DNA of 64,000 bases from contig OZ024749.1 of NCBI GenBank assembly GCA_964016885.1, positions 54,560,001-54,624,000 on the forward strand, in the 5' to 3' direction. This document shows positions 1 to 64,000 of this stretch, piece after piece. A model generated the notes under the pieces. It saw only the letters and a program-made list of their open reading frames with translations. It had not been told where the DNA came from and made no database searches. Within the stretch, counting starts at the first letter, position 1; each line of letters starts with the position of its first letter. The translations under genes and the position numbers were made by a program. The stretch is from Eledone cirrhosa (lineage: Eukaryota).

Positions 1-914
1 ATATAAATACACATATACATACCAGTATGTAAACAAACATTTGTACATCAATGCACGCACACAGATAACTATATGTACAAGTCTATAAACACGCGTGTGT
101 GTGTTTATATATATAATATAGTCATCCCTAAGTGGAGGTACACACACACTGGGGGCTTTATGTCATGGCACCAGTACAACTACCTTTCAAGGTGGACTTG
201 GTGCTTTTTGTCATAATACAGCATATACATATATACAAATCTGAATATATGTACACACAAATATGCATGTATGTACACTCACAACTCACAATATATATAC
301 TCACACAAATATGCATATAGGTAAAACACATATCACCTTGACCGACCAGTCTGTCGGGCACCAATCGGTGCCGCTGGTCACAGCACGTCGTGCTGTTTTA
401 GCCATAAGATAACGCCATCCCACTGGCTGGGCGGGGCAGGCCAGTACTCATTTCTACAGCTGAGTAAACTGGAGCAACGTGAAGTAAAGTGTCTTGCTCA
501 AGGAAACAACACATAACCCGGTCCGAGAATATATATATATATATATAGTGTGTGTGTACACACATACACTATATATATATCATCATGATTTTGAATGTTT
601 TCCCTCCTGATGTGGGTTAGCTAAGTCAAGATAGTCTGAACCAAGGAGACAGTTTAGATAAACACCTTCTCTTATACACTCCATACTTTGTAATGGTTAC
701 TATAGGATTCCCTTACTAAAGCCTGCTACTTTACAGAGTATACTGGGTGCACACCAGCTTGACACCAAACACTATATAGATTGCACCATCTACTGCAGTT
801 TTAAAGCATCTCTCACCACATGTGCTTTTAGTATTGCAGTGTTTATACTGATGGGCAGGTCTTTCCTAGCATATATACACACGTGTATATATGTGTGTGG
901 GAGAGAGAAGACAA

Positions 915-960
<46 letters not shown>

Positions 961-1306
961 GTCTAACCCATGCTAGCGTTGAAGAACGGACGTAAAACGA
1001 TGATGATGATGATATATATATATATATAGTGCCACCCTAGCAAGCAGGGAAAAGCGGACATAAAATGATGATGATGATGATATATATATATATATATATA
1101 TAGCGAGAGAGAGAGAGAGCTTATCTGTGAATCAAGAATGTTATATGTAAAATGGAGGTGTGACTTATCTACCTGTGTTACTGATTTAGAAGTAAATAAT
1201 TAATATATATTTACACACTGGGGTCGATTTAATTACCTTTCCCCTCCAATGCAAGCATGGAACAACAGACGTAAAATAATGATGATATATATATATATAT
1301 ATATAT

Positions 1307-1511
1307 ATAGGAACGAGTAGGACCCCGACGGCTGAGCTCAAGCCGTTTCGACGGCTAATTCTGGACTAAATTTAGTCCAGAATTAGCCGTCGAAACGGCT
1401 TGAGCTCAGCCGTCGGGGTCCTACTCGTTCCTATTACCCACTCTACCACCCTAAGTATTGAGCACTTTGGTGCGTTATGGTCCATCTGGTTCCTTACCAC
1501 ATCTCCTTCGT

Positions 1512-1512
<1 letters not shown>
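1307..1512 (+). mobile_element. GC-rich foldback element: perfect 128-bp palindrome (1307-1434) plus ~75-bp unique tail, inserted in (TA)n
   Basis: Arms are exactly complementary around 1370/1371. Related copies at 52062-52235 and 49880-49940. Confidence 0.85.
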
Positions 1513-1537
<25 letters not shown>

Positions 1538-1542
<5 letters not shown>

Positions 1543-1750
1543 GTGCCAGGAAATGCCAGTTGAAGGAAGACGTGGTAGAGGTAGACCACAAAAAACATGG
1601 GCGGAGGTGATGAGAACAGACCTCAGATCGCTGAAGCTCACGGTGGAGATGATGAAGGACCGTGACAAGTGGAGAGATGATGTGCTGAATAAGACCCGTC
1701 CCACCCTTGCAAGCAGAGAAAAGCGGACGTAAAATGATGATGATGATGAT
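1538..1750 (+). mobile_element. RTE 3'-end fragment (KCQEMPVEGRRGRGRPQKTW...)
   Basis: GRPxKTW motif followed by the GGACGTAAAATGATG tail. Confidence 0.8.
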
Positions 1751-2616
1751 ATATATATATATACAGGTTTAGTTAGCCTTCTTTCTACGAAGTTGAATCT
1801 CAGGTTTCTCTGGTGTATTTTAATGATAGGGTGATGGCCAGAAATTGAACCCACAACCTTAGGATAGTAAGTCCAACATCCTAACCCACCCCACCTTCAC
1901 TGCTAGAACATTGTCTATTACATATGAAGGCTTCTTGTGGTAGATATAACAAGTATTTTTTAATTAAAAGCCAGGACTGTGAAATTAATGAACTGTGAAG
2001 AGGAAACACTTTAAAAAACAAATTAAGGAGCAGTTTTTTTATTAACCCTAACTAATCCCTAACCCTTAGAATTTTAATGTTTTATTCAACAAACTATATA
2101 CAGCTATTACAATGTGGAAATGTACACACACAAAAACTGATATATTAACTTTTCACTTCCTGTTGTTGACATTTTCATCACACCTGAGACCTGGTCATGA
2201 AATTACTATATATACTCGAATATAAGTCTCCCACCTCCCTATATAATAATGAAAATTATTGTGTACAGTGTTCAGGTGCACTACAACTAATCAAAGGTGC
2301 ATGTATAGTACATAGAATAATGTACAAATGACAATGACCAGGTCACAGAGGTGTGACCATAATTTTTGACACCACCAAATAAATAGTGAATACAACAGTT
2401 TGTGTGTGTGTGTGCATGTTTGTATGTGTGTATATATATGTGTGTATGTAATGGCTAAAATGGCTGTTCCATGAGATAAATTAGAAACAGTTATAAACAT
2501 AAAACGATGAAGATTATTTTGTTGTTAATTTGTTTGTTTGTTGCTTTTGTGACAAAACTAATATATTTCTCTCTCTCTCTCTTTCTATCTATCTATCTCT
2601 CTCAAAGACAGCCAAC

Positions 2617-4104
2617 ATGCAGCGAGATGCGTTCCTTCTGTCAGTGGTACTTCTCTATTGCATCATTTTCCTCTTGCTGCACTCCCATCTTAAAAAAGTG
2701 AACAACCCTGTGACGAAAAGACTCAGTGCCATGAAAGAAGAGAATTACCACTCAGATAAAACTACTGCAACAACAACAACAGAAACTGTACTGATACAAC
2801 AAGAACAAATAGCAAATCTACAACAACCATTTCCAAAACTACATGGATATAAAGGTAATTATATAATTAAACGTAATTACAGCGAAGCAAATATATACAC
2901 ACCTCCATCCAGAAAACCCAAGCTGGAAAATAATTCAGATTTGAAAAAAAATTGTTCAAAATGCAAGAAGCTGCCACATTCTGGAAGTTTCCAAAATATA
3001 TCAGGTATTTTTGTATTGGCCACATTTTATGACCAAAGAATTTCTTCCAAGCATCAAATTCGTATTTTAGCCATACAACATGCTAACGATAAACGTAAAC
3101 TTGTCTGCTGGTTTAGAAACGGTACATATTTGGTCCAGTCATATGCCAGTAAATATGAGATGTGTGAGAACCATGGACGTAAATATGGAGGCTGGATATA
3201 TTCGTGTTCAATACCGAAAGGGATCACGTTAGTTGAAGTTGTCTACCTGTCTCTCCCTACTGATAGTATCCTTGCCCCGCTAACAAAAATGGATTTAATT
3301 TCACTCACCAAAACAGGAACTAAGAAAACATTCGGAGTTTGTATACCTCCTTTGTTTGGCTCGATAGGAATGACAAAACTTGTACAATTTTTAGAACTGA
3401 ATCGAATTTTAGGAGCCTCGCATTTCCATTTTTATCTCCACAATGCTTCTAGCAGTGTTCGAATTATACTAAAACATTATGCCAAGTTAAATTTAGCCAC
3501 ACTTTTTGAATGGGAGCTTCCTTCAGTGATAACAAACAACAACATATGGTACCATGGACAACTTCTGGCAATACAAGACTGTCTCTATAGAAATATGGCG
3601 AATTTCCAGTTCCTACTATTCTCAGACTTAGACGAATTTGTCATCCCACGTAAAACATATACATGGCCGAGATTAGTAAATTATATGAAAGACTTGAATA
3701 AAAATTACACCAGTACCAGTAAGGACTCTCTAGGATTCTCTTTCAAAAGTGCATTCTTTGACCCTTGGCAGACCCCAGACACAGGCCAACAGTTGAGTTA
3801 TTTACAAAGACTACAACGAAGCAAATCAATTAGTAATGTTCGAACGAAGGTTATGATACAACCTGAGAAAGTATTTGAGTTAGGGATTCATCACGTGAGC
3901 AAACCAATATGGGACAATTCAAGTATAACTAACATCAGTCCAGATATAGCAATGATACATCATTATCAACCATGTATGGTGAGGTATGAACCAAAAATGC
4001 AATGTTCACCAAAAATAAGAGACGCAACAATTCTCAAATACACAAAGCAACTCAAAATAAATTACAATCAAAGAGTTAAGGAATTATTCAAAGATTTCTG
4101 GTGA
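2617..4104 (+). CDS. Glycosyltransferase family 92 (DUF23, GALT-1-like beta-1,4-galactosyltransferase); type II membrane protein, 495 aa, single coding exon
   Basis: Open frame inside ORF 2530..4104. The likely start is ATG 2617 (GCCAACATG context), just after a polypyrimidine tract and AG at 2606-2607. It has an N-terminal TM segment (FLLSVVLLYCIIFLLL) and a Thr/Gln-rich stem. GT92 motifs follow: CIPPLFG, FLELNRILGASHFHFY, WYHGQLLAIQDCLYR, DxD motif FSDLDEFVIPR, RTKVMIQP..GIHH and HHY. ATTAAA at 4145-4150. Confidence 0.9.
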   Translation: MQRDAFLLSVVLLYCIIFLLLHSHLKKVNNPVTKRLSAMKEENYHSDKTTATTTTETVLIQQEQIANLQQPFPKLHGYKGNYIIKRNYSEANIYTPPSRKPKLENNSDLKKNCSKCKKLPHSGSFQNISGIFVLATFYDQRISSKHQIRILAIQHANDKRKLVCWFRNGTYLVQSYASKYEMCENHGRKYGGWIYSCSIPKGITLVEVVYLSLPTDSILAPLTKMDLISLTKTGTKKTFGVCIPPLFGSIGMTKLVQFLELNRILGASHFHFYLHNASSSVRIILKHYAKLNLATLFEWELPSVITNNNIWYHGQLLAIQDCLYRNMANFQFLLFSDLDEFVIPRKTYTWPRLVNYMKDLNKNYTSTSKDSLGFSFKSAFFDPWQTPDTGQQLSYLQRLQRSKSISNVRTKVMIQPEKVFELGIHHVSKPIWDNSSITNISPDIAMIHHYQPCMVRYEPKMQCSPKIRDATILKYTKQLKINYNQRVKELFKDFW

Positions 4105-4322
4105 TATAAATCCTTTGAATTGTATTTAAAGATCAAAAGCAGGCATTAAAATGGTAAGTTTATAAAAAAGAATCATTGCTTTAATCACAAATCCTTTTTT
4201 TTTCCTAAAAAAACTTCCCAAAACTCAAATAATTTACCAACAGACATACGGGTGGTATTTTTACATTGCCCCATGTATGATGAACAGAAATAGAAAAATG
4301 AACTAAATGCCTGGTTTCAATA

Positions 4323-4372
<50 letters not shown>

Positions 4373-4417
4373 GGTGGGTTCCCGATCTATGTCGAGAGGT
4401 GACCACAGTTAAAAAAA

Positions 4418-4570
4418 GGTACTCAATACATTAGTAGAGTATAGGCATATTTATTTTATTATAGAAATGACTTTTACAGGACTAGAACTGTTACATTTAT
4501 GAGAAATTGTTGTGATGATTTTTTATGAATGAAACGGTTCAAGTCCTGTAGAAGTCATTCCTATAATAAA
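4418..4570. mobile_element. Imperfect foldback (4455-4570) with degenerate hammerhead-like core; related fragments at 36710-36740 and 37133-37184
   Basis: TTTATTATAGAAATGACTTTTACAGGACTAGAACTG pairs with CGGTTCAAGTCCTGTAGAAGTCATTCCTATAATAAA. The right arm reads gTGATGA...GAAAC...GTC. Confidence 0.6.
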
Positions 4571-4908
4571 TCATCATCATCATCATTTTACGTCCACTTT
4601 TCCCTGCTTGCAAAGGTGGGACAGGAACTGATTCTGGCTTGATTTCTACAGCTGGATGCCCTTCCTAACACCAACCTCATTTTTACAGTGTGGCTGGGTG
4701 CTTTTTTGCCATGGCACCTCCACGACCACTTTACAGTGGAATGATATGGACCCCAGTCCTATCATCTCATTTCTACAGCTGAGTAAACTGGTGCAATGTG
4801 AAGTAAAGTGTCTTGCTCAAGGAAACAACACATCACCCAGTCTGAGAATTGAACTCACAACCTTTCGATTGCAAGCCCAATGCTCTAACCACTAAGCCAT
4901 GTGCCTCC

Positions 4909-4909
<1 letters not shown>
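4571..4909 (-). mobile_element. Same CORE/RTE-tail SINE family as 16158-16503
   Basis: Reverse-complement similarity throughout. Confidence 0.85.
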
Positions 4910-4947
<38 letters not shown>

Positions 4948-6024
4948 CACATAGACACATGCATGTATAAATGATATACACCTTTCTACACACTATTCAT
5001 ATCAGATAACTGAAATCTATGGCAAAATCCGGTTTATGTAATATTTGTCTTTCTCTTTCTGAAGTTCTGTAAAATTACTTGGATTAAACATGTCATAGAT
5101 GTATGTATACAGTTAAAAAAAAACAGAACATCCTGTATAATTAATTACATGAATTAAGTACATGAATGGTCTACCAATTATATGTGTGTATATATATATA
5201 CACAGACACACAGGATTTATCTGTGTTTAATATCCTACAGATAGAGATATCAGCCTGATAATTAATTCTTTAAAGTTATCTTCTGCATTCCATCATAATT
5301 TTAATTTACACACACACTCATATATATATATATGATGATGATGATACACACACATATTCTGTTAGAAAAAATGTCACCACACCCTACAATGAAATCGTAA
5401 ATGATTTACTATAATATTTCCACACAAATTTGTACATTTAGAGCAGAAAGGATGCCAAGTGCAGTTAGTAGCATGCTTGTGGGCATATGTGCATACCACA
5501 GATGGTTGGGCTGAGTCAATAGAGGAGCAGTGAGTTTATGTAACATACCACTATTTTTTTGCTGTAATTGGTGACAGCTAAAGCAGTTGAACTCCCAGAG
5601 GAGACCAAATCCACATGGCTTTTAGTCAGATTATATACTGTGATAAAGTTTCATAAGGGGCTGAGTTTGTGTGTGAGGGGATATTACAACAAAAACAAAA
5701 AAATGTTGAGGTTTTGCTGACAGATATGAGGGACTTAGAAGCAGATGTTGTTATGTCTCACACCTACATGGGTTTAACCAGCATCCTATAAGGTTTCTTG
5801 AGTGTTTTAATGATAAGAACTCCAGTCCTATCAGAACAGATGGAGTATTAAATATGGTGTCTCTGTCATCTGGTTTATGGTGGCATGATAGGACTTGGCC
5901 TCCTATCAACCACGAAACCTCCCATGAGATCCATCGGCTTAAGAAGATGTCTCAACAACAAAATACACACATACAAACCAAGAGGTGCTAAAAACTTGTT
6001 TTCAAATCAACAAGAATCTATATT

Positions 6025-6514
6025 ATCATATTTCTAATAAAAGACACTGCCTATGTTTAACCCTTTCATTACCGTATTTTTAGTGAATGACATTGTCTAT
6101 GTTTAACCCTTTCATTACAATATTTGTAATGAGATACACTGCCTATGCCATTAACCCTTTCAATACCAAATTTCTAAAGACACTGCCTAAGCTTAACCCT
6201 TTCAATACCATATTTCTAACAAAAGACACTGTCTATGATTTTCAAATAATTTTGAAAATCATAGACTGTCTTTTTTTCTCAAGAAATATAAATATGATAA
6301 ACAAATTCTTACATAAAATAATTATTTCTACTTTTGGCACAAGGCCAGCAATTAACCAGTGCATTACTGGTACTTTATTTTATCGACCCCGTAAGGATGA
6401 AAGGCAAAGTTAAATAATGATGGAAAGGTTTTAGATAAATAGAAACACTGTAAAATAAACAGTTTTATATCATAGAACAATGGATTAGTTCCAATTTAGT
6501 ATCAAAAGGGTTAT
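6025..6514. mobile_element. piggyBac-like MITE with tandemly amplified left end (~45-bp units, 6025-6240) and an internal SINE fragment (6324-6411)
   Basis: Repeated TTAACCCTTTCA.TACC...GACACTGCCTA units; closing ATCAAAAGGGTTA at ~6501-6513. Confidence 0.55.
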
Positions 6515-7244
6515 AAACAGCTTTATAAGACACTACACTGCTCAATCACAATAATATTGCACAAATAATTATCTTAATATATCAGGGAAGAAGATATTAA
6601 AATTAATGAAAATACAAAAATATAAAAACAAAACAAAACAAAATGTCAGTCAGACATTTCTTTTCTTTTTTTTTTTTAAATTCTATTTTGTTTCTGTTTG
6701 ATGAAACATATTGTTAATTCTTAATTATATTTATTTATAAAAACAAAAAATTATGTTAAAAAATTAAAACTTTAATATTTATTGCTTTAAGTCTTTGTTT
6801 TAACATGTGTATTGATATGTGTGTGTGAGTATCTATATGTGTTTGCGTGTATGTGTGAGTATGCGTGTATATCCATGTGTGTGTGTGTGAGTGTATGTAT
6901 CTATATGTGTGTTTGTGTGTGTGAGTATCTGTGTGTTTGTGAGTATATCCATGTGTGAGTGTGTGTTTGTATTTGTGTATGTGTAAATGTTTGTGAAGAA
7001 CCCCACAAGGTATGTAAAGTTGTGGAAGAAGAAGACCAAGAAAGATGGTGACAAGGTGACAACTGATCTCAAGAAAAGAAACTCAACCTCACAAAGGAAA
7101 TGACAAATGGAGAGATGCTGTACTGAAGAGGATTCTTTAAACACATGCAAGCATGTAAAAACAGATGTAGGAATGATAGTGTGTCTATAAGTGTGTTCAT
7201 ATAAAGTTTATTCACGTGACCTATATATGTCACATCAGTCTTCT

Positions 7245-7420
7245 GCCTGCTAGTGATACCATGTAACCCAGTACAACTTGTTTCATGCTCAGGTGATCGG
7301 TAACTAACCCAGCTCCTCTACCAGACCATGGTCTGGTAGAGGAGGGTAAGTGGAGCCCAGCAATACAAAAATCAGATCTTTAAAAAGGGTGGATGAATTC
7401 ATCAGAGTTAACAGCCATGC
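7245..7420 (+). mobile_element. Diverged copy of the 11203-11810 head; includes a perfect 32-bp palindrome at 7313-7344
   Basis: CATGTAACCCAGTACAAC and AAAGGG...AGAGT.AA..GCCAT align with the reverse complement of 11625-11795. Confidence 0.55.
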
Positions 7421-7790
7421 ACCCCAACTGTGGGTTAAATAGTATCAGCAACCCACAATTGGCCAGGAGTGGTGAGTATGGTCCCTCAAGACATGACCAA
7501 AACCAAATAGAAAGTGCTTGAGATCAACCAGGAGGGGTTCCTTCAACAAAAGTGAGAAAATCCTAGATTGGATTGTAGGGATTAGTAAAAAAAAAAAATC
7601 AAGTGAGCTTTTCATTATTATTTAAAGTTTGGAATATAATTTAAGAAATTATAACGAGGGATTTGAATTGAAAGATGAACATTGTAAAATAAGTGTTTTT
7701 TGTATAACAGAAGAAGTGGTTGGAGGTAGGATGGTGTCAAAAGGTTAAAATCTAATAAATTATATACCAACACCATTTAACATCCATCTT

Positions 7791-8380
7791 TAAGGTCTAT
7801 ATACCTCTATAGCTCTAAGGTCTATATATCTCTATAGCTCTAAGGTCTATACACCTCTATAGCTCTAGGGTCTATACACCTCTATAGCTCTAAGGTCTAT
7901 ACACCTCTATAGCTCTAAGGTCTATACACCTCTATAGCTCTATACACCTCTATAGCTCTAAGGTCTATACACCTCTAAGGTCTATACACCTCTATAGCTC
8001 TAAGGTCTATACACCTCTATAGCTCTAAGATCTATACACTTGTATAGCTGTAAGGTCTATACACCTCTATAGCTGTAAGGTTTATACACCTCTATAGCTG
8101 TAAGGTCTATATATCTCTATAGCTGTAAGGTCTATATATCTCTATAGCTGTAAGGTCTATATATCTCTATAGCTCTAAGGTCTATACACCTCTATAGCTC
8201 TAAGGTCTATACACCTCTATAGCTCTAAGGTCTATACACCTCTATAGTTCTAAGGTCTATATATCTCTATAGCTCTAAGGTTTATATATCTCTATAGCTC
8301 TAAGGTCTATACACCTCTATAGCTCTAAGGTCTATATATCTCTATAGCTGTAAGGTCTATATATCCCTGAAGCTGTAAAG
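7791..8380. repeat. 25-bp minisatellite (TAAGGTCTATACACCTCTATAGCTC)n, about 23 units
   Basis: Direct reading; period 25 at 7791, 7816 and 7841. Confidence 0.95.
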
Positions 8381-8505
8381 CTTCAGAAAAGATTACCAAA
8401 TTTGATGGGATTTTAAGGGAGTGGAATGGCAGGCTTAAATACAATAATTGGAATGTACTCAAGTGTTTTTTCGTTTGATTTTACATATAGATATATATAT
8501 ATATA

Positions 8506-8873
8506 TCATCATCATCATCAACGTTTAACGTCCGTGTTCCACGCTTGCATGGGTTTGGACGGGGGTAGTCCCACTTGAGGCAAGAGTGACTGTCTTGCTC
8601 GCATAGGACTGTCTGGCAGGTTTTCTACAGTTGGATGCCCTTCCTAACACCAACCACATTTACAGTGTGGGTCTGGGAGGTTTTTACCGTGTTGCCTACA
8701 CGGCCACATTACAGCGTGGACTGTGTGTTTTTTTGTCGTGACACCTACACGATCTCATTTGTTTCGGCCTGGATGGCGCGGCACCAACATAACTTTACAT
8801 AGAACGGGGTGGTGTGGATGGGGTGGGGGTGGTGGTGGTGGGACGGGGTGTATTTTGTTAGAGATCCCTACTG
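8506..8873 (-). mobile_element. RTE 3' UTR copy, nearly identical to 28927-29270
   Basis: TCATCATCAACGTTTAACGTCCGTGTTCCACGCTTGCATGGG... is shared throughout. Confidence 0.9.
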
Positions 8874-11202
<2,329 letters not shown>

Positions 11203-11810
11203 TGGTGGCTGCCAACTCGTTTTCGAGTACGGCCACTACTTTATATCCATGTAGGAGAACCCCTACCGATGCGCTGAACGAGTGTGACTTTTTAGTCCAG
11301 CCAGCGACTTGAAAACTCTGGTACAAACACTACACTTGTGACAATTACTGACACATAGTGCTGGGCCCATGGTACCATGTGACGACAAGTGCAGAGAGAT
11401 CTCCAGATATAAAGCAATGCCTGTGCCGTGAAGCTTTTATAGTGAGCAAAGGCACTGCACAAAGCCAGTCCCACTCTCTTAACCAAGATGATATTTACCA
11501 AAAAGAAGAACAAGTCAACATCATTGGATACCATCAGGGTTGCAGGTGTTATATCAGAGTTTTCCTTCTCCTAGAATTCTGCCTTGACAAAGGCTAAGGG
11601 GTCATCTCTCCCGGTGATTTTGGATGGCCATTGACTCTTAAGAGCTCCTTTGCCCTTTGACAGGTTTTGTTTTTAGTCCTGCAGGATGTCCAAAGTCACC
11701 CTCCTCACCAAGAAACCTTGGTGGGGTTGCCAGTTTAGTCGCCAACGACCCGACCATGGGACAGGTTGTACTGGGATACATGTTACCAGTAGCACCAACT
11801 GGTGACCTGA
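11203..11810 (-). mobile_element. Non-autonomous bipartite RTE-derived element (structured 5'-UTR-like head plus 3' end encoding the RTE C2H2 finger)
   Basis: The minus strand ends with [25 protein letters not shown] and a short 3' UTR. The head has several hairpins and GGAGAAGGAAAACTCTGA. A diverged homologue of the head lies at ~7245-7420 (+). Confidence 0.65.
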
Positions 11811-14450
<2,640 letters not shown>

Positions 14451-15468
14451 TTTGAATAACTTTGAAATGTTTTGGCCAGTATTGGCCCAGGCCATGTCTA
14501 ACTTAATAGCACCACCTGGCGAAGTCTTTCAATTCAGGATTTGGGCACCATGGCCCATTCGAGAAGAGAATTACTGTTTGCGGAGACATATCCGGGTGTG
14601 GGTGGTTTGTCCGGGATTACTTGGAGGAATTTGTCCAAAGACTTCTTGAATTTTGTGTGGTCAGTTTCTGTTTTGACGTGTCCTGGTGTGATGTTGAAGA
14701 GAGCAGGGCCGATTGAGGTGAAATAATTGTGCCGTATTGTTGTTATGAGTTGCGATTTAGATTTTTGAATGGGACGGATAGCACGGGGCCCAAGCCTTGG
14801 GTGTATCTTGAAGGCGATGCCAACATCATTTGGGCAGTGATGATGGAACATTTTCCACATCATGCAGATAATATAACGCTCACGGCGACGTTGGAGTGAG
14901 TAAAGTTTCAGGTTTTCCAATCGACCCCAGTAGTCAAGGTCTGACATGCCATCTATCTTTTTCGTGATTGCCCTTTGAGGAGCTTCAAGTTTCATGATAC
15001 TTTGTTTCGTGTGGGGAGACCACAGTGGACAACAGTATTCAAGGTGTGGTCGGGCGAAAGTAGAGAAGAGAAGGATAATGGTGCGGGAATCTCTCGACTG
15101 GAAGGTTCTGAGGATCCAGGAACACATTCTGCGGGCCATGTCAACTTTGCTGCTTATATGCGTGGTCCAGCTTATGTTGCTGTCCACGGTTACTCCCAAG
15201 TCTCTGATGTTGTTAGATGCCACGAGAGTTTCCCCGGAGGGAAGGGAGTACGGGAGTTTCAGAGCATCCTCTTTTCCAAAGTGGATCAGTTCGAATTTGT
15301 CTTCGTTCAGTAACATGTTGTTCTTTTCTGCCCATTGGGTAACAGCCAGTAGGTCTGACTGAAGGCTTATCCGGTCATCCACGCCATTGATGACCTTTTG
15401 GAGCTTGGAATCATCAGCGAAAATTTTAATGTTGCTGTGTTTGATGATGTCAGTGATGTCATTAATAT
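14451..15468 (-). mobile_element. CR1-type LINE, 5'-truncated 3' fragment with open RT C-terminus (stop at 14534)
   Basis: YINDI...[38 protein letters not shown] and YSLQRRRER; embedded between (TA)n arrays. Confidence 0.9.
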
Positions 15469-16157
<689 letters not shown>

Positions 16158-16503
16158 TGGAACCACATGGCTTAGTGGTTAGAGCATTGGCCTTGTAATC
16201 GAAAGGTTGTGAGTTCAATTCTCAGACCGGGTGATGTGTTGTTTCCTTGAGCAAGAAACTTTATTTCACATTACTCCAGTTTATTCAGCTGTAGAAATGA
16301 GACGATAGGGACTGGGGTCCATATCATTCCACTGTAAAGTAGTCGTGGAGGTGCCACGGCAAAAAAGCACCCAGCACTCACTGTAAATGAGGTTGGTGTT
16401 AGGAAGGGCATCCAGCTGTAGAAATCAAGCCAGAATCAGTTCCCGTCCCACCCTTGCAAGCAGGGAAAAGTGGACGTAAAATGAAATGATGATGAATGAT
16501 GAT
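16158..16503 (+). mobile_element. tRNA-derived SINE: A/B boxes, CORE-like domain and RTE-derived tail
   Basis: TGGCTTAGTGG (A box), GAGTTCAATTC (B box) and CCTTGAGCAAG..ACTT (CORE-like). The tail matches the RTE 3' UTR at 27250-27400 and ends in (ATG)n. Confidence 0.85.
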
Positions 16504-16982
16504 ATATATATATATATAATGCAGTATATGTGGGGGGAGTTAATACTAGTTATTGGCTGGTTCATATTTTTTCCCACAGATGTAGTGAACATAACAAGAA
16601 CAAGATGTTGATTCACAGATTCTGGCAGTTGGTTTTCTAAACAAGAATAACTTTAAATAATATCAATAGCTAACTTAAAAAACACAAATTAACATATAAA
16701 ACAAAACATAAAAGAGGAGGGACGCCATATTGTTTTTGTGTCTTTTTCCTTTTTAAATCAGCTACTTATATAAATATTGTTTTGGTTGATAAGAAAAACA
16801 AGTTTTATAAAATGTAGCCATTGAAAGAAATAATCTAGAAAGTTCCACACATGTAATATTTTGGAAAAACTTCAATATTAAACTCAAATGTTTGTTTTAT
16901 TTTTAAACAATTCAGATTTGATTAATTCAATCTGAGTCTGTTTCCTTCTTTATTTCCTGGATCAAAAAAAATGATTCTTTAA

Positions 16983-17211
16983 CCCTTTAGTTACCAACCC
17001 GACCAAAACCAGCTCTGGTTCTATGAAATAAAACCACCCATTTTAAAGGTTTCCAATTTAAATTAAAATCTACCAACATAATTTTATATAAGAACTTTAC
17101 ATTATGACACTATTATAGTTATGAAATGATTAATTATTTTAGTAAATCCCTCAAAAATCTTCCCTAAATTGAAATAGAGTGTATTTCATTAGAAATACAG
17201 TCACAAAAGGG
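16983..17211. mobile_element. piggyBac-like MITE
   Basis: TTAA on both sides; TIRs CCCTTTAGTTAC / GTCACAAAAGGG (10 of 12 match). Confidence 0.7.
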
Positions 17212-17273
17212 TTAAGCCATTGAATTCCCCATATGGGGGGGGGGGGGGGGGGATTATTATTAGAATGTATTAT

Positions 17274-17703
17274 GGCAGTAATCGGCAGAGCCTCAGACAA
17301 CATGCTTTGTGGTATATAGTTACAACTCTTTGTGTTCTGAGTTCAAATCCTGCTGAGGTTAGCTTTGTCTTTCATCCTTACAGAGTCGCTAAAATAAAGT
17401 ACCAGTAACGCACAAGGGTCGATTTGATTAACTCCACCCACCTCCCAAAAAAACAAAACAATTGCTGGCCTTGTGCCTAAATCTGAAACCATTATTATTA
17501 TTACTACTAGAATAATATGGCGGTGAATTGGCAGTATCAGTAGAGGGTTGGACGCCATGCTTTGCAGCATAGAATTATGGCCCTTTACATTTTGAGTTCA
17601 AATCCCGCCGAGGTTAACTTTGCCTTTCATCCTTACGGGGTCGATAAAATAAAGTACCAGTAATGCATTGGGTAATTGCTGGCCTTGTGTCAATAGTAGA
17701 AAC
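17274..17703 (+). mobile_element. Two tandem tRNA-derived Meta-domain SINEs
   Basis: GAGTTCAAATCC B box, TTTGCCTTTCATCCTTACGGGGTCGATAAAATAAAGTACCAG core and GCTGGCCTTGTG..AGAAAC tail. Confidence 0.85.
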
Positions 17704-17722
17704 AATTATTATTACTAGAATA

Positions 17723-18356
17723 TCTATATATATAAAACTGAGGATGTCTGTCTGTGTGTGTGTGTCTGTGAGTTTGAATCCCTAAAACTCGGAAAGTACC
17801 CAACCGATTTTTTTTCAAACTTTACATGTGTATTACGTATGTTTCAGGGAGTGTTATGCACATAAAAAATTCAACTTTTTGATCCCCTAGGGCCCGCAAT
17901 AGGTGAAAAACTGCGTTTTTTCAGCCTTTTAGGGGTTTTTTGAAGCGTTACGTCAGACTGATTTCCTTGAAATTGTAACTATGTATTAGTCAGTCTCTTC
18001 TTCATACCATGAGCAAAGAAAATCCAACTTTTTTATGGCCTAGGGCCCACATTAGGTGAAAAACTTAATTTTTTTCAGCTTTTTAGGGCTTTTTTGAGGC
18101 GTTATGTTTAGCCGATTTTCCCAAAATTTCAAGGCATATTATGCACATAAAAAAATTCAACGTTTTGATCCCCTAGGTGAAAATCTGCCTTTTTCCTGCT
18201 TCATCAAGGAAAATCTTAAAGATTATCCAGCCATCAGAGTATTCGGTTTATTTTCTTTAAATATTGTCCAGGCATGCAGTTTTTCCACGATTAGGTCTGT
18301 TGGCAGCCCGCGTTCCAAAATACCTTATCCCATGCAACGCCAGGTACGACTGCTAG
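17723..18356 (+). mobile_element. Non-autonomous Helitron
   Basis: Starts TCTATATATATAAAA after an A. Ends with a decayed hairpin CCCATGCAACGCCAGGT then CTAG before a T. Has an internal GTCT/GT microsatellite and internal repeats (AAAAATTCAAC...CCTAGG). Confidence 0.8.
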
Positions 18357-19278
18357 TATTAAATAAACAAATCTTGCTAATTAGAAAAGCCTGATCCCCT
18401 AAAAATAACATAATGGTAGTTAATTATCTAAAATTAGCCCCATGTTTCTATGGTGTTCACATCTGGTAGTATTAAAATAATCGCAGCTACTTGTTGAATG
18501 CTAACAAAGATCTGTTTGTAGAATATGGTAATGTTCAGGAAATGTATCAGAGTTAAAGACACATGGCTTAGTGGTTAAAGCATCAAGTTTACAACCATGA
18601 CATTGTGAGTTTGATTCCTAGATTGAGTGCTGTATTGTGTACTTGAGCAAGACTTTTTATTTCATGTTTCTCCAGTTTACTCAGCTGTGACATCAATGGC
18701 AACAAGTTGTAACAGTTGTACCTACAACTCTTATATAATAGCAACAATAATATTCCGTTTGTACAGTCGATGTTGTAAACTTGATAACACATACATGTAC
18801 ACACATACATAGAAACACACATGCAAACACACACACACACACATACATACACACATGCATATGGAGACACATGCACACACAAACACAGATACACATCCAC
18901 AGACAGCAAGACACACCTAACAGATCACAGTACTCCTGAAACATATTGTCTGAGATTAGTTTAATAGATTACAGATAAAGAATGTAGATTAAGTGTCAAA
19001 CTCTCAGCAGAAATACTCAAAATAACATCAAATAGAAACATCAAACTCTGAAGCTTTCAATGGCGGTAACATTTATTACAAAATATGTTTTTAGTACGTC
19101 TCTACTGACAAACTCCACATAGTTCCCAACATTGGATGCTGGGGGAGTGGAGGTTTACACTAGAACTGGCGTCATCCAATGGGATATATATATATCATCA
19201 TCTATATATATCTGTGTGTGTGTAAATAAGCAAATAGGAACATCAAACACCTAGAACAAACGCAAAGTAATATATATA

Positions 19279-19311
<33 letters not shown>

Positions 19312-20041
19312 GTACACACACATATATATATACACACATACATATATATATACACACACATATATATATTATCTACTTATGTTTATACATGGAACAAAAG
19401 CCCAACCTAGGGTTTCAATTTTGACCATATCTCCAGATTGTAAGAGAGGTCAAAATTGTGACCTAATCTTACTTAAATATGTTTAAGCACCTGAAGATTA
19501 GGTGACAATTTTGATCAAAGACATAACCTCCTCTCTAGGGCTGGTGCCGCGATAAAATGTACACAGTACATTCTGTAGAATGCAGGAACATATGTATAAG
19601 GGAGATGCAGTTCTCAGGCCCACCAGAAGAGGTCAGTAAGCTGTGATTAAGGACCAACTTGATCTGTGATGTCCCATCTACCTCTTTGCTAGCAGAGAAA
19701 AACGGATGTATGATGATGATGATATGGAAATATGCATTCTAATACACACACATGGAAATATACATGGCAATGCACACATGTGGAAGTATACATAGCAATG
19801 CAGATATGCAGAAATATGTTTGTGTGTATGTACATATATATATATATATATAACTGTACACATATGGAAACAATAACACCAATATATGGCAAGTATACTT
19901 ACACAAACAGAACCAAATGAATAAGAATAATGATAAGAATAATAAAGGAAATGGAAAAAATTCCAAGGACACAAGAATAGACACCAGTCTTGGTACAGGT
20001 TAACTACAACTCAGTGCTGATAGCTAAAGCTCTGAGTAATA

Positions 20042-20576
<535 letters not shown>

Positions 20577-21204
20577 AGAAAGCACATCTGCTTATGCTTG
20601 CTGTTAGCTGTAGAATTAATTAAGCCAGCAGGACCATCTTAAAGAGACCCTGGCCAGTAAAATAAACAATCTGGTATAGAGAGAAAATATGAACATATCA
20701 AAGATTTGTGGGGAGAGAAACCAGCAGGAAATAGCTGCTCCCTGTCCCTCCAACTTTCATTGTCTCCATTTGGTTTTGTTTTATGTTGTTTTTTTTTTGT
20801 CTATTTTGTTTTGATTTTTTTAAAAAGTTTTTGTTTCGGGTTTATAAGAGCAAAGCTTTTAAGTAAAATAAACTAAATGATAAAATACCGCCCACCTTTC
20901 TTATAAATTTCCTCATGTACAGTTTATTTAAAAATATAAAAATGTTTATCTTTATATCCCTCATGCCATTTCTAAAATCAGAACAGTGTAGAAAGTGGAG
21001 AAGTATATACGCGTCGCGTTACGTTGTTAACATTTCTAAAGTCAGAAAACTGGATAGCATACATATGTAGTGTGTGTGTGTCTGTTGGTGTGAATGTATG
21101 TGTGTGAATGTGTGTGTCTGTGGGTGTGCAGTAGCACCAATACATGCACTAGTCTGTATATGAGTGGGAGGGAGTCTGTATATGTTTGTGTATGTATATG
21201 TTGA

Positions 21205-21258
<54 letters not shown>

Positions 21259-21259
<1 letters not shown>

Positions 21260-21820
21260 CAACTGCTGAAGATATGCGACGGCTGGAGAGAAATGAGGTA
21301 AGCATGCTCCGTTGGAACGACCGAGCATGGATGTGTTGAGAGAGAAACTGTGTCTGAGAGGGATAGAATGTAGTGTGCGAGAGAGGAGACAGCGGTGGTA
21401 TGGACGTGTGATGCGCATGGAGGATGACTGGTGGGTGAAGAAGTGCCAAGAAATCCCAGTTGAAGGAAGACATAGTAGAGGTAGACCATGAAAAACATGG
21501 GCAGAGGTGGTGAGAGTAGTAGACCTCAGATCGCTGAAGCTCACAGAGGAGATGACAAAGGACTGTGACAAGTGGAAAGATGCAAACAGGAAAAAGCGGA
21601 CGTAAAATGATGATGATGATATATATATATAGAGACACGGTAAAAAGGCTCCCAGTCCACACTGTAAATGTGGTTGGCATTAGGAAGGGCATAGAAAACC
21701 TGCCAGAAACAGTTCTATACAAGCGAGACACGGTCATCCGACCAATCTTGCCTTAAGTGGAACAAACCCGTCCAACCCATGCTAACATAGAAGATAGACA
21801 TTATGCGATGATGATGATGA
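21259..21820 (+). mobile_element. Degenerate RTE 3'-end fragment plus a second RTE/SINE tail
   Basis: Encodes EDMRRLERNEVSML and WYGRVMRMED; similar to 1538-1750; AGGAAGGGCAT motif at ~21682. Confidence 0.75.
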
Positions 21821-21906
21821 TATGGATGCATGCACAATAGAAGCAGTTTTATGGAGTATTAAGCGAGAGTACAAAACTCTCCCCTGTACAATAAAACATA
21901 GCTTAC

Positions 21907-21948
21907 CTTTACAACATCTGGTCCTGTAATGAAAAGGTAAGATGTATC
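21907..21948 (-). CDS. PCCB: PCCB internal exon (42 nt): DTSYLFITGPDVVK; last PCCB exon I could find in the window
   Basis: ttttgcag / gtaagc splice sites; peptide matches vertebrate PCCB DTSYLFITGPDVVK. Confidence 0.95.
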
Positions 21949-22058
21949 CTGCAAAAATAAAAAGGATTTAATTTGAAAAATATACAGAAATATTAATGTA
22001 CAAGAAAAAATAACTAATTATTAGGCTATGGAGAAATTAATTCAGGCTTTATGATTTT

Positions 22059-22240
22059 CTGTAAGGTGGTTGTGCTGGTGACACGACAAAAAAGCCCCAG
22101 TACACCCCGTAAGGTGGTTGTGTTGGGAACTGATAAAAAAGCCCCCAGTCCACACTGTAAGGTGGTTGTGCTGGTGACACAACAAAAAGCCCCCTCCCCA
22201 CACTGTAAGGTGGTCGTTCCAGTGCCACAATATAAGTACT
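22059..22240 (+). repeat. ~49-bp tandem repeat (about 3.5 units) resembling the repeated unit in the RTE 3' UTR
   Basis: CTGTAAGGTGGTTGTG...AAAAAAGCCCC...CACA units; compare 27245-27345. Confidence 0.6.
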
Positions 22241-22299
22241 GTGAATTCAAACTTAGAAGTTTTATATCTCACCTAATACTAACTACACTTCTGTATATA

Positions 22300-23104
22300 T
22301 ACAGGAGGTTATGTACCTAGAACACCCGCCAACAGTGAGAAGCCGCAAATATTGGACGTCGCCCATAAAAATGCCTATAAATGTCAAACCATAACATTAT
22401 GCTGCAGGCTTCCCTTCCCAGCTCGAGCCGGTGGGGCTGGATCAAGGGGATGGCAAAAGGCCAGATGGCATGACCATCTTCCCGTTCCGCGGTGGCAATC
22501 CCTCGTCTGGGATGCCACTTGCACCAACACTTTCTGCAGCTGCAACCTGTTGCAGTCTGCAACTAACCCAGGTTCTGCTGCACGTCGGGCTGAGGAGGCC
22601 AAACTCCTCAAATACCGGTCACTCTCCGACAAGTTTGTGGTCGTACCCCTGGCAGTGGAGACTTCTAGTGTCCTCGGCCCCAGGGCTACCTCCTCAATCA
22701 ACACCATAGGCGCTGAGCTTGCCAGCCACAGGTGTGAGCCCCACGAGTCGGAGTGGCTTTTCCAGTGCATCTACTTTGCCGTCATCCGGGGAAACGCCTT
22801 CTCCATTCTATCCGCCGAGGCTGTGGGTGGGCCCCATCGCGTATCATTTTTGTAAATATGACAGATTTAAAAAAAAAAAAAAAAAAAAATTATGGCAATG
22901 AATTTTTAATAAACTACCTTTGTCGACTGGCAAATATGGTATATTGTTTAAAAATATATATATGGCCACGAAAATAGCCATTAAAAAATCGCGGAAAATA
23001 TTTACGATTCCACGAATATGCGGTAGTTTCCACGAACAATTATTAGTTAGGTTCTAAGGAAAATTCCGCGAATAACCGGGACCGCGAATGTCGGGGTACA
23101 CTAT
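22300..23104. mobile_element. Tigger/pogo-like non-autonomous DNA transposon, interrupted by the CRE fragment
   Basis: The right end, reverse-complemented, reads TA-TAGTGTACCCCGACATTCGCGG with repeated CGCGAAT subterminal motifs. The left end is degenerate. Confidence 0.5.
22402..22888 (+). mobile_element. CRE-clade (restriction-like endonuclease) non-LTR retrotransposon 3' fragment with poly(A) and ATTATG target-site duplication
   Basis: Two frames give LEPVGLDQGDGKRPDGMTIFPF and SLVWDATC...AEEAKLLKY...VPLAVET...AVIRGNAFSIL (PD-(D/E)xK RLE domain). Poly(A) 22869-22889. ATTATG at 22396-22401 and 22889-22894. Confidence 0.85.
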
Positions 23105-23839
23105 ATTTAAATTAGATCAACTTAAAAGTACAATATAAATGACGATGAAGAAACGAAAAAGGTAGAGTAGGAAGATAAAATACAAATATATTAAGCAACG
23201 AAAGAACGGAAAAGTTGGAAGAGAGCGACAGACTGTATCCCAGTCTGAGCTGTAGGTTGCTGTATCAGTCACACCTTACTTAATAGTTAAAGGGAGGTTA
23301 ATCTTGACACATACAGCAAGAAGACAGCACGGTTTCTTTCCCCTTGATATTTAAATGTTTTAAAATGGCCGCACAACAACATTGACTACGACGAAGTCTC
23401 TATTTGGTCGCTCGACCAGATAAAAATATCTTGAACAAAATAAACAAATAAACGTATTCACTTTAATCACGTTTAGAATTCTATAATAAAATGAAGAAAG
23501 GCTAAAATGAAAACGTAACATCGTACAAAATCGTATAAACATTCGGTGAAAAGCAGACGATAGCTACTATGTGCGTGTGTGAGTCCATGTCTGTATGTGT
23601 GGGTGTTTATGTGAAGAGATGTGTGTTTACACGCGCTTCGTTGTAACTTAGTTTGTCTCTCTCACTATTTACCTCCTACTCCGGCCAATATTAATTCTCC
23701 TCCCTCTGATCGATTGATGAGATACCAGACCTCATTCGCTTACCGAGTGGGGTGGAACTCGTCAAATTGGACCAAGGAAAGAATGTTTCCATTTGTCTTT
23801 CTATTGTTGATACTATCTAACTGTCGCAACTTCTGCGTT

Positions 23840-24667
23840 ATCTCTTTCTCTCTCTCTTACTTTCTCGTCTCTCTCTCTCTGCCTTTTTTACTTTCTCTCT
23901 CGCTCCCTCACTCTCTCTATCTCTGCCTTTTTTAACTTTCTCTCTCGCTCCCTCACTCTATATCTCTCTCTGCTTTTTTACTTTCTCTCTCTATCTCTCT
24001 CTCTGCCCTTGTTTTACTTTCTCTCTCGCAGCCTCACTCTATCTCTCTCTCTTCTCTGCCTTTTTTTTTACTTTCTCTCTCACTCCCTCACTATCTCTCT
24101 CTCTGCCTTTTTTACTTTCTCTCTCGCTCCCTCACTATTTCTCTCTCTGCCCTTGTTTTACTTTCTCTCTCGCTCCCTCACTCTATCTCTCTCTCACTCC
24201 CTCACTATCTCTCTCTCTGCCTTTTTTACTTTCTCTCTCGCTCCTTCACTCTATCTCTCTCTCTGCTTTTTTTACTTTCTCTCTCGCTCCCTCACTCTAT
24301 CTCTGCCTTTTTTACTTTCTCTCTCGCTCCCTCACTATCTCTCTTCTCTGCTTTTTTACTTTCTCTCTCGCTCCCTCACTATCTCTCTCTCTGCCTTTTT
24401 TACTTTCTCTCTCGCTCCTTCACTCTATCTCTCTCTCTGCCTTTGTTTTTACTTTCTCTCTCGCCTTTTTTTACTTTCTCTCTCGCTCCCTCACTATTTC
24501 TCTCTCTGCTTTTTTTACTTTCTCTCTCGCTCCCTCACTATCTCTCTCTCTGCCTTTTTTTACTTTCTCTCTCACTCTGCTTTTTTTACTTTCTCTCTCG
24601 CTCCCTCACTCTATCTCTTTCTCTGCTTTTTTTACTTTCTCTCTCTTTCACTCCCTCTATCTCTCTC
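23840..24667. repeat. Pyrimidine-rich ~40-45-bp minisatellite (TTTTACTTTCTCTCTCGCTCCCTCACTCTATCTCTCTCTGC)n
   Basis: Direct reading. Confidence 0.9.
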
Positions 24668-25371
24668 AATATATATTGCCAACCATGAAAGACCACCACC
24701 TCGTATAATATTAGAAACTTAAATGTTATCTTTTATTTGACGATATTTTGGGGAAGATGTCTGCCACTATTGGTAACAGTAGGGAAATATATAGATATTT
24801 AAATATGAACAACAGGTTGACTTAAGAAACAATGAGAAAATTTGGAATGTACAAGACAGCCTAATTTCATGTGTGTGTGTGCGTGTATGTATGTGGTATA
24901 TGCATGTTGTGTGTGTATGTATGAGTGTATATGCATGTTGTGTGTATGTGTGTCTAAGTAACTATGTATATCTATGAGTGACTGTGTCAATGTGTGTGTG
25001 TATGAGTGTGTGTGTGTAAAAATAAATGAATTTACTCCACTTAAATTTGGTTAAAACGATTCGGACATTAAAAACTATATTAAAAGAAAACATCGTTTTC
25101 AAAAAACAAAAAATGGAAGAGAAAGGAAATTGAGGAAAGAAATATTTTCAAAAATATATATTTTTCATGTAACAGAACGAAGAAATTCTGTCAGAAAAAT
25201 TAGATTTCGACCAATTGAAAAAAAAAATCTCTAAACAGACATTTATAACAGTCAAAGGGAGGTTAATCTTGACATGCAGCAAGAAGGCCAGTACGATTTA
25301 TTTCTCTTTGTTATTTCAATCGGTTTGAAAATCGCCACACGACGCTCAACCAGATAAAAATAATAATAATT

Positions 25372-25549
25372 GTTTCTATTTTAGGCACAAGGCCAGCAAT
25401 TACCCAGTACATTACTGGTACTTTATTTTATAGATCCCGCAAGGATGAAAGGCAAAGTCAACCTCGGCCGGATTTGAACTCAGATCGTAAAGGGACGTAA
25501 CTATGCTGAAAAGCATGACCGACCCTCTACCGATACTGCCAATTCACCG
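25372..25549 (-). mobile_element. Meta-domain SINE
   Basis: Reverse complement of the same core and tail. Confidence 0.85.
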
Positions 25550-26303
25550 ATAATAATGAAAATAAATAAAACCAGACAAAGAAACACCGACATATTCACT
25601 TTAACAACATTCATAATTTTATAATAAAACATTGCTAATGAAAAATAAATTCGTACAACATTGTGTTCTGAAAAGCAAACGATAGCTACTGTGTGTGAAT
25701 AGATGTCAGTGTGTGGGTGTATATCTCCATTCCTCTTTTACTATCTCTCTCGCGAGCTGGAATGCCTCTTCCAGCACATCTCCCTCACCATCCTCCAGTG
25801 AGACGCCTTATCAATTGTGTCCACTGGGGAGGCCAGCATGTGGGCCTCCAATTGCTCATAATAGTGAGAGATGGGGAGAGCAGGAGAGATAGAGGCAGTG
25901 ACAGAGGGAGTTTGGTTCCTTTGTGTTTGGGCATGGTGTATATATATATATTTATTTATTTACCACACTACATGTTACATACTCCCAAGTGATTGTATGT
26001 GTAATTCAGTAGCAAAAGACTAAAACCCATCTTCCAAATATAAACTAACTAATATAAAAAATGTGTTCCTTTGATTAAATTCATCCAAACTTTTGATAAT
26101 TTCAAGAATTAATTGAAATGTATAAGCAAAATATTTCATTAGTGATCTTAATCTCTCGCTCTGGTGTTATCTCAAAACAGGAGAACCCCACAGAGATGAC
26201 AAGAGAACACAGTAAGGAAGATGGAAGCTAATCTGGAGAAAACCCATCCAACCCATACAAGCAGGGAAAACAGGTGTAAAAAGATGATGATTATCTAACT
26301 TAC

Positions 26304-26353
26304 CTTAACCATGAATGTAAAATCTGTCAAAGCAGGTGAATAGACAGCACCAC
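26304..26353 (-). CDS. PCCB: PCCB internal exon (50 nt): (G)GAVYSPALTDFTFMVK
   Basis: atttcag / gtaagt splice sites; completes the split Gly codon to give GPCAGGAVYSPALTDF. Confidence 0.96.
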
Positions 26354-26427
26354 CTGAAATATTGAAGATCAATAATATAACACATCAGAAAGTGTATAAA
26401 AAATAACAAGTATGGTAGCTTATTGTA

Positions 26428-27514
26428 TAGAGAATAAATTCCAAACCTGGAAGCAGGGACTAGAGAGAAAGGGCCTCAAAGTCAACATGACAAAGACTAA
26501 GGTCCTTATAAGTAGACGAGAAAACAGAACCCAGATCCCCTCAGGGAAATGGCCTTGCTCAGTATGTAGGAAAGGTGTAGGTAGGAACTCCATTCTTTGC
26601 CCCAAATGCAAACAATGGGTACACAAGAGATGTAGCGGGATCTCAGGAAGCTTAATTAAGAATGTAGGATTCACATGCAGCAGCTGTGCTGAAACAGCAA
26701 GCAAACAGCCACAGGAAACAAGTACCACCAATCTCTGGGAGGGCCCTGTAGAAACAGTAGACAGCTTCTGCTACCTAGGTGACCGAATTAGCAACGGAGG
26801 TGGGTGCTCAGAAAGTACAATAACTAGGGTAAGAACGGGATGGAAGAAGTTTAGGGAACTACTACCACTGCTAGCTGCAAAAGGCTTCTCCCTCAGAATG
26901 AAAGGCAGACTGTATGATGCGTGTATCCGAACAGCGATGTTGCATGGTAGAGGAATCAAATGCTGCGTGCAGGAGAGGCGGTTACGCTGGTATGGACATG
27001 TGATGCGTATGAAGGATGACAGCTGCATAAAAAGGTGCAGAGCACTAGAAGTTGATGGAAACCGCGGAGTGGGGAGACCCAAGATGACTTGGGATGAGGT
27101 GATAAAAGCCGACCTTACCCAACTACACCTCTCAAAGTCAATGACACACGACCGTGACTTCTGGCGTCACGCAGTAATACAGGGTACCCGACCTCCCATG
27201 GGTACATGCTGAAGCATATAAACAATATGCCCCCCCCCCCCACCGCAAGGTGGTCGTGGAGGTGCCACGGCAAAAAAGCACCCAGCCCACACTGTAAAGT
27301 GGACGTGTAGGCGCCACGAAAAAGCACCCAGCACTCACTGTAAATGAGGTTGGTGTTAGGAAGGGCATCCAGCTGTAGAAATCAAGCCAGATCAGTTCCT
27401 GTATGAGCAAGGCATGGTCAGCCGACCAGACACTGCCCACAACAGGACAACCCGTCTAACCCATGCTAGCGTGGAAGAACGGACGTAAAACGGTGATGAT
27501 GATGATGATGATGA
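26428..27514 (+). mobile_element. RTE-clade LINE 3' fragment (related subfamily) with in-frame ~45-codon internal deletion, 3' UTR and (ATG)n tail
   Basis: ORF 26412-27212 aligns with the C-terminal third of the 29295-31160 ORF; AMLHG is joined directly to RGIKCC. Confidence 0.92.
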
Positions 27515-27529
27515 TTCATATATATATAT

Positions 27530-27845
27530 ATCATCACCGTTTTACATCCGTTCTTCCACACTAGCATGGGTTAGACGGGTTGTCCTGTTGTGGGCAGTGT
27601 CTGGTCGGCTGACCATGCCTTGCTCATACGGGAACTGATTCTGGCTTGATTTCTACAGCTGGATGCCCTTCCTAACACCAACCTCATTTACAGTGAGTGC
27701 TGGGTGCTTTTTTTCGTGGCACTTACACGTCCACTTTACAGTGTGGTGCTTTTTTGCCATGGCACCTCCATGACCACTTTGCAGTGGGAGGGTGTGGGGG
27801 CATATTGTCTATATGCTTCAGCTTGTACCCGTGGGGGGTCGGGTA
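27530..27845 (-). mobile_element. RTE 3' UTR copy, tail-to-tail with 26428-27514
   Basis: Reverse complement of ~27185-27500. Confidence 0.9.
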
Positions 27846-28172
27846 TGTATATATATATATATATATACCTATGCAAGCATGGAGAAACAGACGTAAAAAC
27901 GATGATGATATATATGTGTGTGTGTGTTAGTGTCTGTATTTATGTTTACTGGTTGTTTAAGTCTCGTAACGTGACAACCCATCTAACCCATGGACGTGAA
28001 ACAATAATGATGAGCAAGACATGATTTTCTCACCTGCCTAGTCCCAGACTCTGACAAACTGTCCAACCCCAGCACAGAGAACCACATGTAAAACAATTCT
28101 AAAAAAAGCTCCACTGATTACACAACATAGAGTGGAAGAGAAAGGACTAATTATTCAAGATTATAGACTTAC

Positions 28173-28233
28173 CAGCACAAGGTCCCATGATAACTGATAT
28201 CTGAGGAATAACACCTGATGCCATCACATTTCT
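28173..28233 (-). CDS. PCCB: PCCB internal exon (61 nt): [20 protein letters not shown](G)
   Basis: ctttcag / gtaagt splice sites; ends in phase 1, compatible with the next exon. Confidence 0.96.
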
Positions 28234-28691
28234 CTGAAAGTTAGAATCAGTAAAAAGATTTAAACAACATACAACAGGAATAAAGATCACTAATCTAATT
28301 TATTGTGACCCTTAAAGGGTTACAGTTGGTTAAGAAAACATCATAAAATATGATAACCACACCTCAAATATATAAAAGGAAAGAATAGACTTTTGCTTCT
28401 TGTTAGATGTTTCAGATGAGATGGCAACTGCATGAAGCCCATTGTATCATCATCGTCATTGTTTTTATGGCTTTCTTCATTTTATAGTTTAAGAATTATA
28501 TTTAGACTGTATCCAGAAATCAGGACCACCTCCAGTTCAAAGCTTGCCAGATAAATGGTTCGATACCTTTATATATGGTTGTCCAGGTGAAACTGTGACC
28601 AATGCTGCATTACAACTTTGTGAGGTCCTAAGCTATATAAAACTGTATTATTCTGTGACCCTAAGAATATACTTATTGTGTTCAATGGTTA

Positions 28692-28871
<180 letters not shown>

Positions 28872-28926
28872 CTATAAAATAAAGATTATAAATACAGACA
28901 TCTTAATAAGGTGATAGTAAAATGAA

Positions 28927-31420
28927 TCATCATCAACGTTTAACGTCCGTGTTCCACGCTTGCATGGGTTTGGACGGGGGTATTCCCACTTGAGGCAAGA
29001 GTGATTGTCTTGCTCGCATAGGACTGTCTGGCAGGTTTTCTACAGTTGGATGCCCTTCCTAACACCAACCACATTTACAGTGTGGGTCTGGGAGGTTTTT
29101 ACTGTGTTGCCTACACGGCCACATTACAGCGTGGACTGTGTGTTTTTTGTCGTGACACCTACACGATCTCATTTGTTTCGGCCTGGATGGCGTGGCACCA
29201 ACATAACTTTACATAGAAGGGGGTGGTGTGGATGGGGGGGGGGGGGGTATTTTGTTAGAGATGCCTACTGGCTGTAGTAGGTTTTACTATGTATTTAGGT
29301 AAGGCGGGTCTTCTCTGTTACTGAGTACCGCCAAAGGTCTCGGTCCAGTGACATTGTCTTGGAGAGGTGTAAGTGTGTGAGGTCGGAGTTTATCAGCTCG
29401 TCCCAGGTTTTTCTAGGTCTGCCTATTCCGTGGCTACCGTCTATCTTTATTGCCCTGACCTTTGTTATACAGCTATTGACTTTCATGCACATCACGTGTC
29501 CATACCAACATAGCCTTCTCTCGAGTAAACAACATCTGATCCCTCTTATTTCTAATTTTTTCCTTAGTTCGTTTATGCTTTGCCGTTCACGTATATTACT
29601 GTTACACATCCAGCGGAGCATGCAAGCTTCGTTCCTCTCTAGTCTGCGTATATCCTCTGCACACAATGCCCAGGTCTCACTGCCATGCAACATTGCTGTT
29701 TGTATGCAGGCATCATACAACCTGCCTTTCATTTTTAGGGAGAACCCTTTAGCAGCTAATAGTGGTATAAGCTCTCTGAACTTTTTCCATCCAGTTCTGA
29801 CTCTAGCTACTGTACTTTCAGAGCACCCTCCCCCACTGCTGATTTTGTCACCCAGGTAACGGAAGCTGTCCACTATTTCTATAGAGCCCTCTGCGCAGTT
29901 GTAAGAGCTAGTATTTTGTGGGCACTTGCTGCTACTTATTGCACCAGAGCACCGGCCACATGTAAAATCTATGTTCTTAGTTAGCTTACCTGTGATCCCA
30001 CTACATCTTTTATGCACCCATACTTTGCATTTGGGACATAAAATGGAGTTTCTGCCTACGCCTTTCCTACACACTGAGCATGGCCATTTCCCAGAAGGGA
30101 CCGCCGCCTTGTTTTCTTTCCTACAAACTAGAACTTTAGTCTTAGCCAGGTTAATTTTAAGGCCTTTTGATTCTAGGCCGTGCTTCCATGTTTGGAATTT
30201 CTTCTCTAGCTCGGTCATTGATTCAGCTATGAGTGTCAGGTCGTCTGCGTATAGGAGTTCCCATGGGCAGCCGGTCTTGAACTCCTCTGTTATAGCCTGA
30301 AGGGCAATAATAAATAGTAGGGGGCTGAGAACAGAGCCCTGATGGACGCCAACTTTTACGCTAAACTCTTCACTATATTCGTTGTTAATTCTAACCTTGC
30401 TGACTGTTTCTTTATACATGGCTTGTATAGCTCTCACAAGCCATTCGTCAACACCTAGTTTTCTAAGAGCCCACCAGATAATGGAACGGGGGACTCTGTC
30501 GAAGGCTTTCTCCAAGTCGACAAAAACTAAGTAGAGGGGTTTACCTTTAGCTAGGTACTTCTCCTGTAGTTGTCGTACAATGAAAAGAGCGTCTGTGGTA
30601 CTTTTGCCTGACACAAACCCGAACTGCATTTCATCTAGGTCAATTCTCTCTCTGATTAGTTGCGCTATTACTTTTTCCGTGACCTTCATGACCTGGTCGA
30701 TTAGTTTAATGCCTCTATAGTTACTCCTATCTAGGGCATCTCCTTTACCCTTATAACAGTTAACGATGATGCTGCTATGCCAGTCCTTTGGAACAACCCC
30801 ATTCTGTACGACTTGGTTAACTATCCGGGTGACCATGGTGTGTCCCACCGTGCCAGATGCCTTCAGCATCTCAGCAACTATTTCCGAAGGCCCAGCCGCC
30901 TTACCCGTCTTCATATCCTTGATTGCCTTACTTATTATACTCCCCTCAACTAACACTGCTGGTCCCTCTATTGGGTCGATGTGGGGGAGACTCTCTTTCT
31001 CCCATTTATTCTCCTCATTTAGTAGCCTTTCATAGTGACACTTCCAAGCTACCTTCTTATCAGCGTCGGTGATGGCAAGTACGCCGTCATCATTAAGTAC
31101 ACACTTCTCCCCGACAATATCACGGTTTTCTTTGACACATTGCCTAGCAATCCTGAACACCTCACGTTTTTGGTCCTCACATGCTTGAACTTTCTTTCCT
31201 CTGCTTCCCTTCTTGCAAAGTACACTTGTCTCCTAGCTTCCCTCCTGGCCACTTGATAGTCTTCTCTACTTCCCCCATCCCGCCATACTTTCCAAGCCTG
31301 CTTTTTGGCCTTAATTGACCCCTCCACCTTACTGTTCCACCACCATGTTACTCTCCTCCTGCCTACAGGTCTGCTCCAGCCACAGACTTTGTCTGTCGCC
31401 ATCAGCAGGTTTGCTTTCAG
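28927..31420 (-). mobile_element. RTE-clade LINE, 5'-truncated, with one frameshift near 31180; RT ORF 29295-31160, 3' UTR and (ATG)n tail
   Basis: RT motifs KGKGD..NYRGIKL, QFGF, FVDLEKAFDRVP, GVHQGSVLSPLLF and LLYADDL; C-terminal RRLCWYGHV and GRPRKTW. Upstream frame 31049-31450 encodes TWWWN..V. Confidence 0.95.
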
Positions 31421-31489
31421 AATGACAATCAATAAAAGTTTATATCTCACATGAAAATATCAAAAATGCCTGACTAATGAGGTCATAAT

Positions 31490-32157
31490 GGTTTCTGATT
31501 TAGGCACAAGGTCAACAATCTACCCCAGTGCCTTACTGGTACTTTATTTTATCAACCCTGTAAGGATGAAACACAAAGCTAACCTCAGCGGGATTTGAAC
31601 TCAGAACGTAAAGAGTCGTAACTATATGCCACAGAGCATGTTGTCCAACGCTTTACCAATACTGCCCTTAATGAGGTCATAATAAGTCTCATGTAAAATA
31701 TGTCTCATGTATATTCCAAAATGATTTAAATAATTGTTTCTACTTTTGGCACAAGGCCAGCAAGTATCCCAGCGCATTACTGGTACTATTATCGACCCCA
31801 TAAGAATGAAAGGCAAAGTTAACCTTGGCGGGATTTGAAGAGGTTAACTTTAAAATATTATTAGTTGATCAGAGAAGCGAGAGAGACCCGACTCTTTGCT
31901 ACGACCATTATAGCAGCTGGCTGTGTTACAGATATTTCTGCATTTGAGATTCCTACAGTTTAGTTTTACAAAATATTAAATAATTGTTTCTACTTTTGGC
32001 ACAAGGCCATCAATTACTGGTACTTTATTTTATCGACCCCGTAAGGATGAAAGGCAAAGTTAACCTCGGCAGGATTTGAACTCAGACCGCAAAGGGACGT
32101 AACTATGCTGGAAAGCATGGCGTCCGACCCTCTACCAATACTGCCAATCCACCGCCC
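31490..32157 (-). mobile_element. Cluster of three Meta-domain SINE copies
   Basis: The CTGGTACTTTATTTTATCGACCCC.TAAGGATGAAAGGCAAAG core occurs three times; the third has AAAATATTAAATAAT on both flanks (TSD). Confidence 0.85.
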
Positions 32158-32204
32158 TTTACAAAATATTAAATAATAAAGTTTAATAAATCCTCACCAC
32201 TTAC

Positions 32205-32261
32205 CTTACAAACCTTTTTAGCATGAGCCCCTGATAAGCTGCCTCCAAATACTGTGAAATC
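32205..32261 (-). CDS. PCCB: PCCB internal exon (57 nt): [19 protein letters not shown]
   Basis: ttttcag / gtaagt splice sites; signature [16 protein letters not shown]. Confidence 0.96.
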
Positions 32262-32614
32262 CTGAAAATAATTAAAAATCAACATTTTGTTATATATGTT
32301 AAATAAGAGGGAGAACGGGGAGAACTACAGTTCTATTGCCAAGGCAATTGACTTCCATTCCCATTATTTATATTACTATCTTCCATCTCATTCACTTGCT
32401 TTAAATAAGAATTTAATACTTTACAATGATTTAAAGGAATGCAACAAACCAGAAGCAGTTTCAAGTGGCTTGGTATCAAAAATTGTTTTAATAAAAGAAA
32501 TATAATTTCTGAAAATATTTAGACACTAATTTCATATTTCCATAGCTACAACATGTTTGATTGCTATTTCTTTACCTAAACAAACCTGAGTTAATAGAAA
32601 CATGAACTACTTAC

Positions 32615-32683
32615 CTGGCTAAATACAAATACTTGTTGGCCAAATATCTTTCCTCTACCTGTAATAACACTGTCACCTGGATA
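32615..32683 (-). CDS. PCCB: PCCB internal exon (69 nt): YPGDSVITGRGKIFGQQVFVFSQ
   Basis: Flanked by ttttcag and gtaagt on the minus strand; phase 0; homologous to [22 protein letters not shown]. Confidence 0.95.
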
Positions 32684-32769
32684 CTGAAAAAAAAAACAGA
32701 GCAATAGTGTTGTTTAAATATAAAATAAAAATTTTATATATGCCTGGTTTTGAATGCATTTATTTATGG

Positions 32770-33103
32770 TCCCATAACTCCTTGGGGAGTCGTGGGGGTG
32801 CCATATTGATATATGATGTTTCTAGGTAATTTTAAAACCTGGTGGAGCCCATCTCCCCCTCTCCAGGTTTGAATACAGCAGTTTTCTTCCAGAGAAGGAA
32901 AGAGAGAGTGACAGAATGGAAGTGAGAAAGAGATATAGAAGAAGAATCAACCCCAGTACTAGACTGGTACTTTCTTTATCGACCTTGAAAGTATGAAAGG
33001 CAAAGTTGACTTCAGCAAGATTTGAACTGAGAGGGCAGAGAGCCAAAATAAATACTGCAAAGCATTCTATCCAACGTTCTAACGACTCTGACAATTTGCT
33101 GCC
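32770..33103 (-). mobile_element. Meta-domain SINE with a long alternative tail (second copy 42200-42525)
   Basis: Same head and core, but the tail AAACCTG...GAGCCCATCTC...CTCCAG...TGAATACAGC is shared only with 42200-42525. Confidence 0.75.
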
Positions 33104-33208
33104 TTTCTGGTTTTGAACAGATACACCATATTACTGCAAAAGGTGCAACAAAAAGCTTGATACCATGAAATAAATGAAAAGTGAATATAACACTGTGAAT
33201 GTTATTAC

Positions 33209-33322
33209 CTTTTCTTTCTCCATTCCAAAGTCAATACAACTATGTTCCAGGAACTGATCATATTCAACAAATGAACCAGGATCAAGTAAAACATGAATTC
33301 TCTGACGTGCTGTTAGTTTGCC
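33209..33322 (-). CDS. PCCB: PCCB internal exon (114 nt): [38 protein letters not shown]
   Basis: Manual translation of the minus strand. Canonical acceptor (..cag) and donor (gtaata). Matches the carboxyltransferase beta-chain motif GKLTARERI.LLD.GSF.E.D.F.EH.C.DFG. Confidence 0.95.
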
Positions 33323-33364
33323 CTGTGGAAGAAATAAAATACATAAAATATGCTAATAGGTAGT

Positions 33365-33620
33365 GGAGATGTGTGGCCTAGTGGTAAGGGTGTTGGACTT
33401 ATCATAATGTCATGGGTTCTATTCCTGGACTGGGTTGTGTGTTGTGTTCTTGAGCAAAACATTTCATTTCATGTTGCTCCAGTGTACTCAGCTGAAAATG
33501 AGTACCAGCAATAGCTGAGGGTTTAACCCAGCAATGGACTGGTGTCCTGTCCAGTGGGGTGTCTTGTGCTTTCAGTCACTTCACACCACAGAAACTGGGA
33601 TAAGCACCAGCCTGGTGGTC
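33365..33620 (+). mobile_element. CORE-type SINE with a different tail; fragments also at 340-530 (-) and 18558-18700 (+)
   Basis: TGGCCTAGTGG, GGTTCTATTCC and TTCTTGAGCAAAACA...CTCAGCTG..AATGAGTAC. Confidence 0.75.
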
Positions 33621-34203
33621 ATTTTTTGTGGGTATCTTGGACTACATTATCTAAAGTGTCGTCATTACTAGTGCTAGACTTACCTATAATCTAAATAAAC
33701 TACAGCTTAGAGCCACACATCCTCCGGGGGGGGGGGGGGGGGTTGCTCATTTTAAAAATATATATTTTATTTTATCATTACTAAATCATCAAAAATTAGG
33801 GCCTCGAATTTGATATAGGTTAGGCCCTGTTCATTACTCTAAAAATAAAGAGAACAAAACAGTTGTTTGTTTGTTTAGGGAGCAAGCTAACAAATTCGGG
33901 AATTGGGATTTGCTAATGTATATGTTCCCACCCTCCCCTTCATCTCCTCTGGGAAATTAGAGGAAAGAATAAAGTAATTTGCTTAACAAATGTTCAATAC
34001 AACAAGAATATTCAATGTATATCGAGACAATGAAGACCCGAAAATACACCAATTTACTGAGCTCAGTAGAAGCAATGATCCCACTTTATCTCTGAATTTC
34101 GTTTTTTCAATTTTCTTTCGTGAATACAAAAAAAAAATTAGGAAAGTAAGTAGACAATAATATATTAATATATTAATATATATATATATATATTAATATA
34201 TAT

Positions 34204-34507
34204 ATATTTATTAAAATAACAGATTAAAGTTTCAGCAAAGAATCGCTGCTTTCACTCTTAACAGGATCTTCTGAAACTAAAACTTCTGCGTTCACAGATT
34301 GACTTTGTTAGTTTCAGAAGATCCCGTTAAGGGTGAAAGCAGCGATTCTTTGCTTAAACTTTAATCTGTTATTTTAATAAATATTTGCTCTACGGTTCTT
34401 ATATATTTGATATATATTTATCCTTATCGAGCCCTCTTTGGATTTTAGTCTTCAAATTTATTATTATTATTACTATATATATATATATCTGTTATTTTAA
34501 TAAATAT
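34204..34507. mobile_element. Foldback element: 77-bp inverted arms (34204-34280/34308-34384, 3 mismatches), unique tail and a short direct repeat of the arm end at ~34487-34507
   Basis: Direct base-by-base comparison; flanked by (TA)n; hammerhead-like CAGAAGA-TCCCGTTAAGGGT-GAAA in the arm. Confidence 0.7.
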
Positions 34508-34869
34508 ATATATATATATATATACATATATAAGTAGAAACCCCTCCACACCAAAAAATGGGATTTAAACTGTGGGGGGGGGGTCTCTGGGCAAGCTCTC
34601 GGTCTACCTGGCTGTGTATCAAAAGATCTTAATTACAATGATGTGGGGGTAGATACTTCATCTAGTGTTTGTTCTTGTCTCACCTTCTTAATATCACGAA
34701 CAATACAACAGATTCTGGGTTCTGGTGCAACAACTATTATAATTAAACATTTATATTAAACATATATACATTTGAATTATCGGTAAAAACTTTAAGGTAA
34801 AAAAATACTAATAAAGTCTAATTTCTGATATAAAGGTCAATACCATAAATAAGAGGTTCATTATGTAAT

Positions 34870-35069
34870 NNNNNNNNNNNNNNNNNNNNNNNNNNNNNNN
34901 NNNNNNNNNNNNNNNNNNNNNNNNNNNNNNNNNNNNNNNNNNNNNNNNNNNNNNNNNNNNNNNNNNNNNNNNNNNNNNNNNNNNNNNNNNNNNNNNNNNN
35001 NNNNNNNNNNNNNNNNNNNNNNNNNNNNNNNNNNNNNNNNNNNNNNNNNNNNNNNNNNNNNNNNNNNNN
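34870..35069. other. Assembly gap (200 N)
   Basis: Run of exactly 200 n, a fixed-size scaffolding spacer. Confidence 0.99.
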
Positions 35070-35103
35070 TATATATATATATATTATATATATATATATA
35101 CAT

Positions 35104-35162
<59 letters not shown>

Positions 35163-35173
35163 AATATATACAT

Positions 35174-35214
<41 letters not shown>

Positions 35215-35265
35215 TATATATATAAATACATACACACACATATATATAAATATATATATAAATAT

Positions 35266-35306
<41 letters not shown>

Positions 35307-35313
35307 TAAATAT

Positions 35314-35362
<49 letters not shown>

Positions 35363-35787
35363 AATATATACATACACACACATATATATATATACTTCTC
35401 AGATAATTACATTACAGGAGTAATAGAATAAGTGTGTGAATCTATTATAAACATAACACAAATTCTTATCTATATTAACGATATTTTCCATTCTTTGCAT
35501 TATCTGATCATTTTCTGGTGAGATCCTCTCTTTTTTTTTTCACATGTCTAAAAGATTTGTGTAGAGAAAGTAAAGAACTGGAGCTTCAATTTAGCAAGAG
35601 ACCATTCCATCTCTTCCAACACAGAATTGCTGTCTTCTAAATAGATTTCATATATACTTGACTTCATATTTTTTTCTTCTTAAACTATTGTTGTGTTCAT
35701 AATTGGAAATATAGTTTATAAGAGGCACCTTTTACCTTGTACTGTCCTGTACTGTCAACTGTGTAGTTCCTCTTATAGTTGCATCCC

Positions 35788-35818
<31 letters not shown>

Positions 35819-35929
35819 CTCACACACACTCACATATACACTCACTCACTTTCTCTCTCTCTTTCATACACACACTAATTCACTCACAGATACACACACA
35901 CACACATACACACACTAATTCACTCACAG

Positions 35930-35980
<51 letters not shown>

Positions 35981-36229
35981 TACATATACATATATATATA
36001 GACTTTGTCTAATTTGTGTATATGTAAATCTTTATATTTGATAATCTCCGATAAGGTTGAGATGCAATTTAGGCAATATTAGGCTGCGCTTTCTAGCAAC
36101 CAGCCCACTCGCCGTAAGGCAGCAATCACATTCTTTTTGACTTGACCACTGCCACGTCACAGTTCTTAGCCATTTTGAATTCGTTTCTGGCGGGGATCAT
36201 TTAAGAAAAATCTTTGTCCAAGTGAGTTT

Positions 36230-36311
36230 GTTTCCTGATGAGTTCGAAGCTCGAGAATTTATCCTTGATGGGATATTTCCGAAAACGAACGAAACCCTAA
36301 AGGGTAGAAAC
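36230..36311 (+). ncRNA. Type I hammerhead ribozyme, complete canonical core
   Basis: Stem I GTTTC (36230-34)/GAAAC (36307-11). Core CTGATGA 36235-41. Stem II GTTCG (36242-46)/CGAAC (36286-90) enclosing a 39-nt partly paired extension. GAAA 36291-94. Stem III CCC-TAAA-GGG plus the A-U pair. Cleavage triplet GUA, cut after 36306. Confidence 0.88.
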
Positions 36312-36605
36312 GTAATCCTGGTATGTTTATATGCGTTTTTTCTTCTAACTTTAATTTTATACCTAATTGTGTATGGTTGACGATATATTTAATCGATTTC
36401 CACGTGCTGTTGAAATGTTGGGTAAATATTCTATAGCTGTTGATCGCGAATAGATGGCTGTCGTTTATTTATCTATTATTTCTTCATAGGTGCCTTTTAA
36501 TCTTATAGCCTGGTTTAATTGTTTTTTTTGTGTGGTTGATTATGCTAATTGGGAGAGGAAATGGTGTATATATGTTATCAAATGATTCTATGGACATAAT
36601 TTATA

Positions 36606-36670
<65 letters not shown>

Positions 36671-37107
36671 GTAGATCTTTAGTTGAAACGGAGGTAACAA
36701 TAGTAATAAGGCACTCAATACATTAGAAGAGTGAGGACATAAATAATTTGTATAGTGTGTGTATTTGAGTTGTTCTCTATAAGTGTGTGAGCGTTCGTGT
36801 CTGTATGTCTGTGTGTGTATGTGAGAAGAGAATGTTCTCTATAAGTGTGTGAGCGGGCGTGTGTATATGTCAGTGCGCTTGTGTATATATCTATATCTGT
36901 ATGTGTGTGTGTGTGTTTACAGAGTAAAAAATAAAACAGAATCGAATAATTACTTATTGCAGTCTGGTACTTATGTTATCTTTAATTATTGATTGGTTGA
37001 TCGATAAATATAGATCGATATAAGAATAGGGTTCGATATAATTGACTAAAACTCTCGAGGAAGATATTCCAGCGTGGCCGTAGCTCATTGAATGAAACCA
37101 ATAATAG

Positions 37108-37140
<33 letters not shown>

Positions 37141-37178
37141 TGGCCTCTACAGGACTAGAACTGTTTCATTCGGAAGAA

Positions 37179-37269
<91 letters not shown>

Positions 37270-37304
37270 TTATATTATTGGTGACTGTGTTACTAACCAG
37301 AAGT

Positions 37305-38960
37305 TGCTGTGGTTGATGAAGATGATGTTGATCTTAGTGATACGTGTAAGGTTGTGTTAATGTTGACTGTTGTAATAGTAGTGGTAGTAGTAGTAGTGGT
37401 GGTAGTAGTAATGGTGGAAGTGGTAGTTGTTGTTGTGGTGGTGGTGGAAGTGGTAGTTGTTGTTGTGGTGGAAGTGGTAGTTGTGAAGATAGAGGGGACT
37501 TCTGTTGTCAGAATAGCAATAATATTGATGATAATAGTGATTGGGATACTAACGCTTGTTGTTGTTGTTGTGATGGTGATGGTGTTGGTGTTGGGGTGGT
37601 TATTAATGTGGTTGGGGGTGGTGGTGATTATTGATGGTGTTGGGGGTGGTGTTTGTATGTTGATGGTGATGGTGATGGTTGTTGGTGTTGGAGGTGGTGG
37701 TATGGTGGTGGTGGTGGTTTTGGTTGGTGTTGTAGTTATTGATATTGTCGTCAAATCGGAGCAGGGTGATAATGGTAGTGATAATGGTTGTGATGGTGGT
37801 AGTGGTGGTGATGGTGGTAGTAGTGGTAGTGATGGTGGTAGAGGTGATAATGGCAGTAGTGGTGGTGGTGGTGGTGGTAGTGGTAGTGGTGATGGTGGTG
37901 GTGGTGGTTGTGGTAGTGGTTGGTGATGGTGGTAATAGTGGTAGTGATGGTGGTAGTGGTGGTAGTGGTAGTAGTAGTAGTGGTGGTGCGAGCTAGTGAA
38001 GCGAATAAAGTGCACAGCTATATTTAGTTGCCTTCCTATTGCAGTTTTGTGCATGTGTCAATACCCGGCCTGTTGTGTAATGTAGCATAGTGAGGGGGGA
38101 GGTGCTGTGGTGTGGGGGTAGGGTTGGAGGGGGTGTGGTTGTGGGGTAGAGTAGGAGGGTGGTTGTGGCTGTTCGGAGCTGTGGCGTGGGTGTAGGGTAG
38201 GAGGTGGTGTGGTCGTGGGTGGGGTAGTCAGTACAGGGGTGGTGGTGGTGGTTTCGGTCTGGTATAGTTGTTTGGGGTAGTGGTTCGGTTGGGTCTCCTA
38301 CAGCACATTGTAGTGGTGGTGGTGTAGTGGTGTGTGGGGTTGTTCGGGGTGGTATAGCGTACTGTGGGGTGGTGCTGGTCTGGTATGGGATAGGGGTGTG
38401 TTGTGTTGGTGGATCTGGTATAGCGTAACGTAGTGGTGGTGGTGGCTTTGGACCGGTGTAGTGATATTTGGTAGTGACGTGTAGGAACTGGTGTGGTGTG
38501 GTGGTTTACTGGTGGTGTTGTGTGGTTGTGTGGTGTGGTGGTGTAATGGTGTTGTGTGGTGTGGTGGTGTAATGATGTTGTGTGGTGTGTTGGTGTGATG
38601 GTGGTGTGGTGTGGTTGTGTGGTGTGGTGGTGTAATGGTGTTGTGTGGTGTGATGGTGTGATGGTGGTGTGGTGTGGTTGTGTGGTGTGGTGGTGTAATG
38701 GTGTTGTGTGGTGTGATGGTGTGATGGTGGTGTGGTGTGGTAGTACTGTGTAACGACGGTGTTTTACGAGAAGGAAGAAAAGCCGGAAGTGTAGAAATAG
38801 AAAAAAAAGCAAGCAAGACAATTCAACAAATGCTGGACGGGTTGAATATCTGAGGTAGTAGTAGTAGTAGTAGTAGTAGTAGTAATGTTAGTAGTGGTAG
38901 TAGTAACAGTGGTGGTGGTGATGGCAATAGTTGTGGTAGTAGTTTTGGTGGTGGTAGTAA
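37305..38960. repeat. G/T-rich trinucleotide-derived low-complexity tract (GGT/GTA/GTG), with a ~57-bp higher-order repeat at 38530-38745
   Basis: Direct reading. Confidence 0.9.
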
Positions 38961-38987
38961 TAGTATTATTATTGATAGTAGTAAATA

Positions 38988-39174
38988 TGGCGGTGGAATG
39001 GCAGTATCGGTAGAGGGTCGGACGCCATGTTTTGCAGCAAAGAGTTAGGGTCCTTTATGATCTGAGTTCAAATCCCGCCGAGGTTAACTTTGCCTTTCAT
39101 CCTTACGGGGATCGATAAAATAAAGTACCACTAATGTACTGGGTAATTGCTGGCCTTGTGCTAAAAGTAGAAAC
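38988..39174 (+). mobile_element. Meta-domain SINE; other copies at 43232-43368 (-), 52249-52470 (-) and 55852-55976 (+)
   Basis: TGGCAGTATCGG A-box-like head, GAGTTCAAATCC and Meta core. Confidence 0.85.
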
Positions 39175-39544
39175 AATTATTATATAGTAGTAATAGTAGT
39201 GGTTGTGGCGGTATAGGGGTGGGGGAGAAGACAGAGATACATCTGAAAGGACGAAGAAGGAATTTATGAGATAAAAAGCCTTTTTCATGATCTCAAGTAG
39301 CCTTAGAATATTTGTAAAGGAACCCTCCTCCTTTCACACAAATTCTCGCACGTATTGTATACTCTAATATATTTCATTTTCTATTACGAGGAAGGTATTC
39401 CAGCATGGCCGTCGCTCATTGATTGAAAAAAAAATAATAGAGTACATATATATGTATATAAGCAAAAATTAAACAGAAATAACGAAGCAAACAACACAGT
39501 ACAATGAAGAAATATATTAGTTTAAAGCTTGATATAGTAGAAAA

Positions 39545-39585
39545 AGAGTCTTAACGTTTTGGACATTAGTCTTTCATCAGAAAAA
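39545..39585 (-). ncRNA. Degenerate minimal hammerhead motif
   Basis: Minus strand reads CTGATGA-AAGAC-TAAT-GTCC-AAAAC-GTT. GAAA appears mutated to AAAA at a CpG. The AACGTT palindromic stem III is typical of Penelope-like minimal hammerheads. Confidence 0.4.
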
Positions 39586-39743
39586 TGTAAGAAAGATAGA
39601 GTTAAAAGAGGAAGGAACGAATATAAAACATTTTTGAGAAATGTATGATAAAGTTGTATCTATATAAATACAGAGTGTGTAACCGAGACTGCACCAGCGT
39701 GTATATCTATATATACATATATAATTTGTATTTGTATATATTA

Positions 39744-39817
<74 letters not shown>

Positions 39818-40170
39818 CAATACAACACACTCACACACACACATATCAATACAAAACACTCACATATATATATATATCAATACAACACCCACACACACAT
39901 ATATCAATACAACACCCACACACACATATATCAATACAACACCCACACACACATATATCAATACAACACACACATTTGGTAAGAATGTTACATAAGAGCG
40001 CCTCGTTTGATCTTCGTAATCAAAGCGATTCAATAATAGGCAATCAGTCCAACTGACCTTCGGCAAGAAAATACACAATCTCTCTCTTTATATCGAACAG
40101 TTAAATATGCAACTTCGATTTGTACATGTGAGTCTTGATGGATTCGATAGTTAGATGAAAACACATTCCC

Positions 40171-40194
40171 ATATCTATCTATCTATCTATCTAA

Positions 40195-40242
<48 letters not shown>

Positions 40243-40249
40243 TGATCTG

Positions 40250-40286
<37 letters not shown>

Positions 40287-40323
40287 TGATCTGTCTATCT
40301 ATCTTTTTATCCATCCAGCTAAA

Positions 40324-40407
<84 letters not shown>

Positions 40408-40500
40408 GGTCTGTCTGTCTGTCTGTCTGTCTGACTATCTATTGATCTGTCTATCTATCTTTTTATCCATCCAGCTAAATATCTATCAATTTATCTATCT
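40171..40500. repeat. (TATC)n microsatellite
   Basis: Direct reading. Confidence 0.95.
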
Positions 40501-40534
40501 GTATATATGTGTGTGTATGTCCGCATGTGCTTGT

Positions 40535-40570
<36 letters not shown>

Positions 40571-40677
40571 GCGAATGTTATTATATATATGTGTACTACA
40601 TAGTCTACTACCCAAGAAAATTCAACTGATAAGGTATGATTTCCTTGGCTATGTCAACATTTATGAAACACTCTTTG

Positions 40678-40740
40678 TATTTTATCTGATGAAAGCGTAC
40701 CAAAGTTATTTGGTACCCTTGAAATATATATAATAGAATA
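40678..40740 (+). ncRNA. Type I hammerhead ribozyme with minimal palindromic stem III
   Basis: Stem I TATTTTAT/ATAGAATA (one G-U). CTGATGA 40686-92. Stem II AAGcGTACCAAA-GTTA-TTTGGTACcCTT (one C-C mismatch). GAAA 40721-24. Two-bp stem III with ATAT loop. AUA triplet 40730-32. Confidence 0.7.
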
Positions 40741-40872
40741 AATATGGTTTTATAAATATAGTTTCCATTTATTTAATATCATTGAATATTTACTCCAGAA
40801 ACTTGTCGAGTGCTCTGAATCAGTTATAAACATTTATATTTGTTGTATTTCCAACTAAATATCCCTTCTACT

Positions 40873-40907
<35 letters not shown>

Positions 40908-40923
40908 TATATATATAATATAT

Positions 40924-40970
<47 letters not shown>

Positions 40971-41092
40971 TATATATATAATATATATATATATATAATA
41001 TATATATATATATAATATATATATATATATAATATATATATATATATAATATATATATATATAATATATATATATATATATAATATATATAT

Positions 41093-41240
<148 letters not shown>

Positions 41241-41602
41241 TTGACAGAGTGAGAGATTAGCATTCTATACTTACATAAATAAAAATAAATACTATCGAAA
41301 AATCTGTAGCAATTTATAATTAGAGCTGATATTCCCAAATGACAAGATTTAACTATATAAAGAAATAATCGATAGAAAATAGTAACAACAACAAATACAA
41401 TAACTATATCAACAGAAATCAGATAGAAAAACAAATGAAAACAACAACAATAATAACACTCACGTTCTGATCGATAATTATTAACTCGTGTATTGATTAC
41501 CTGAAACATATGTGTGTACACATATATATATCACATAAATATACACGCACTTATATTTATAATATATATATCTATCTATCCATACACACACATATACATA
41601 CA

Positions 41603-41669
<67 letters not shown>

Positions 41670-42199
41670 GTATCTATCCACACACATATATGTATATATG
41701 CATTTATATATATTTATATTTGTTCTATTACATATATGCAGAGAGAAAGAGCGAGAGAGCGAAAGAATGAGTTTGAGATAGAAAGAGAGTATGAAAGAGA
41801 TAGTGTGATATATATACAGAATGTAGAGGCTGACATAGTTATACACAATCTATCGAGACATTGTATAAGGAGAAAGTCGATCACGTCTCTAGCTCCTGAC
41901 TAGGAAGTTTCGGCACTTTACACTGGCTGTGTACTCTGCTCAGTCACTTAACCCTTATATTGATTAACCCTCCAATTCTAATTAAAATATCTTGCAATGA
42001 TAAAGCTTGAAGCACTCTGAGGTGTTGTTGAAATGATAAATCTTTCGTTAGTGTATCTAGAAATGACATCTGTGCCTGTTGTTCATCTTCTATCTTGGTA
42101 TGAAATCTAAAATGAGTGGAAGTATGATGTACCATCTTAACAAGCAGTTTTCGAATCACACTTCCAATTTGTCTAAGATAGGTATTGCATGCATAGATG

Positions 42200-42525
42200 G
42201 TCCTGTAACTCCTAATGGAGTCTTACGGGTGTCCTATTAACATATGGCGTTTCAAGTGGACTTTTGTCTTAAACCTGACAGAGCCCATCTCTTCTCCAGC
42301 TCTGAATACAGCGGATTTCTTCCAACGAAGGATAGAGAGTGAGAAAATGAAAACGAGAAAGATATAAAGGAAGAATTGACCCCGTTACTTGACTGGTACT
42401 TTTTTTAACGACCCCCAAATGAATGAAAGGCAAAGTTAGCTTCGACGGGATTTGAACTCAGAGAGCCGGAACTAATACTACAAAAGATTCCATCCGATGT
42501 TCGAACGACTCTGCCACTTCACCAC
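42200..42525 (-). mobile_element. Meta-domain SINE, long-tail subfamily
   Basis: Aligns with 32770-33103. Confidence 0.75.
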
Positions 42526-42855
42526 TTGTTTCATATTGAGTGAATGTATTTGAATGTCTCTAGGATGGGTATTATCTATTTATCAAAACGTGTGTTTGTA
42601 TCTATATTCATTGGCTTCTATCTTACTCGGTTAAGTTTTTATGGTACAACCTTGAAGGTATCTAGTCAATCATATCGATCCCAGTACTTGTTGTGTTCAA
42701 GTCTCCTTCGTATTCTATCGAACTACTAGGTTGTGGCACATAAACAAATAGTAAACGTAAACACTGGCATAGAAGCACACGTACACACATTCATATATAT
42801 ATATATATGTATATATATGAATATATATATATATAATATATATATGTATACATAT

Positions 42856-42914
<59 letters not shown>

Positions 42915-44179
42915 TATATATTCGTATATATGTATATATCTACACACGCACACCTCTGACATATTCTAAACAACAAAAGCAATATCTGTATATAGCCACT
43001 CTGTGGTCCAGCAGTGAGCTAGAAATAGCAATAAAAAACAACAGACGACCAACGAAAGATGCTATTACGCAGTCAAGCAAACTGCCAGAAACAATAGCGA
43101 AAGCTCCCTCAAATCTTTGCCCTAGGGAGGATACATTAAGAATAAGCAGACTTATAAATATAATTTTTTCTAGTACCAGTAATTTACGGGATGAGGAAAG
43201 TCAATTTTATTTAACACGGTATTGTATTTAACTGCTACTTTATATTATCTACACCGGAAGGATGAAAGGCAAAGTTGCCCTCGGCAACATTTCATCTCAG
43301 CTTATAGAAATTCTTAACTAAATACTAGAAAGAGTTTTGTGCGATGCTCTACTGATACTGCCAATCCATTGAAATCAAGACCTACATGTAATAAAGGCAG
43401 GTTGTTCCACCTGCAACGCTTTTATTCGTATGTCTGCTGAATCTGGGATAAGCTAGAGTTAAAGAACTTCAACATATGTTATGGGATTATAAGGCCTCGT
43501 GTTTAGCCTCAGATTTATCCTACACCAACCTTACCTTCGTGTGATGCAAATTAGTACAAAAGAAAGAAGAGATTCAAAATAAAAAAACATCATGCATTAG
43601 AATATGGTTTCTTCAAATTTATGCAGCCTTTTACTCTCAAGATATAATCAACCGAATCTCGTAGACTTTTATTCTCCAGTGAGTTATATGGCATCTGAAG
43701 CACTTTCTTCGGTCAATGAGTTCATTTTTTTGCAATTTATATTTTCTTCCTCTTTTGATACAAAATCGATTTGAAATAAAATTGATATGCTTCGGGAAAA
43801 TATTGTTTATGAAAAATCAAGTCAATATATCGGTATACAAATTATCTACTGCTTCTCATACATTTTGAAGAATAGACACAACAAAAACGTACATTCGCAA
43901 ATGTTCTTCCGCAAATGTTCATTCACGCGCGCCAACATGTGCACGCATGCGCGTGTAAATTGACTTCCATATATTTTCTGTACAGTTATTCTATACATTT
44001 TCTATATAAATTTGTTTATATGTATTTTGATATATGGCTAATAGGCAATAAAACGAAACAGTCAAAAATCTCAATAAACATTGAATACAGTTAAACAAGA
44101 AATATTCACTCACACACACATGTATACATACATATATATATGCACACGCTTACAACATAAACATACGCTTACACATACA

Positions 44180-44462
<283 letters not shown>

Positions 44463-44548
44463 CGTATATATATATGTATATATATATGTGTGTGTGTGTG
44501 TGTGTTTTATATTTCTGTTTGTATAATTTTGATTAACTATGTGTGTGT

Positions 44549-44679
44549 ATGTGACAATATTTATATTATATATATGTTGACATGCATGAACAGATTCCTC
44601 CAATGTATATATATACTATATACAGTGGAGGAATGTATTCATGTATGTAAACATATATATAATATAAATATTGTCACAT
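44549..44679. repeat. Imperfect 131-bp palindrome centred on a TA tract
   Basis: ATGTGACAATATTTATATT... pairs with ...AATATAAATATTGTCACAT; the inner ATTCCTCCA pairs with TGGAGGAAT. Confidence 0.85.
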
Positions 44680-44776
44680 CTATGCTCGTCTATATATATA
44701 TATATATATGTGTATGTATGTATGTATGTATATTTATATATATATATACATACGTATATATATATATATGTGTATA

Positions 44777-44811
<35 letters not shown>

Positions 44812-45066
44812 ACATACATATATATATACATATATACACATACGTACGTCCATACATACATACATACATATATATGTGTATTTTCACACATACCCACACT
44901 CATATATATATTAAAGAAGGAATGGGGTTAAGAGGGAGAGAGAATGAAAGTTTATACGTGTATGTACATGCCTTACATGCATATACACACACACAGACAC
45001 ATATATATATACACACTTACACACACACACATAGATATAGATATATATATACACACACACACACTT

Positions 45067-45097
<31 letters not shown>

Positions 45098-45639
45098 CAC
45101 ACACGCACGCACACACACACACACACATATACATACATACATGTATGTGTATTTACATACATACACATACACACACATATATATATGAATACTTGAGTTA
45201 ATCTTCAAACAGGTATTCCTTTTCTTCAAATCGATCGCTATTGATTAGCCTATTACAGCACCTTACCTTAATGATCAAGTGTACAGTATAAAAACACACA
45301 CAGAAACACACAGAAAACAAGAATGAAGAGGAAGAGGTAGTCATAGTATAGGGATAGAGGGTGGTTAGATATTTCTGATATTGCTATTGTTTTTAATAGT
45401 GTGTGTTGTTAGTATTGCTGTCACTATTCATGTTTCTTTTATTGAGCTTTCTCTCGCTATAAGAAACATATGGAGGTAGAGGAAGATGTGGAAGGAAGAC
45501 GATTTTTCTGTTGCCCAATTATAAATATAACAAATCAATAGAATATTGGAGAATTTCACAAGCAGGGAAATCAGTTGGGGCTGTTTTGTGTTTGTTTTAC
45601 TTCTGTTTTGGCATGTTTAATATATAAACATATGCCTAC

Positions 45640-46630
45640 ATATAGAGAATGACATACACTGAGACGCATACATAGATAGACACACACACTCACATACACA
45701 TAGAGACACATATATAGACAAACAGACAGACACACTCACACACACACATACATAGAGACACATATATAGATACATACAGACACGCTCACACACACACATA
45801 CATAGAGACACATATATAGACAGACAGACAGACACGCTCACACACACACATACATAGAGACACATATATAGACAGACAGACAGACACACTCACAAACACA
45901 CACATACATAGAGACACATAGAGACACATATATAGACAGACAGACACACTCACACACACATACACAGAGACACATATATAGACAAACAGACAGACTCACT
46001 CACACACACACATACATAGAGACACATATATAGACAGACATACAGACACACTCACACACACACATACATAGAGACACATATATAGACAGACAGCCAGACA
46101 CGCTCACACACACACATACATAGAGACACATATATAGACAGATAGACAGACACACTCACAAACACACACATACATAGAGACACATAGTGACACATATATA
46201 GACAGACAGACACACTCACACACACACATACACAGAGACATATATAGACAAACAGACAGACACACTCACACACACACATATATATATATATATAGGAATA
46301 GACACTGATAGACACACAGAGACACACACATACATATACATAGGAATAGACACACAGACACACTCACACATACAGAGAGACACATACATAGACATACAGA
46401 CAGACACACTCACACAGACACATAAACACACACACATACACACGCTCAAACAGAGAGAGATACATACACACATAGATACAGACATATATGTACACACACA
46501 TATGCCTACATACACACAGAGACACAAACAGATAGACACAGATGCAGATACACACGCACACGCACACAGAGGCAGAGACACAGATACACACACATGCCTG
46601 CACACACACTGACATACAGAAACACACACG
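45640..46630. repeat. CA/GA-derived ~50-55-bp minisatellite (..CATACATAGAGACACATATATAGACAGAC..)
   Basis: Direct reading. Confidence 0.9.
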
Positions 46631-46687
46631 AAGAGAGAAAGAGATAGATAGATAGATAGAGAGATTAATAGAGAGAGAGAGAGATTA

Positions 46688-46738
<51 letters not shown>

Positions 46739-48435
46739 AATATGGATCGGCAACTGACAACGGCGGGATTTGAACTCGAGTGTAATGAGCCGGAACACAG
46801 GCGGAAGTTTTATTAATCTGATGTCCTAACCACACGTTAACAAATGTATTTAAATACCGTTTCTCTCTTCAGTTACACCCACTTCGCTCTCACTACGTAT
46901 GTATTAATAATTGTATCGTTTTTAGTTGTTATACATATCAAAGTATCTTTTAAGTATCGGTTATATTGAATTGATATTGATATTTAAACACAAACCTATG
47001 ATCAAAGGTGTTCCGCCCGTGACCATCTAGATATTTTTGGCTTGCAAGCAGGCAGTGTGCATCCAAAATCATATTATTCAACATTTGTTTGACGACCGAG
47101 TGTGATATGAGGAAAAGTTTGGTGGAACTAAACTTATATTTAAAACTTTACAACTATATATTATTTTATTTCATATAATTGACAACGAATGCAGCTGTAA
47201 TTATTTCATTTTAAAAAATATACATAATATACAGATGTATTTAATTTCAATTTGCTATATGGAACCTAATATTTCGATTTTTAAACAAATTCCTTATAAT
47301 TTTTAAATTATGGAGGAGAGATTAAATTACACGCATGCAATCAAAATCATTTCCTTTTTATTTTCTTCGTTGTCTTTGCGTGTATTTAAAACAAAAATGA
47401 TATCACTTGTAATATTGTTAATAGCTGTGAACTTGATATCCTGTTTTATAGATATTGTTACTGTTCATTCTATTATTGAAAGCATCTGTATCATTAACAT
47501 ACAGGTTACGAACTTTATTGAATTTTCTGTGTCGATAATAGTTATTAACTGCAATACAGAAATAGAATTACGCAGACCTTATGATTGAAAAAAAAGTATA
47601 TACCCCCCCCCCCCCCCAAAAAAAAGAACAAACATTAGCAATATTCAAATATTGCACAAGTAATGGTGTTTTTTAAATTAGTGGCTATACAATGCAAAAT
47701 ATCTCACAGGAGAAAGTTGATATTTCGCAGGCCAACAATTCTAAATATATCCACAGTTTAAACTACTCGGTCATTATAAAATCTGTCAGGTTGCCTACTT
47801 TTACATAAAAATTCTATTTGCATTGCTAACATTTTATTTTATATATTTAAAATAAACATGGCGGTTGTTCGTTTTATGTTTTTTTGTTAAATTTTGGTTT
47901 CCTTAAAGCAAGAAACACGATAGATAACTTCATGTTCATCCATGAGTTTCTGTATATATGGATTATATATCACACATATTTTTCTATGTATGTTACATAT
48001 ATTATCAATACAGATAGATATGTATTTATGACATACATACATGCTCGTATACGTAGATATTGTAACTTTTTATGGTATAAGAATATATAACATTTTCATG
48101 AAGCTGCTCGTTTTACTACATATTTATAATATTGCTGAATTCTATGGGAGAAATTTAACAGAGATTTATGTTAAACTACCTCATTGGTTCTTTCACTGTG
48201 TATTTTTGTGTATGTACATACATTTTGAATCTATGTTAGCAGTGTATATAATATATATATATATATATATTTATGAGGGGCGGGGGTATATATATATATC
48301 ACTTTCTCTCTCTCTCTCCACATATACAATATATATATATATATTTATATATACCAGTCATCTATTTTTTTGTTTTGCATATTCATTTTACACAAACGTG
48401 AATTAGTCAACAGGAAACCGATACTCCTGTCTCCC

Positions 48436-48488
<53 letters not shown>

Positions 48489-49494
48489 TTTGGTTAGTGC
48501 TCTAAATATTTAAATCATTTTGTCTGATACCCTATCGATTATACCACACCTTACATTCATTTTTGTAAGTAGTTCTCGATTTATATCACACACCGCCATT
48601 TTTGTGTATAGTGTAGTTGTATATTATATCTATAAGCTTTAGTGTGGTGAGATTGAGACGCTGTGAATAGTTGGCTATTTTCCTTTTGTTTTTATCTTGA
48701 GTTCACTTAACTTCCAGTTTCAGTTGAAACTAGTTTATAACTGAGATGTGTTGCGTATGTATATCTATTATCTTATTTTCATCATAGCATTTAGTTTTTT
48801 TTAATAGTAGTCTGACAACCTAATAACTATCATTTCGGTTGTAGTTCTATAGCAGTCCATTATTTTCACATTAAGATAACTATTTCTCAGACATCAGAGT
48901 AAATTGCTTCGGAGAGTTCCCAATTTCCACACTTTTCTACGTACTAAGGCGTGTCGTCTGCTTACATTTGTCATGTCATCAATTCTCCTTCTTTCTACTT
49001 CTTCCTAAAATAACGATGCTTGGGTTTGAGATCATGTTTTTGGGATTTAAATAATCAGACGACCACAATGTCGGAATTAAAGAAAAGAATTTTTAAAAAA
49101 GAAAATATAATGACATTTGATATATATGTTCTATAAACGTCGAAGCACCTTTCAACATTATACCACATGTAGGAATTATTTTCTAGTGAAAAAATCAATG
49201 ACTTGTAACAAAAAAATAACAAAAACAAACATCACTAAGAAAACAAAACTATGAATACAACAGGAAAACGACGACAACAACACCAACAACAAACATCAGC
49301 AACAAAACGACGACGACGACAACAACAACAACATCTAGATTAAAAGTACGAAAGTCAGTCATGATAACATCGATAACCATTTAATAAGAACGGTCTGGTG
49401 GTTGGAAATTCTTCTACGGTTCAGTGACTTGTTTTTCCTTAACCGTTAAACTTTCCTATATAGTTTAGAAACATTTTCCTCTACATTGAACAGG

Positions 49495-49531
<37 letters not shown>

Positions 49532-49713
49532 CCACGAGACTGGTACTTATAAGTTCGCACACATCTTTACACTGATGCAAACTGCTCACACAGCTACATA
49601 AAGTATATACAAACATATATAGACATCGCGCTGGTACATATACTTATATAGATATTGGAGATGGCTGCCTGTACATATGAGATAGTTTTTAGATTTTGAT
49701 CGAATTGCGCGTA

Positions 49714-49878
<165 letters not shown>

Positions 49879-49879
49879 G

Positions 49880-49935
49880 AAAAGTCTCAGGACCCCGACA
49901 GCTGAGCTCCGGCCGTTTCGACAGCTAGATCCGAA

Positions 49936-49940
<5 letters not shown>
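49880..49940 (-). mobile_element. Single-arm fragment of the 1307/52062 element between (TA)n tracts
   Basis: CAGGACCCCGACAGCTGAGCTCCGGCCGTTTCGACAGCTAGATCCG is nearly identical to 52075-52120. Confidence 0.8.
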
Positions 49941-49984
<44 letters not shown>

Positions 49985-51001
49985 CACTTAGTAAATGAGT
50001 AAATTTTACTCTCATAAATATTACTCTTAATGTATGTATATGTGTGTATGAATTCGATTCGTGTGAAATTTAAAATGTGTACGTCCCAAACCAAATGGCC
50101 ATAATAGTAATAGTCGATTACTATAAATAATAGTTGAGAAAATCGGGTGTAGTACCGCTGGATACACTTGTGTCTCCACACATTTTGTGGGGGCAACCTG
50201 TATATATATATGTACGATATATATATGTACGATATATATATGTACGATATATATAGTTGTGTATATAAGTATATGCACGATGTATATATATATATATATA
50301 TATACATCGTGCATATACTTACATACACACCTACATATGAATGCGTCTACATTGATAAGTGGAGTTATAGATTTTGATCAAATTGCACACACACACACGC
50401 ACACACATATATATATTGTATACAGATAGTTGTATTATTATTTTTTTGTGTTTTCGATGAAACTACACTTTAGCTTCTTAAATCAGCAAGGCGAGATTTT
50501 AAATGGCCGTTAGTCGTTAGCTATTGCTAAACTGATATAACAAACCGTTATTGATGGCTGTCATCGCACTACCAGGGTGCCAATTTCACTAACTTCCGGT
50601 GTGTTGGCCTTGACTCTTACTTGCAATGTAGCGTCCATTGGAGAACTGATTAATGACGGGGCGGATCGGCTGTCAAGAAAGGTTGAGAGAGAAACGAGAC
50701 CTTTGTTCGCCCATCTGCTGTCAGGTGACTATTTCACTTGTTAGACAAAGAGCCCAGACCGTATTAACGTATTAATGGTCCGCTTAACTCCATGTTGCTT
50801 CTGATAGCCCAACCATCAGTAAAAGTACTTTTGTTATTTGTGTATCCCACTGTACGTAGCAAGCTATAATGTACACCAATATGCAATCAGTTGAATCTGT
50901 TGGGGGTCGCCCAAGTTCTTAAGTTCTTTTTTTTTTATATTTTTGTTTCATAATAATTAGTTTGAACCTGGATAGACTAACTATACGCTTGTATATTTGT
51001 A

Positions 51002-51054
<53 letters not shown>

Positions 51055-51100
51055 GTATACATACTTACATATATATAATTCGTTTTTGATATATATGTAT

Positions 51101-51178
<78 letters not shown>

Positions 51179-51906
51179 ATGCAAAATGTGTCTGAATATA
51201 TGTATGTGTGAACGTATGTATGTATACATGTGTGTATGTATATATGTATGTATGTTTGTGTGTGTGAATGAGAGGGAAGAGAGGGGAGTTTAAGTACATT
51301 GTTAAAAAGAAGGAGAGAGAATGAATGTGTGAGGTTGGGGTCGGGGGAATAATTGAGGGGGAAAATTAGACAAAGAAACAAAAGGACAGAGAGTGAAAGG
51401 GCTCCACTAAGAAGATTGAATACCGCAGCAAATAGAACAATGTCACATAATAGACCATCAATTATATTACTATTATTATCATTATTATTAGTATTATTAT
51501 CCTTATTGTTATTATTGTCGAAGTCATCGTTGTTGTTGTCGTCGTTGTTGTTGTCGTCGTTGTTGTTGTCGTCATTTTTATTGTTATTTTCGATGTTTTT
51601 GTTAGCAATAATAGCAGGCCATAATTTTAACATTAATGTTACAATTTCCCCCGACAATAAGGTAACTATCTTGGAAGAGAACTCCCCCTTACTGCAACTA
51701 ACTCGTCCCTATATTCTAAAAGCATTTCGTCCATTTACATTCATCAAGCTAAATGAAAAAGCTATCTAAACAGGAAGTTGTTGTAATGAGTTTCACATTA
51801 GCCTACACAGTAAAACATTCTTTCTTTCCAGAGATGTCAGACTTAAAGTGAATCGAACTCGGCCCTCAATTTTTATTTCGAATGCCATACATTTGGTCAC
51901 GTTCGT

Positions 51907-52235
<329 letters not shown>

Positions 52236-52479
52236 ATATATATATAATGGTTCCTGATTTAGGCACACAAGGCCAACAATGTTTTGGGGAAGGGGAGTCA
52301 ATTAAACTAACCCCAGTGCATTACTGGTACTTTGTTTTATCGACCCCCCCAACCTGTAATAATGAAAGACAAAGCTAACCTAGGGGCGATTTGAACTCAG
52401 ATCATAAAGGGCCGTAACTGTATGCCATAAATCATAGTGTTCGTCACTCTACCGATACTACCAATCGATCATGGCTGAA

Positions 52480-52832
52480 AATCAACAACAGCAACAACAA
52501 CACTAATGCGACGACGACGACGACGACCACCACCACCACTACTACGACGACCACCAACAACAATACTAAGGTGACGACAACGACCACCACGACCACCACC
52601 AACAACAACAACAACAATACTAAGGTGACGACAACGACCACCACGACCACCACCACCAACAACAACAACAATACTAAGGTGACGACAACGACCACCACGA
52701 CCACCACCACCACCAACAACAACAACAATACTAAGGTGACGACGACGACGAACACCACCACCACCAACAACAACAATTCTAAGACGACGACGACCACCAC
52801 CACACCACCACCACCACCACCACCACCACCAA
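52480..52832. repeat. Trinucleotide-derived ~55-60-bp minisatellite (AATACTAAGGTGACGAC...CACCAC...CAACAA)
   Basis: AATACTAAGGTGACGAC recurs four times. Confidence 0.9.
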
Positions 52833-54102
52833 TAACGAGAGTAGTCACTCATGGGACAGGCTTATAAAACTAATTGTTTACGTTTCTCAAATAGAAACGC
52901 GGTTGTATGTACGTAGATAACTTCGTTTATTTCATGTCATTGAGTTAAATTGACATTTTGGTCAACAAGGTCAAAGATTTGGCCAACAAAGCCAAACCCA
53001 TATCATTTTAATGCCAACTTCCAATTATGTAGAATTACGGACACTGATAGCGATGCCAAAGAACTTTTGTTAAATTGATAAACTAAAAGTGACAATACTG
53101 TGTTAGGATTCAAAACACTGGTTGTAGTTAGAGTTTCTTTATTCTCACCAAAAACAATTTTAATACGATTATCTTTTCAACATCAAGTAAATAAATAATA
53201 ATAACCTATCTAACATTACTGGAGCTCCAACACGGAACTGTTTATCAGTAAAGTAATCTCTATTTAGCAAGCCTGTTGTAATACGTTAATTTCCTGTGAA
53301 AGTGTATTAGTCACATGGCTGTTGTTTACGAAGTAGAGACACCGTTTAAAGATGTCGTCACGTTCATGATTAATATTCAACACATGTCGTCCATCTTGCT
53401 CCACAACTAGACACACACAACCACACACACAACCAGACAACCAGACACACACACACAACCACACACACAACTAGACAGGCACATACACACATACATCTGC
53501 TTTAGGTAACACTCATCGCTACACACAAGACGTCCATAGTTCATTTAAGATACGACAATAATCCACCATGTTTTTGGAACGGTAAATAATTCTTTTCAAA
53601 TCCGCCTAACGCAAGTTTTATAATATAGTATATAACACCCCCCCCCCCCCCCCAAAAAAAAACACCAACAATATTATTTGTATTCGAATACATAGCATGT
53701 AATTCTCTGGTATAATATTTGCTACAACTAAAATACCTTACCTGAAAATGTAAATTTTATGCATCCTATTACCAAAGAATTCTTATTCTCAGTTACTTCT
53801 CGCTCGCAATCATGTACTAAAACGAGAATAATTTTTCTGTATTTCCGCCCTATAATTATTTTATATATTTACATATAAGATTCTGTTGGTCACGTAGATC
53901 TTTAGAGTACTTGTGTGTTTATCTTAGCAGATAGTCATCGTTACAAGATAATTCTTTAGTAACATGGCAATATGCTAAGCAGAGAGAGAGCGTAGCAAAT
54001 ATATTTTATAAAAATAAAGTGAGCATTGTTAAATTCAATGTAGAGAGAGAATGATTAGCATGACAAAGGTGTGGCATGCCTGCTTTAATAACCAGTTTTA
54101 AT

Positions 54103-54930
54103 CGGTGTAGTGGCAGTATCGCTAGAGGGTCTGACGCCATTCTTTATAGCAAAAAGTTGCGGCCCTTTATGGTCTGAGTTCAAATCCTTACGGGGTCGAT
54201 AAAATAAAGTACCAGTAATACAGTGATTTAATTGCTGGCCTTGTGCCAAAAATAGAAACATATTAATTGCCTCGCCAGGGCAGTGGATTGGCAATATAGG
54301 AGGAACGTCGGACACCATGCTTTGCAGCATAGAGTTACGGTCCTTTACGGCCAAATCCCACCGAGGTTAATTTTGCCTTTCATCCTTATGGGGTCGATGA
54401 AATAAAGTACCAGTAACGTACTGGGGTCAATTTAATCGACTCCCTCCCCCCCCAAAAAAATTACTGGCCTTGGGCCTAAATTAGAAATCAATATTAATTG
54501 CCACGCCAAGTGCAGTGGATTGGTAGAATCGGTAGAGCGTCGGACATACAGTTATGTCCCTTTACGTTCTGAGTTCTAATTCCGGCCAAGTTAGCTTTTC
54601 ATTTTTACGGGGCCGATAAAATAAAGTACCAGTAATGAACTGGGGTTGACTTAATCAATTTTACCATTCCCCAAAACTTCCTGGCTTTGTATCTAAATAA
54701 GAAACCAATTGAGAGCGGTGAATGAGCAATAATCTGTAAAGCGATGGATACCATATTTTGCAGCATAGAGTTTTGTCCATTTACGTTTCTGAGTTCAAAT
54801 CTCGTCGAAGTTAGCTTTGTCTTTCATTCTTACTGTCTCGATAAAATACAGTACCAGTAACGCGCTAGGGTCGAGTTAATCGCGTTTCTGCTCTCTTAAA
54901 ATACTTGTCCTTGTGCGTAAATCAGAAACC
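54103..54930 (+). mobile_element. Head-to-tail array of four Meta-domain SINEs
   Basis: The core GATAAAATAAAGTACCAGTAA recurs near 54198, 54396, 54616 and 54840. Confidence 0.85.
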
Positions 54931-56121
54931 CTTATTACTTCTCACATCACTCACAAAAACCTTTGTACGCCCTGATGCAGCATTTCAGCAGGTAGATAAC
55001 CCAGTGTCTGTGGTGTGGTGTAAACCGAACCTTATACGAACTGTCGGTCAGCAGCTCAACATTCTTATTAATGTGACTACTTATAACTTGTTTTTATCAA
55101 TAATATAATCCAAGATGTTTTGAAAATGTTCAGACAATATTCTTTCTTCTTTGTCCAGCTTTGGCATCTATTTATAATTATGGATTTTTCGTAGATCCAG
55201 AGAGGCAACAAATTTGGTAAGAATCCAACTATTGATCTATTAACTGTATCTTCTTCCAGCAACACGAAATATATTTGGATATAGGAGAGGTTTTGGATGA
55301 GAATTAATCGAAGTGTAGGCCGTCTCGATTTGTGTTTAAGGATGGTGATGTTGGAGGGGGTGGAGAGATCTTGTTTAATTCTATATCGTTAACTGAGAAT
55401 CGAAACGTGAGATACGGACTAAATTTAGTTTATAAGATGTCAGTCTATATAGATTAGAGCATCAAGTTTCTCTAGTAAGAGTGCAAAACTACCACCTAGG
55501 GCCGACTACATTCCCACCTCCTTTTTTCCTTTTTGTCTCTCTATATCTCTCTCTCCATCTCCTGTCCCCCCCTCTGCGCTTGTTCCCTTCTCACGACGTC
55601 TTATCTACCTCTTATCTCCCTCAAAACTTTCCCTCCTTCAATAGCGATCACTGGCCACTGTGCCTGGCGTTCATGTTGTTGTCATTGACGATATTCGACT
55701 GTTTTAACAGTTATTGCTTGTGTTAGAGTTTCCAGCTTATTTCTATACACCATAAAGTTTCAAGTTAAGATGAACGTTCAGTTAATGGGTTGGTCAGATT
55801 TATTTTGTAGAAATACAAAATATAAATTATTGAAAATCTCACTAGGAGTTAGAGGTTGGCCATTCTAAGTTCAAATCCCGCCGAGGTTAACTTTGCCTTT
55901 CATCCTTACGGGGTCGATAAAATAAAGTACCAGTAATACACTGGATATTTGCTGGCCTTGTGCCTAACGTAGAAACAGTTATTTAAAATAGAAATTTGAT
56001 GATTTGACATAATAAAGTATTGTGATTAATTACTGTGATTATAGTGAAACACATGGCTGTTTCTAGGAAGGGCCCTGTTTGACGAGAGGTAACCAGGGTA
56101 TTGAGCCCTCATCCCCGTTAA

Positions 56122-56341
56122 CCCTTTAGCATTGACATTACTCTATATATACTATTGTATTTTCATAGTAAAGGCTTTACTTTACATATTATCTCTCATA
56201 ATATTGAATCAACGACATTTTGATATTATTTATTTTGGAAACAATACCTTAATGTCAATATGAGTGGCCAGTTACAGCCGATTTGAACAGAAAGAGGTGA
56301 GAGAATTCTGGCTGGATATGGCCGGTTTAAATGCTAAAGGG
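56122..56341. mobile_element. piggyBac-like MITE
   Basis: TTAA TSDs and perfect 12-bp TIRs CCCTTTAGCATT / AATGCTAAAGGG. Confidence 0.8.
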
Positions 56342-58981
56342 TTAAATACGGCCCTGAATATCGATAAGATATGAACCCAAAACATAAATGGACATAACCA
56401 AATGCAGTAAGACATTTTCCCAGGAACTCTTCTTATCATTCAGCGTTCCAATGTCAGAAAATTTAAGAGAAGCAATTAAATTTTATTAGCAAAAACTCTG
56501 TCTTTTTGGTGTACTTCCAGATATGTCTAGATATACATGTATACACGTCTATGTGATGTGTACATGTGTCTCAGTTCCCGTATGTATGTATTTATGTGTA
56601 TGTATATGTATGTATTCTTGTGTGGGTGTATGTATTTATGTATGTGTATCTATCTATGTGTGAGTGTATATATGTATGTATATATGTATATATGTGCATA
56701 TGTATGCATGATATGTATATGTATGTGTATATATGTATATATAGATGTATGTAAGTTTGTGTGTGTATTTTATGTCTGTGTGTGTATCTATCTCAGTGTA
56801 TGTATATATGTATGTATGTGTGTGTATATCTATCTCTGTGTATGTACGTGTGTGTTTGTTCTTTTTACATCTTCCCCTTCTCCGTTTTTGCTTTGTTTTT
56901 CTAGCCTCCTTATTCCTTTGGCTATCTCTTTTAATATTTGATTAAAAATCGATTTTTGCTGTGATGTTGGAACTATCCTTAACTGCCAATCATACAGGAC
57001 TCAACTCTTCTGTCCATTTTGTAGCCAATTCTCGTTGGAGATCACCAGATCTCCTTAATTAGACGCAATTTAGACATATTTGTATAATTTTTCTTTTAAA
57101 AATTATTTTATATAGTTTAATTGCTGCTAAGCAGCCAATGTATGTTTCGCCTTCTCTCCCCTTCCTCCTCCTCCTCCTCCTTCTCCATCTACCCCCACCG
57201 TCCCACCCCACCACCTCCATCTCAATACCTCTCCCCACCTCATTTTCTACTGATTACGTTTTACAGTTGACCTCCATTGCTCGCAGGATTAACTTAAATA
57301 ATAACAGTAACAATAATGATGATGGTGATGATGGTGGTGATGATGGTAGTGGTGGTGGTGATGGTGGTGGTAGTGGTAGTGGTGGTGGTGGTGGTAGCGG
57401 TGGTCGTGATGGTGATGGTGGTGGTGATAGTGATGATGATGATGGTAGTGGTGGTGGTGGTGATGATGATGATGGTCATGATGATTGATGATGATGATAA
57501 ATATTTTATTCTATAATATAAAATCATAAGAACATAATAAGGATTTCGGTTGTTTCAGCTCTGGTTATTGATAGAGCTGCTACCTTTGTTCCCAGGAAAC
57601 TGCAGTAGCCGCAAGCCGTAGACATAGTCTTCTTATCTAGGTCTTGTTGCGGTTGTTGTTGCTGCCGCAATTGTCAATGTTGTATTGACTACCCGCCTTA
57701 CTTCCGTTTCTCCTTTTCTGCCCCAAAGTCCCACATGTATAATTTACTACCACATGTGTGGCAACGAAGTCTTCTTTGCATCATCAATAGACTATTGCTT
57801 TGGGAGAGTTTTCTGGAGTTGATTTAATCATGTTTGCCCTCCCCACAAAATCTGATGGCCTCGGCCTTGTACCTGATTTAGAAACCGACATTTCCGTTTG
57901 GTTTTCAACAGCCACTCTTACCAGTAGACATACATTTTATCTTTACTCAAAACTCTTATTGTCTTCATTGAATTTTCTGTCAAATAAATGTTTCGTCTTA
58001 TATCCGCAAACCGAACTACAAAATCACGAACATATATTCGTTTTAACAAGAAAATACAATAAATTCTTTCTAATATAACATTATTGCGAGGGGGGGGGGG
58101 GGGTGATTTTTCTGATTAATAGAAAAAGTATTTATTGTATTAAATTGTATAATTTTTCTTTATTAAAAATCGATAGTGTGATCAAAAATAAATATTGAAA
58201 AATTTACTAGATTTCCAAAAATAAAACAAAAGACAATAGCGCCTAGTATTTATTTTGCGTAGTAAATATTTTAGTGGTCTGGTTATGATTCATAAAAATT
58301 CCAGTTATTGTCTGAAATTTGCAAATTCAAATTATATGTGAAACTCTGTATATTACAATCTATGTAATAAAAGCAAGAAACACAAGACATACAGAATCAA
58401 TATTAGATCTTAAAATACAATGTTATTTCAAAGAATAAGTAAACTTTTATTTTAAATATCCTAATATTTTATTAATTTTCAGCGTTATAGTCAAACAGAA
58501 GGCGACTGTGAGACGTGTGGAACTCATTTATTTAAGAAACATCTAAACACGCACGCTAACTTCCCTTCCTCACACAATCAAGAAATTGTAGACTAATATT
58601 TGTATGTTTCTCTACTGAATACAACATGCATTTATTAAGACATAATGTAAAAAAGTATCACAAAATTATTTCTAATAATATAAAAGGTAAAATCGAAGTG
58701 AAAGGTGAATGTGTGCAGTTTGTTTTAATTTCAATTCTAAAACGACTCCAAATGCAATTGCACCAGAATTTTTACTTAATTCTTTTCGTTTGTATGTGTA
58801 TTTGTTTTTTTTACAAGAACCATTAACAAAACATATTGTGCTAAAGAAAATATGTCTGTTGAATATGCACTGTCATTTTTAGCCATTTAGTTGCAATAAC
58901 CAGCTGCTGAAAACGGAGACACGTTGTCGAACACTTTCTGCACAAAACTGAACATTAAAAAGAATAGAAACACACACACAA

Positions 58982-59013
<32 letters not shown>

Positions 59014-59383
59014 TATGGAATACTGTTAGCTTCTCGCTACAACAATTTCTATACTTTTCATTTATATATGTATATATATATATATATATTATATACCGAC
59101 CTTTGTCCTATAAATACGTACTACGTGCAAAGAATAGATGAATAGAAAATGTTTGTTCTTCACTAGTGTCCAATAAAGAATATGATAGATGGAGAACAGA
59201 AACAGGTGATGTCCAATGTGATTGTAGTTCACTTAATATGTCAGCATACTTCGGTCAACAAATGCCGGACAACATCATCATCATCATCATCATCAACAAC
59301 AACGACGTCGCGTCTTTTATTGTATTTCATTTTTGTTTTACTATTGTCCAACTGTCCTTCCATACTTTCATATGTGTGTTTGT

Positions 59384-59414
<31 letters not shown>

Positions 59415-59536
59415 ACATTACTATTATGACATAATATATGACAGACAGTTATTCAATATTGGATTTATAGACATATGTTTTCTTTTTTATATATATAATT
59501 GTTGGATATGGTTGGTTTTTGTTTTATTATTTAGTA

Positions 59537-59620
<84 letters not shown>

Positions 59621-59651
59621 GTATGTGTGTGTGTGTGATATATATGTATAT

Positions 59652-59687
<36 letters not shown>

Positions 59688-59733
59688 AAATTCAAAGGGG
59701 GGTATATATATATATAATTAGACATAGTCACAG

Positions 59734-59802
<69 letters not shown>

Positions 59803-60022
59803 AATTGAGTTTGAATTATTTTCCCACATCTTACGTTAACTATTTTTCCATTTTGACGTTATAGTCACTTATATATTATGAAATACTGTTGGTTTCACGC
59901 TCACAACAATTTCTATACTTTAATTTATATATATATAATATGTGTGTGTGATATATATATGCAGATGATACATATATATATATATGTGTGTGTTTGATAT
60001 ATATATATGTATGTGATACACG

Positions 60023-60070
<48 letters not shown>

Positions 60071-60394
60071 GTGTGTGTGTGTGTGTGTTGTTGTTCACAT
60101 TTATATTTTTTATTTTTTCAATAATGATGCGTCATCTCTCGTATCTATCGTCTAATTGGTTATTTCGGCTCTGACATCAGCCTCATTACATTCTGACTAA
60201 ACAGTCGGGTCATTTAATCAATGCCGAGCTCAATATAAACCCAGTGACGAGGCAGGCTGTAGTTTTTCAAAACAAGCAAAAAAATATGTTGTGTTTTGTT
60301 GATGTGAGGACTACAATAGGACTCTCTCACAACAGACTGGCATAACTAATAACACGTCACAACCAATACATTTATGACAATTATCGTTACTACT

Positions 60395-61945
60395 TGATGG
60401 TGATGGTGGTGGTGATGGTGTTGTTGTGGTGGTGGTGATGGTGGTGTTGTGGTGGTGGTGATGGTGTTGGTGGTGTTGATGGTGGTGGTGGTGTTGTTGG
60501 TGGTGGCGGTGGTGATGATGGTGGTGGTGACGGTGGTGTTGATGGTGGTGGCGGTGTTGTTGTTGTGGTGGTGTTGTGGTAGTGGTGATGGTGGTGGTGG
60601 TGAAGGTGGTGGTGATGATGATGTGGTGGTGATGGTGGTGTTGATGGTGGTGGCGGTGTTGTGGTGGTGGTGGTGGTGGTGTTGTGGTGATGGTGGTGGT
60701 GATGATGATGTGGTGGTGGTGGTGGTGGTGGTGATGTGGTGGTGGTGGTGATGATGTGGGGGTGGTGGTGATGATGATGTGGTGGTGGTGGTGGTGGTGG
60801 TGATGTGGTGGTGGTGGTGATGATGTGGGGGTGGTGGTGATGATGATGTGGTGTTGATGGTGATATTGATGATGATGATTGTCGTCAACATAACTATCAT
60901 CACCATCATCATCACCATTTGCAAGACCGGCCAACAATACCATTATTAGCTACTGTCACTACTACCACAGACAACAACAATAACAACAATGTCACCATCA
61001 CCACTACTACCCATACTATAGCGCTAATATTGCCAATACTACAACCTGCGCTACCGCAACACTCTACACAACAAAACTACTACCACCACACCATTCCCAC
61101 CTCCATTCAACACCAACCAACATCACCATATCACCACCACCATACCACCACCACCACCACCACCATATCATCAACACCACCACCAACACCACCCCCATAT
61201 CGCCACGACCACCACCTACCCACAAACAGACATCCCCACCACAACACACCACCACTCCCAACTCCACCTAATGACGAAACAATCCATTCCAGAAATAAAG
61301 ACGCCATTAAAAATTGTAAAAAGCCCCACTACTACCACCACCACCATCATCACCACCACCACCACCACCACCACCACCACCACAACCACCCCTTAATACC
61401 ACCACCACCACCACTACCACCACAACCAATACCACTACCACCACCGCCACTACCACCACCACCACTACTACCACAACCACTACCTCTTACACCACCACCA
61501 CCACTACCACCACAACCATTTCCACTACCACTAACGCCACCACTACCACCACAATCACTACCACTAACACCACCACCACCAACACCACCACTACTACGAC
61601 TCCACATCACCATCATCATTATTACAAACATCCCACCACCACCACCACCACAACCACCACCACCACCACCACTACCACTACCACCACCACAACCATTACC
61701 ACTACCACTAACGCCACCACCACCACTACCACCACCACCACCACCGCCAACACCATCACCACCACCACCACCACCACCACCACCACCACTACCACCACCA
61801 CAACCATTACCACTACCACTAACGCCACCACCACCAACACCACCACCACCACTACCACCACCACAACCATTACCACCACCACCAACACCACCACCACCAC
61901 CAACACCACCACCACCACCACCAACAATAACAACATCAACAATGA
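60395..61945. repeat. (GGT/GAT)n tract followed by an opposite-polarity (CCA/CTA)n tract
   Basis: Direct reading; polarity switches near 60885. Confidence 0.9.
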
Positions 61946-62390
61946 TGTTGACTTCATTATTTTGTCTAACCTGCTACAGACACGTGTAACAATAGTCACG
62001 TGTTGCTGTTGTGTTGTTATTGTTGTTGTGTTGCATTAGGCTAACAACAACTTATTGCATACCAAGAACAACAACAACAACTACTACTACTACTACTACT
62101 ACTACTACTGGTTTCTGATTTAGGCTCAAGACCAGCAATTTGGGGGAAGATGAAAGTCGATTAAATCGATCCCAGTGCCAGATTTGCCTCCCTTGTTTCA
62201 AATATGAAGCTCTCCACCGCTCGGACGAACAATTGTCGTTGGAGAGTACTTCCCTTTCCATAAGCCTGTCCTTATGCCCGAACACAGGCTACTTTAAAAG
62301 TGTCTCCTCCAATATACAGTGGTGGCCAAAATTGGACCCCGAAAACAATGGTCGTACATATACGTTAAGTGCATGAAACTTTGTTTATAC

Positions 62391-62423
<33 letters not shown>

Positions 62424-62447
62424 TATAATATATATATATATAATATA

Positions 62448-62495
<48 letters not shown>

Positions 62496-62615
62496 ATATT
62501 AATAAATGGAAACTATATTTATAAAACCATAATTACTCCACTAATTGTTGAGTGCTTTATATTAGTTATAAACATTTTAAAGCTTGTTGAATCCCAACAA
62601 ATTAAATACAACCTC

Positions 62616-62665
<50 letters not shown>

Positions 62666-62683
<18 letters not shown>

Positions 62684-62963
62684 AGGAAAAAAGATGAAAT
62701 AGAAAATGCAACTGGAGTCTTTTTAAGAATATTTACTTGTTTCCTTTACCGGTTTCACAGTTGTTATGCTTTTCAAAAGTAAAAAGTAAAGTTGAGATGG
62801 AGAGTTTGTGGTTTTTCTCGGATCAGATGCGAGAAAAACCACAAACTCTCCATCTCAACTTTACTTTTTACTTTTGAAAAGCATAACAACTGTGAAACCG
62901 GTAAAGGAAGCAAGTAAATATTCTTAAAAAGACTCCAGTTGCATTTTCTATTTCATCTTTTTT

Positions 62964-62984
<21 letters not shown>
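62666..62984. mobile_element. Near-perfect 319-bp palindrome (arms ~155 bp), each arm carrying a U3-A8 variant hammerhead; putative Penelope-like terminal-repeat foldback
   Basis: 62666-62820 is the reverse complement of 62830-62984 with one mismatch seen. The right arm reads CTT-TTGAAAA-GCA(TAACAAC)TGT-GAAA-CCGG-TA-AAG (62871-62906). Flanked by (TG)n and (CA)n. Confidence 0.7.
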
Positions 62985-63034
<50 letters not shown>

Positions 63035-63244
63035 AAGGATATATATATATATATAAGTGCATTATTATGCCAAATACTCTCCCTCTCTCTCCCTCTCTCT
63101 TGTGCTTTAGATACTTTCACTATTCTATATCTAAGATGTACTTATTTCGCAAGAAAATACAATTTTCACGGTTCACAGTTGGTTTAGCCTCCAAATGCAG
63201 CCGCCATCTCTCTTTTTTTTTTTTTTTGCAGCTGCTGCAATAAT

Positions 63245-63597
63245 AACTACATTACTACCATTATCATCGACATCGTCATCGTCATCGTCATCGTCATCAG
63301 TATCATTATCCTCACCATCATCATCATTATCATCACCATCATCATCATTATCATCACCATCATCACCACCACTATCGTCATTGTCTTCATCATCATCACC
63401 ATCATCATCTTCATCATCACCATCGTCATCAGTATCATTATCATCACCATCATCATCACCATCATCACCATCATCATCGCCTTCATCACCATCATCATCA
63501 GTATCATTATCAACATCATCATCGTCATCACCATCATATGCATTCATCAACACTGCTTCCAACTTGCACCAACGAATTCACCACTTCCACCATCATT

Positions 63598-63631
<34 letters not shown>

Positions 63632-63706
63632 GCTGCTGCTACCACCACCACTACTACTACTACTGCTACCACCACCACCACCACCACTACTACTACTACT
63701 ACTGCC

Positions 63707-63739
<33 letters not shown>

Positions 63740-63818
63740 GATACCACCACCACCACCACCACCACCACCACCACCACCACCACCACCACTACTACTACTA
63801 CTGCCACCACCACTACTA

Positions 63819-63868
<50 letters not shown>

Positions 63869-64000
63869 GCTACCACCACCACCACCACCACTACTACTAC
63901 TACTGCCACCACCACCACCACTACTACTACTACTACTGACACCACCACCACCACCACCACCACCACCACTACTACTGCTACCACCACCACCACCACCACC
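63245..64000. repeat. (CAT)n, (CTA)n and (CCA)n microsatellite block
   Basis: Direct reading. Confidence 0.95.

Follow-up and report, generated by a model that had tools for sequence, protein, structure and literature searches.

What does a hammerhead ribozyme with an intact core do in a non-coding stretch of the Eledone cirrhosa genome: is its RNA cut, which sequence carries it and how does that sequence move? The ribozyme occupies positions 36230–36311 (+) of the window, i.e. of the whole stretch of 64,000 nt that was analysed. As read from the sequence, stem I is made of GTTTC (36230-34) and GAAAC (36307-11), and the core of CTGATGA (36235-41), GAAA (36291-94) and the UH dinucleotide TA (36305-06). 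Stem II (36242–36290, +; delimited by fold and subfamily alignment) has 5 bp, GTTCG (36242-46) with CGAAC (36286-90), and a 39-nt irregular extension between the two strands (36247-85). Stem III (36294–36305, +) has an A-U and three C-G pairs with a UAAA loop (CCC-TAAA-GGG, 36295-304), and the predicted scissile bond lies between 36306 and 36307 (+). This arrangement, CUGANGA, GAAA and UH with stems I–III and an open stem I, is that of a type I hammerhead; a plant LTR retrozyme, which has type III hammerheads in its LTRs, was rejected on the grounds of this topology.

The minimum-energy fold of 36220–36320 contained all three hammerhead stems as well as the inner pairs UCG/CGA, GAA/UUC and UAUCC/GGAUA (z -2.35, with 3 of 200 shuffles equally good). 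A strict type I descriptor had a single match in the window, at this site, and none in 200 local dinucleotide shuffles. Pairing probability of stems II and III was at least 0.9 both in 36200–36340 and in the full 605 nt; that of stem I was 0.67 in the former but just 0.2 in the latter. The original prediction of a canonical type I hammerhead with a complete core and three paired stems is thus confirmed by sequence, fold, descriptor and the covariation described below, and the 39-nt extension of stem II, with the inner pairs proposed for it, is present in the minimum-energy fold. The Rfam hammerhead models, suggested as a check, gave no match, neither at the gathering score nor at E<=10, likely because of the long stem II. 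A long extension is retained in every aligned subfamily, with a sequence that differs between them. A conserved UGAG 5' of stem I is a candidate for a tertiary contact between loop 1 and loop 2.

The ribozyme had been placed in a ~600-bp non-coding island (36001–36605) bounded by microsatellites, possibly a monomer. There is no ORF of 100 aa or longer across the island, and it is flanked by (CA)n/(TA)n at 35865–36000 and by (TA)n at 36612–36668, the presumed target of insertion; the end, however, is at 36611 and not at 36605. Nor did the monomer stand: 36001–36611 (+) is a 5'-truncated copy of a repeat, covering unit positions 1–611 of ~686 (0.89 unit), with one hammerhead and no tail. With 611 of 686 bp and one ribozyme, this copy cannot alone release a monomer or a circle, and it is likely an inert dead end. 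Given the ORF search and the comparison of the unit with ten PLE (Penelope-like element) proteins, to which it has no similarity (best E 0.15), the repeat has the make-up of a non-LTR retrozyme, i.e. it is non-coding, carries a type I hammerhead and has no LTR/PBS/PPT layout. Between the ribozyme and the 3' end a long imperfect rod hairpin is predicted by folding (36328–36572, +; z -3.4 in the window, while 14 of 20 thinned relatives folded with z of -1.5 to -5.9).

The expectation that the genome holds other copies was borne out, many of them dispersed and some in tandem, the latter defining the unit length of ~686 bp. A search of the same genome with 36001–36605 returned 4252 candidates; many of the 40 that were scored are full-length at 95–96% identity, which is also the identity of the copies nearest to that of the window. 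Exact-motif matches, which are lower bounds on copy number, amounted to at least 1863 for the 3' end, at least 324 for the cut site and at least 730 for the 5' core, with 0 in reversed controls. Sister subfamilies have 75–85% identity, and a further set at 65–79% has the palindromic stem III CCAUGG (2301 motif matches). Tandem copies with two or more ribozymes, which the window copy alone is not, were seen at family level in loci L005, L239 and L254 and in L252/L253 (G000:C1:92.9857-93.0004 Mb), where ~24 head-to-tail units of the CCAUGG subfamily have an inverted arm in front. Mixed unit variants in this array suggest later duplication; the array is a candidate source locus.

Evidence on cutting comes from the ends of these insertions. 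We counted, genome-wide, copies with family sequence beginning at a given base. Where the base before G36307 was not A, 25 of 31 cases were insertion junctions starting at G36307, and six were point mutants. One base 3' (36308) junctions made up 12 of 17 cases, and one base 5' (36306) 2 of 10, both with (GA)n flanks. Control A|G sites had 3/26 and 1/14, i.e. at most 4 of 40 (Fisher p 1e-9). At unit ~57 there was none in the first 100 of 624 matches, with a pattern that included the family base and gives a background rate only. In an independent sample of 79 loci, chosen by the 3' motif, the interval 303–316 contained 11 of 99 5' ends (scan statistic 5/5000). The cut had been predicted after 36306, and it is at 36307 (and 36308) that the genomic 5' ends of the family pile up, dropping at 36306. 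As many copies start exactly at the predicted cut, it is likely, on this genomic evidence, that the family RNA self-cleaves after A36306 and has done so in living cells. In 22 of the 25 cases the base immediately before the junction was T, which points to an A that was added without a template and paired with the TA target. Deletions at the junction, as are typical of template jumping, were absent from the 31 rows at G36307; one 2-nt insertion was present in the 36306 set.

Palindromic subfamilies, with different downstream sequence, had junctions at the same point in 16/67 and 9/12 cases, counts without control boundaries of their own; the second set had 2 chance matches in its reversed control, and the pattern for one palindromic sub-variant had 0 matches. 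The original prediction held that a stable stem III should let this ribozyme cleave as a monomer, whereas animal type I hammerheads usually have a weak one. The premise is sound, weak palindromic stem III being published for animal PLE hammerheads (PMC4209133); still, since the CCAUGG relatives share the pile-up, a stable stem III is not required for cutting. In the literature that we searched, which comprised papers outside subscription and without their supplements, we found no comparable mapping of insertion ends. Such ends record cleavage at single-base resolution, and the end-counting test is cheap and applicable to any genome.

Comparison of copies indicates that the ribozyme is under selection. 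Pairing was assessed at 13 pairs in 33 representatives picked by the core pattern; the inner stem II extension was left out on account of its poor alignment. In this set 92% of stem cells were paired and 7 of the 13 pairs had changed on both sides, in line with the covariation that had been anticipated among relatives; 0–1 of 500 shuffles were as good in stem pairing and two-sided change and all slid controls were exceeded, a figure that relatedness inflates. In 143 units picked by coverage, N7 alone among 13 core positions had a second allele above 8%, compared with 220 of 548 positions unit-wide; the search motifs by which units were collected had in part predetermined the 3' half of the core. 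The catalytic core is maintained across 30% divergence with no subfamily-level change in it; GUC replaces GUA in one subfamily (45/67 rows). The first pair of stem II (36242/36290) has changed on both sides between two young subfamilies, being G-C in one and U-U in the other; U-U is found at the base of stem II also in the axolotl HHR_Amex2 (PMC7229834).

Stem III lengths in the family run from 6 to 10 nt, with palindromic CCAUGG as part of the series and the window form as the longest. In a midpoint-rooted tree of 158 units, the CCAUGG clade stands apart from a ladder with stem III of 7, 8, 9 and 10 nt; hairpin energies range from 0 to -3.7 kcal/mol, the latter being that of the window variant. 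The direction of stem III change is one that we infer from this tree, rooted without an outgroup. The CCAUGG relatives resemble the minimal hammerheads described for PLEs in PMC4209133 in that helix III is short and palindromic and helix II enlarged; unlike there, stem III occurs in one lineage of the present family in graded lengths, up to a stable one of 4 bp. Tests of monomer versus dimer cleavage could make use of these naturally occurring stem III variants.

How the repeat is inserted can be read from the other ends. The cut-site motif was used to select 28 loci; their 36 arms all had 3' ends at unit 600–612 (27 arms) or 30–46 (9 arms), and the 3' flank was TA-rich in 28 of the 36. The two fixed 3' ends, unit 610 and position 37 of the next unit, are 113 nt apart, and both end in TATAT; the 5' ends of insertions are variable. 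In the window, the main end is the small hairpin followed by TATAT at 36588–36611 (+), the putative first start of reverse transcription, and the putative second start is TATAT at 36033–36037 (+, unit ~37), a fixed 3' end (tail) in other copies. Head-to-head inverted insertions joined a 610 arm to a 37 arm in 21 of 43 cases and two 610 arms in 1 of 43; the remaining 21 of 43 had an arm end not assigned to either 3' site. Partial tandems, inverted 5'-truncated arms, one-sided tails and microsatellite targets are shared with PLE insertions, for which PMC8557442 describes this layout along with a bias to (TA)n. Here we infer insertion by PLE-type target-primed reverse transcription.

The closest biochemical parallel is PAc, the Poseidon PLE of Anolis, which as a purified enzyme used two internal start sites at an AT-rich target and extended both strands (PMC11167929). 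In PAc, as here, the two starts give rise to a tail and the hammerhead lies upstream of them. Unlike PAc, the present element has no ORF, and its tail is 113 nt as against 30–40; both starts here end in TATAT, matching the target, while those of PAc are without homology to it. By the account in PMC11167929, RNA-seq of PAc did not reveal any RNA ends at the cut site; in the present family that site is marked by genomic ends.

We are fairly confident that the window holds a truncated copy of a non-coding repeat that is dispersed in thousands of copies, the RNA of which likely self-cleaves after A36306 and is likely pasted into (TA)n by a reverse transcriptase-endonuclease borrowed from a PLE. 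In the mechanism that we propose, the endonuclease would nick (TA)n, often on both strands, and the nicked ends would serve as primers for reverse transcription at the two internal TATAT sites; in inverted insertions each strand would use one of them. On cleaved RNA the enzyme would run off at G36307, often with the addition of one untemplated base, and leave a dead copy without the ribozyme; on uncut, re-ligated or circular RNA it would cross the cut site seamlessly. Linear, partly cut multimers may also serve as templates. At family level, the repeat has every feature of animal non-LTR retrozymes that could be tested and behaves as a PLE-mobilised non-autonomous hammerhead element.

Whether the template is a circle is a separate question. 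Since most copies run through the cut site without a break, many of the templates were uncut, re-ligated or circular. Unit 317–577 stops 25 of 76 arms on the first pass and 16 of 18 on the second (p 2e-5), an excess that would follow from an encounter of the enzyme with its own cDNA on a circular template; more-than-unit copying from circles has been proposed for PLE hammerheads (PMC4209133). That the core is conserved, though cuts of one-ribozyme RNAs give dead copies, argues for a cleave-and-ligate step, as demonstrated in mussel, coral and axolotl retrozymes (PMC7229834). On the other hand, insertions at L005, L155 and L146 pass one or two cut sites and stop at the next, which speaks against a pure circle and fits linear precursors, as does the fact that second-pass stops of 37 arms and 610 arms share unit positions, not length. 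Units of one insertion had rare variants in common in just 9 of 41 pairs where they were direct and 3 of 10 where they were inverted, proportions that do not discriminate between circles and multimers. Within the explanation by PLE-mediated pasting, we lean slightly towards two-ribozyme loci that would release unit-length RNA, which is circularised and sustains the lineage.

The best of the alternatives keeps the element and the helper but does without a circle: the element would be a purely linear mini-PLE of ~850 nt with terminal redundancy, which starts at ~unit 560, spans one unit and ends at unit 37. An internal promoter would drive its transcription and the RNA would be copied without being cut, while the ribozyme would do no more than trim or remove RNA, or its fold would be a protein-binding site. 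Tail-ended arms indeed cluster at 777–867 nt, the second-pass stops share unit coordinates, some arms stop at the second or third cut site, and uncut RNA is described as the main substrate of the anole PLE (PMC11167929). However, a single transcription start at unit ~550 is not supported (~8 copies truncated within 14 nt in the first 100 of 1187 matches), and arms of 2.4 and >3 units exist besides the 24-unit array. Also, an RNA with one ribozyme would cut only to dead copies, and yet the core has been held across the divergence of the family. A linear history is possible, though we tend to doubt it.

In a bolder reading, the record would be the genomic archive of a viroid-like RNA replicon. 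The PLE enzyme would roll self-cleaved circles, primed in a telomerase-like manner on TATAT at two sites and stalling soon after one full round; RNA lineages would evolve far faster than host DNA; and one lineage would have lengthened a dimer-dependent palindromic stem III stepwise into a stand-alone ribozyme. The unit tree has internal branches of ~0.3 substitutions per site and tips of similar length, ~0.025–0.035, throughout. Taken jointly these propositions are tentative and rather unlikely to hold all together; if true, they would make this the first genome-level record of a full retrozyme cycle.

As to the enzyme required by PLE-type insertion, ORFs with PLE RT and GIY-YIG domains are abundant in the genome (10595 candidates), and most PLE ORFs examined have the Neptune-type cysteine linker, which has been proposed to favour microsatellites (PMC8557442). 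At L076 (7139-7266), L235 (1308-1435) and in the flank of L008 the 3' end of one Neptune-type PLE runs into (TA)n, and at several loci hammerhead units lie directly beyond it, in either orientation. Family-like neighbours of PLE ORFs are set apart from them by (TA)n or other sequence, having been inserted independently at (TA)n that they share. The most probable helpers of the 686-bp element are Neptune-type PLEs, with long open frames at L078 2488-5019 (+), L077 5309-8122 (-) and L079 1775-5062 (+), of 844, 938 and 1096 aa, as candidates for intact ones. Candidate head-to-head PLE/unit junctions were noted at L138 and L035.

A closer relation to PLEs would be that the copies are stranded pseudo-LTRs (pLTRs), i.e. 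truncated 3' ends of an autonomous coding PLE, with a unit that does not propagate itself. The anatomy of the copies equals that of PLE ends, hammerheads are typical of pLTRs (PMC4209133) and Xenopus retrozymes match pLTRs (bioRxiv 10.64898/2026.07.22.740005). We searched for such a partner in 20 GIY-YIG loci and 20 ten-kb stretches and ran the unit profile on the 40 PLE loci; no autonomous PLE with the unit as terminal repeat was found among these 40, which came from 150 scored of the 10595 GIY-YIG candidates, so that the linkage to RT + GIY-YIG ORFs put forward as a check did not appear. Moreover, all arms longer than one unit run into another unit and never into an ORF (111 mapped loci), and the unit is unlike the PLE proteins compared. 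We consider pLTR origin improbable. The element is not itself an autonomous PLE, since it has no RT + GIY-YIG ORF inside. Two other candidate partners were rejected: the ribozyme pairs ~1.6-3.3 kb apart at L249 and L250, which proved to be only neighbouring units or unlinked PLE pieces, and the RT + PHD ORF 5 kb upstream of the ribozyme, which is LINE-like and unlinked.

It could also be argued that the element is real but that the peak at 36307 is due not to cleavage but to a reverse transcriptase held up by the folded ribozyme, or to transcription that starts there. A shoulder of 5' ends at unit 314–322, just 3' of stem I (about 8/22 in one count), fits stalling, and part of the pile-up could indeed be due to stalling or end trimming. 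Yet the ends peak at the first base 3' of H17 and drop off at H17 itself, where junctions masked by a flanking A are few (2 in the first 100 of 187 matches); a stall before stem III would retain A36306; the position is the same in subfamilies with weak stem III and different sequence; and a G precedes the site in 0 of 25 junctions. A peak exactly 3' of H17 is most simply explained by run-off of the enzyme at the 5' end of RNA that had cleaved itself, and we find it hard to credit either stalling or a start as its cause. A SINE-like element mobilised by a LINE, or a satellite that spreads at the DNA level, with the ribozyme incidental in either case, is very improbable, for although LINE-like RT copies occur in the window and one long array exists, the internal paired 3' ends, the tails and the arms of more than one unit are characteristic of PLEs and the copies are dispersed and 5'-truncated, with no tRNA head reported in the unit.

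The element mobilised by PLE-type insertion has known relatives. Like the animal non-LTR retrozymes of PMC7229834, it is non-coding and low in GC, with a canonical type I hammerhead and head-to-tail units; its unit is ~686 nt compared with ~220–390, and it occurs mostly as dispersed partial tandems in (TA)n, with a long stem II, rather than as arrays. Circles have been demonstrated for those retrozymes and are a proposal here. A PLE helper and a circular template were proposed there; insertion ends were mapped here, and the string 'truncat' is absent from the main text of PMC7229834. In a 2026 preprint (Li, Clavereau, Pollet; bioRxiv 10.64898/2026.07.22.740005) retrozymes are regarded as non-autonomous PLE derivatives. 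The present unit falls within the 51-972 bp range given there, and monomers, dimers and co-occurrence with PLEs are shared. The PLE link in the preprint is by co-distribution and pLTR phylogeny, mostly in vertebrate genomes; here it is by insertion mechanics, with no matching pLTR among 40 loci. Compared with Neptune/Naiad, with their (TA)n bias, and non-autonomous Chlamys such as MRC1 (PMC8557442), the element is non-coding and hammerhead-bearing.

Thus, of the suggestion of an undescribed ribozyme-bearing retroelement, the relation to PLEs and retrozymes holds, but elements of this kind are already described in the two retrozyme reports; what goes beyond routine is the base-precise record of cleavage together with a non-coding unit that bears the start-site signature of PLEs, neither of which turned up in the literature searched. 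Two questions are open in that literature: what mobilises animal retrozymes, for which PLEs have been proposed (PMC7229834; bioRxiv 10.64898/2026.07.22.740005), and whether PLE hammerheads cut in vivo and are of consequence, the ribozyme being dispensable in vitro and without RNA ends by the account in PMC11167929. A non-coding hammerhead element with a two-start-site, both-strand PLE signature bears on both.

The window contains several other features. A LINE-like RT ORF (RVT_1, 645 aa), which we take to be RTE-type, lies at 29295–31232 (-) and has a PHD finger directly after the RT domain; an inverted, more decayed relative with 76% identity occupies 26400–27212 (+). Nested inverted repeats, 87–100% complementary, surround 27515 (27185–27845), in a head-to-head arrangement that resembles an inverted insertion, here of a different element. 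A dispersed SINE-like repeat has five copies (25362–25549, 31481–32154, 32975–33101), three of them ~240 bp apart. A 533-aa open frame at 2503–4104 (+) has a glycosyltransferase family 92 domain (E 1e-37), and a weak tRNA match (33 bits) at 4838–4901 (-), adjoining (AT)n, may be a tRNA-derived SINE head. Elsewhere in the genome at least six further hammerhead families were seen (loci L078 6700 + 7159; L080/L081/L084/L092; L082; L087 8068-9553; L079/L082/L086/L094), several of which adjoin PLE ORFs or form tandems of 459 and ~490 bp; their stem III ranges from 4-nt palindromes to 14-nt hairpins.
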